Below, in pieces: positions 1 to 64,000 of a stretch of DNA of 64,000 nt. Both the position numbers and the translations under genes were made by a program. A model generated the notes under the pieces. The model was given only the letters and a program-made list of their open reading frames with translations, made no database searches and was not told the origin of the DNA. Source of the stretch: Tubulanus polymorphus (lineage: Eukaryota > Animalia > Nemertea). Numbering within the stretch: position 1 is the stretch's first letter; each line of letters starts with the position of its first letter. Location: the NCBI RefSeq assembly GCF_964204645.1, contig NC_134029.1:1550001-1614000 (forward strand). Reading direction: 5' to 3'.

Positions 1-3000
1 GAAGTGGTAAAAGTGTTCTGTTGCACGGAACTGAAGAAAATCCAGGAATTATTCCATCAGTAAGTCTACAACAGCAGTGAAACTACATACAGTTATTCTC
101 AATTAACTCACAATCTGCACACATTCTCTTACAGTTGAATCAAAGTTTGTTCAAATCGATCGATGGAACTTCGTCAAAACAATTTTTCGTTACAATCTCG
201 TTTGTTGAGGTAATCTTTTATTCTTTTTCATAAAAAATGAAATCTGAAACTAAATCAGATGTGAAATGAAGATTTCTCTTGGATAATTTCAGATACTCGA
301 AAATAAAATGACTGATTTGTTGAATCCACATACCAATATAATGAAACTACGTGAACACGCTCAACTGGGAATGTAAGATATTCTCTTCTATACGATATGT
401 ATACAGTGTCTATCAGTGAAACTTTCTGCTATAAAGTTGTTGTGATTGTGATGATCATTTTGTTGACAACTTATCTATGATGACTTACACAAATTATGAC
501 TCAAAAATAGAGATAACTTTCACAATGTGTTGACTTGATTAAAGCGAGTTTGACAGTACAACAACTGAAATCCCACAATAACTCGGCCAAAGATGTTAAG
601 TTCATGAAAGGAATAACAGCCATCATCAGGCGTACTGATGAGTACTCAAGAACTTAACACTGGTTGAATTATTGTAGGATTTCTCATGTATTCATCTTAC
701 ACGAGTATTGTGTATCTTCTGGATTGTACAATTAATCTGTGTTGTAGATTTGTAGATGGACTGTGTGAACTGGTAGTTCGAAGTGAAGACGATATTTCGA
801 GGCTTTATCAACAGGGAAACCGAGCTAGAAAGATGGGAGCTCCGGATATCCGCTCTCACAAACAAAGGTAAAATCAACCACTCTCAATATGAGGGACACT
901 CAGCCTTATGAAAAGAATATTTTCCTTTGGTCTTCTGAAAAACTATGGCAATTTTTAGGGCAACTTTTCCACACGCAACTAAAAGAGCAGCATGAGATTT
1001 GGGCTTGTATGCCACTGCCTACATTCTCTTTACTGTCAGCCAAGTGGCTGGAGATTGCATAAGGATTTCATAACTTCCCAGATCCCCGTTTTGGTTTGTG
1101 CATAATTGCTCTGCGTGGATACAAATTGCCATTTAACTTTGCCCTTTTCGTGTCTTTATGCTTCTGTTTTCAGTAGAAACATATTTTTTTGTGGAATTTT
1201 AATCAGCGTTTAAACTGCTGATTTGTAATATTTTGATTGTTTAGATCACAAGCTGTGTTTAGTATAACAGTTGAACAGCGGGATGTAAGAAGCAGTAAAG
1301 TAGGTGTGAAGTCAGTAATTCGACTGGTTGATCTGGCAGGAATAGAGAATACTGACGCTGACAGTCCCGACGACGCTAACAGTATGGGAGTGATGCTCGA
1401 TGTTATCAAATGTCTCGGAGATCCAAAGAAAAAGGGTGGACATATACCTTACAGGAATTCCTGTATCACTAGACTTCTGCAGGTACAGTAGACTTAGCTT
1501 TCTAAATTTGGCCCTACAGTAAAAATTAAACTGTAGTGTTACAACATCAGAAATTAACTAATTTTAATTCTGTGCTCCGGAACTGAGTCTTGTTCGTAAT
1601 GATTGTTGAATTGTTATTATAGGATTCGTTTGGTGGAAATGCGTTAACGTTGATGTTTGCGATGTTATCTCCTGCAAGTCTCAGCTATCAGGAGTCTCTC
1701 AACACGCTGCAGTTCGCTCAATTCACCAGAAACATCAAGAATTCACCGAAAGTGAACCTAGTAAGAATATTGCTAATATTGAATATAACTGCTGTATGAT
1801 TGTCGCTGATCGCTGGTTTCTATTTTAGAGCGAAGTTGAACATATAATTCACAGTTTAAGAGAAGAAATCACGCGTCTTCGAAATAAACTCAATAATTCA
1901 GCGACGATGACTAAAGATGACGTTCTGACTCTTGAGGTATGGTAGGCTACCAGGACACAGCTCGTCAAACCCAACTCACAACTGTGCAACTAGATCCTGT
2001 TAATTATCGATCAGAGTCCAATTCTCTCAATTTAGTTCTATTTGCAGGACATGATTCAAGATTTACAAATTGCCAAACGTCAAACTTGGGAGGAGAAAGA
2101 GAAACTGTCTGAACAGTTCGAAGAAGAAAGGAAAACAAATCTTGCCAATCGGGTAAAAATAGATACTATTGTGATATTCTTATACAGTAGAACCCCGATT
2201 TATTGACCTTGGATGTAACGATTTATCGGTTATTACAAACCTAGAATTTTGTCCGAAATTTTGATGATTTTATCCTGGATATAACAAACTACCGGTTTCA
2301 ACGAATATGTTTTCATTTGTTGAATTGAGGTAGAGAGAATCCCACAATGTTAAGGAAAAACTCCGAAAATGTAACTTTGAGATAGTAGTTTATTCAACGT
2401 TTCAATTATATCCTAATTATTAGTAATAGTCATCTTCAGGCATTATTCCTGAAGATGACTATTAGGATATAATCTAAACGTTGAATAAACTACTATCTCG
2501 AAGTTTCATTTTCGGACTTTTTCCTTATCATTGTGGGATTCTCTCTACATCGCGTTAACACGGAGATAATGTTCTATCAATCGTGATGTTGAATTGAGGT
2601 TTCACTGTATCAACTTTATGAATGTTGTGTTATTTGTACTGATTAACGGCTTGTGTCAACGACAGGGAATATTAGAATGGGTGATGGATTCGATGAACAA
2701 AGGAAATAAAGAACTACAGGAAAAACTGCTATTACTACAGAAAGAAAAAGATCAGGTAAAAATAGTGCATCAGTAACGTAGACGACTCTGCAGTTGACAA
2801 CAGCTAACTCTGGGACAATTCATTGAAATTTTAGTTGACGTTGGCCTATAAGGAAAAACGTAAAGAACTCGATGAAATGAAGGACGACCTGCAAAAAAAG
2901 ATTACAGATTATTCCAAACTTACGGAAAGTGGTAAGAAAATTATTCTGATTAAATCTACATATCAACGGTTCATTGCTCAAAAGCTTGTTTGAGTTATAC

Positions 3001-5394
3001 AGTGGATAACAAACTAGCATGAAACGTTATTGCTACCACAATAAGTAATACTTAAACCAACGGCGCCAGAGGAACCGGTTTCAGATATGTATTGAAATTT
3101 CAGGCAAAGCATCCGAAAAAGAAACGAAACAGAAAGTAGCTACAATTCACGAATTGAAGGAGAAATTACGCAACGAAACGGAAGATATAAAACTGATGAA
3201 ACATCGTCTGCGTGAAATACAAGAAAAACAACGAGCTGAGAAAGACGTACGCGCTGCTCGATTACCGGTATTCCTTGCCTAAAATATCAGAAGAGTTTTT
3301 TGATGCGAATGTCCGACGTTTTTGTAGGATGCAAACAGTCAGAATGTTCTGTTGAAAGGTAACATGGAACTGAGACAGAAAGTGATGGAAGAAGAAAGAC
3401 TACGATTCGAAAAAGAGAATAAACTGCTGGTAGCAGAAGAATTAGAGAGGATGAAACTTGAAGTTGATAATGAAAAAGCTGAAATTCAGGTATATAGACT
3501 AAAGGGTCAGAGATACAGTCGGTTTGTATTGTGAGATTTTCATGTAAATGTGTTTGCTTTTATTCAGCTTTTGGCTGCGGAAGGGAAAAAATATTCCACT
3601 GAGGAAGGGTCGGCCTTACAGATGGATCTGGTTGATCTGAAAGCTGAAAGAAGCGTGATTACATTACAGGTTTGTTCGATAAAATGATTTGAACAATTAA
3701 ACACATTGTCTTGAATAAATGTATTCGTGTTTTTATATCAGTTGGAAGTGATACAAAAGGAAAAAGAACATTTGTTGAAGGAACTGAATGAAGTTTACAA
3801 ACAACAAAAAGAGGAACTTGAAATTCAACAATTACAACATTTCCAGGTAAAGAAAACAGATTGAAGACGAGCTGCATTAGCCTGGTGTGAAATCAGTAAA
3901 TCTGATAAGTCGCAGTACGTTGTAGGTTCACTTGATTTCGTTAAAAATACGAGCTTTCGCTACTAGAGTGTAGTATCTTCATCAGATAGTAGATGAGTGT
4001 GATTTATTTACCAGGACCCAGTTCTACAGTCGTGAGTTAGAGTTAACTCTGAGTTAAAGTTAGTTCATTTTCAATGTTTTAACCCAGAGTCAAATCTTAA
4101 CTCAGAACTGTGGAACTGGACCCTGATGAAGCTCTACACGTACTATGCACTAGCAGCAAAAATAAATAAATAAGAATCCTCTTCATGTATTTTTGCTAGC
4201 AGTGCTAGCTTGTGTTTTTGATAGAATCTACATTAAGTGCTATGAATCTTCACGTTATTAAACGATCCCAGCGCTTCGGCGATTCTTCAGATTTCCAGTT
4301 CCTTTCATTGATACTCGTTTCATTTTTAATCAGACTTTCAGAAATTATCGTGAAATGTTCGAGGAGCAGAAAGCGACGATTGAACAACGTTATCGTAATT
4401 TACTCAACGATTCGATACAGGACGCGATATTTCTCTCAACTAGAAACAATGAACTCACGCAGGAAAATATCGATCTCAAACAACGTAAGCGTTAACTCCA
4501 CATACACTGTGTACACTATAATAATATAATAATAATAATAATATAAGTTTATTTCTTTACTAAAGAGTACTTCTACACTGTAAACCATAGTAAAGAAAAA
4601 GGACAAAAAGGGGGTATACTTTTAATGAAAAAAGTCTAATGCCCTGCGGAATGATTGGACATGAAGTTAAACACAAGTATAATATTAATACAATCCTGTT
4701 ATATGTCTTTTCAAATTCTGCCATAAGATTACTCATCACATTGCTGAAGTCATCTCTATTCTTGAATCTCAATTCAATTTACTAAATGTGTGAATCGTCA
4801 TTTGGGAAAGTCGTTAAATAGAACGATGATCTCAACTACGGCGACTTTAACCAAGTTCATTCCATTATCAATATCTATTTGACTGTTTAGTCACGATCAC
4901 ACAGAGATGATTTGGCTCGGGTTAAAGTGGCCCGAAACAAACCCAAGTGAATGAATTTTGCCCATGTTCAATAAGAGAGCGCGTTCATACATAAATGACA
5001 TCAAAACAATGCCATGGCCTGTGAGGAGAGTCACTTCCAGAACCGACTAGCACCCCCACGGAATAATTTCACCTATGCTAGAATTTGGCACTGGCCTGGT
5101 CTGACGTTTTTATTTTGGCCAAATTTGGCCCCCTTCAAACTGGCACGGACCCATTTATAGCGCCAGTGTGACTTGTTGTCCTGGGTCGAAAAAGGTTGTG
5201 TGATCGCGACTTACGTGAACAGCACCAGTAGAGACCAGCTGGATCTCTTTCAATGTTCTGTTGTCTGGGACTGGAAGAAAATAATCTCATTATCATTTCA
5301 CTGTGGTTTTCTATTTTTAGAATTGGCAGTAATGAAAGATCAAATAAGTCAACTGGGTGGTCGTGTACCGATCATTGGAGATAGTACCGTCTAA
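1..5394 (+). CDS. Kinesin-like protein, N-terminal motor + coiled-coil tail; 5' end outside window; ~16 exons (approx. 1-59, 134-209, 293-371, 748-867, 1245-1482, 1623-1760, 1830-1936, 2049-2152, 2666-2755, 2835-2931, 3104-3246, 3328-3490, 3568-3669, 3742-3847, 4333-4484, 5321-5394)
   Basis: P-loop end GSGKS followed by [10 protein letters not shown]; RLVDLAGIE (switch II); [21 protein letters not shown] (microtubule-binding loop); E/K/Q-rich coiled coil; GT-AG introns keep frame. Confidence 0.9.
2184..2609. mobile_element. Tc1/mariner-type MITE (TA-CAGT...ACTG-TA) containing a ~220-bp foldback element at 2330-2548
   Basis: Termini tacagtagaacccc / gaggtttcactgta; inner arms gtagagagaatcccacaatg...cattgtgggattctctctac are complementary over ~100 bp. 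Confidence 0.7.
4012..4125. mobile_element. ~110-120 bp MITE family (cagg[a/g][c/t]ccagtt[c]cacag...ctgtggaactgg[a/g][c/t]cctg); other copies near 24118-24218, 24921-25033, 31092-31217, 47405-47493, 57185-57280
   Basis: Terminal inverted repeats and shared internal gagttaactc/gaaaatgaact motifs across many intronic copies; the 31092-31217 copy has a perfect 24-bp inverted repeat. Confidence 0.8.
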
Positions 5395-6321
5395 AATCAT
5401 TCCAGTTTACTCAGCATTGCTCTGTATTTTCGAGTAGAACGATGTCTTATCCAAATCGATAACATTTGAAAATGGTTCTGTTATAAGGAGGTGTTTATTT
5501 ATTCCATTCACTACATGTATATCAATATTTATTTTAGATAATAGAAATAGCAGTAATCTGCAGTAAACCTCATCTATCTCCGGGCAAACTGGAACCACTT
5601 AATCAGTCAAGGTTTAGGATCAAAGATAGAGTATCAGAAAATGTTTTCTGAATTAGTCAAAAGTCCAAGTATAGGCGAGGTTAACTGTAGAATGAGTTTC
5701 AAGTAGCTTTGAATAAGTCTGTGACTCGCACACAGTAGATTATCTCAGTATTAATTCACTACAATCAGAATATGATTTATAACCTACATAAGTCTAATTT
5801 CTGTTTGAATAACAGATTGATGACATAGTGCAATAATACGTGATCTCGCAATCTATAATGAATTGTTCATACCGGTTTTCAATCAATTGATCATTTGAAA
5901 CTGTAATTATAAAGATGATGAAGGTCGTTGATTTATTTTCAGTCGTGACGTTTTTCTAAAATTCTTGATAATTGTTCATTCACTGCCGGTCAGTGTTTAT
6001 TTACTGTATCACGATAAATCAAATAATAATTATTTACCTAAATAATATGTTTATAACTTAAACACAATGTTTCATGCTGGATCATGATTTAATAATTAAT
6101 ATATTTATCTAATCAATCGTTAATTTAAATAAAAAGTATATCACATTAGTAAAAGATTCGTTCTTCGTTAAATCTGTTTTTTAAGTGGCCATTTTTATTG
6201 CCTGTTCTTCATTCCAAAAGGGATATTTTTCAACTGAAAAAGCAGGGGTCTTGAAACAAGTTTTTTCCATGGATTTTAAGATGACTTAAGATATTGAAGT
6301 ATAGTATATATATATTATAGT

Positions 6322-6530
6322 TCATCCCAATAAACTGATCCAATGTGGCGGGAAGTAATCCTCATGCCTGACATAAGTTGCGTGGCTAATCCTTGTATAG
6401 TGCCATTAGCTAACCAGGCCGCCCACCAACCGAATGTACCAGACGACATGATTACGTGGTCACAAGATGATAATATAGCCATGTCTAAAGCCAGATCTTT
6501 CGCTTTAGAAAAAACCAAATTCGCAGTTTT
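6322..6530 (-). pseudogene. Degraded C-terminal fragment of an alpha-1,2-fucosyltransferase (GT11, FUT1/2-like)
   Basis: [29 protein letters not shown] motif; continuation YKD*PRN and [17 protein letters not shown] lies in shifted frames (frameshifts plus premature stop); no N-terminal part found. Confidence 0.8.
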
Positions 6531-6790
6531 ATTGGATAGATTTCATATTGAATGGGACAGGCAACCAGTCTATACCGTGGCAATCTCGATGCCATCAGGT
6601 TCGAATCCCTCCCTGGGGGAGGATGGGCAAAAATCCTCTACTTTTCAACTTCAAGTGAAGAGCTCGTGATTTCAGCGTGTAAATCCAACAAACGATACAT
6701 CAATGAAGCACAACATCTTATATTTTGTTCATAACCAGATTCATCAAATGAACGTATTCTGAGCGTAGGAGAGCAAAATTTGCAGGTCAG

Positions 6791-6884
6791 GGGCGACTGG
6801 CAGGGTCGGGCTATGGGTAATTTACTGGTAGGGTCGGGCTATGGGGTGATTAACTGGAAGGTTGGAATCATGGGTGATTTACTG
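6791..6884. repeat. ~28-29 bp tandem repeat, 3 copies (actggcagggtcgggctatgggtaattt)
   Basis: Directly visible diverged copies abutting the 76-bp array. Confidence 0.7.
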
Positions 6885-7362
6885 CTGAATAGAGGATGTA
6901 CACTAGGGGTGTCCCGGGTTTGAAACCTAGTAATTACTGACACTGATTCAGAGTGGTCCTGATGCTGATTAGATGATGTACAGGGGTGTCCCGGGTTCGA
7001 ACCCAGTAATTACTGATAATGATTCAGAGTGGTCCAGATGCTGAATAGAGGATGTACAGGGGTGTCCCGGGTTCAAACCCAGTAATTACTGACACTGATT
7101 CAGAGTGGTCCTGATGCTAAATAGAGGATGTACAGGGTTGTCCCGGGTTCGAACCCAGTAATTACTGATACTGATTCAGAGTGGTCCAGATGCTGAATAG
7201 AGGATGTACAGGGGTGTCCCGGGTTTGAAACCCAGTAATTACTGACAATGATTCAGAGTGGTCCAGATGCTGAATAAAGGATGTACAGGGGTGTCCCGGG
7301 TTCGAACCCAGTAATTACTGATACTGATTCAGAGTGGTCCAGATGCTGGATAAAGGATGTAC
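6883..7362 (+). repeat. 76-bp tandem array, 6 full copies + partial, with tRNA/SINE-like A- and B-box motifs
   Basis: Units start at 6883, 6963, 7039, 7115, 7191, 7268, 7344; consensus tgctgaatagaggatgtacaggggtgtcccgggttcgaacccagtaattactgatactgattcagagtggtccaga. Confidence 0.9.
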
Positions 7363-10300
7363 CGTGGATTAGCAGATTTTTCATACACTAATGTGAATTG
7401 TCTCTGGCAACCAAGAGTCTACTGCCAGAGTCAGTTCGTGTTAGTTTATGCAAATCCAAGCATAGTGAATCTTAAGAATCGGCAGAACATAGCATCACAA
7501 CCACTGACTAGCGAACTAATTAAGTTAAGAGTAGCTAATTAACTAAACAAACAAAGAGTTTCTAACAATTATATTTACTCTCATACAACAATTATACGAA
7601 ATGCCAGGTGTGCTCGAGGAATTATAACTTAAGATCCTCAAACACGTGGACTGTATTTCAAAAACAGTCCAACCATGGACGTATACACTATAAACTAGAG
7701 TTTATACGTCCATGGTCCAAGCATAGACTCTAAAAGAGAAACGTCTATAGCACACCACCATGGACTCTAAACTGTGAGAGTGCATGGCTCCCCGCACTAA
7801 AACCAGAGATAAACCTGGCCGAATACCCTGGAAAGCGTACGATTTAATAAATCGTTTACCTGGCCGGCCGCCTATCTACCTTAGACCTTACATTACTTTT
7901 TTAAAAATCATGATCAAGCTAACCATAACAGACGCGGCAGATAGAAATTAACTGATTACAAATTTCATTTATTTATGAAATGACCCGGCCGATCAGGAAA
8001 AACAAGGTATTATCATTAGCCTTTTAATGACTAAGATTATCCAAAATATAAGATTACTAGCTTTTAATATCACATATGCTACATCATGGAAGGTATTTCA
8101 AGGTTTTATTCGCCAAAAACATTTCCACTGCAACTGATTCATACGATTTGAATCAATAGGAAAATAACAAAATTACACACAGAAATTGTAAACCTTGATC
8201 CATAAAACACCAACAATTAGGACTAGTCTGAATGTCTAAGACTATTAATTTGACAATTCATGAAGTCACTGGGCATAAGTGACACTTGGTTATTTCATGA
8301 AATATGAAGCATTCAATCATATCAACTATTCAAATGACAATGTAAGAGAGATTTAAGATATTCTGTTTTACAAAAAAAACTGCATAACATATCTTCAACA
8401 TATAAACATTAAAACTGGACATAAAACAAATTCACTCGCTCAAATAATCAATCTCTGATTTCATTTCATTAACATTATTTTTACAAGAAAACTGAAATTT
8501 TGCAAACTTTGCTTTGTATTCAAGGAATTATCATGTAAGTTCTTCATCAACAAATGGGTGAACTGTATTCGAAAAACATAAACAAATTAAAACCATAGAT
8601 AAAACCAACAGATTCACTCTGGAAAGCTTGAGATTAACTAATCAACTAATCAATCTTTATTTTCATTAACATTATTTTACAAGATAACTAGAGTTTTGCC
8701 AACTTTGACTGAGATTTTCAAACATTATCAACGTTATTTTCTCCACATTGTTTCGTTTAATGAAAAGTATTTTGAAGGTTTTTTAATTAAGATATATTGA
8801 GTATCATGATATAGATATTGTTCAACTTTCCATATGAATATAGCTTGGTAAATTACAAATAACTGATTGCTAAAGTATCTACAAGAACACGCGCCAGCAT
8901 GGCCAGTAGCCAGCTGAACAATATCGTAGAACTTTAAGGCCACTGGAGATAAATTACTTGATTCTCCTCAACAACTACTCTCCGAATTTAGCGCCGCCTG
9001 TTTTTAGGCGTTTTTCCATAGTAGAATTGTCCATTGCACCTACTTGTCAGTCATGCTCCGTGTCACATGGAAGCGAATGCGTTCACGGCTTTAAACTGAT
9101 TAAAATATTTATTTGCGAAAAAATGTCTAGCGTGTGAGAATTACAAGTGGAAGGAAAAGGCTACTTCATGTATTTCTAGTCAATGGAGCAAAGCCATTAG
9201 GTTAGTATTGACAAGAAGCTCCAACCCGGAGCGCTTCCCTGTTAGCGTTCAAACATTATGTAGACTGGATACCGGTCTCTATCTTCAATTAGACCGGTTA
9301 CCGGTTATTCGCGAATAGAGTAAAAGATCTCAGCGGGGCGTTATACTTCATTTAGAAAGAAGGCCAGCCTCTTCAGTAGGTAACTAACTGGGATCGATAC
9401 CGACCTTAGCGACCGGACCCCTGGCAAGCGAGGATGGCCAAGGCCGGCACGCGCCGCCGCGTATATGCATTAATTAAAATATTGCTTGGGATTCGAACCT
9501 ACTCTATCTACTGGCCGTTATAGTTATCATAAATAAGTCAACAACTTTTCTTTATTGTGGAGCTGCCAAATTGAAAATGAATGTTGTGAGAGTCGTATTA
9601 TTTCTCTATCAGACGCTCAGTTATGGTTATGGTAGGTACTCCTATAGATTACTAAATTCATTATCAAATAAAATTCAATAGGCTAATTCGTGGAAGATCC
9701 GTGGCTAATTTGGTTTTTGGCAGTGGCCTTTTATAAAACTTTTAAAAGACAAAATTTAAAATTTATTGATACCTAACTTTATGATTATGAACCTGTCATA
9801 CACATGTCAGTTTAAGTCAATGAATGAGACAATTATACAAATATAAACAAACAAGAAAATACAAGATAATTGCGATAAGGAGAAATAAGCCAGAAAAAAA
9901 TGAGATATTAGGTTATTCCTAGCGGATGTATTGTGATCCCTTAGCCATGACGCTACAAATCTCAACTGTATCCCTATCATAAGCAATATGATGGTCCACA
10001 TCCTCAATATCAGACGATGTAACCAGTCTCTCATTTTAACGGTAACTCCTCTTGAGCCTTGTCCTCACAGGGGCCTGATGCATTCTTTAAAGTAGTCCGT
10101 ACAATCTGTCTGTGTTTTAGTTTCACGATCGCATATTTTCACTCCGATTATAAAAGCTTACCACAAACGATTAGGTAGGGCCTAACTAACTATCTTTTTA
10201 AGCCCTAGTATTAAAGTAACCATCTCCTGGTATATCCTACAATTACTAGGGTAGGCCTATAGTGCTGGGGAAAAAATGTTGGCATTTGAATTAAAAACCA

Positions 10301-10680
10301 AGGCGCCGTTTGAGTAGTCCTGGCTAGATAGGCCTACTCATCTTGACTTCTGCTATTCTTACCAGTAAGACTTGAACGTGCTGGAGTCTTATAGCCTATT
10401 ATAAGCCTTAAGGCATTGCATCATATCAGATATTTTTGTTGGTAAATGTAATGAAATAGTATCCTACCAGGCTCGTAATAATTTTTATCAAATGCATAAA
10501 AAAAATCAGAAATTGAAAGAGATTGGAGCCGTTCCGAATTTTTTTCACTGAATAGATCAGATAACAGAAAATTTACGATAATTGGATTTTAAAAATTCAG
10601 TAACATTGCAGTTTTGGTTTTCACTCTGATTGGCTGTTCTGTCGGCGGGTTCATTCTGGTCTCACAACTTGACCGATGAA

Positions 10681-11625
10681 ATGAATGATAACTCAACAGC
10701 TAGCGATATATTGATATTTTCGTGGGTCGGTCTGGTAAAACAAGCTGTAGCCTACGTTGTTTTACCGGTCACGTTTGTTATTGGATTCTGTGGTAACGTG
10801 TTAGCGTTGTTAGTACTGACGCACGCGTCCTACTGGAAGATTTCTACCGGTGTTTATATGATCGCCCTTCAACTATTTGACACATGCGTTATACTGATTT
10901 GGTTACCGATTTTATTCGTTCGTATAGTCTTTCAACAACAAGTTCTAACAAAGATATTTTGTCGCGTTTATTTATATTTTAGTTTTACATGTTCGTCATC
11001 GTCAAATTTAGCCCTATCTCTGATGAGTATTGATAGAATGATCGTTGTGACTTTTCCGTTTCAAGCCGGGGTTCGTTGTACGCCTCGGAAAGCTAAAATT
11101 TGCCTAGCGATTTTGTTGCTATTTCAAATGATGCGAGGCATCTCTCAGGTGATGTTTGTAAAGGCATTTATAGGAGCAGACGGCGGCCGCGACTGTCAGC
11201 GAATCAGCGCGATCGTTGCCGTCAATATGGACATAGCGCAGAATATCGTACAGTTCTGGATTCCGATTGTCGTCATAGTAACGTGTAATTTAGCGATCCT
11301 CGTCGCTCTTGAAATACAGCTGAAAGTCCGACGAATCATGACAACCTCATCGCTGAAGACATCGGTGAAAAATTCCTCCCCGCAAGAAAAAAATCTCACA
11401 AAGATGTTAATCACTGTTTCTTTCGTGTTTGTTATTTTGCATTTCCCCAGACTTATGTACATATTGATATTCAAATTAGGAATTATAGTCGATTCACACC
11501 GCACAACTTCAAACGCCATCTATTGGGTGTCGGCGGCGTGTATGAATATCAATTCGGCTGTTAATTTCTATCTGTATTTATGGACCTCGAAGATCTTTCG
11601 TAGAATTCTGCTCAGTCGATTCTAA
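10681..11625 (+). CDS. Intronless class A GPCR (peptide-receptor-like / FMRFamide-receptor-like expanded family)
   Basis: 7 hydrophobic segments; TM1 GFCGN, TM3 SIDRM (DRY variant), TM6 LHFP, TM7 NSAVNFYLY; N-glycosylation sequon NST after the ATG at 10681. Confidence 0.9.
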   Translation: MNDNSTASDILIFSWVGLVKQAVAYVVLPVTFVIGFCGNVLALLVLTHASYWKISTGVYMIALQLFDTCVILIWLPILFVRIVFQQQVLTKIFCRVYLYFSFTCSSSSNLALSLMSIDRMIVVTFPFQAGVRCTPRKAKICLAILLLFQMMRGISQVMFVKAFIGADGGRDCQRISAIVAVNMDIAQNIVQFWIPIVVIVTCNLAILVALEIQLKVRRIMTTSSLKTSVKNSSPQEKNLTKMLITVSFVFVILHFPRLMYILIFKLGIIVDSHRTTSNAIYWVSAACMNINSAVNFYLYLWTSKIFRRILLSRF

Positions 11626-12104
11626 GATTCCTTTCGCTAGAATATCATTACAAATCCTCTGCAATAATTCATTCCTCTATAAAAGGCCTACCCTGTGACG
11701 GAGATCAAATATAGGCTATTTTTAAGGAAAATATAAATTTTTGTTCAGAGAAGGGTTCATATCTGTCATGGAGTTCTTATCAAATTGAAATGTCAAATGC
11801 CAGACATGGAAAGTAATGGAATTGTTGTTAAAATGACTGAAAATCATTAAACAAGTCATCTACATATATATATATATATATTTATTTATTGATATTTTAC
11901 ATGTAATATGAGAATACTATATCTTTTCTGATTCAATACCTTTGAGTATCAAAATTTATAGCTAAGCATCTTGCAGTAAATACATAACATAACATAATAG
12001 TGATTTTTTGTACCCTCCCACCCCCCCCCCCCCTATGAATGTTGCAGTCAATGTTTACAGTCAGTGATATTCGTGCCCCTCCCCCTGGTATGAAGAATAT
12101 TTTC

Positions 12105-14381
12105 CTATCTGATTTCAAGAGTGATATCTTTGTAATTAGAATATTCGTCCTTTGTTTCTGTGAATAATTCATTTAGAGCTCGGATGTATTCGGCATGGAG
12201 TTCATTGATCTGATCTTCTGACGGGTTTTCAACTTTCTCAACATCGATTGGTTTACCAACTAAAAAAACAAAAAAGGAAAATCATTTAACGTAAAGTGAA
12301 ATCTGCTTAATAATCGAAATCATCTAATCTGGATCTATTATTTACCGTCCAACTGAATATGAATGTAGGTAAAATACAATTTTTTATTCAAATTTCTCAT
12401 AAATAGATTAATTTCATCCGTTGTTCTATTGATAATAATATATCAGGGTCCGATCTAAGCACTTGTCCGATTGCCCGGGACAAGTATATTCTCATCAGGG
12501 CAAGTAGGTTATCATTATCACGTGTCCCCCGGGCTAGTGCAATTTTATGTCACTAAGTTTTTTTCCCACTCGATACAACGGATGATAGTGCCACCAATCG
12601 GACTGCCTGTGTAGGGCAAGTAGTTTTTGGAGGGGGCAAGCGAAATTTCAGATATGCTTGCCCCCCGGGCAAGTGGCTTTCATTCCTTAGATCGGACCCT
12701 GTATATGCTTATTAATTTTTGTAATCAGTGATACAAACTTTGGGTGGAAAACTGCAGATAGTGGAAAGTTGTCTTTAAGAGGAGTCTGCTGTACAGGGTG
12801 TAAAATCTGAAACACCCGCTTCACGTAGGTTTCAACGTACCGACAGTATTAATAGGTTTATAATCAGCGAGGCCGTATTTGGTTCCGTATAACCAGGTTG
12901 GAGCTGTACGCGCTACCGAATACATAGCATCCTGTATTCTTCTTAACGTCGATCCTGGCGGATTCGAGAACTGTTCCAGTTGATCATTGTCGCCGTAATT
13001 TAAAACGGGAACTAAACTCGCTCTAAAAACAATGTATGAGGGAAATTTATCTTATTTCTTGCATCAATTGTTTGTCAGTTTGACCCATTTGCCCGAATTG
13101 CAATCACAAAAATTGAAATATTTCAGTTATTTGTGTTGTAAGTTAGTGATGTTATGTAATACAGTAAATTTCTCTATTGCTTCTAAACTCTACACAATGT
13201 TAGAATTGCAACAGAATGTGAATTGAATTCTATTTTCTGACTAAAATCATCACTTATAATCACTGGATTTGTCCCGTATGATTTGAGTTGATCTTACCCT
13301 TGTTTCAGCGCTATCTTTATAAACCCTTTTCGTTTCTGTAATGTAAGAATCATAGTTCCTGGGTGCGCGTCGAGCACCTCATACGCCCCTCCGACCGCTA
13401 TTATTACTGCTGTACCTCTCTGGTTTTTATCGAGTACGTAATGAAGAAATTCCGATTCTAAACTTATCGCACCTTAAAATGAATTTGAAGAATTAATTCG
13501 AGCTACAAATTGCTTGATTTAGATCTTTCTGCAATTACATTAAACCTGACCCGACTCCAGAGGTGCTAATCATAGGATATCACCAACATCAATTCATCAG
13601 AGTTAGTCAAGGTGTACTGCAGGGTCCGATCTAAGCTCTTTTCCCATTGCCCGGGACAAGTATATTCTCATCAGGGCAAGTAGATTATCATTATCACTTG
13701 TCCCCCGGGCTAGTGCAATTTTATATCACAAAGCTTATTTCCCATTCGATACAATGGATGATAGTGCCACCAATCGGACTGCCTGTGTAGGGCAAGTAGC
13801 TTTTGGTGGGGGGCAAGCGAAATTTCAGATGTGCTTGCCTCCAGGGCAAGTGACTTTCATTCCTTAGATCGGACCCTGGTACTGTATAGTTTCTAATAGG
13901 ATATATACTAACCACAAAGCATACAGATCTCTTTCAGAATCGGCACCGCGAAAAACATCTTCATAACAACCATGTGTGGCTTTATTCCCGGGAACAGCCG
14001 GTCGAATCCGGCTGCATCCGTTAAAAATGTGCTCATCAGTCCGATCGTCCCGTGAGGATGAACTCCAAATATATAATTCTTATTTACATCCAACTCTGTG
14101 GTTTTAATCAAACGAACCGGTAGTAAACTGGTCACCCATTTCGCTAATAGGAAGTTCCTTCTAAACCAGGGCCACAATCTGTCTCCTCGACTAGCCCGTA
14201 CCCGATCGCAGTATAGATACAGGAAACAGTAGAGAAATGTAATGATTGAAATGTGCCAGTCGTGCATAAATAACAGTCTATACAGAGTGTAATACGTAGC
14301 AGTCATCATAAATATTACAATCGACATCAAAAACGACAAATGAAACCAGGCAACGATCTCACCTGCGCTCAAATCACTCAT
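12105..14381 (-). CDS. DGAT2/MOGAT-family acyltransferase; exons 14381-13913, 13472-13298, 13022-12841, 12259-12105
   Basis: YIFGVHPHG active-site motif; AVGGAYE; RKGFIKIALKQGASLVP; PINTVVGKPIDV; canonical splice sites in frame. Confidence 0.93.
12444..12701. mobile_element. ~258-bp MITE with 16-bp TIR cagggtccgatctaag (copy 1, DGAT2/MOGAT intron 3)
   Basis: TIR cagggtccgatctaag...cttagatcggaccctg; internal gggcaagt motifs; close copy at 13620-13878. Confidence 0.9.
13620..13878. mobile_element. ~259-bp MITE (copy 2, DGAT2/MOGAT intron 1), flanked by gtactg direct repeat
   Basis: Same TIR as 12444-12701; gtactg on both sides. Confidence 0.9.
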
Positions 14382-14692
14382 TGTTATTTCAGTTGAAATC
14401 TGAAGCTTCTAGAATTATGTATTCTCAGTGAGCAGTCTCTCGGTTCAACTATTCCTGCTGCTGCTGCTGCTGCTACACTACTGTTCGTGCCTGGCTTCAT
14501 TCATTGATTTATATATAAATAACATCAGCGTAAAATATAATCCCCGAGAGTCTATATAATTACTCATTTCTCTTCCTGGTCTGTTGTCATATTTCAATCA
14601 TTATCCGTAATTTACCAAGTAAAAACTACATAACGGTTACGGGAAATATCTCCCAAATTGTATAAAACTAACCTAGTTTTACATCTTTATAA

Positions 14693-16489
14693 ATGTATTG
14701 TATTCTGATGGTGAATTGGATCACGGTTTCATTATTATACGGTATCAAAACTCATTGTTAGGGTTTTTAGCGAATTCTGCTCTATTTATAGTTAGAGGTC
14801 GGCAGACTTTTTTAGTCAAAAGTCAGCAGTTTTTCCTCAGATGAAAAACTCATCAATGAGTTCCCGGCATTTTTCCAAATCAATGATTTGAAGCCATAAA
14901 ATAAGAAGAAAAATTTACATGTATATCAAACTCGCTACAAACCCTGATTGAGTGATCAAGGGGCTGCAGGTGCTGCAAGGTTGGTTAGAGTTAACCAGTG
15001 GATAGTTAGATAGTTACCATAAAAAGTTCATAGTTAAGTGTAGTATTTATCCACCGGTTTTTTTAAACTACTTTCCAGCAACTGCTGCCTCCACTGGTTA
15101 GATGAATTCCACGCTATATAAAATGGCCCCCAATGAAAATTTAAATTTACCAAGATTTTTGCGTAAAAACTGTTTCTAATATTTGTAGGTTTAGTATCGG
15201 ATCCAGTTTCTACGTCACATGATGTTTCTACGACGCCAGACGCACATCAGCAACAATCAACGGAAATAACGACGATAAACTCAACAGTGAAATCTCAACA
15301 TTCCGTAGAATTAAACTCGAGTTCGATCCGTTCTGATCCGGTCTCCGATAGTTATAATAATACTGAATATCTGAACCGATGTCCGGAAAATTTACAATGT
15401 TCGAAATTAGGAGCAGTTTGTATTCAATGTCACTTCAGCGTTTCATGCGTTTATGGACAGGAAACAGATGTTTCATGTTTCCCTAAACCAGATATTAATT
15501 GCCATGTAAGTTTATTAGAGAATCAAACACCATTCCACGATTGACGACTGAAAATCGATCAATTTTTTCATTTATTATATTTAAGGGTGTAAAGAATTTT
15601 ACGAGGAAGTTTGGATGCAGATTTTGTTACCAGTTAGATGCTAGTGATTATAAATGTATAGCTCAGAATACGTGTAAAACAGTGAGCGCACCTAGAGAGT
15701 TTTACTACACTAACTGTACCGTCAATGATAATATACTTTGTATGGGTAAGAATCAAATCATTCTTATTAAGTTCTCATGACACGGGGATCAAGGCTATGA
15801 TAGTGATAGCAGCTGATCACTCGTCTCATCACCCATCATTGACTACCAAGGTTTATGGTCAGCTGGGGTTTGGCTGTGACTACCTATTAATGCAATATCA
15901 AGTTATTCCTCTACAACTCTACTAAACTACTATGTAGAGTATAGAAGTTTTGATGTAGACTTTATACCCTATTTTACCTAGGGGTCATTCATTTATTACG
16001 TAAGCATTAAGGGAGGGGGAGGGGGTCAGTGCAATTGCGTACTGTAATGCTTAATGTATATGAAAAAATGGCCGATTTTGCGTACAGAGGGGGAGGGGGG
16101 TTGGAAATTTCAAATTTTATGCGTACGTAATAAATGAATGATCCCCTAGGTTCGCTCTGTACTTTTAGGCAGAAGAACTTTCAACAAAATGGAATTATGT
16201 AACTGGACTAGAGGATACCGGTGGTCTACTGCACTATTACTCAGGTAGGTTATCTGTGAAATCAAACTCTACACTAATAAGAGATAGAATATTGACTGAT
16301 ATTGACTGTCTTTGTTACAGTATAACTATGGGAGGATTCGGTGTTGATCGTTTTTATTTGGGCTTATGGCGAGAAGGAATTGGAAAGCTGTTTAGTTTCG
16401 GTGGTTTAGGCGTTTGGACATTGGTCGATGTGATACTGATAGCAGCTGGATATATCGGTCCTGAAGATGGATCATTGTACATCTATTAA
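14693..16489 (+). CDS. TM2D3: TM2 domain-containing protein 3 (almondex); exons approx. 14693-14741, 15190-15505, 15586-15745, 16169-16244, 16321-16489
   Basis: Signal-peptide-like exon MYCILMVNWITVSLLY; Cys-rich ectodomain (CVYGQE, CRFCYQL, CNWTRGYRWSTALLLS); TM2 domain SITMGGFGVDRFYLG...GKLFSFGGLGVWTLVD ending GPEDGSLYIY. Confidence 0.92.
15981..16146. mobile_element. ~165-bp MITE with GGGG-initiated TIR (PIF/Harbinger-like) in a TM2D3 intron
   Basis: ggggtcattcatttattacgta ... tacgtaataaatgaatgatcccc. Confidence 0.8.
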
Positions 16490-16921
16490 TCCATCCTTGT
16501 TTAATCTATTTAACAAACTGATCTTTTCCACAAAACTCGTACTTATTATTTATTTGAACTCAATGAATTGTCAACGATTAGAACTGGATTCATGTTGAAA
16601 TGTAATGTTGCTACTCTCAGGATCCAGTGCCACAATCCTTGTTTCCGTTTGATGAAACCAAGAACAGTGAAACTTCGACCCCCGTGAGTTTAGAGGGTCC
16701 ACTGTAAATCCACAGTCGTATTAGTAAAATTGTGTTCATTGTAAATATATTCAAGATGTATAGAACGTAAATAAATGTTTAATACGTTAAGTTAATCTTC
16801 GTTGATCTTTTCTTTATTCGAAGAACTGAGGATAATCCACCACAAACACTAGGCCAGGACAAAAATATTCAAACTATAAAATATTTTATTTACCTATAAT
16901 AACTACAGCTCAATGATGAAA

Positions 16922-19900
16922 TTAATACCAATATAACTCAGTTTTCTTTCGTTCTTCTTTAATACCGAAATGATCCATTAATTCCTGTTGTGTTGATTTC
17001 AGCGCCGGTTTAAAAGTCACTTTTGTCACTTCGTTTTTATCCGTATCTTTCACTTGTTCTGAAAAACAGTAAAAGAATCTTATTGATTTCCGAGAGCGAG
17101 ATATTTTGGCATCAATCTGCAGCCCGGAGCCCGTAATCAACCCCCTCCACCTGTACCCTGCACCTCCATCAGCCTGGATGCTACACGCACTCAAAAACTG
17201 ATCGTCCACATTTCACGTGTGTTCAGGACTAAATCTGAGAAATATTCACTTGAAAAGCAACTACAAGTAATTAATTATTAGCATACCTTTATAATCTGCT
17301 GGGTTGACGTAATCGTCTAATTGTTTGGCTCTATGCGAGAATGGTAAAATACGACCAGTTCTTAACGATACACGCACCAAATCACCCTCTTCAGTATATC
17401 TCCATTCAGCATCAGTTACTTTACTGTAATACACAACATCCAGTAAGATTCAATCTCACACTTATACAGTTGTGGGTCCCGAGATTCATTAGGATGACTT
17501 ACTTATCGCTAGGATCGACTAGTTTCACTTCATGAGGTAAAGTCAGAGGTGTTTCTACTTTTGACATCATTCCCAGTAAATCGGGATGAGGTTTGATAAC
17601 CTTGTATTCCTGTATTAATAGCAAAATATTTTTTACAATCATTTTGATTAGCTTTATTAACAGAAGAACGATTTTACAATATATAGATATGTAATTTATC
17701 TCTATGATGTCCTCGGTGGATGGATCCCCACTCGGCACATTCAAACGTAGAGTTGTCATTCACTCATTTCAAGGTATTCAAGTTACTGTTAGTTTGTGAT
17801 CTCTGATACTTACGCAATTCAACCCTTCTACGTAAACCCAATTACGTTCTTTCACTGTCATTCCTACAAAACCTTGTTTACCTTTATCAGGACCAACCAA
17901 TACCTCAACCTGCAATCAGATATTAGCATTTTAGGCTTTTTATATTGGAATAACTCATTGACGTCATATTCAAATTCTGCCTAAATATCACAATTGATGA
18001 TGCTAACTAGAAAAGCCTGGATTGGACAGAGGAATACCTCCTGCAAATGTGGTACAGTTTGAAACTGCTAAAGAGAAGTCGTCTGAGCAAAATTCACTTC
18101 TTAAATAGAAGCCAAAACGCAGGCAGTCGGCATTCTTTGATTTTTCCAAAAATGAACTGAGGGGCACAATTATAGTTGTACATAGTTTCATTAAAACACA
18201 ACTTTATACCTAGGGAGGAGTTGTCTGTGCTGGATGGACGATATGGATGGACAAGCCGACTCTGTATACCCTCGCAATGATGTGCAGGAGGTCCGGTATA
18301 ATATAAGGACAAAATCTGATGTTCAAGTAAGGATCAGTCTATTTTAAGGGCCATTATTACACATAATAAGGTTCTATATATTCAAGTGTCTACTCTCTGT
18401 AAATGCAGTCAGTGTGTGCTGGATGAGGGTAAGTTTGTATATATACTGAGTAAGATATTATATTTATCTTAGCACTATTTCTGCTACTGTTTTTAAAGGG
18501 GCCATCTCAAAAAGAAACCTTACGAACATGATCTAAATCCGTAACGGAATGATCCGAAATTGTTCCCTTTGACTCTCACACTTTCTCAAAGCTTAATATA
18601 TCGGATTAATCACAATTTTACTCTCACAGAAACCATACGTTTACTTCAACATAAATCTAATCATTGAACAATAGATTTTGCGTTTCAAAATCTCAGTGAA
18701 AGTATTATTAAAATAGGAATATGAAATTATGAGAATAAAATCGAATCAATTTCATATTCGTACAAACACTCTAAGTAGTAATTAAACATGTATTAGGCTG
18801 TAGCAGCTTTCAAGATACAGAACCCTGGAATTTTATGATACAATAAAAAATGATACAAAGAAAGCTACACAAGCGAAGGTCTGAAGAGGAAGGTATGTAG
18901 GTTTAATATCTGATCCCCGGAGCAGCAACAGCACAGAAAGAGAGAGAGAGGGGAGTCTAGAGAGCTCCCTCCCACTCATCCATAGACACTGCCGCGCTAG
19001 TAAAAGGAATATATGCCGTATAACCGGGTGAGTCGTGTTAGGTTTCACTGTATATTCATTGATGGAAAAATATTCAGAAAAATTGAATTTCAAAAACATT
19101 CAGTGAAGAAAATATCTTAAGTCCTAAATTATTTTATTAGTTAAGTAAAAAATACGTATAAAATTATCAAAGCCATGTGAGACCATTCAGGTTCAAATAT
19201 ATTATCACTCAAGAATATCATATTATCAGCTATAATCAACATTATTAATTCGAATCTTTTTTAAGACTGAATATTCACGTATCGACACTTAAACTCGAGG
19301 TTGAGAGTCAAATTGCGGCTAAAAAGCTATAATCAGAGAAAGCAATTCCAAACGAACTGAAAAACCAGAATGAGTTTTTCTCAGAAAACTAATATAGCGT
19401 TCAGGGCTTGTGGCATACTGCCAGAGTGACTGTCAATCCAACTGTGTTCACAACCTGATCATTCATTGCATTTAATAGCATTGCATATAAATTCACACTC
19501 AGTCGATCAATGCATTTGTCCGAGTAGTAGTGAGGGGTGCAGTGAGGGTGTATATACGTGTAGAAAAAATACTATAGCAGCCTTAGACGTTCAAATAAAA
19601 ATAACACATCAAAATGATTACGTTACTCAGAGGTAAATATTTCAATTGAAATTCATTAAAATGGTTTATCATATGGGAACATAGTTCTATAGATAACCAG
19701 AACCTACAATAATGGTAGAGGCATTTTTTTATTTAGGTTATGAGGGCATCTCACACCAAGATAGATATTTTGATTAAATTCATTACGGATGACTGCCCCA
19801 TTTTACTGTATGAATTTTTTTGATCTAGGATACAAAATCGAGGGTTGTAGTTATTTAGACTCATATATCATTGTCCATTGTAGGATTACACTTCGTCGCG

Positions 19901-21930
19901 AGTATGAGCAAGTCGAAAGCAGCGCCCCCTGGTGGAACCGCGGTGGCGAAGATCCCGGAGAAGATTCTACTCGGTCTCGGGAACCCGCTGTTAGATATCA
20001 CCGTCCGCGTCGACGACGCTTTCTTGAAGAAATACGGATTGATCGCGAACAACGCTATCATCGCCGACGAGAGACACGACGGCATCTTTAAAGAGATCTT
20101 AGACGACAAATACGAGCGCGAATACGTCGCAGGTGGCGCCACTCAGAACACGATACGCGTCGCTCAATGGCTGCTCGGTCGACAGAACGCGACCACTTTC
20201 GTCGGAGCGATCGGAGCCGACGAGAACGGCAAAATTCTGACGAAAAAAGCGAAAGAAGTCGGAGTGAACGTCTGCTATCAGATCCGAGAACGATTCAAAA
20301 CGGGAATCTGCGCCGCGTTGATTCATAAACAAGATCGTTCGTTGGTCACCGAATTAGGAGCGGCGACTACTTTCACCGATAAGTTCTTCGACGACGCGAC
20401 CGTCTGGCAGCAGGTCGAACAGGCGCAGTTTTATTACATCGGAGGATTCGTATTCACCGTCAGCGAGGACGCCATATTGAAAATAGCTCGTCACTCGACG
20501 GAGAAAGGTAAAACGCTAATCATGAATCTATCGGCGCCGTTTCTCTGCTACTATTTCAAAGATCCGGAAATCTCGATTATGGAACATATCGATATTCTCG
20601 TCGGGAATGAAGTGGAAGCCGCGACGTTCGCCCATAAATACGGTTTCGAGACCGACGATTTGAAAGAGATCGCGATAAAAGCCGCCGAACTACCGAAGAA
20701 AAATACAAAACGTAAACGCACGGTTATTTTCACGCACGGGCGCCACCCGGCGGTCGTCTATCACGACGGCAAGGTATTCGAGCATCCGTCGTTGAAAATT
20801 GACCCGAGCGAAATCAAAGACACGAACGGCTGCGGAGACTCGTTCCTCGGAGGATTCCTGTCTCAACTCGTTCAGGGTAAACCGATCGAGGAATGTTTAC
20901 GCTGCGCGAATTACGCAGCTTCGGTCGTTATTAAATACTACGGATGCAATTATCCGGAAAAACCAGATTTTAAATAACTCTGTGCATCTGCTACTGCTCG
21001 GTCCAGTTTCATGAATGAGTTTAAACTTTTGATGTTTTCAACGAAGGCAATAATTTAAGTTTTAACTATTTTCATGAGACTGGACGTTGAATACCGTAAA
21101 ACCTTTACCAGTCGCGACTTTCCTGGGTTTATACCGAAAAGAAATCTGACTAAATAACTGATCTATCTCAGTTTAAACTTATAGAGTTAAAACATTGGAA
21201 ATAAACTAACACTACAGACAGTTAAACTGAACAGATGGAACTGAGATTTTAATCTGAGTTTAACTGTATATGTTACTAACTTCGCTAAATTGTTGCTTGA
21301 AATATTTTTGTGTAACTATTTGTTCAGCTTTTTATTCACAACAGTTTTCACCATTGATCATGTTGGGCCTTTTTTTCAAATAAATAAAGTGATATTTTCA
21401 CCACAAAGATCTTTAATAATTTTCTCCAATTAGATTTGAAGGCAATCTGGACAAGGATAGTGCAGTCATAACTAGACTGAATAAACACTGCAGTTACTAG
21501 GGAATCAGCAGTCCAGTAAATGGACTAAAGTATAGTCCAGTTATTGAACCACTAAACCACTGAATAGTATGGTTGCTGCTAATCTGCACTACCAGTACAG
21601 TTAGTACAGTAACTGACTAAGCAGCAGTCTGATTACTACTAAGTCAGGTAAATGACGATTACTCACCCGATCTCCTAATAAAATTGTCCATTCTTTAATC
21701 GGTTCAATATAATCTCTCTTCCATCGTTTTCCTGCTGCGTTGATTCGTTTTGCTTCCTCGGTCCACGGCCGATGTTCGGAGAATTTATAGATGAGATTAT
21801 AATTCATAACGACCGGACCAGCTAATGTTCGTTTCACTACATATCCTCCAAACATTTCATTATTCACGTATCGTTCCCAGTATTTCATCTTCTTCGTGGA
21901 ACGAAGTAAAACTCGAGTTAAGTTCACCAT
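16922..21930 (-). CDS. MRPL24: Mitochondrial ribosomal protein uL24m; exons approx. 21930-21667, 17909-17815, 17609-17503, 17423-17287, 17058-16922
   Basis: IEPIKEWTILLGDRVEVLVGPDKGKQG (KOW), RNWVYVEGLN, VKLVDPSD, EWRYTEEGDLVRVSLRTGRILP, C-terminus ending ELYWY. Confidence 0.93.
19904..20977 (+). CDS. ADK: Adenosine kinase (PfkB family), coding region intronless, nested antisense in MRPL24 intron 1
   Basis: GLGNPLLDI, GGATQNTIRVAQW, MNLSAPF, GNEVEA, DTNGCGDSFLGGFL. Confidence 0.93.
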   Translation: MSKSKAAPPGGTAVAKIPEKILLGLGNPLLDITVRVDDAFLKKYGLIANNAIIADERHDGIFKEILDDKYEREYVAGGATQNTIRVAQWLLGRQNATTFVGAIGADENGKILTKKAKEVGVNVCYQIRERFKTGICAALIHKQDRSLVTELGAATTFTDKFFDDATVWQQVEQAQFYYIGGFVFTVSEDAILKIARHSTEKGKTLIMNLSAPFLCYYFKDPEISIMEHIDILVGNEVEAATFAHKYGFETDDLKEIAIKAAELPKKNTKRKRTVIFTHGRHPAVVYHDGKVFEHPSLKIDPSEIKDTNGCGDSFLGGFLSQLVQGKPIEECLRCANYAASVVIKYYGCNYPEKPDFK

Positions 21931-22185
21931 CTGAAATCATAAAATTACACCCGACACTGAATCTTAACGAACTACACACAACACAGACCAAGACAACCTC
22001 TCACATAGACCGTATTTTTTCGTAAGTTTGTTCATGTCACAGTAAACAAAATACTCAACATTAAAACTCACATTTAGAATCTTGTGCTGTATCCAATTGA
22101 TCCTTTTTTATCCATTAATAAACGTTTTAAGGCAAAAAATTATGTTAGAAGCGCAGCAATTGATCGGCCGCCGGGAATTTAGCCG

Positions 22186-22348
22186 TAACGTGCTGCCCTC
22201 TCAATAAAATCACTTGCCACAGTAACACTTCACGATACTAGCCATAATGTGCTGCCCTCTCAAAAAAATTACTTGCCACAGTAAGCATTTTCATAGGATA
22301 GCGGGTTTGCTGTTATCCGTACAATTCACTTGCCGCAGTAGGCATTTT
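22186..22348. repeat. Degenerate ~60-bp direct repeat (gtgctgccctctcaa...cacttgccacagtaa), 2 copies + partial
   Basis: Directly visible between the MRPL24 5' end and the WDR41 3' end. Confidence 0.6.
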
Positions 22349-22656
22349 GTATGATTTTGGTTCGAATCTTTACAGATCTTTATACTACTACTGCAAAAGG
22401 CGAGGTGGTTTTTCTCGGCCACGAAATAGATCGGATTATTTACACTTGGAACTCCACCTGAATTCGAATAACAAAGAGAATTCATTACAAACAAGAAAAA
22501 TTTTATTTTGCGATAAAAATCAAATTACTCTTTAACAAATAGCACCAATTCAGAAATAAACATCTATTCCACATGGAAAACAAAAATATACAACAATTCT
22601 TCCTGAAACTTCTGATTTTAGCAATAAACTGAAGAACACAAATCTGAAGTTGCAAA

Positions 22657-25600
22657 TCAAGCATCACCGACCCCTAAAACCATCTCTCGAGCTATCTCTG
22701 TACGCTTTAGACTCTGTAATACACCATCCTAAAATTTGAAATACCGGGTACTCGTTATAAGTTTACTTCTTACGAGATCGAATCATCTCCGACCTGATTC
22801 AATAACTTACTTTCCATGAAATGACTAAACTATCCATTCCACACGAGACAAAACCCTCCGCGCCGAAATCAACCAGTTTATGTACAGCTCCGGAATGTGC
22901 CAAACATTCACCTAATAAATCTGGTTCGAGTAACGGTTCATCAGTTGACATTATTCTCAACTTCTCCTTACTGCGAAAATTCAAAAAATGAACTCGACTT
23001 TAATATGTACCTTAAACCAATGATGAAACAATCTGAGTCCATGTTTAAGGATAATATCAAATCACACACCATGAATGAAAAATAAAGTCCGGAATGTTTC
23101 GCTATTTGTCTATTCGAGTTTACAAAAATATGAGATTTATGAGATATAATCCATATTTTTCATTCAAAGTGTCTTGGATTCTCATATCATACTACCGGTA
23201 TGTATCCATATCAAGAATTGAGAGTGAATTGATTTAAACTTTACCTGACACCGAGGAATCGTTCAATAGGAGCTATCTCATCAGTATTATCATCAACTCG
23301 ACTTTCAAATCTAGCGCGACTGCCCCACAGTCGTATTGAACCATCTTCAGAACATGTCGCTAGGAATGTGCTACAAATTATACAGTACCCTACTTCAATC
23401 ATTTAAACATCTATTTCAAACTATTCCCTTAATTCATAAAACCTTCACGATATCAGAAAAACAGGGCAATTTGTTTGAAGGTGTTTGTCAACCTTTCCTA
23501 AATCCCACTCTCCCACCCGTCTCTCTTCTCTCTCCCCTCCCTCAAACCACTCCCCTTTTCCCTCTCCTCCCCCTCTTCTTCACCCCCTCTTTCTCTCTCT
23601 TACCCATTGTACAGGAATTCAGCGTATGTTATCTTTGAGTAATGCGCGCACAATTTTTCAGCCAGAAGTTTTCCAGCGATGACATCATAAACACAAAATC
23701 CAGTTCCAACGGCTGCGAACATGTACTTCTACAAAATCATCATCAGGATTGACTTAGCATCAGAAAATCATCTAAACTGAATTATCATCAGTGTATTTAC
23801 CTCATCGGTGATAAGCATATGTTGTATACTGAAAGGATATGTCTTTTCAATGCCTTTATATTCATTGACCGTATTGAAATATCGCGTAGGGGAAATTGTA
23901 TGAGTCGTCCATAATACGACAGTTCCATCTAGAGATCCACTAGCAAATAATGTATCTGAAATAAAGTCAACATATTACTGAAATGCAAGCACCTGCTGGG
24001 ACCAGTTATAACTTATATTCAAAAGTTGTCTTATCTTCACACTGTTTTGAGTTGTTAGATTGGCTATAAAGCTGAAATGGTCTAAGCCTTAACTATGTAA
24101 CTGGCCCCAGAGGATCCAGGATCCAGTTGCACAGTTGTTGATACAGTTTGACTATGATCTAAAATTAGTTTATTCCAAATATTTCAATTCTTCAGTCCAA
24201 GAACTGTGCGACCAGGTCGTGGTGTAAGGGTGACACGTACCCGAGACATTTATAAGACAGCGTATTAGTTCTCGATGTGGCGGTAATTTCTTCGTGAAAC
24301 TGATATTACATCTTCGATTCGGCTGATTCTCATCCATTTCATCGGTTAACGCATAAACAACTATTAAACAATCGATTATAACTTTACTAACGAGTCGATG
24401 ATTAATTCAATAGAGAATGCGGAGAATAAAGTGAAAACTGACACAGTTGTTTTTCCGAAGCGGCCACCAGTTTATCATGTTTGATACTGATCATCAAATG
24501 AATGTCGGCTGGAAAAAAAAAGAAGTCAAATCAGAATTTAACGAATTTAAAAAGTATTTAGGGTAAAATTTGATACTTACTGTTACATAACTGTAACTGT
24601 TCCTGAGTACACAATAGTCGACCCTTTCTATCCCAGACGCAGATATTCTCACCGGCTGAACAAACTAATTCACCATCCCACATTAAAACTAAACTCTAAT
24701 CATCAAATAGAAATCAGTCAATCAACATCTGAAACACATTAATACACAAATATGTGGAAATCTGCGGCGAACATACCTTTACAGAAGTTTGATGTTCTGT
24801 CAGTGTTTGTAAACATTCTCCTTTTTCTATATCCCAAACCTAAAAGATTGATGACAAAATCAAAACATTTGAATCTCAAAATCGTGTTCTCTTCTGATGA
24901 TTTCATAGAAACTTAATCTTCAGGGTCCAGCTCCACATTTATGAGTTAAGATTTAACTCTCGAGTTAACTAATTGAAAATGAACTAACTTTAGCTCAGAG
25001 TTAACTCTAACTCACGACTGTGGAACTGGGTCCAAATGTCTGGAGACTTAATCACTGATAAACAGAGACATGAGATAAGATAAACGGGTTTCCGAGTAGG
25101 TTTTCTTACCTTCATAGTTTTATCAGAAGCAGCTGTTAATAAATATGGATCGTCATAATATCCGATAGCTCTTTCCATTACTAACATACATGTTATAGGT
25201 CTCGTGTGACCTTGAAGTACGCAAATACGTCGTCCAAACTGTTAGAAAATACATCGTTAAAACATGCAAGTCACAAGTACAGACCAGGACCCGGTTCAAC
25301 ATTCAGGAGACCAGGCCCCAACAGACCACAGGACCCGGTTCAACAGTCAGGAGACCAGGCCCCGGACCAGGACCAGGTTCAACATTCAGGAGACCAGGCC
25401 CCAACAGACCACAGGACCCGGTTCAACAGTCAGGAGACCAGGCCCCAGACCAGGACCCGGTTCAACGGTCAGGAGACCAGGACCTGGTTCAACATTCAGG
25501 AGACCAGGCCCCAGACCAGGACCCGGTTCAACATTCAGGAGACCAGGCCTCAGACCAGGACCTGGTTTAACAGTCAGGAGACCAGGACCCAGTTCAACAG

Positions 25601-28600
25601 TCAGGAGACCAGGCCCGAGACCAGGACCCGGTTCAACAGTCAGGAGTGGCAGTTCCACTCTGAGTTTTAAATTATTTCACAAAAACTGTTGAGTAAAACT
25701 TTTACTCAGAACAGTGGAACCGAGTACTGGGCCCCAGTTTCATGAAAAAGTTGTACTCAAATTGTTGCTTTCATTGCTTTTGGTCATAGACTATCTTAGA
25801 CATCTCAATGAAGGAAAGAGTTGAATTTGAATGGAATTTTGAGAAGAAAGTATTTACAAACCCTGAGGTCCCAGACAGTAGCGATACCATCATCACCGGC
25901 TGATACACAACGTTCATCATCAATCTGTAATAAATGACGCACGATATCGGTATGTTTCTGTAGGATCTGTATCTCTGTGTACGGATTTAACGCTTGATCA
26001 TCTTTGATCATTTCAACTTCATGCTGGAAAAGTAATGAAGAATTCACCGTGAAAATATGCACTTTTAAAGTATTATTTTCAATATATTTTCTTATGAAAC
26101 GAGCAAAAAACTATCGAATTCGAAGCAAAAAATAGAGAAATAATTGTTTAAATGCGATAAACAATGATTCACCTTAACGGTATATTTATTTCTTTTATCA
26201 GTGCTTTCAGCATTAAGCGAAAATAAGTAAGTCCAATCCATCAATAGATTATTACAATCAGGGAATTATCCCTGATATGAAACACGATTACTATCCATAT
26301 TGAATCGTTCAGGTATCACGGGATACCTCTGTCCTGTCCTTGAGTTGTATTGACATTCCGATAATGACATATATCAATACATAAACTAGCTATCAATAAA
26401 ACGCTTGTGTCTTTTGTCATTGTAATGCGCTACCTATATTGTACATGTTAATGTTTAGTTTAAGTCGCGCGAGGTCTCAAACAAACACACACGCACACAG
26501 TCCCTCTATACGCCTAGCTGCGCAAATGTATATCAATAATGCCGTCCAGTGTACTACACGTAATTCTCATGATTCTCGTTACAGACTGCTGTTTAAATGT
26601 TTACGGTAAGAATCTACAAACAAGGAACATCGTTGAGATCGCTGGTGTTTTCATGTCAAAATACAATATATCGAATTGTAATAGTTTGATATGGTACTAT
26701 ATAGGCTATAAACATGTAACAGTGTACTGCCCACACCTATCATTTATTTCACCGGTATAAGGGCCTTATTGTTAGGCATAGTTTAGTAAAATAAGCTTTA
26801 CAATCTGTTCAATAAACTGCTAGAAATTTTTACAACTTATTTAAACATATTTATCCGTGAAAAGGATATGTTTAAACGAATTGAAATTTAATTGAGACCA
26901 CAAAATTGGTTGAGCAGTTTCTCCATCATCACTAGGTGCAATAGGTCGATGGATATCAATTTCTGAATGACAATTTTACAGTTGTAGCTGGATGTATGAC
27001 AAGCCAAATGAAGTTGTAGACCCATCATGCAGGCTTTACACCTGAAATGATTTGTTTAATAACATTTTCAGGGTCCAAAACGGTGTTTAAAATGCCGGAT
27101 CAAATGTTATGGTGGCAACGTGCGGTGAAGCACCTGATACCGGGACCGATGGCTCGTAATTCGGCGATTCCCATTCAGCTTTACGCCGGAGAATCGAACG
27201 TCAACGACCCGAACTACGAATATCTGATCATAAACGACGAAATCTGTTCGAATGAATCGGATATATTTCTAGTGATGGTTGTACGTAGCGTGTTCAATCA
27301 GAGAGATCGACGTCAAGCGATACGCGACACGTGGGCAAATCAAAAACTATTCCCGAAACTCAACATCAAAATCGTGTTCATTTTCGGAACGGTGAAAGAT
27401 TGGAGAGACCAGATCGCGTTAGTCGAGGAACACGAAATTTATAAAGACATCGTTCAGCAGACGTTCACCGACTCGTATTCGACTTTACCCATTAAAGATC
27501 AACTCGCGTTTAAATGGGTTTACACGTTCTGCGCGCACGCTCAATTCGCGATGATCGGCAGCGACGAGATCGTCGTCGATATGTTTAAACTCGTGCCGTA
27601 TTTACAGACGTACGCGCTGCGCGAAACGAATCCGAAGCGATTCCTCAAACGAATCGCCGTTTGTTATTTATTCCCGTGTTGCACGCGGGTGCATCGATCG
27701 CGTCAATACAAATACAGCGCGTCGAGGAAGAAGTATCCGGGTGCGGCGTATCCGCAGTATTGTTCCGGTACGGCGTATATAGCACCGACCGCCGTAATCG
27801 AGCGTCTGCTCTCCGCGTCAGTCGATACACCGATGTTTATGCCCGACGATGCGTGGATCGGTGTTTTAGCCGAGAAAGCCGAGATCTCGCTGGAAGATAC
27901 GTATAAATCATTCACAGGTATCAGTAATAAACCGACCGTACTCCGGGATTTTAATAACACTCATTACCTGTCGTCGCCGGTGATGATCGGCGTGTTAGAT
28001 TACGATTTCCCGAATCGTGAAGCGGAAATGATTCGATATTTTTGGCGGATGATTCTGCGACATCATTCCGATAAAATGAACTCATCTTCGCTGTGGGTTT
28101 GGGAAGAGAAGATCACCATCCCGACAGCGATGCCCGATGATGAGAACATTCTCTCTTCGTTAATAACTGAAGGCATCAGTTATGAGTTTGTTATGATCGG
28201 ATTATTGATCATTTTTTGTTTTCTCGTTTGTTCGACTCAAAAACATAATTTTAAACGATGTTTTAAGAGGTCAATTCAAGGACAGATCTAGGACAACAAC
28301 ATGTAGGGCCCTGTTAATAATAAAATGCCAGAATAAAATTTATGCCATTTATTCTCCAGAATAAAAGACGCATTCTCAAGATCACAAATTGTATTTCCAT
28401 CACAGAAAGTCAACCAGTTCACATGCACTAATGTGAACCTCTCATATCATAAATAAGACTGATCATGAGGTTGTAAATTAACTATAGAACTGAGTTGGTT
28501 TCAGTACTGACCCTTTGGAATATAGGAAGGGGTACCTGGATTCGTTTGAAACACCCCAGATCCACCGTTGCTATTTACCGAAGATTGATAAACTGTTGAT

Positions 28601-28842
28601 TACTTCTACTGCCAAAAATGATTTTCTTATATATATTTATATTCTGCAATAAAACTATAAATCCAGAATCAAACTGATTGATAAATTCCTACCAGTCGTC
28701 TTTCTTTTTGGATTCTCTTGTTGCCAGTCGTTAAACTATGATGATTGCTGTTAGTACTGGTGGTGCTGATTTGTATTTGCATACTACCACCTGAAGCAGC
28801 AGGTTCCGATTGAGAATTCCATAATCTTTGAAACATCGACAT
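22657..28842 (-). CDS. WDR41: WD repeat-containing protein 41 (C9orf72-SMCR8 partner); first coding exon 28842-28693, next 26023-25862, further exons down to 22728-22657; non-coding exon donor near 29131
   Basis: NPYTEIQILQKHTDIVRHLLQIDDERCVSAGDDG; LLTAASDKT; GECLAHSGAV...VSCGMDSLVISWKDG match recalled WDR41 motifs. Confidence 0.88.
25281..25644. repeat. Intronic minisatellite of ~27-45 bp units (gaccaggacccggttcaaca[g/t]tcaggagaccaggcccca) resembling the MITE terminal repeat
   Basis: About 10 visible units; unit resembles the TIR agaccaggaccgagttccacag of the 31092 MITE. Confidence 0.9.
26539..28291 (+). CDS. Beta-1,3-galactosyltransferase-like (GT31); exons 26539-26605 and 27072-28291; nested antisense in a WDR41 intron
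   Basis: RRQAIRDTW, VFIFG, EEHEIYKDIVQQTFTDSYSTLPIK, YPQYCSGTAY, DDAWIG; phase-1 splice joins hydrophobic leader to the ORF. Confidence 0.88.
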
Positions 28843-29501
28843 TTTCTTCAATCAACACACCCTGCAGAGGTATCAAAACAATCCTACAAACATAGAATAC
28901 ATATATTTTATAAAACAGAAATGAAATTATGAAAACGAAAACTACATTCTATGGTTTATTTAGGGAATGGTGCTTTTTATCCTAGAAAACGCAGGAATCT
29001 GGTTGTTTGTCCTAAACTCTCCTAGGAAAAATATCATATGAATACTCTACATTCAATGTCTCTCAACCGCTGAAACAAGCGCTAAATATCTTACGAAATA
29101 AGTCGTATAGTTTATGGAGCAATTACTCTTACCTCGATTGTGGTTATTTTAACCAGAATCCTGGAGAAGTGTTCTTTAAGTCAATTTCTTTGAGTGCATA
29201 TTTCCAAAAACCAATATTCAATTCAATCCAATTCACACTTTCGTCCACTAACTTTGCACCTTTTTGAAACTTTGAAAAACTTGAAAAAATGAATCCATTA
29301 TTAGACAAAATTCTAGTTTTGTAATAGGATTGCTATCAGTTCGGCCAACTAATTAGTTTACAGAGTTGTTTACTTGTGCAATTAATAATGGATTCGAACC
29401 CGCGTATTACCCGACCGGTAGGTTGTCAGGTTGGGTGTAAGTGGTAAGTTAGTAGTGCGCGACGACTGTAAGACATTTGAAGACATTTGAAGTTTTGGAA
29501 G

Positions 29502-32500
29502 ATGATTTTTCTGTTGTTTGTGGCCGTTCTTCTGCCCGCAGTTATAATATCTGCTTCTCTTTATTATTGGAAGAGAATAACTGAGAGATTTGATCAGATA
29601 GATGGACCGAAACCACTTCCAATTATCGGCAATGCTTTACAATTTGACCAAAATCCTCACTGTAAGTTCAAAAACTCACCAGTTCACTATTTCACTGTTT
29701 GTAGTCGTTCAAGAACTTTCACTATTATCTCAATGCCTTGGGGTTTTAGGGTAAAGGAGGAAAAATGAGATGTACACTAACTACCGATTTATTGATTTTC
29801 AGTATTTTATATGCAAGTGATGGATTTTGCGGCAACGTACGGTCGTCGTGGATTATTTCGATTTTGGCTCGGGACGACTCCTCGTATATTACTGACATCA
29901 CCGTATTACATAGAGAAACTACTGCACAGTAATACTCAACTGACGAAAGCGTATGATTATGAGTTCCTTCATCCGTGGCTCGGTACAGGTTTACTGACCA
30001 GGTAGATATCTACGCCATCTGTACGTCGAACTGTGACGACTTGCGACAAGACGACGGTGAAATGATGGTGAAATGATACTTGTTCGACGATTCAGTCCAG
30101 ATTGATACAGTCAGGCAGCCCTCAACCTAGTTTATTACCTAATTGTTGGTGGTAAGCTTATAGGCCTGCCAACTTTTTTGTGATTAGTGATAAGATCCAA
30201 TATCACGAAACTAAGCCACACTGAGATTACTGACTGACCCTCTGACGGGAACAAAGCTTCTTTTACCCTCAACCCGCTGAGCACCACTCGAAGTATCGTC
30301 AGAACAGAGTAGAGACCTCAACCGTGAAACTGCAGATTTCAATCTCATAATATAAGATCGATGCGACTCATTTCAATACATGACTCGATATTTATAATTT
30401 ATTTCAGTACAAACAATAAATGGAAAAGAAATCGAAAATTGCTGACTCCGACTTTTCACTTCAAAATATTAGAAGATTTTCTAACTGTATTCAATGAACA
30501 AGCAATGATTTTGAATGAATATTTAGACATGCGAGCTGACACTGGAGAAATATTTGATATATATCCACTTATTACTCGATGTGCCTTGGATATCATTTGT
30601 GGTATGTTTTATTTGATATTGATTTAGGGGCCTATGATTGGTAGATTGGTATTGATCTCGGCATTCTAGAAGTAATAAGCAAAATCTACCAGTTGATGAT
30701 TTAACAATTTATTCTGACAGTTTCAAGGTTTATTCAAAACTTAATTATCAGAGAAACAAAACTTTGAAACTGTCAGAATAATAAACTGTGGGTTTTGCTC
30801 ATAGGGCCTGATGTTACAATCATTGATTAATACATGACTATGTAATCGCTCTATTGCCAACTCCGAGACAACTTGTAGTAACATCAGGGGGCAGCACCAG
30901 TGTCTTGAGTGGCAGCGAACGTGTTTTAATGTATTATAGGCCTAATTTACTTTCTATCTGTCGTAATTGTAGAAACAGCTATGGGGGAAAAAGTTAATTC
31001 CCAACAAAATGACGAATCAACTTATGTGAAAGCTATTGCCAGGTACCGTAATAATCGAAATACTGCTAGTTAAATTCAGTCGAAACCCCATCAAGAGACC
31101 AGGACCGAGTTCCACAGTTGTCTGTTTAGATTTGACTCTTTAACATCGAAAATGAACTGTTTTAACGGCTAGAGTCAATCTAAACTAAGAACCGTGGAAC
31201 TCGGTCCTGGTCTCTTGTGCATCTGAGTCCGATATTTCTGTGTCGCTTGAAGTGCACTTATGAAATTGTTTTCTAGGACTGGAGAATTACTTCAACAACG
31301 TCAAAAATCTCCCTGGCTATGGCCCGATATTATCTACAACTTCACCAGTCGTGGAAAAGATGCAAAGAAACATCTGGACATCTTACATTCATTCACAAAC
31401 CAGGTTTATTTGTATTTTATGCATACTAATGAAAAATAATTAGATTTTCAATTTACAAAATGTTATTTTTTTGCGTGTTTCATTGTGCAGGTAATCCAAA
31501 AGAGAAGAGCTGTTTTAGAGAGTAGAAGTAATGATGAAATGGTACGAGATGATGGTATAAAACGTAAACTAGCTTTCCTCGATATGATGTTACAGAATTC
31601 TTACGAGTTTTCAGATGAGAATATCCGTGAAGAAGTCGACACGTTCATGTTTGAGGTAGAGTTGAAATATTTCCCCATCAGATCATCATCTCACAGTAGA
31701 AGCTCATTTTACTACAAACACATTAGCTTTAGTTCAAGGCAAAATGTTTACTGTGGAAAGATTTGAATTTTTGGTGTCTCTTATTTCCGATTAATTAAGT
31801 CAATTAGGAATGAAATATGTACATAACTAACTACTCAATACGATATTAAACAGTATGTTAAGGGAGGCATAACTTCATTTAACTATTATATATTTGAGTT
31901 GTAAGTATCTATAATTATTGATATTCTAACTGTAGGGTCACGATACGACATCAACCGCCATGAATTGGGCGATTTACTTCATAGGACGTTATCCCGATGT
32001 TCAAAGAAAAATACACGAAGAACTGGATGAAATTTATGGTAAAAATACTTGACTTTTCAGTCCAGGGAGACTTGACTCTGCTGTTGACACCGAGAGTTTT
32101 AAAAGTTGTAATAAAACTCACAACTGTGGAACGAACTAAAGCTCATCCTGGTTTCTTTAACCGGTGCATGAAGACCAGTCGTATGAGAATCTTGTCCGCG
32201 GACCACTTATGGACTAAAGCAATGACTGATCTCGGTTCATAAAAACATGTACAGTACATTTTAGATATCTTTTATCTATCACAATGTTTGCAGATGGTGA
32301 CGACCGTCCGGCTTCATCTGATGATTTACGAAATATGAAATACTTGGAATGTGTTATTAAGGTAACCAATTTGTCAACTGTCTTCTCTACTTACAGTGTA
32401 AAACAGTTTACTTACGGCATATGTTTCATTTCTAGGAATCGTTAAGGCTTTACCCATCTGTTCCTATTTTTGGACGTAAACTAATGGATGATCTAGATTT

Positions 32501-33294
32501 AGGTAAAAGCAATAAGAATCTCATAAAGTAACAGTCACTAGTTAAAACTAAAATCCCACGATTCATGAAATATTATGGTTATTGTCGAACAGTTTTGTAA
32601 TTAGGCCTCTAAATCTAATCATCAGATCCGAAACCGTTTGAAAATAAGCTAGAAATTTCATGTGCGAATTGTGTAAAACATTGATCATTCTGTTGGTTGT
32701 ATTTACAGATGGTATAATAATCCCGAAAGATACGAATATTTACGTATTAGCCCCGTTCGTGCACCGAGATCCACAACATTTTCCCGATCCGTTGACTTTC
32801 AATCCGGATAGATTTCTACTGGAGAACGCTACCGGACGCCATCCGTATTCTTATGTTCCTTTTTCTGCTGGTCCGAGGAACTGTATCGGTTAGTAGCACC
32901 ACTTTAATTAATTTACCCTGTGAATTGTCCATCTAGGTTAAAATCATGATTAAATTTAAAACTGAAACAAATGCAAACCATGAAATAAGAAATTTCAGAC
33001 ACTTTACATTATTTATTATACAGTCTAACAAGGATATCACTCTCAACTAAACAAGACTATATTTTCAAAGTGCAAAACATCGGACTCTATTGTATATTCA
33101 TAAACCTGTAGTTCTGTTGGTTATTTTCAGGTCAGAAGTTCGCGTTGATGGAAGAGAAAGTTGTTCTTTCGTCCATTTTAAGAAGGTTTCAAATCGAAGC
33201 TATTCAAACAGAAGCGGAACTCCATCCAACAGCTGAACTGATTTTACGTGCAGAAAGTGTTCAGGTGAAATTAACTCATCGATCCTTGTGTTGA
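29502..33294 (+). CDS. Cytochrome P450, CYP4 clan (CYP4V/4C-like); 11 exons
   Basis: N-terminal anchor + [10 protein letters not shown]; [10 protein letters not shown]; KLLTPTFHF; [13 protein letters not shown] (I helix); ESLR (ExxR); FNPDRF; [15 protein letters not shown] heme motif. Confidence 0.96.
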
Positions 33295-35142
33295 ACTACT
33301 AATTATTTCAGTATTAACTATTAATGTTTGCTTATAGCGATTGAACCGTGCTTTACTCTCTTGAAAAGATAGATTCTTTCCAAAGGTTTTTGTAAACCTG
33401 GTAAAGTCAGAGAATCTGAAAAATTGGGGAAAACGAAAGAATTTTACAAATTTTGCAAAAAAAACTGAAAAATACACGGAATTTCAATATGTTATTGACC
33501 ACACGTTTCTTTATCATGATTCATAGAAAAATGAATTATTACGTTTGAAACCCTGTTAATACAGCAGACACTTATATCTATGAGATTAAATGGAATGTAC
33601 TTTACTTTACCTATGATGACGTAACCATGTTTACACATGTAATGAATTCTTGTATTTATTCTAAGTCTGATTCTATTCACAAGATACAAAATAAAGACGA
33701 TCCTCAGGGATTTCTATTAATGAAAAGATGCAATAGGATCTATTTTACATATGTTCCAAAAGTTTCCCTTAGATATTTTATTTATATGTAGTCTATAGAC
33801 TTGTGTTATTGTGGTGCTTTATCAGTGATTAATTAATATGGTGCAGTGACTTAAATAAATATCAATTTTAGTTTTAAACTTTTTTTTCTTTTACTATTTT
33901 ATGACTGTAAATCGTAATACTTTTTATCGAAAGGTTTCCACTTCCAATCTGCAGCTTGGATCCACTCCTTAGACATCCTGAAAAGATGATCTTACAGGTA
34001 GTTGTTCCTTCAGTGACATGAAGAAAATGATTCTCACTTCCTTGAATTAACACAAAAACACAGAATTTATCTCATAAAATATCAAATTTATTTATCTTTA
34101 TTAATACATTGTAACTACCTGGTAGAAATGAAATGTCGGTTTTGGATGGACAAATAAAATGTAAAATAATGGGACATACTTGTGTCAATCGAGAACAAAT
34201 CATGAAAATAAGAGAATGAATTACAACAGACACTAGAAGCATTTTAACGTGATAGTTCACAATCAGTCAAAGGAGTAAAGCCACCACGACCTGCTGCTGG
34301 GTAACTGGAATGTGACATATCGCACATCATTGCAGTTGACAAACTACCGTCATATTATAATTAAGGATTTTATCTTTATAAATCGATTAAATGCAGAACT
34401 GGTGATCGGCTTCACGCATATTTGGTGGCACTAAGGTGTTCATGATATTGCGTCTTAAAAGAACATTTTTATAATTTGAATTAATGTTAATGATGAAGCT
34501 CAACTTTGGAATTGATAACATTTCTATCTATGAGACGATTATTGTTTATTTCTGTACCTGAGTTATTCAGTCATATGATACAATACGAAGTCGTCAGTAA
34601 GGCATTATCAGGAAAATCCGCAGGATTTCAACCAATGGTCTTTAAATATAACAATATTTCCAGTCACATCGATGAAAGGAGCATAAAACGTGAACTTACA
34701 AAAATACATATGGTACATACAAACATCACGGTGATTTCTATACCATGAAACATGCAGTTAATCAAGTTTTTTCAACAAAATAAATTCTGCAACTGCATAA
34801 ACCAGAACTAAATCCAAGCATTGCTGAGACATCGAATTACCTCTATTTATTGCTACTGTATCATTATACGTATCACATTGTTATAGCACTAATTTCTGTA
34901 TTCAATTCGGTCACTGATTTTTCTTTTTTCATCCACCAAATCTATAGGAGTACCTTCTCCCCCGAACCCAGAACAAATACATGATATCAGTGTTACAAAA
35001 AATAAATGAAATACCGTAACCAACATTTGAGATTAAAAATTCACATTTTACATTTCAAACCAATGTTTGAATCCCAATGATTTTTCGCTGATGTTGAAAA
35101 CGAAGCAAAAACGATGATATAGAAGACGACAGACGACAGTGG

Positions 35143-35217
35143 ATAAACGAACTGCGATCTCTATAGCAATATTCAACGAGAATAAACGAACTGCGATCTC
35201 TATAGCAATATTCAACA
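35143..35217. repeat. ~39-bp tandem duplication (ataaacgaactgcgatctctatagcaatattcaac) x2
   Basis: Directly visible. Confidence 0.8.
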
Positions 35218-35349
35218 AGAAATGTGACAGTTTTTCATAAAGCACCGGGCTTCAGTAATTTACTTGTGATGTTTTCCGGAATGAGAATGACCATGACCTC
35301 CTGATGACTGTAAATGGATAGATACACGTTTAACTATATTCTCTTTAGA

Positions 35350-37429
35350 TCACACTCCACAATACTGAAATCAATATTCGTTACTTACTTTGTATTTATC
35401 TAGTTCAGTTTTTAACCCATGCACTTTAGAACGTTCTTTCTCCAAATCAGCAGTTAAGAGACCGACCTTTAAAATAAACATTACAGTATTCCGTGTTATT
35501 GATATTGTCAGGAAGATCAGAGGAAAAATGAATTCAAAAACTCACCTGCTCCGTCAGTTCATCTTTAACCTGGGTTAATTCATCGACCTGCATGAGAACT
35601 TCAGCTTTATCTCTCACTACAAAAATATCAATAATTCATACAGAATTCACTTGAAAGAATACAACATCCAGTTCTGAGGTTGTTAGTTAAAATTAGTTGA
35701 CAGTAGAGTCAAACACAGATCTGTCGAACTGTGCTCTGAACACTTAGGGGCCGATCGCTAAAAAAATTGGTTAAGTTAACCTGTCGATGAATTACCATTG
35801 ATGGAATGCAGTTTCAACTGTAACTACTAAATTCATCTACCAGCTCAATATAACCAACTTATGAACAATTTCACCCAGATGTTTATGTACTTACTTTCTC
35901 CTTGCGCTAATATAACACACAATTGTTTATTTCTCTTTTTCACTTGTTTCAATTCATCCTAAAACAGACAGACAAATAAAACTACCGTGTCTCGATAACA
36001 CTTCTATTCAAACAATGAATCTACTTACTTCCAGTTTACTAACAGTTGCTCTTAAAAATTCAATTTCCTTATCTTTTTTGGTTAATTCTTTTTCATAATG
36101 CGCAGCTCTGGCATTTTCGGCGATATATTGCTGAAATAGAAATATTACGTTACACTCAAATCGAGATTTCAAGATAAATTAATTCACTGAAAGTTTCGTG
36201 GTTTACCTTTGTATATTCTTCTTGTATTTTTTCTTTCAAGATTATTTTCGACACATCTTTCTCCACGTTGTCGAAGAACTTATCATCTGATTGAACAATT
36301 TTCGCGCCGTGTTGTTCATCGGAACCTAACGACGAAATAACGATAAAATAAAGACAATGAGCACCTCAATATCGCAGGTCCCCGTTTATAGACCGGTATT
36401 ATCTTTAATTCAATTGAAAATGAAACAGTGCAGGGTTTATCAATCAGTATTCGCACACTTACTGGACTGTGTACGAGCACGGCCTGATTGATGATGTCCC
36501 GCTTCATCTACTGAATCTAACTGATTAAACTGATCTAAACTTAAAGTCATCGATTTATCTTTCTTCTTTTTTTTCTTGTCTTTAACTTCGGGTTGATGGT
36601 TGTTTTCAGCAGTAGCGGTTTCTAGTGTCTACAAAAGAATTCCTGTGTATATCACTGAAATATCAATTTACGCTAAATTCCTGAAGTTAATTAGTGATTT
36701 TATAGCATATCTGGCAAGGCACCACTAGAGCAAACTCAAAACACGACTCAGATCGACAGCTGTGGGTTAAACTTGACTCTTTAAGTCAATACTTAATGAA
36801 GAACTGTGGAGGAACTAGGCGATGATTCTCTAACCTGTTGTTTTTGTTCCACTTCGATCTTACTCAGTAATAAAGCTTGTTGTAAGTCTCTTTCATAAGC
36901 ATCATCCGTGTACTAAAAATACACATCAAATAGAAGCAGTTTCAAATTAACAAATTGCCACATAACGATACAGTACACCACTGCGTATATATCTTCGCTA
37001 ACCTCTGAATCTAATTTCTTCCATTGTTCCCACTGAGCCTTCGTTTTTGCATTGTCATTATGGTTTCTTTCTTTCGTTCCACCAAACTGAAACATTTATC
37101 ATGCGGCTGAATTTTCAGAATTGAAAAGTGGCACCTGGCTAAGAATGCCCCGTTTTTACGCGATGATGGCAAAAATTAAAAACACACTGACAGCCTCATT
37201 TTCCTACCTCATCACCTTCCACGTTTTGAGATTGTTGCTCTTTTTTGTTCTTTCTCTTCTGCCTTTTCTTAGCGCTCGCTGACATTTGTTGTTGGGTAGT
37301 TTTAGTTTTATCAGCACCAGCGCTTCCAGTCGCTTTTTTCTTCAACCGGATATTCTTCACGTCATCCTTATCGCCGTCATCTTCTATTTTCAGCAGCGCA
37401 AAACGCGAGGCACACGCGATATTCGCCAT
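35350..37429 (-). CDS. GKAP1: G kinase-anchoring protein 1 homolog, multi-exon
   Basis: N-terminal SRFALLKIE; WEQWKKLDSE followed by AYERDLQQALLLSKIE; KKKKDK..LSLDQFN; VKKRNKQL, DELTEQ..GSLTADLEKERSKV coiled coil. Confidence 0.88.
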
Positions 37430-37695
37430 GGTTCACTGATTTTCACTTTCGCTACGCGATTTCTCAAATATGACGAAATTGTTTACGGTGAGTGTAATTA
37501 TTTCATATCCAATATCAAACTATTTAAATCATAACTAATTATTTTTCCGAAGTATTAATTATTCTAGCTATTTTAATGGATATTAATCCCTTTCTAACAG
37601 TTTTTATAGAAATATTTTATATCTTTTTCAAAATGTTGTGGTCAATTCCAGACCACTCTTGCGCTTTTCTCGGTTTCTAGATCTACGATTTGAAA

Positions 37696-39648
37696 ATGCC
37701 AGGAGGCAAGTTTTCGCTTTTTAATATCAAATTCTGAATTGATCGAATGTAAAAATCATCCAACAATGATTTCCGGATTATTTCAAGAATGGCCTAATAA
37801 AAATAACGATGGATTAAACATTTATTTTAGTTGAAATACGCGTTTGAATCGCGACGCAGTCTGCGACTATTTCGCCATCTATCGGCGAACAGAAAATTAC
37901 CTTATTTATAACTCCTAATATCTCATTTTGTGTCTGATTTTAAGTATCGAATTTCATTTGATGTAATCTTTGTGTGTAAATCTACAAAATAGAGCCGATA
38001 TTTTAAGCAGATTTCGTTTAAAACGCTCTTAAATGCCCCTGGTCCATAGCAATATCGCCGAACGCTGTCAGTAGATGGCAGCACCAGATGGCTTTGTCTG
38101 ATTTCGTGAATTAGCTCGTTTTATAAAACGTTTGAATTAATATGAGTTAGTTTGATTTAGATGCCATATTATCATAGCCCCAAAATGGCCATAACTGAAT
38201 AAACAATTCTGATCTGTTAAATTAAACTTTTATTAGTAGTTTGAATGAGATGCCTACGTGGATGGTATGTGATTTGGATTATTAAATTTTTATAGGTCGA
38301 CAGTATCGTAAAAGACGCAAACCGGTAATAGATGAATTGATAGATATTCCTGGAGATGTGATGACGTTACAGATGAACGATCGATCGGATATTGTAAGCT
38401 CATTAGATCTTGCTCCACCGACTAAGAAGTTGATGCGCTGGCGCGAAACAGGAGGCGTCGAAAAACTCTTCTCACAATCAGGACGTCGCTTTCTGTCCAA
38501 ATCTCTACCAGAGGTATTATTAACCAATTGATGAAACAGGCAGGTTTTGATTGAACGTATTCTGGTTAAGGGATCACAAACTCTACCAGCCTTCTCTCTG
38601 GTTAACAGATTGTGATATTCCGAAATAGGAACAAATCGAAAGCTTTCTTTAACTCTGTTTTAGCAATGATTTAAAAATCCCATGCTTAAAACGAAAAAGT
38701 CTGAAATGTTTCTCGAGCTAATAGTTCATTCAACAGGTCAAGAAAACTATTCAAACTCTTATTCCTTCCTAGTGTGAGATTTTGTATTATCTAAGGAGAG
38801 AGAAAAATTTGACTAATTCAAGGATTCAATAACGTGTTATACTTTAATTGTCTTTTTCATTGAAGCTTTTTCTGAGGAACCTCACAACAATTATTGATCA
38901 AGAACCGGAGAATGCAACATTTGAGGATGTAGCTGAGGTGTTTAACGAGGATGAAACAGCGAATGGAAGTGACCAGGAACAAACTCATCCATCAGGTATA
39001 GATCACACACGACCCCCCGGTTTTACAGATTATCAGTTGAGAAAACTATAAAAGCGAGACCAATCATGAATCCTACTTAGATACGTAGATGTTGGCAAAA
39101 GGTTACATCATCTTCATGTCTTAAGCAAACAAGTGTGGAGGAATCTACCATAGCATTTTGTGTCATTGGGCAATCTTAGTCATTCTATACCAACTGGGAA
39201 CCTTTAGAAATTCAGCCACCATCCATTTTATATTCGGAAGTTTAGTAGAGTCAGAACATTCAAAATGGGCTCATTTATCAAGAACTATGGAATTAGATTT
39301 CGGATTAGGAAAGAGGATCCCAGTCAATCCAAACACGAGACATTGAATCAATCATGAATTCTAGTTAGATGCAGACCCCAGTTCAACAATGTTGTCACTT
39401 AAACGTTGAATTGGAGAACTGTGGAACTGAAATGTGCTTTCAGTTTTATTAATATCATACTCTATATTTTGCAGACACTCTTTTTTGTTTAGAATTAAAG
39501 CGTGAACCCGGAGAATGTGAGTACATCATAAATTTGAACTCAATCTATAAAGATATTTGAATGTATCTTGAATCGATTGTGATTTCTGAATTTTTTTTAT
39601 CTAGTCGGACAAACGCTGGTTATAAAAACAGAAAAACTTCATCAGTAA
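37696..39648 (+). CDS. Short (~147 aa) spliced ORF containing only the central STAG/SA-binding segment of RAD21; proposed exons 37696-37705, 38296-38513, 38866-38995, 39475-39516, 39605-39648
   Basis: [55 protein letters not shown]...LFLRNLT matches RAD21 KRKRKLIVD...[28 protein letters not shown]...LFTRCLT; exons sum to 444 nt in one frame; first intron GC-AG (AG/GCAAGT). Confidence 0.7.
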
Positions 39649-39650
39649 CA

Positions 39651-42600
39651 ATGAATGAGGATCAGTTGAGGGAGGTTTATAACGATATCAGTGAGGGAAG
39701 AATCAACGACGAAAACCTTCGATTTCTAAAAACAGTTTGCAGCAAATCGGTTGAAGGTAAAATTGATAAAGAATCGTAGGCAGTTGTGCAGTTGTATGGT
39801 TGTAAAAATATGAAAATTCATCAATTTTTATTTCTTTTTAAACAGGAATTTTAGTAAACAGAAAATTTAGTTTATTATTCCTGACAACATTAATGGAGGT
39901 ATTTGAATCTGAGTCTACTTTAGTTCAAGGATTCATTTCTGCTCCTGAAGTTTTGACATTTCTGGTGAGTTTTGTGCTGACAACTATTTCTTATGTTTTA
40001 TGAAGTAATATTTTGAGATTAATGAAATGTTGTTGTTTTTTCAGGTAACTGAATTAGAAAACAGTGATAAATTTATATCATACAGCGCTTGTAAAGCTTT
40101 AGTGTGTTTATGTCAAATCTTATCAGAAGTAAGTAGAAATCACCTCCATTTTATGTTCTCGCTTTTCATATAAAATGAAGGTAATTTAGAGAATGTTTTG
40201 TTGTTTATTTAGAAGGATCAAATCAGCAGAGTGGTGACTACTGTATGTCAGTTTACTGCACAATCAACTACGACCAGTATTCAAATACAGTTAGATCTGG
40301 CTGTGAAATTCTTGTCATCTGATTTCAAAAACGAAGGTGCGTTGAAATATTGTCGTGGTTCCAAACTCTTTTTAAGTCATCCGATTTGAGCCTATCTTTA
40401 TGTTGATGCCATAAATCCAAATGACGACTAACACTTGTTGATTGATTTGGAAATATAAACGGAGAGACTGGTGGGATGACTTATATGATGGCGAAGTGAG
40501 TTTGACTGTATTATAGCAGCAAAGCTTCTATTAATGCTTCTATTAATTAACAAAAAACTTAATGAATTCATTGCCCAAACTAGCCGGCTTTTACAGCCCC
40601 CAAAATTCCATCTAAGAAATATTTCTTTTTTGCAGTTTTTCAGAAAGGTTTCATCGATGTGTTAGTGACGAACTGGAATCGTGTTGTTAATTCTTCTCTC
40701 TTGGATCAAACTATATCAAATTCGTATACTCGACTGATCTTCATGAAACTGTGGATGAAAGCCTGTAAAACAGGCTTCAAAATAGAGGCGCATTTAAAAA
40801 CTACCGTTAAAAACAATGAAGCGGATTCTTGTGAAAGTGTAAATAGTTGTTTTATCGATTTAGTTCGGTTTCCGTATAAACGACGAGAGACGTTATTGAA
40901 TATTTTACTGACGTCTGATGACAGGATGTTGTGTTTTAACGTAATGAATGTCTTACTGTTATACTTCGATATCGCGGCGAAATCTTACGTCGAATCGGAT
41001 CACGATCGAGATTATCTCGATCTGTCGTCGAAAGTCGTTGAGATTTGTAACGATGAGGAACGTGGTTTTATGGATTTACCGTACCACAGCGGATTTATCG
41101 GATTCGGTGGCAGTCAGTGTAGTAGGGATACGGAGTGGAAACCGGATTCACAGCTGTTGAGGAAAGTTTGTCTGTTAGTTCTACGAAGCTCGCAACTACA
41201 ACTGACAAAATCAGGTCAGTCTTTTATACATCTCTTAACAGGGTGGCGCCATTGACCTGTAGAAATCTGGGAAAACTCGGGGAATTTGACAAATTTTGCC
41301 AAAAACTGGAGATCAGTGAGTGTGAAAAAATGGAATTAGTAAGTGGGTGGAAACTGGCTGTCCTGCTTTAGTTAAAAACCTATATTTATCATTTTATGTA
41401 AACTTATTTCTGTATTTCATTTCTAGTTTCTGGCGACTCGAGTCTCGTATCTAAATGTCTGAATCGGCTCGAAATGTTGTTGAAAACCAAAGTGAGAAAC
41501 GATGAAGATTTCCAGACGAATCTGCTGCGTGTATTCGCTGATCAAGATAATGCTTTGATTGATTGTATGTTGATTCTACTTGATCTACACATTAAAATTA
41601 CTACAGCACGGTCAGTATTAGAGGATATTCCAGAATATACCTCCAAAACACAGTTTGGTGTCAACTCAAACGTTTATACATGAGACCTTAAGAGTCAAAC
41701 TTTAAAATATTGAACAGGGGTCAGTCACTGGGTTGTTTTCAGGCTTTTTACCTGGGTCTTCAAGACTCATTTCTACAGTTGTTGTTGTTTTTTGAATTTG
41801 GCTATGAGTTGAAATTAGCTTGTTAACCCTTACAGTGCTGACTAATCAATACCCTATAGTGCTGGAGATAATTTGAAAATTTTGAAAAATTCCGCCATAG
41901 TGTGTTGAATAATGGGCATACCACTATAGTGCGTACTAGCAAAATCCATCACCAATTCATACACTGCACTGCGGTGTAGACGCATGGCGGTGTAGACGCA
42001 CTGAAAGGGTTAAGTTGAAAAGTCAAATGAGAACTCACAATTGTGAAACTTATTCCTGATAATAATGATAGTAGTTTTGATGGATTTTATTTTGTTTTTC
42101 AGACCGGATGAACTCAAACACCTGAATCCTCACGGAATATTCATCAAATTTCTAAAGATAATACTGTACGATCAATCGGTATTGTTAGATTTTGTGACAT
42201 CTCCCGAAACAAGTTTTCTGGAATATTTAGTCAGGTATCTGCGCTATGCTATCACTGATTGGTACAATTTCGTTGATTTTCATAAAACGTGTAAGAAAAC
42301 AAATTCATCGGATACAGAAATTCATTCATCGGAGAATAATCCGAATTCTCATAAAACCGATGATTCTTCGGAATCAGACGATGAAAGTTTTAATCTTGTA
42401 AAACGTGTTTGCCGTGATAGAGACTTCGATCCATCTTCATTGAAATGTGAAGATGACAGTAACAAGGCACAGGAAACTGAGTCTAGTGTTTTAAACGGTG
42501 TACAGTCTGAGAGTGTGTCGAATTTATTACATCTAGAAGCCTATGAAAGTTCTAGCTCTGATGACGACGAGGAAATAGTCAAACATCCGGCTGACGATAC

Positions 42601-42724
42601 GATGACTTGTTTGATAAGATTACGTATGAAATTAGGGAATCTAAATTCGCATGATTTAGTGCCATTTAATGTAAAACCACTCATTAAACTTATTGAGAAA
42701 TGTGAACATCTTTATGAGCAATAA
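39651..42724 (+). CDS. LINS1: Protein Lines homolog; exons approx. 39651-39757, 39846-39964, 40045-40128, 40212-40337, 40636-41214, 41427-41609, 42103-42724
   Basis: FIGFGG..LLRKVCLLVLRS, VFADQDNALIDCM, NPHGIF..YDQSVLLDFVTSPETSFLEYLVRYLR (Lines_N); CLIRLR..LVPFNVKPLIKLIEKCE (Lines_C). Confidence 0.9.
41823..42013. mobile_element. piggyBac-type MITE with TTAA target duplication in a Lines intron
   Basis: ttaa-cccttacagtgc ... gcactgaaaggg-ttaa. Confidence 0.85.
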
Positions 42725-43718
42725 TAGAATTTTTCTGCACTTGTTCTCAGACTATTCAACTATTTGTGTATGGTTCTATTCTACCATTTAGATCTTATCT
42801 CCACAATGTGTATATAGTGAATGTTGAATAAGAAAACTGGAGAATATCAAATGTTTGTAAATATATATGATTTTAGGCATGTAATACAAAATTGATAATA
42901 CCATAATTATGATTTTTCTGGCATCAATAAATTATTTTATCTCAATACAAATCATTTTTTTGTCGTGGTGTTATGTTTTCGTACGATTATCTTGATGTCA
43001 TCTACTTGACTGATCCGTAGGAACCCTGCCTAGATATTTTTCATTGCTTCAGGATCCAGTTAGAGTTAACTCAAGTAAAAGTCCTATTGCCGACACCGTT
43101 AAGTGCTGCCTCTATTTATATGAGTTTTTATGAAAATCTGCCTATTGCCGGGGTTTTATTCTTCGATCATGCACTAGACTCCACTCTGGTTAGATCAGGG
43201 ACCGTTAAGACGTGACTGACTGCAGTGACTCGGAGTTGGAATTTGATATTGTTCAGCTGGCTACAGGCGCGTATTCAACCCGGCAATCGAACACTCGATA
43301 AACTCATGGACGTATAAACTAGTTCTCTAGAATAGAGAGACACAATTGCGGTTTTTCAGAGTTATTGATATCATTCGCACGCGCTATTAATCACGATTGG
43401 AATACGAAACTATCGGCCACAGGGGCCTGACACAAAATGTTTTTTGACCCAGTATCCTAGGTACTATATATAAAAATAACCACCAGACTGAAACATCCAT
43501 GCTGGGCTAACCACGATACAAAAGAGCTATCTTAACTTTTGCAGCGAGAGGTACAAACAAAGAAACTCCATCGACAATCTCCTTGCCTTAAAGTCTGCGG
43601 AAACCACCAATTAAGTATTCAAAACGCTGAGAAAGCCTGGGCAGACAAATTTGAATACTCTGCATGCAAACCCAGGTGAAATTTGGTCAACCTTCCGAAC
43701 AATGACCAAAAAATCAGT

Positions 43719-43967
43719 TTAAGACGAAAGACCGCAGTCATCAAAAATCATCTTAATAAATAACAACCAGAGCTGGCGCATAAACATATCATTGAAATAC
43801 AAATTAAAAAATATTTTATAGAGAATTGATCTAAGTTTAGTTTGTTTGCACGAAATCGTTTCAACCCAAAAATTAATCATTCTACGCTTTACCCCAATAT
43901 ATACAGGATAACGTCCTAACTCCGCTAATACTCGCAGGCAATGATGGGCATATTTCGTAACTTTCAT
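43719..43967 (-). mobile_element. Fragment of non-LTR retrotransposon ORF2 (region C-terminal to RT)
   Basis: VLAELGRYPVYI..KRRMINFW...WLLFIKMIFDDCGLS, typical of L2/CR1-clade LINE ORF2 tails. Confidence 0.7.
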
Positions 43968-44725
43968 GATTAGTTGCTGGTTTTTACTAAATTTTCGATG
44001 TGCGCAGGGTACTTGCTCACTAGCAACTAGTTGTCTCCAGTCGCTTTGTTGATGTGCGCTAGGATTTAGTCTGAATACCAGTCGTTGTTACCGGTTCCCT
44101 ACGTTTGTAGAACGACGGCAAGGTATTAGACTAAGCAGATCTAATCTACAGTTCACCCACAAACTTCAAATATAGCCCTTGTGCATTTCCCGCATAGCAA
44201 TCGATTTTCATTTTATGTTAACCACATGGCGTGTCAGGCCCCCGATATGACATGACATGCATCGGGGCTTGTCACGCCATGTACAGCGGTTCTTAAGAAT
44301 ACCGTAAATGTCTCTAGTACAAAAATAAAACAAGTTTGTATGAACTAAATAAAATATATTTTACGACACGGCATGAAGCCAGTATCAATTCAGTGTCTAC
44401 TCAGTTGCAGTCGTAATATATAAAGAATTTAGATAAATATTTGTTTGTAATTTATCTCATATCAAGATTCTATTAATTAGAATTAGGCCTACTCTCATCC
44501 GCCGCGGCCCTACTTATTTAGTCGGCCTACTTAGTCAGTAACCTGACTGTGGTTAAGTTTCACGATCGGATATTTTCACAAACCACAAGTTGGTATAAGC
44601 CCATCCGAATATAAAAAGCTAACCACCAACGAATAGGTAACTAACTAGGCCCTACTCTGCTAGCCTACTCAGTACTCGTCTTTCAAACATAATTTCACTT
44701 GCAGGATCTGTGATTGTGAACAAAA

Positions 44726-46009
44726 ATGCTTCTGGTGCCTCGGAATCGAGCTTATACAAGAATAATCAGTCGAATGAACACTGGATATTCATTTATACTA
44801 TCATCACTAATATCGGCTAGTTTATTAAGCAATATGGCGACCAGCTCAACCTCGGGCGCTGAAAATATCTCGAAAAAGTTGAAAAATGTTATCGTTTTCG
44901 GTGGAAATGGATTTATAGGTGGCGCCACCGTGCGACAGTTAATCGCGAGTTCAAAATACGACGTAACAATCGTGAATCGTGGCAGTTGGAACTGGGATTC
45001 ACGAGACAATATTAAACCCCATGTTAGACATATTAACTGCGACCGTTACGGTGAGGGTTCGATCGGCTATGTGTGTCCGGAACTGGTTAAACTGGTCGAT
45101 TCAATCGACTCGATTCATGCGGTGGTCGATTTCAGCGCGTACGAGAGTCGAGTCATCGTCGACGCGGTGAAATTATTAACCCGTAAACCGGTCGGAGTTT
45201 ATATCTACATCAGTTCCGATTCGGTTTACGAGGTTTGTAATAAAACTCACGAGAATCCGTCGATTGAGACTGACGCCGTACGACCGGAGAACGCGGCAGA
45301 ACGAGAACGACTGAATTTATTCGATTCTTACGGGCATCGAAAACTTGAAGGCGAAGAGGTTCTGTTGAAAATGCGGGCGAACGATGGTCCTGCATACGTG
45401 TTTTTACGCTTACCCGATGTGATCGGTCCACGCGACTCGACCGATCGCTGGTGGATCTATCAACTGTGGATAAAGCTATCGGCGTACACGCGTGAACCGG
45501 TGCGATTGCCGCGGTCCGTGTCCGGGGAACCGCTTAGTTTCGTTTACGTAAACGACGTAGCGCGGTGCATCGCAGGGATCGTCTCGACCCGAGATAAAAC
45601 CGTTTATAACGAGGCGTATAACCTAGCGTTCGACGAGACGGTGTCTTTAGAACAACTGCTCGAAATGATCCGAGACAATCTCGTAGAAACGCAAACTAAA
45701 TTCATTTACGACGAAGACGTAGAGAAGGAGTTTTATTTGTATCCGTCGGTGACGAAAGGCCCGATCGATATAGCTAAAGCGCGGCGGAAATTAAACTGGA
45801 AACCGACGTCGCTTGAAGACGCCGTTCGACAAACCGTTCAGTTCTACGAGAAAGCGATGAAAAACGCGAATTTCAAACGAGAAATTAAAGAAATCGTGCG
45901 CAACCTTCGAAAAGACGTGTTTCATTCTAATACGTTGTTGTCTGCCGGTTTAGACGAATTGTACGGTTACAATTTACACGCGGAAAAACAAAAACATGAT
46001 GAACTTTAA
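44726..46009 (+). CDS. Intronless extended SDR / NAD-dependent epimerase-dehydratase (CSP41-like) with putative signal peptide and C-terminal HDEL; start may be the second Met (MNTGYSFIL)
   Basis: VFGGNGFIG Rossmann motif, VNRG, VVDFSAY, YIYISSDSVY, YGHRK (YxxxK), LRLPDVIGPRD, SFVYVNDVA; ends KHDEL. Confidence 0.9.
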   Translation: MLLVPRNRAYTRIISRMNTGYSFILSSLISASLLSNMATSSTSGAENISKKLKNVIVFGGNGFIGGATVRQLIASSKYDVTIVNRGSWNWDSRDNIKPHVRHINCDRYGEGSIGYVCPELVKLVDSIDSIHAVVDFSAYESRVIVDAVKLLTRKPVGVYIYISSDSVYEVCNKTHENPSIETDAVRPENAAERERLNLFDSYGHRKLEGEEVLLKMRANDGPAYVFLRLPDVIGPRDSTDRWWIYQLWIKLSAYTREPVRLPRSVSGEPLSFVYVNDVARCIAGIVSTRDKTVYNEAYNLAFDETVSLEQLLEMIRDNLVETQTKFIYDEDVEKEFYLYPSVTKGPIDIAKARRKLNWKPTSLEDAVRQTVQFYEKAMKNANFKREIKEIVRNLRKDVFHSNTLLSAGLDELYGYNLHAEKQKHDEL

Positions 46010-46731
46010 ACGCAGCAGGCATTTTACGCGTAGTCCCAAAATTCACAGCAAATAATCTGACTTTAAGGTTAGACTAAAAGCACTTTAAGTGGGTCCTGGT
46101 TTTTGGTGACTGATGTATTGTAAAGTACATTTGACCTCAGTTGAGTCATCATCAATAAGTCGTTAGATGGTTTGAGTCCTTTGTATTTCTAGTTCAATAT
46201 ACTAAGTCGTTAATTGTGTCAACATAATGATAGTCTCAGCTATGTCGACTTACGCGAGTCTGATTATGATTAAAATTCAGTATCAGTATTTATAATGATG
46301 ATTCTGCTGCAAATTATTCAAAAAAGCTGAATTATGATTAAAATGCTTTATATTCACTGAAACATTGCTATGTATTCTTATAAAGATTATATTTTTAGGT
46401 AAATAGTTAGAACTCATATCAGCTTGGTGTTCGCGATGACTTTAATTAGGCTTATGCAATTTAGTTTTGTATACCGCTTATTGTTTCTAATGATTAACAT
46501 TGAATATGAAATGTATATTTTTATAATGTTCTTAAGTATGTAAAGATCATAAGAGAATAAAATGTTTAATCAATTTACCCATATAGAAAATATGAATTAT
46601 AGTTATTCGATTGTTTTGTTATTTCCACGAAGAATCGCACCAACTGGGAAAAATAATAATCATCATGGATACTTTTCGCAATACACTGCATACTAAACTA
46701 TATAAAACTTGAAAAAAAATTTGATGTCAAT

Positions 46732-46804
46732 CGTCCGCGACAGGACTCGAACCTGCAATCTTCTGATTCGAAGTCAGACGCCTTATCCATTAGGCCACGC
46801 GGAC
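46732..46804 (-). tRNA. tRNA-Arg (anticodon TCG)
   Basis: gtccgcgtggcctaatggataaggcgtctgac-TTCGAA-tcagaagattgcaggttcgagtcctgtcgcggacg; 73 nt cloverleaf with A and B boxes. Confidence 0.96.
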
Positions 46805-47148
46805 AACTGGTATTGATGGTCGTCGATTCGGTTCAAATCCCAAAATTATCCGATTTGCATTATTCAGTCGCTGCGCTAGACTTTCACTTTCTCAAAGGGA
46901 AGAAATTAAAAAATAAACATTTATGAGTTGATGATTAATGGCTGAATAGATATTATCAGCACGTGTTATCTTAGTTTTAATTCGTTATCTTAATTTTGAC
47001 CTCAATCTTTGACCAGTTATATCTAGTTTTCGAAGTGACGCAGTGAAATCACGTTTCACGTCGAAAGTCGGTTGAAATATTCCACTGGATTTAAATTATT
47101 GTTTAGGCAACGCATTTTGCATAGTGTTTTAAGAGACTAAAAGAAACA

Positions 47149-50100
47149 ATGGGAAGTGACTATAGAGATGAAGAGGAGACAATACTCGATGGAAAAACTG
47201 ATAATCACACTAATACAGCGAATACCGGAATTGATTATGGTGCAATCAAATTAGAAGGAGGCCAGTATATTACAGTTTTCTCTGCAATTGTAAAGAGGAT
47301 CAAAATTTGCACAATCGTTTCAATATACTGAATTATTTTTTTATAGAATGATGGATTAATCTACCTCACTCAAACAATCAATTCCTTAACTCAAACAATC
47401 AAATCCTGGGCCCAGTTCCACAGTCGTGAGAAATAGTTAACTCTAAGTTCATTTTCACTATTCAAATTTAACTCAAACTGTGGAACTGGGTCATGTTTGT
47501 TTCTTCGTTTTAAAAATTGTAAAAACGTTTTATATTATTAGATATGAGCAAAAATTCATAGTCTTTATGAATTTTTGATATGAGGAATAGATTGATCATA
47601 AGTGATCATCGCACAAGTCAATAAGAATGCGTACCGCGTACACAGATTAGATAAACCCTAAACTACTATTCGAATTTTATATATACAATAGTCAAGTGGT
47701 TTCAATGACGTTAATCTTTTTTTTTCATTCGATGAATTACCGCAGTAAAATTCCATTTCTAAATTCAGTGAAAAACCTATACAGAACTTACTTAGAGATT
47801 GAACCACTTTTTTCACTTGTGATATTTGTCTTCCAGCTTCCTGATTTTCAATGGGATAGACTTGTTTCAGGCAACAGTAATTCTTTTTTTACCTGTCATT
47901 ACATTTCATACTCAATTATCTCATTTTGAATTAATTTGATTCAATTTCTGGACGCCTAAATTTTACAATTACAGACGAATTTGTCGTCACTGATTACAAT
48001 GAAGAGAATTCAAGTTGTAAATGCTGTAGGTTTTTGCCACATTGGTACAAAGAAGAAGCAAAAGCCTTGACGAAACTTGCCTTACCGATGGTACGTCGTA
48101 CTTTAGGTTCTAACCGACCAAAATTGAATCAAACCCGGGACACCAGTCCCGCAAATCAATAGTGTTATCAATCCAATTGGTCTATATATATTTTGATTTT
48201 TACAAAAAAAGGTGTTCACCTCACTTTTCAACTTTTTGATGGGTCCGATCAGTTTGATATTTTGTGGTATGTTGAGTACAGATGAACTCGGCGGTGCAGC
48301 ATTAGCAAACACGGTATCTATAATAATCTATGGAGTATAAAAAACTTTCAAGTTCTGCAGAGGGATCATGAATAGATCTGTCATTACTCATTCATCATTT
48401 GTTTAGGTGATAAATGTATTCGGTATTGCTCCTGCATCGGGTATGGCAACTGCAGCGGATACGCTTTTCTCTCAGGTAAATAACTTTGAATTTCGATATA
48501 AATCTCAATAGAAATTTTATGTATATAGAATATTCCCATTAGAATTAAGGGTAGAGTGTTGTGGATGAACCGCGTTAACCTGGTGTCGAATCAGTTGCCT
48601 GTTGAAACTGATCTCGAAAGCTCCTACTTTTAATAAGAATGATAACTGCCAGAAAGTATTGTAAACCATTTCGTTGTAATTTGATTTGGTTGTGGGTGTT
48701 ATTTCAGACGTACGGAAGCTCAAACAAGAAGAAAGTTGGCATTTATTTACAAAGAGGTAACATACGATAATCTGTAGGATTCACAATTAATCGCATTGAT
48801 ATTTCAGGTCAAAAATGTCAAAGACATAATTCAGAATGTTCTTTATTTTTTCAAATGTATTTCAAGCTTTGCTGTTAGTAAGTTTATTGATATTACCATG
48901 CTGGGCCGTGCATCTCAACATAGGATCAATATTCGTTCTCATTGGTCAGGATCCGAAGGTTTCCGCGTAAGTATAGGTGCCTAAATCTATCGAATTATCA
49001 ATCATATATTTTGACGGATGAATCAATTGAATTTTTATTTCTTATAATCATCTACAGAATAGCCGCGGACTATGTTGTATATTTCATGCCTGGGCTGTTT
49101 GTAAGTATCAGAAAATACATAAACAGATGCTATCAAAATCATACGTAGATTTTTCAAATGGGTTTTGATTGTTTGTTTGTTTCAGTTTAACTACATTTAT
49201 CAAGTACTTCAAAAATATCTCTACAATCAAGTAAGTGAAATTAGCACCGTCCACATCGTTATTTCTAACACAAATATAATCACTGTCACTAAGAGATATT
49301 TATTCATTGCAGAATGTGGTGATTCCTACAATTATATTTGGAGTAATCGGAACGATTGTGAATGTAGTATCTCACGTGATTCTGTTAATAGTTTATGATT
49401 ACGGCACCAAGTAAGTTACGTATGATTACAATTCGCAAGCATTTCTTCATTCACGGTAGAAAGTTTCGTCAAATTTGAAAAACAAATGCGTAACCTCTCA
49501 ACTAGAATATATATGTTGGTACGAAAGTTGAATATCTAAATTTTCTTCAGTGGTTCCGCAGTTTGTCAGGCGATGGCGTTTTTTTCGATGTTAGTATGTA
49601 TACTGGTATATATCGTGTGGTCCGGTATATACGAGGAAACCTGGTCAGGTACGTAAGATACATATTTTATATCACGTGTGAAATCATCGTGAGATTGATA
49701 AACAAATCGAAGCCAGTCAGTAGCAAATAACATAATTCTTAATGATACCCTGATGTTTGAAACAAATGACACGACCCCCAGAGAAAACAAAATTAGTAAA
49801 CATGTCGATTATAAGCCCTATTGGTATCACATGGAGCACGGAGCTTAGTGGTGGTATCATTAGTGGAGCACAGAGCCTGCACCCAAATACCAATTTGAAT
49901 CCACCTGAAATATTTTCTTGATTTTCTAGGTTTCTCTATGGAAGCATTCCAGTGTTGGGGAGAATTTTGTCGAATTGCGATTCCTGGTTTACTGATGATA
50001 TTCATAGAATGGGGATCATTCGAAGTGGGAACTATTCTAACAGGTAACGTTATATATACCATAGGACACTATTTCTGAATTTCTCAATTTCTTAAGGTAT

Positions 50101-53100
50101 TCATAGCTTTGAGGATAGTTATAGTTTAGATAGATGTTGATATGATACGACTGAATTTATCAGGTTTGATAAATACCATACAGCTGGATGCACAGGCCAT
50201 CATGTTTCAGTTTGATACTATAATCTATATGGTAAGAATTCGCTGCTATATAGGACTCGTGAACTCATCGTTATTATAGAATAAACCTTAATACGAATCA
50301 ATGTATTTGGACGATAAACGAAGCCAAAGTGAAATATTTTTCATCTGGAACACTTTCAAATATATATTCTATGTTATATATCCAAGAAATTTCGTACGTA
50401 ATCTATATTCGAAGGAGAGAAATATTCGGAATCTTACAAATTTGAGATATACAATTTAACGTCTTCTAATAGGAGTGATAAGCGTCGTACAGCTAGATGC
50501 GCAGTCTATTCTATTTCAAGTTGCTACATTGACGTGGATGGTACGTATACCATGCATACCTGATCCGGGGTACATTTCACGGAATCACTTCAATCTAATT
50601 AGTTATATGATTACAATATGAGATTTAAATGATATTTCATTGATGTATATCACAGTCTGTGAAACGGCCCCTGTGGTCTATTCGCTTATCGTCCATATAC
50701 CATGCATCCTTTTGATTTACAAATTAATCATAAAACATGGATTCCATTTGTAACAAAACTAAAATACTATTTAGTCAAATCTGAGTAGTGGGATTACTAC
50801 ATCAATGAAATTGTGATTTCAAGTGATTCATATTTATTATATTTCACACTAAATCTTGATTAATTATTTCTCTAATTGATTCTTCTGTTTTCGTTATTCT
50901 AATTGAAGCCAAACTTGCTACGTATTTATCTATGAATTATTTGTCAGAAATCCTCCTCTCCCATGTATCGTATATTATCAGCCCTGATTTATATAATTTC
51001 AGATACCACTTGGATTTTCTATATCTACCAGTATTAGAATTGGCCAGTTTCTCGGAAAAGGCGATGCGTTATCTGCCAAACGAGCTGGACGAACCGCTGT
51101 CTCAATCGTATGTGAGTTGCCCGTTTATCCTTTGATTCGTTATCTTCAGTTTTATTAATAAAGGAAAACTCACATTTACAAATCCTGACCTTTATTTTTT
51201 AGGTATAACTGCTACAATAATGAGTATTGTTGTAATAAGTCTTCGAAATGAATTACCGAAGATCTTTACTGACGATAGGTACAACTCATACCCTTCGATC
51301 ATCAACCTATACAAGTTCTATAGAATGGACACTCACAATTTTTACAACGTTGAATTTTTCAGTGAGGTGATAGACTATTCGGCTAATGTACTGATGCCTG
51401 TTGTAGCCTCGTATTTGATATTGGACAGTATACAGGTAAGTCCGATGCTTCTAGTTGTTAACCCTTTGACTACCAGCAGTTCCAACAAATGGTATATTGT
51501 CATATTTACAGGGAGTTTGTGCTGGAATATTGCGTGGTTGTGGAAGGCAACAAATCGGAGCCGTATTCATCTTCATAACATATTGTGTTATTGCATTACC
51601 AACAGGCATCCCTCTCATGTTCCTAACTGATCTACAATCTCAAGGTTTGTAAATCAGGCGTTTAAAATTTCATCGCTACAACGTTAGAGTGTTTCATCAA
51701 TGGTTACCTGCATTTATTCCAATTTTTCATATTCTCTAGGAATTTGGATCGGTTTAAATATCGGATTGTTCGTAGAAACTTGTAGTTTTGCAATACTCAT
51801 TATTCGAACTGACTGGGATTATTTCGTCATAAAAGTACGTGTGTGATTTGTATTGTAATTCACTTTCCGCTAATAAAAGTAAAGTGTGAATCAGAAATTA
51901 GCGAATCAGTAATGAGTGAATCTGGTAATGAGTGAATCAGTGATCCGATATGACTGTTAATATTACAGGCCCAGGAAATAGCTGGAACTAAAGAGGTGTC
52001 AAACTCTGCACTTAAAAGAGAAAATCCTAGACCGGATGAAACTACGGGTAAATATATCACATCAGATCTCACGATTGAAAGTTTTCGATGCTATTGACTT
52101 TCAGCAAGAATGTTTGATTATACAGGTATATACAGAAGTTGATTAAGTGTATAGTTGTAATATTAAGAACTAATTGCGTTAGGAGTTTCTTAGTATTTTG
52201 ATATCAGGTAAATCAATTTTCATAGAAATCCCTCGATGACATCAGTGGATATAGATGAAAATGTGTTGAAAAATAACCAGGCACGGGCTACATCGTATCT
52301 AAATAAAGAGTCTAATATCAGCAGCCCACAAGTTTCGCTGACCCATATTGCGCTATCAATGACAAGCGACTGTGGTGACCGATGATAGGCACCGACTACG
52401 AATGACCATACAATCGTCTAATACACGCTTTCCCGTGTATTATCATCCAATGATAAATTCAATTTTGAAAGTAAAAGCTTTAGTTCAAATACTTCTCAAA
52501 CTTTTCAAAGTCTTCTTTACTTATATGACCAGGTTCACGCTGAAAAATGTCTATGATCCAGTTTTGAATACAAACGTATATGTCTATTGAAGAAATGTGA
52601 ATTCTATTTCGACACACTATTATCTTGAATGATAACTCCACAGCTATATTCTTGTTATGTGTTCACATCGATTTTCCACTAGCTAAAATGAAACGCTGAA
52701 TAGACTTGTGATGATTCCATCGGGACGTTTAATAAAACTGAAATGAATTTTCATTTTACATGTCGACCAATGGTAAAGTTGGTAAACTATACAATCCTCA
52801 CTAGTGAAGTCATTAATTAAATCAAGGTGATATTCAAGTCATTGTGAATTCTGCACCAGATGAATTCGTCTGTCACGGAGACGGTCGCAGTCGTATTTCC
52901 CGCCTATGTTTCATCCATAGTTCTCACGAGTATCTCGAATCGACCCGGAAGTCCGAGTATTTGGCTGGTCACATCTATCATTATATTCGTATTAGGAGCT
53001 GTTGGAAATATTCTAAGTTTTTTAATAATGACGAGCAGTAAACGATTCAGACACTTGTCTTATTCGAATTATCTAGCCGTGTTAGCTATTACCGACTGCG

Positions 53101-54716
53101 GAACGTCAATCGGGTTTTGCCTATTACCAGTTGTGTATTATGTATCTATGACTAGGGGCGACAGAACCTCAGCTGTCGATCTATCCAATTTGGCTCTTTG
53201 TTCACTTTACGAATTCTGTTTTTCGTTGTGCGTGTTTTGCAGTTCGTGGCTGGTAGTTGTGATCGGGTTCGAGCGACAAATAGTCGTGTTGTTCCCATTT
53301 GCCGCCCGAAAAATCTGCACGCCCAAAATGGCGCGCATTATAGTCATTGCACTGGTGTTGATCAACTGTGGGGCTTGTAGCCTTCAGAGTGTTATTTTCA
53401 TGCGTTATTCCGTACGCGATGGATGCCACTATTCAGAATTCAGCCACAACTTCATCGTCTTTGTTTTCGGGGCAATCTACCTATTCGGTGCCCCGATAAT
53501 AGTGACGGCAGTTTTTAACTTGACGATTATCATAAAATTAGTCGCAAATCGTAATTTTGGTACGAATACCAACGTTGGAAGTAAGTCGGCCAAAACACGC
53601 CAGACGACTATAATGTTAGTAACGGTCACCGGGGCGTTTATTGTTACTACCTTGCCATCTACACTGACGTCATTGATTCCGATGCCCAGCAACCTTCAGG
53701 GGAATCTTCACGCCGTACTTTCACTTCTGCAAAGCTGTAATTACAGCATGAATTTCTACATATATCTTTTACTGGGGAAGGAAGTCAGAGCCGTTTTCGT
53801 GAATTTCTTTAGAAAAAAAGAATAGAAATATATATATGATAAAATGGAGTAAAAAGGCCACGTCATCATGCGGTTCGCCTACGATTTCACGGATGATTTT
53901 GTTCGAAAAAAGACCTGGGAGATTCACGGAACATGAGTTGTCGATGTTGCTTCTTGACAAACTGTATTATTCACATTAAACAACGTACCCTAACACAGAA
54001 ATGTATGGAGTAAATTTCCCTTAGTTTCTTTCAGTAAATTGTAGTGTGAATAAGATAATAATAATACTGATAAAAACAGCTGCAAAGCAGCGATGACAGC
54101 TTTCTGCCTTGCTGGTTTAAATGTCTAAGAAGCGTAAAAAGTCTTTGTTAAAACCATGGATGGCATTTTTTCCTACTGTCATAATCACTGGTGGCATTTT
54201 TACCGGTAGTATTTCTGCCGAATCACCAAAGATAGCATAGGCGAACAGCCGTTACGGTTTATCGGTTTAGGCACAGAATAAACGGAAATGAAGTCAAAAA
54301 TTAAACCGGATAAAGCGGATGTATTTTAAGACAGTGTAGCTTCTTTTGATTTTAGATAGACCGGTATCGGTTTTGGTCGAGTCTGCTGTATTATATTTCA
54401 GTTTTCTTTGATTTCGATTTTTTCAGGGTTATTGACCGAAGGTAACGACGCTGGCATTTACAATCCCAACTACGAACAAAAGTTCGAACGGAAAATATCA
54501 CGTGGGTTTACCCGTAAACAAAGCGTCGTTATAAACTACTCGGAGAATCGGTTGACAACTCAGGAGTTGATATGTCGCCGTGGTTTGTTGCTGATCATTT
54601 TACTAGTCGTATTAGCTATTGGAGTTTATTTACACATCGTATTCCCAGTCGAGTGTGTACAGCCTTTCTCAAACGGAACTTACCCCGATTCTATATTTCC
54701 TCATTGTCTAAGTTAA
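47149..54716 (+). CDS. MATE / SLC47A multidrug and toxin extrusion transporter, ~19 exons; alternative exons 50164-50231 or 50473-50540; last exon 54427-54716
   Basis: ELGGAALANT, ADTLFSQTYGS, IAIPGLLMIFIEWGSFEVG, IRIGQFLG, GILRGCGRQQIG, TM13 ELICRRGLLL as in animal MATE1; the first exons are less certain. Confidence 0.92.
52860..53825 (+). CDS. Intronless class A GPCR nested on the same strand in the last MATE intron
   Basis: GAVGN, YLAVLAITD, GFERQ (DRY variant), TTLP, NYSMNFYIY; 7 TM. Confidence 0.9.
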   Translation: MNSSVTETVAVVFPAYVSSIVLTSISNRPGSPSIWLVTSIIIFVLGAVGNILSFLIMTSSKRFRHLSYSNYLAVLAITDCGTSIGFCLLPVVYYVSMTRGDRTSAVDLSNLALCSLYEFCFSLCVFCSSWLVVVIGFERQIVVLFPFAARKICTPKMARIIVIALVLINCGACSLQSVIFMRYSVRDGCHYSEFSHNFIVFVFGAIYLFGAPIIVTAVFNLTIIIKLVANRNFGTNTNVGSKSAKTRQTTIMLVTVTGAFIVTTLPSTLTSLIPMPSNLQGNLHAVLSLLQSCNYSMNFYIYLLLGKEVRAVFVNFFRKKE

Positions 54717-56999
54717 GATCGTTCTCAAGCGGCCGCTTCATCCGATTGCATAAAGAAGATGTATTTTCGTTATAATAAATTATCATTTGCAATGAACTGT
54801 TTTTAATAGTTGTTCTCTGTGTTTGAGATACGGGATCCCTGGCTCGACACTTGAGGTTTAAGGCGAAACTTTGTCACCGGGTTGAATTGAAAATGACAAT
54901 TTCCTGTTCCGGATCATCCAGTCGCGCTTGAAGCCAAGGTTTCAGGCTGTGGGGTTAGATTCCCGATACAGGTCTGGCGTTGTCCGCGAACGCTTCGAAT
55001 TGCATTGTAAGGCTATGAAAATATTCATTCAGTTAAAAAATGCAGGTTTTCGAGTTGATTTCATCGCGATTCTATTTTTCTATGTCTGAAATAATTGGTC
55101 GAATTTATGAACTACACGCTGACAAAATGTCTTGTTAGTAGTTTTTTTCCAATTGATAATACTGCAGATGATGTCCTCCTCAACACATGTGAAATGTGCC
55201 GATAAAATCCTTTCCAATTGAAAATATATCTCCAAGTCACAAGTGAAGTGTGGACGAAACTTGAAGAACGTCGTCGATGTATAAGCAGCATATAGATTGC
55301 ATTAATACAAACCACGATAGCATAAAACGTACACTAAATTTTTTCTTACAATTAACAGTGAATTTTATTACATGCAATTTTACAAAGCCACAAGTATCCA
55401 TAGTTCATCCTTCAAATAATAAATCCTGATCATACTGAGGCCTTACCGATATCACTGTTTCATTTCATACGATCGTGAAAAATGCCCAAATATATCACAA
55501 TATCTATGGTGGACCTGATGAGACACATCGAATTGTTATATTACAATAAAGTGATCCAGAATCTTTATAAAATAACTGAAATCTCTAATATTTACATGGA
55601 TTTTTCTAATCTTTCTTTCGAACTTGTTTCATTTTCTTGTGAACCTTCACAGGATGTTTCCTGTATCGAAGACACCCTTTTACTATTTACACTATGCTAC
55701 AAAAACCATATATTTTACAAAAAAGCACCTTTTTTCCAGTTAAATGTATTCAATTCACTACAGAAAAATGTGTTACATACAAATTTCATTGAAATGTTTG
55801 TAATAATTCACACAAAGCCATTTTTCTTAAAGTCTGTGTCGGGTAATAATTTAGTTATATACACAGGAATTAGCGTTATAAGACATATTCACTTCTGCAG
55901 TCTATTGTTTATCTGTAACTAGTAAAGTTCAACTGGGTTCAGTTTCATTAAAACGATAAAGCTTAAAGCTGTTAAGTTTGAATTGTAATCCCAATTGAAA
56001 ATATGAAGCAACCAACAGCAATTAAAGCAAAAATTTTGAGTTTTTATGAAATATTACCCTTGTCTGTTTGTAAAGATGAACCGATCAACTAATTCCATTT
56101 TTCAGAAGGTAAAAATCTAATCATGTATCTATAATAGGAAAGAATGACGGGTATTTTAACCCCTGCTGCCTATTGCGTCACCTATTGAACAAACTTTGAA
56201 ATCATACATCACATTTCTGATATCTCATTGCAATGAAATTATGCTCATAAAGAAATATTTTGGTGGAATCTGTGAAAGTGGGTGAAAGGATTTCTGATAA
56301 AACCAGGCACTTCGTCTTACAACATAAAATAAATATAGCTATTTACAATCATACATTTCATTTACAATTCAAACGCATTTGGATCAGCGTTTTCTATCAC
56401 AACTTTATCAATATAACAGGGTGAAATATGTATCCCCAAGTGAAAAGAACAAAAATTCATTCATGTATGTAAGAACATCTCGGTTATGTTTCTATCTAAT
56501 CAATACCTATTCATCTGAATAAATTAGGATGGAAAATTCCATCGTATCCAAGAAATAATCCTAGAAATTACAACCAATACTTTAGTTATAGACTGTTTGA
56601 AATATGAATAGCTTTATAGATTGAAATGGTTCCTAGAATTTAAAACATAACTAAGAAAAGACATTTAAATATTACAAAAAAACTGGATGAGAATTAGAAT
56701 CAGAATATATCATTAATACAGTGTTAAACAAAACATCATACATTTTTCAATGATTTGAATTGTCTAGATTAAATAAATGATTACGAATGTATCAATAATA
56801 ATGACAATGGATTAGTTAAAATAATTTAGTTTATAGCGAAGATAATAAACAATCACTTTAATTAACTTGAAAGAGTATCTCACTGTAAAACGATAAAAGG
56901 CAAATTAATGAAAAGTGCACTTCATTGCAGCAATAGTTCGTATAAATTAAGGGCACAAATAGTTGTATTTCCGCGAATTCAGACTTTAATACGTCGCCT

Positions 57000-59543
57000 T
57001 CAGTTCACTTGTAATTTCTGATAGTTTTTCACTAAATCCAGAACTTTACGATTGTTACATGAAGATGAATCAGTGGGTTCCAGGTTACTGGGAATAGGTT
57101 TCGGTACCGATGAAATCTGAAATTAAAAAATACATAAAGACACGATATGAGAATTTCAGCACGTGCGTGAATATTACAGTTATCAGGACCCTGCAGTCCA
57201 GATTTGACTCTTGGAGCTAAAAAACTGGAAATGAACTGATTTCAACTGTTGAGTAACCTACAACTATAGAACTGGTCAAGGATCCAGTTACACAGCCATA
57301 GTTCATGCCTTACACTAGATTTAAAGAAAATTTTAGTTCTATATTCAATCTAACAATTTGAGACCAGTCTTTAAGATCACTTTTGGACTTGAATCTCAAC
57401 TATGCAACGGGGCCCAAAATTCAGTTCTGCAGTTGTGAGTTAAAATTAGTTCAATGAGGTCAAATCCAGACTCATAAGTTTGGAATCGGTCGGGTCGTGG
57501 GGTTTAACCTAAAATGGTTGTTACTTCAATAATCAAACTTATCCAGGTAATTGTCATTTAAAAACGTTTCTTTTTTATGAAAATAAATACGAACCTCTTT
57601 CTTGTCGTCTCTTCTCGTCACTACAGCTGCCGCTGGTTGATTGGTTGTCGACATCATTTGAAATTTTGCTGCTAATTTTGCCGTGGATACTTTCACAGCT
57701 GGAGGAGCTACGGTAGCTGCGGTAGCTGCAGTAGCTGCTGTATTCTCTAATTTCGGTTCGTTCTGTAAAGAATCCGTTATCATCTCATCTCGTCTATTGG
57801 TGCTGGGTTGTTTTTTACGAGCGAGCGCGATCCACGACGGTTCATTGTTGTTATTATTTCCCGATTCGACGCTGAACGATGATTTCGTCGTCGTCGGTTT
57901 ATTATCGATTTGATTCGTCGGTGATGATTTAACGACAGGGGGCGCCGCGGCGGTTGCAGGTCCGGAGAAACTCTTAGGTCTATCAGTCAGTTCCGGTTCG
58001 ACGTCTGGGTTTACCGGTACAGTTTTAGATCGAGGCTTTTCGATCGGTTGAGCCGCTATTTGACGTTCTTGCTGAAAACAAGCGGGTAACCCAATTTTAC
58101 GTATCGGTCGTTTAGGCTCATCGATGACGGACTCGGAATCGGTCTCTATTTTATTGTCCGTAGCTTTCACGAACTGATTGTGATTTTTCGCTATTTTCTC
58201 CGTGTTTTTGTTGTTATTTGATTCATCCATTTTTTCCACAGATTCTCTCGCGGCAGGAGGAGGAGGAGGAGTCGTTGTCATTGTTTTCTCATCCTCAGGA
58301 TTTCTCTTTTCCTCCAGTGATCTACTCATGAATACACTGTCATCCAGTGAAGCGTCTTGTGTTATTTTAGCCGTTGATGTCACCGTCGCGCTCCCAGTCT
58401 CTTCATCTAATGTATCCAAATTAGATTGAGACAACTGAAAAATAGAGTTTAGACATTTAACAAATCTCTCTGATTAAAGAAAAAATATGCATTATAAAAT
58501 TATAAATTTCTGATAAGTATCACTGCTTGATGCACTGGAAATCATAATAGTATAAGATTTTTCAAACATGATCCGAGACTGACTGAACCAGACTAGAGTT
58601 GAGACAATTTACTGAGTAATAACAGCAACCGTATATTTTATAGTTAGGATCTTTGGGCAGCTACGGGATCTAGGAATATTGGATGGCGAGGGTCTTCTGG
58701 GTATAAAGCAGTCGTGTCGAAGGCTGCAAGCGGGATTCCGCCGCCTCAGTGTTTGAAATCTTTGCAGAAAAACATTAAAAAAACGATAAAATTTCTGAGA
58801 GGATGAGTCTCGCATATCACTGTCATCATGACAAATAGGGCAATGAGCTCAATGGGAAGGCTGGAGTCCGACGCTCTCGAATCACCCCCTAGATCGCTTC
58901 CTGTTTACACAAGTGAACAATACTTACAGAAGCTGCTCTTCTCATGTTACTCGATTTACGACGTGATTTCGGTCGAACTTGTATTTTATGTCTGAGTATT
59001 GAACTATCCAAACTTTCTGAAAGTTCGATGCCTTCAAAATCTGACGAATCTATAATCGATAAAACAAAATCAATGTTACTCATAAGACCCATACGTTCTT
59101 AAATCATCTAAATCTTGACTGAGCAACGGGCTGCTGGGTCCAGAATGATATCTCGAAGTCAGAATGATATCTCGTGCCATAGAAGTTCAAAACTCACCGA
59201 CAGAAGACATAGATTGAGATTTAGATTTGCGGTTGAATCCTGATTGTTGTCGACTAGTTAAATCGTATTCCATCTCTGAACTATTTACACTATTCAAACT
59301 TTCACAACCAGATTCATTTCGTCTTGACTGTAATTGAAAGAAAGAAAAACCGTGTAAACTTTGCGTATACCGTGGTAAGTATGAGTATATAGGAATTAGT
59401 AAGGTTGACTGTACCATGGTTATAGCGTGTTCGATGTAACTGTTATCAGCTGTAGGGGTACTCGACGTTGGACTTTGCGGATAACCATCATCCTCTTCAG
59501 ACTGTGAACTGTTTCGATTCTTAATCTTCTTGAATAATTCATC
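57000..59543 (-). CDS. 3' part of a CRACD/KIAA1211-like (DUF4592) actin-capping regulator; exons approx. 59543-59415, 59330-59197, 59050-58928, 58434-57595, 57117-57000; 5' exons not found in window
   Basis: SEEDDGYPQSP; LDSSILRHKIQVRPKSRR (DUF4592-like); EPSWIALARKKQ; long low-complexity exon. Confidence 0.65.
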
Positions 59544-60889
59544 CTAGAAATAGAACCAAAAACAAACTCATCAACTGATGGATTATCGTCACATACATTG
59601 CTTCAGTCGTCACTATTTTCAGTCCTACAATTTGCGTATCAATTTATAGCGATCAATCCTACAGTTCAAACTTAACCGCGATCTATTCAACCGATTCTGA
59701 TATCTACCGTCCAACTCGACAAAGACAGAGTTGGCATTTCGAAAAGTCGTCACTGAAATCGTGTCTATTTAAAATTCCCTATTTGTATTTCCAATCTAAT
59801 TTACTAAACGTAAATTGTCAACATAACGATTGCTAGTCCCGACTACAATGACTTAAGCAGCGAGTTTCACTGTGTATCTAATTAATAAGGAGAAGCTACA
59901 TATTAAAATATCTATAACACACACACACATATATATGAAAGGCTCACATGAAACCATCATCATTTCACATTAGTATACCCTAATCAATTGAAAATGTTAC
60001 TGCGGCAAGCGAATGGAATGTGTCCCGATGTTTGTATATAGATTAACCGTGTATTAAGCATTAATCGGATGATAATCTTTTTAATGTCATCTGCTGTTGT
60101 TTTTGTTCGATCAATAATCAATAATTCTATTGATCGGTATCGGTGTATATAGAAATACATGAACAGCGCTGGAGAATAGAGAGCAGTGGAATACATTCCA
60201 ATAACAAACTGAAGCTGTTTTATAGTTTAACATGTCACGTGCAAATAATCTGTAAAAACTACATGATTAGAATGACAGTTCAGTGTGACTGCTGAAAACT
60301 GATCAAATTATACCTGAAATAAACAGCAGATTCATCCACTTTAAGTGTATTCTTTCTATAGAATAATCAGCAGTGACATTTCAGCTTATTTCCCTCACAG
60401 TAACAGTGACAGCGCGATTTACGCAGTGATCGACCAGGGGGCTTCAGAAACTAAAGAATATCTATAATTATCAGCCTAGAAACTCGTAATGAAGCTTGTA
60501 GATGTGATTATACGCTAATGACGCTCGTAGATGTGATGAGACACTAATGAAAAATGAAAGACTGATTGAAAATTGATGAAAAACTGATGAAAATAATTCA
60601 ACGATAAATTGATGAATGATGTTTGATGTTTGATGATGGAAATTGTGCACGGTTGGGTGAGAAGAGAGGAGAGAGAGGCAGGGAGGGAACGAAGAGAGGC
60701 AGAGAGAGAACAGAGAAGAGAGAGAAGAGAGGGAGAGAGGCATAGACAAGATGAATGAGAAGAGTTGGGGGAAGAGAGCCGGTGTTTTATCGAGAGAGAA
60801 TATTTTCTTTTATGCATAGAAATATTAGTCATTGATCAATGAACCATGAACAGCAGTTTTCACTCATCCCTGAGATACACATTAAAACA

Positions 60890-60913
60890 CCAGCACCAGC
60901 AGCAGCACCGGTT

Positions 60914-60940
<27 letters not shown>
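60890..60940. repeat. CAG/GCA microsatellite (similar tract at 63740-63770; GA-rich tract 60660-60740)
   Basis: Directly visible. Confidence 0.85.
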
Positions 60941-60944
<4 letters not shown>

Positions 60945-62239
60945 AAATAAAATCCATTCAGAGAAATATACCATAACAATCATTCATTTCAGACGAAATG
61001 AGATCCAATTTTAGCCATGTAGAAACTACTTTTCACAGTATTGTAGCAGCATATAATAAACTAAAAGCATTCTGAATGACAGACAATTTACAGTAATCCA
61101 TCGCTGGCTTCTTGTCATCATTATCACGATGGTATGAATCCCTGAAGAGAAAGTTGGAAGTGTTTTCTCTGACAAATGATTGACAGTTTTATACATATTT
61201 CAAACTGCGCCACCACAAAGACAACAATGACCTAACAACATCGCACGTGAAATTATCCAGACGATTGCATCATCATCATCATCATCTCCATAGAAACAAA
61301 GAGATTCCTCATAGAAACAAAGCATGTAGTCATAGAAACAAAGATAGTCGCGGATAGTCGTTTATAAGGAGCACAAAAGAACAAAGAGTATTGTGACAAA
61401 TTCGATGATGCTGCGAAACTGCTGTAAAAAAAAACAAGGGCTTTTTGTCGGTTTTCAGTGAAAAAAGAATTATCAACAGCCCGAAGCATTTGAATTCATG
61501 GAATTGAAGCTTTAGTTGTCTGGGGGTTGGGTGGCATCTGTCACTGATAGACTGTAGTCATACAACAGACGTTATATACAAATATATTGAACAGACTTCA
61601 GAGAAATGTCTGGAATTTCCTGATGATCATTTTCTAAACTAACGCATCGAAACGAACAGGATGTTTTTTTGAGAGAATAATATTTACCAATCAATCAGTA
61701 ATGTTAAAAATGATCACGCTTAGCGCTTAATGTCAGTTCTACAATATTGATCAAAGATAAAGTTTATTCAAAATAGAGAATTTTATTCGATATATAACAA
61801 TCACACTGTTGAGATAAGATAAGAATGTATATTATTTCTTTATTTTCCCTAGTCTGATAATATACAGATATTCAACCTCTGACTAAATACAAATACTTCC
61901 CTGAAATTAGTTCTAACACGGAATATAGTATCTAAACAACTGGATCAACAACATAAAACAGCATAATCTAATTCCATTTAAAACTGACTAAAACTTTCCT
62001 GTTTTTCAATTTGTGGGTTTTCTGCAATAGATTATCAAATATAGTAGAATGTTATCAGTGTACATACCTGCTTTATCAGATAATGAACAATATGAAAACT
62101 TCATCTACTGAAATACATATATATATCCCACACCGCTATATAGAATATATCCTGAATTTGATGAGTTAAAACGACTTGTTTTTCTCAGCGTTCTGTTTCC
62201 TTATAACGCACGCAACCAACACTAGCGATTATCATGTGA

Positions 62240-62259
62240 CACGTGGTTACCATAGAAAC
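62240..62259. promoter_or_regulatory. RFX X-box (GTTACC-AT-AGAAAC) abutting an E-box (CACGTG)
   Basis: cacgtggttaccatagaaac matches X-box consensus GYTNYY-AT-RGNAAC. Confidence 0.45.
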
Positions 62260-64000
62260 AAAACTGCCGTTAAATGAAAAGACGCCACACCCAGGGTCGA
62301 GTGATTACTAAATTTATATAACTATATGAAATTCGATCGATTATGAGTTTATTTTGACTGTCTCTGAATAAATGTACTTAAAATACTTGAAGTCTGGTAA
62401 ACAAAAGATGGATAGTAACACTTCTTAAAGTTTTCATTTTCTCCAATCATGAAATTACGACTAAAAAAGGACTGATGATAAAAACACTTTATAATTCTGA
62501 ATCCAAATACTCCTTTTAATAAGAAATCTTCCTACTCATAAATCATTGATTTGTAAAATAACTTCTACTGAAAATTATTGAATATATATTGTAGGCCTAC
62601 CTAGGAGTACTACTCCAAGCTGTAAGATTGTACGTACTATTGTTGTTTGTCCCTGAACTGTCGAAGACCTTAAAACTGACACAGCCGAAACTGTTATTGA
62701 AAACAAAAACACTTTTGCTTTGAATGAAAGATTCACCGCATTGAATTGATTTTTCCTCTTTAAAAACGGCATTTTGAATCAAGACAAAGTTCAATCATAC
62801 ATCTGTACTTGTTAATATTGCCTGAAGCAAATAGCGGAATCAACTCGAGTTTAATCTATGTAAAGATTTGACCTGTGAAATGAATAAGGATTTCAAATGC
62901 AGCAATAGACAGAACGAGCTCACAGCTAGATTAGTAAAATCTATTCATGATATACCATATTTCTGTTTAACTAGACCCAGTCACTGTATCAAACCTTATA
63001 TACTCGATACGGTCAAACTACGTAAATTCCTGAAAGAAGCTTTTGAACCTCTGTATCCGACTATACCACAAAATCACTACATCATCATTATTACAGCTAT
63101 CATATTTTGTGTTACATGATCCACTATACTTTGTACAAAGTTGGACAAAGTTACAATAAAATGAAATGAAATAAGATTGTGAGGTATGTGATGATGAATT
63201 GGACAAAGATCATCTTGTATCATCAATATCACCACATAATTTTCAATACACATTCTAGAAATTTCTACTCCAGCTGAAATATATCAAATATTGAATTGTG
63301 GATGACTTTATCCATTTGAGTATAAGTACCGCTGCAGTCTAGATGTAGCTCTGAATAAACAATCTAATGAATAACAAATTCCATTGTACAAAATTCAATG
63401 CCTTTTGCATCTAATATTCATCTCTGGGTTAAACCGGTATACTAGAAAAACAATCATCATAAATGTGTCAGAATTATTTGCAATTAAACCCTTAAAACTC
63501 AACTCACTTGAAATTCTGGTATAGAATTCATATTGCCTGTGTGTGTGTGTACATTGCATATCAAACATATAAATGATAAGTAAATATATTCAAATACACG
63601 TCTGTCGTAGTCGTCGTCAGACATGTCGACATTTTGGGTCAAGTCTCTATAATTAACCTATAATATCTATATTTAACATGAATCTTATTTACTGTGATTT
63701 GTCACAATAATTACAGCAGTAATAACAGCCAGCCTCACAGTAGCAGCAGCAGCAGCAGCAGCGGCAGTAGAACAGTCTACCTATATTCATAACAAATTAT
63801 CTTTGAAAAATAATTTACGACCAAATTCAGCACAACAGATTACCGAGTTCAGGTATAAGCTTTTAAATTCTTTTTGCTCGTTCTACATGAATACCATATC
63901 ACAATATAAACTTCATAGATGTTAATTCAGATTTGATATGATATGAACATTCAATTCTATAAACCAATAGATGTCTAGTTCTGAAGAATTTATCACTTAC

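What the first reader, a model, noticed from the sequence alone, without database searches (positions are those of the whole stretch)
37696..39648. Stand-alone 'mini-RAD21': spliced gene encoding only the STAG/SA-binding segment of the cohesin kleisin
Seen: five exons with intact splice sites join into an open 147-codon frame ([83 protein letters not shown] + acidic tail). It has its own ATG in a 10-nt first coding exon with a consensus GC donor. There is no room for RAD21's N-terminal SMC3-binding or C-terminal SMC1-binding domains, because GKAP1 starts 266 bp upstream on the other strand and Lines follows directly. Known: this central RAD21 segment binds STAG1/2 (SA/Scc3), and the composite surface recruits CTCF, WAPL and shugoshin. 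Inference: the protein could bind STAG without closing a cohesin ring, acting as a decoy or a cohesin-independent STAG adaptor, i.e. a possibly undescribed cohesin regulator.
Basis: partly seen in the sequence, partly recalled or inferred. Interest (0 to 1): 0.85.

Follow-up and report, generated by a model that had tools for sequence, protein, structure and literature searches.

The report
STAG-binding-only RAD21 fragment gene before Lines
A ribbon worm keeps, under clear purifying selection, an old two-exon copy of the part of cohesin's RAD21 that grips STAG. The copy is set in a 147-codon open frame that stops 2 bases before the Lines start codon, so it may be a natural STAG-binding mini-protein, but whether it is expressed or binds STAG is untested.

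Summary
Exons 37696-37705, 38296-38513, 38866-38995, 39475-39516 and 39605-39648 join into an open 147-codon frame.

- **Origin.** Exon 2 matches human RAD21 residues 319-377, the SA2-binding segment in solved structures (E 5e-17). The genome is Tubulanus polymorphus. It has one full-length RAD21 on another contig, one STAG locus, and no other kleisin domain in this window. Exons 2 and 3 are an old DNA-level copy of two consecutive RAD21 exons, with all four splice positions and phases kept.
- **Selection.** Introns no longer align and third codon positions are saturated, yet 56% of residues are identical. 25 of 33 near-invariant columns are retained, and a neutral simulation is rejected (P < 5e-5). 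The exons have therefore been selected as coding sequence.
- **Gene model.** The 10-nt ATG exon has the only strong donor available (chance about 2%). The frame ends CAG-TAA-ca-ATG at the Lines start. I found the same layout in front of SBDS in this genome.

Untested: no RNA run was available, no orthologue was found, and STAG binding could not be modelled. A RAD21-Lines fusion (exon 3 to Lines exon 2 is in frame) and a dead relic remain as rivals. The scan noted the stop-ATG layout before, on this same window.

The parts
37196..37429 (-). Its ATG is at 37429.
   Evidence: 77-aa ORF. GKAP1 identity was not tested (no Pfam hit).
37430..37695 (.). 266-nt interval between the two divergent ATGs. 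Inferred to be a shared bidirectional promoter and leader.
   Evidence: Coordinates. Promoter function is inferred, not tested.
37696..37705 (+). Exon 1: ATG plus 7 nt with an AG|GCAAGT donor, phase 1. A is at -3 of the ATG.
   Evidence: It is the only one of 17 candidates with a 7/8 donor match. Chance 0.022. No RNA support.
38296..38513 (+). Exon 2: copy of canonical RAD21 exon A. It carries a basic NLS-like cluster and the core STAG-binding segment.
   Evidence: PDB hits at E 5e-17. 56% identical to C8 RAD21. Same phase-1 acceptor and phase-0 donor as the canonical exon, 218 versus 224 nt.
38866..38995 (+). Exon 3: copy of canonical RAD21 exon B (LF.RNLTT followed by an acidic stretch). Phase-0 acceptor, phase-1 donor.
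   Evidence: It is 15 codons longer than the canonical exon, and both splice phases are kept.
39475..39516 (+). Exon 4: a 42-nt putative cassette exon, a multiple of 3. No similarity to RAD21.
   Evidence: Splice sites. Skipping it leaves the frame and the stop unchanged. No RNA support.
39605..39648 (+). End of the mini-RAD21 frame, inside the exon that carries the Lines start. TAA at 39646-39648.
   Evidence: The layout is CAG-TAA-ca-ATG.
39651..42724 (+). Lines gene: seven coding exons, 605 aa.
   Evidence: Model. LINES_N and LINES_C found.

Best explanation
A ribbon-worm lineage duplicated two consecutive exons of RAD21 at the DNA level, with the intron between them, and has kept them as coding sequence for a long time. 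The copy lies between GKAP1 and Lines. It gained a short ATG exon next to the GKAP1 promoter region and is most likely spliced into the leader of the Lines mRNA.

The product would be a protein of about 147 aa. It has a basic nuclear-import-like cluster, the RAD21 segment that lies along STAG (SA/Scc3), an acidic stretch and a short novel tail. Its frame stops 2 nt before the Lines ATG, which would make a two-protein mRNA. It lacks the SMC3- and SMC1-binding ends, so it cannot close a cohesin ring. The likeliest action is to occupy the kleisin groove of the single STAG protein, either competing with full-length RAD21 or giving STAG a cohesin-independent partner.

- Shown: homology, origin by partial duplication, absence of the kleisin end domains, purifying selection, and an intact frame and splice sites.
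- Inferred: transcription, the exon 1, 4 and 5 connections, translation, STAG binding and the effect on cohesin.
For: 1. Exon 2 aligns to human RAD21 319-377 in SA2-SCC1 structures, E 5e-17.
2. The genome has one complete RAD21 on C8 (N domain, central segment, C domain), 100% identical to XP_074656205 of Tubulanus polymorphus. It has one STAG locus.
3. All four splice positions and phases of exons 2 and 3 equal those of the canonical exons, so the copy arose from DNA, not from an mRNA.
4. The duplication is old:
   - Introns do not align; only 172 nt of exon 2 align, at 65%.
   - Third codon positions differ at 62%, and dS cannot be computed.
   - First and second positions differ at 36% and 26%, and dN is 0.35.
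   - 24 of the 40 identical residues use different codons.
5. With the observed 41.7% nucleotide difference spread evenly over the sites, simulated identity averages 30% and never reached the observed 55.6% in 20,000 runs. Only 5.5% of runs kept the frame open.
6. The copy keeps 25 of 33 columns that are at least 90% conserved among 209 canonical segments, but only 12 of 39 other columns (Fisher P 1.7e-4, Mann-Whitney P 3e-6).
7. The SCC1 residues that form the pocket for the YxF phenylalanine (human S334, I337, L341; PMC10279526) are G, M, M in the copy and S, M, L in the worm's own RAD21.
8. Exon 1 is better than chance (P 0.022).
9. The same stop-2 nt-ATG layout (CAG-TAA-ct-ATG) precedes the Pfam-confirmed SBDS gene in this genome. 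Other notes list 12 such cases.
Against: - No RNA evidence. All three runs that hold the locus are DNA contigs that cover introns, and no splice joint was seen.
- No protein containing exon 2 is in the 1.84-billion representative library (no hit below 1e-30) or in the length-limited searches. The RefSeq annotation of this assembly therefore probably does not call it as a CDS.
- No orthologue was found anywhere. All 323 retrieved relatives are closer to canonical RAD21 than to the copy.
- The copy sits on a very long branch, 1.24 against a median of 0.2. Eight near-invariant columns have changed, so binding may be weakened or retargeted.
- Many ATGs lie in the 444-nt frame ahead of the Lines start, so Lines cannot be reached by leaky scanning. 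Reinitiation after a frame this long is usually inefficient (established knowledge).
- Selection inferred from a paralogue comparison covers the whole history since duplication and cannot exclude recent death.
Confidence: 0.5

Rival explanations
1. The RAD21-derived exons are alternative 5' coding exons of Lines. Exon 3 splices directly to Lines exon 2 (39846), giving a 689-aa protein that carries the STAG-binding segment at the N-terminus of Lines and so tethers this transcriptional regulator to STAG or cohesin.
For: The exon 3 donor and the Lines exon 2 acceptor are both phase 1, and the joined frame is open to the Lines stop. Purifying selection on exons 2-3 fits this reading equally well. 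A fusion isoform could be hidden under a Lines representative in the clustered library.
Against: Matching phase has a 1-in-3 chance. Two good acceptors (39475, 39605) would have to be skipped. Exon 4 joined to Lines exon 2 creates a TGA. A stop placed exactly 2 nt before the Lines ATG, as at SBDS, is better explained by a two-cistron layout. No such protein appeared in the unrestricted-length search.
Confidence: 0.15
2. The exons are a relic. They are either the last two exons of a once complete kleisin paralogue that was selected for a long time and recently lost its other exons, or copied exons that are now only untranslated leader sequence of Lines. No protein with a function of its own is made today.
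For: No RNA, peptide or annotation support. No orthologue. Very long branch. The paralogue comparison cannot date the end of selection.
Against: The frame is open and all four inherited splice sites are intact. A new ATG exon has a near-consensus donor in the right phase (P 0.022). No decayed remnants of other RAD21 exons lie anywhere in the 64 kb. The frame closes precisely at the Lines start.
Confidence: 0.2
3. The frame is translated only as a regulatory upstream ORF that throttles Lines translation, and the peptide itself has no target.
For: Its position is in the Lines leader, with a stop next to the Lines ATG.
Against: A purely regulatory upstream ORF would not retain the RAD21 residues that canonical proteins conserve while synonymous sites saturate.
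Confidence: 0.05

Closest known systems
Central STAG/Scc3-binding segment of RAD21/SCC1 (human residues about 321-395; PDB 4pju, 6qnx, 7zjs, 6wg3)
   Same: Clear sequence homology over 59-70 residues (E 5e-17). The invariant core [20 protein letters not shown] is intact. Hydrophobic residues are kept at the two SCC1 positions (I337, L341) whose mutation impairs SGO1 binding to SA2-SCC1.
   Different: Here the segment is a protein of its own, or an N-terminal module, without the SMC3- and SMC1-binding ends, the separase sites, or the NIPBL/PDS5-binding part. It has diverged about six times more than canonical segments.
Full-length alpha-kleisin paralogues (RAD21L, REC8, and the Drosophila and C. 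elegans meiotic kleisins)
   Same: They also arose by duplication of a kleisin gene and were retained by selection.
   Different: Those paralogues keep both SMC-binding ends and form rings. This copy has neither end.
Truncated-paralogue inhibitors and microProteins (for example SRGAP2C, PMC6904453; Id proteins and LITTLE ZIPPER, from general knowledge)
   Same: A partial duplicate keeps only the interaction module of a multi-domain parent, and could act by occupying the parent's partner.
   Different: No such case is known to me for cohesin, and two paper searches found none. Expression and binding are untested here. SRGAP2C binds its parent, whereas this protein would bind the parent's partner.
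Animal two-protein (dicistronic) mRNAs with adjacent stop and start
   Same: The stop lies 2 nt before the next ATG in one exon. The same layout occurs at SBDS in this genome, and other readers noted further cases.
   Different: A shared transcript is not shown here. The upstream frame is long (147 codons) and is a derived gene fragment rather than an old conserved small gene.

Membership tests
RAD21/Rec8 alpha-kleisin | N-terminal SMC3-neck-binding domain (Pfam Rad21_Rec8_N, PF04825) | tested here: not met
   Found only at C8:13535125-13535924 in the whole genome. No tblastn trace in the window.
RAD21/Rec8 alpha-kleisin | C-terminal winged-helix SMC1-binding domain (Pfam Rad21_Rec8, PF04824) | tested here: not met
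   Found only at C8:13526035-13526169. No trace in the window.
RAD21/Rec8 alpha-kleisin | Central STAG/Scc3-binding segment | tested here: met
   E 5e-17 to human RAD21 319-377 in SA2-SCC1 structures. 56% identical to the worm's own RAD21. Exon structure is shared.
RAD21/Rec8 alpha-kleisin | Physical binding to STAG | not testable with these tools
Truncated-paralogue decoy / microProtein | Derived from a larger multi-domain protein and keeps only its interaction module | tested here: met
   Two-exon DNA duplicate of RAD21 with conserved intron positions. The end domains are absent.
Truncated-paralogue decoy / microProtein | Maintained by selection as a coding sequence | tested here: met
   dS is saturated while dN is 0.35. 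Neutral simulation gives P < 5e-5. Changes avoid conserved columns, P 1.7e-4.
Truncated-paralogue decoy / microProtein | Expressed as a small protein that sequesters the parent's partner | not testable with these tools
   No RNA run holds the locus. No matching protein is in the databases.
Dicistronic mRNA | Both frames on one mature transcript | not testable with these tools
   Only DNA contigs were available. The genomic layout TAA-ca-ATG within one exon is present.

The most novel reading that the evidence does not exclude
Tubulanus polymorphus makes a kleisin-derived mini-protein consisting of little more than the STAG-binding module of RAD21, translated as the first cistron of a mini-RAD21/Lines mRNA. 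It would bind the single STAG protein without SMC contacts and so tune how much STAG is available to cohesin, or give STAG a cohesin-independent role. It would be the first natural 'STAG-only' kleisin fragment gene, and one example of a stop-start-coupled two-protein mRNA class that appears recurrent in this genome.
Probability: 0.35. Interest if true: 0.8.

Novelty: new variant of a known kind. Interest (0 to 1): 0.6.

Why it matters
Cohesin regulators such as CTCF, WAPL, shugoshin and MCM3 dock on the surface formed jointly by STAG and this RAD21 segment. STAG proteins are also suspected to have roles outside the cohesin ring. A naturally selected protein made of only this segment would be a ready-made tool and a natural experiment. 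It would show that an animal regulates STAG availability with a kleisin fragment, or uses a STAG-fragment pair without SMC proteins.

It would also be a clean case of a partial gene duplicate becoming a new small gene by capture into a neighbour's leader. Finally, it adds to signs that this ribbon worm often encodes two proteins on one mRNA with the stop placed next to the second start, a translation mechanism that could be studied there.

Tried and rejected
- **RNA evidence.** No splice joints were seen.
- **Annotation of the source genome.** Exact look-ups of a neighbouring single-exon ORF and of both RefSeq RAD21 isoforms returned nothing, because records of the window's own genome are withheld.
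- **Orthologues.** Three protein searches gave only canonical-type RAD21 pieces, at most 66% identical. None of the 323 proteins was closer to the copy than to canonical RAD21.
  - P0122 (66% identical, 360 aa) is a large exon of a GC-rich organism's RAD21, not an orthologue.
  - A search with the last Lines exon, meant to fetch relatives' Lines loci for synteny, found nothing.
  - The source of the closest canonical relative (P0020) is an unnamed ENA assembly.
- **Reading exon 5 in the Lines frame.** Upstream exon 4 gives a TGA in that frame, and exon 4 joined to Lines exon 2 also gives a TGA. I also saw no UGGGA (calicivirus-type reinitiation motif) in the last 86 nt before the stop when reading the sequence.
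- **Poly(A) signal after exon 3.** Only one ATTAAA was found, inside exon 4, so a transcript ending in intron 3 has no support.
- **Papers.** Hara et al. 2014 (SA2-SCC1 structure) is not held in the library.
- **Complex prediction.** None was sent, because no contiguous STAG sequence was available.
- **Joined 147-aa model.** Exons were searched separately by reference, and joining was done only inside scripts to check frames.

Full report
**What is there**

The junction numbers in the finding are the first bases of exons 2 to 5. With that read, the exons are 37696-37705, 38296-38513, 38866-38995, 39475-39516 and 39605-39648. They join into 444 nt, an open frame of 147 codons ending at TAA 39646-39648. 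Every internal exon has an AG acceptor behind a pyrimidine run and a GT donor. Exon 1 has the donor AG|GCAAGT.

The 72 complete codons of exon 2 match human RAD21 residues 319-377 in the solved SA2-SCC1 complexes (4pju, 6qnx, 7zjs, 6wg3) at E 5e-17. Pfam has no model for this segment.

The downstream gene is Lines (LINES_N and LINES_C). I built a seven-exon, 605-aa model that starts at ATG 39651, 2 nt after the TAA. On the other strand an ORF begins at 37429, 266 nt from the first ATG. I did not test its GKAP1 identity.

**Whose genome, and what else it holds**

The window is contig C5:1,550,001-1,614,000 of a 268-Mb assembly. A complete RAD21 lies on contig C8, with the N domain at 13,535,125-13,535,924, the central segment at 13,528,923-13,529,132 and the C domain at 13,526,035-13,526,169. 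Its exons are 100% identical to XP_074656205 and XP_074656206, RAD21 of the palaeonemertean Tubulanus polymorphus.

- The central segment occurs only twice in the genome: there, and in this window at 56% identity.
- tblastn of the whole RAD21 protein against the 64-kb window finds nothing except exons 2 and 3. The claim that neither SMC-binding end is present holds.
- STAG is a single locus on C9.

**Origin**

- Exon 2 corresponds exactly to one canonical exon. Both begin in phase 1 inside a glycine codon and both end in phase 0 after LP(E/K). The lengths are 218 and 224 nt.
- Exon 3 corresponds to the next canonical exon. Both begin in phase 0 at (L/V)F.RNLTT and both end in phase 1. The lengths are 130 and 85 nt.

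The copy was therefore made from genomic DNA, with its intron, and not from an mRNA.

The duplication is old. Nothing outside 172 nt of exon 2 aligns between the two loci. Third codon positions differ at 62%, so dS cannot be computed.

**Selection**

- Over exon 2 the codon positions differ by 36%, 26% and 62%, and dN is 0.35. Of the 40 identical residues, 24 use different codons.
- If the observed 41.7% nucleotide difference fell evenly on all sites, amino-acid identity would average 30%. It never reached the observed 55.6% in 20,000 simulations, and the frame stayed open in only 5.5% of them.
- Against 209 distinct canonical segments, the copy keeps 25 of 33 columns that are at least 90% conserved, but only 12 of 39 others (Fisher P 1.7e-4, Mann-Whitney P 3e-6).
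- The invariant core [20 protein letters not shown] is intact.
- Human SCC1 residues S334, I337 and L341 help form the pocket for the phenylalanine of the YxF motif (PMC10279526). The matching residues are G, M, M in the copy and S, M, L in the worm's own RAD21.

The copy has thus evolved under the same pattern of constraint as the STAG-binding segment, only more loosely. Its terminal branch is 1.24 changes per site against a median of 0.2. A tree that keeps it together with the Tubulanus RAD21 is not rejected (p-AU 0.84).

This argues against a neutral partial duplicate. It does not show that selection continues today.

**The gene model around the copied exons**

- **Exon 1.** It is the only one of 17 possible ATG-plus-phase-1-donor exons in the 866-nt interval with a near-consensus donor. 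A candidate this good arises in 2.2% of Markov simulations.
- **Exon 4.** It is 42 nt, so including or skipping it leaves the same stop.
- **The stop.** It lies in the exon that carries the Lines ATG, as CAG-TAA-ca-ATG.

Other notes of this scan list a dozen apparent two-cistron units in this genome, and this layout was already noted on this window. I checked one of the others myself. On contig C45 a multi-exon upstream frame ends CAG-TAA-ct-ATG, where the ATG opens a Pfam-confirmed SBDS gene. The other note calls the upstream frame LYRM7. Its exons were too short for Pfam, so I did not confirm that name.

The recurrence makes a shared transcript the likeliest form here. How ribosomes would reach Lines after a 147-codon frame full of ATGs is unknown.

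**What could not be tested**

No splice joints were seen. These contigs do confirm the assembly across the whole locus, and a second sample holds parts of exons 2 and 3 without differences.
- Records of the window's own genome are withheld from the contig look-up.
- No protein containing exon 2 exists in the 1.84-billion representative library (no hit below 1e-30) or in the two length-limited searches. RefSeq therefore probably does not call this frame as a CDS. That is expected if it sits in the Lines leader.
- No orthologue was found. The last Lines exon also found nothing, so the databases seem to hold no close relative. Absence of an orthologue therefore says little.
- STAG binding could not be modelled, because no contiguous STAG sequence was available.
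- As the operators required, the joined 147-aa model was not sent to any search tool. Exons were searched one by one by reference.

**Rivals**

1. Exon 3 and Lines exon 2 are both phase 1, and the joined frame is open, giving a 689-aa RAD21-segment/Lines fusion. I give this 0.15.
2. A relic that is no longer translated. I give this 0.2.
3. A purely regulatory upstream ORF. I give this 0.05, because it would not preserve RAD21's conserved residues.

**Verdict**

It is a selectively maintained partial paralogue of RAD21 that encodes only the STAG-binding module. It is not a kleisin by definition, since both SMC-binding ends are absent. It is best compared with truncated-paralogue inhibitors and microProteins.

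The decoy or adaptor function is plausible but rests on inference. I know of no kleisin-fragment gene of this kind, and two paper searches found none.

Noticed in passing
window 41823-42013: A 191-bp element with 16-nt terminal inverted repeats (TTAACCCTTACAGTGC / GCACTGAAAGGGTTAA) lies in Lines intron 6. Its k-mer depth is about 80,000 against about 39 for the flanks, so there are roughly 2,000 copies. It looks like a TTAA-ended (piggyBac-type) miniature transposon.
   Followed up: partly
L012 1457-1464 (G000:C45, about 61,240): A multi-exon upstream frame (called LYRM7 by another note; I did not confirm that) ends CAG-TAA-ct-ATG, where the ATG opens a Pfam-confirmed SBDS gene. This is the same stop-2 nt-start layout as mini-RAD21/Lines.
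   Followed up: partly
window 38995 / 39846: The exon 3 donor and the Lines exon 2 acceptor share phase 1, so skipping exons 4-5 would give an open 689-aa RAD21-segment/Lines fusion. Exon 4 joined to Lines exon 2 gives a TGA.
   Followed up: partly
window 39573: The contig of run X1 lacks 12 nt here, in intron 4, 32 nt before the exon 5 acceptor. This is an indel or assembly difference near the polypyrimidine tract.
   Followed up: no
window 40216-40888: The second sample (X2) carries a divergent haplotype across Lines intron 4 and the start of exon 5: 17 substitutions plus a 4-nt insertion in 673 nt. That is far more than elsewhere in the locus.
   Followed up: no
window 44726-46009 and 27047-28291: Two long single-exon ORFs on the + strand: a 427-aa NAD-dependent epimerase/dehydratase family protein and a 414-aa Galactosyl_T (beta-1,3-galactosyltransferase-type) protein.
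   Followed up: partly
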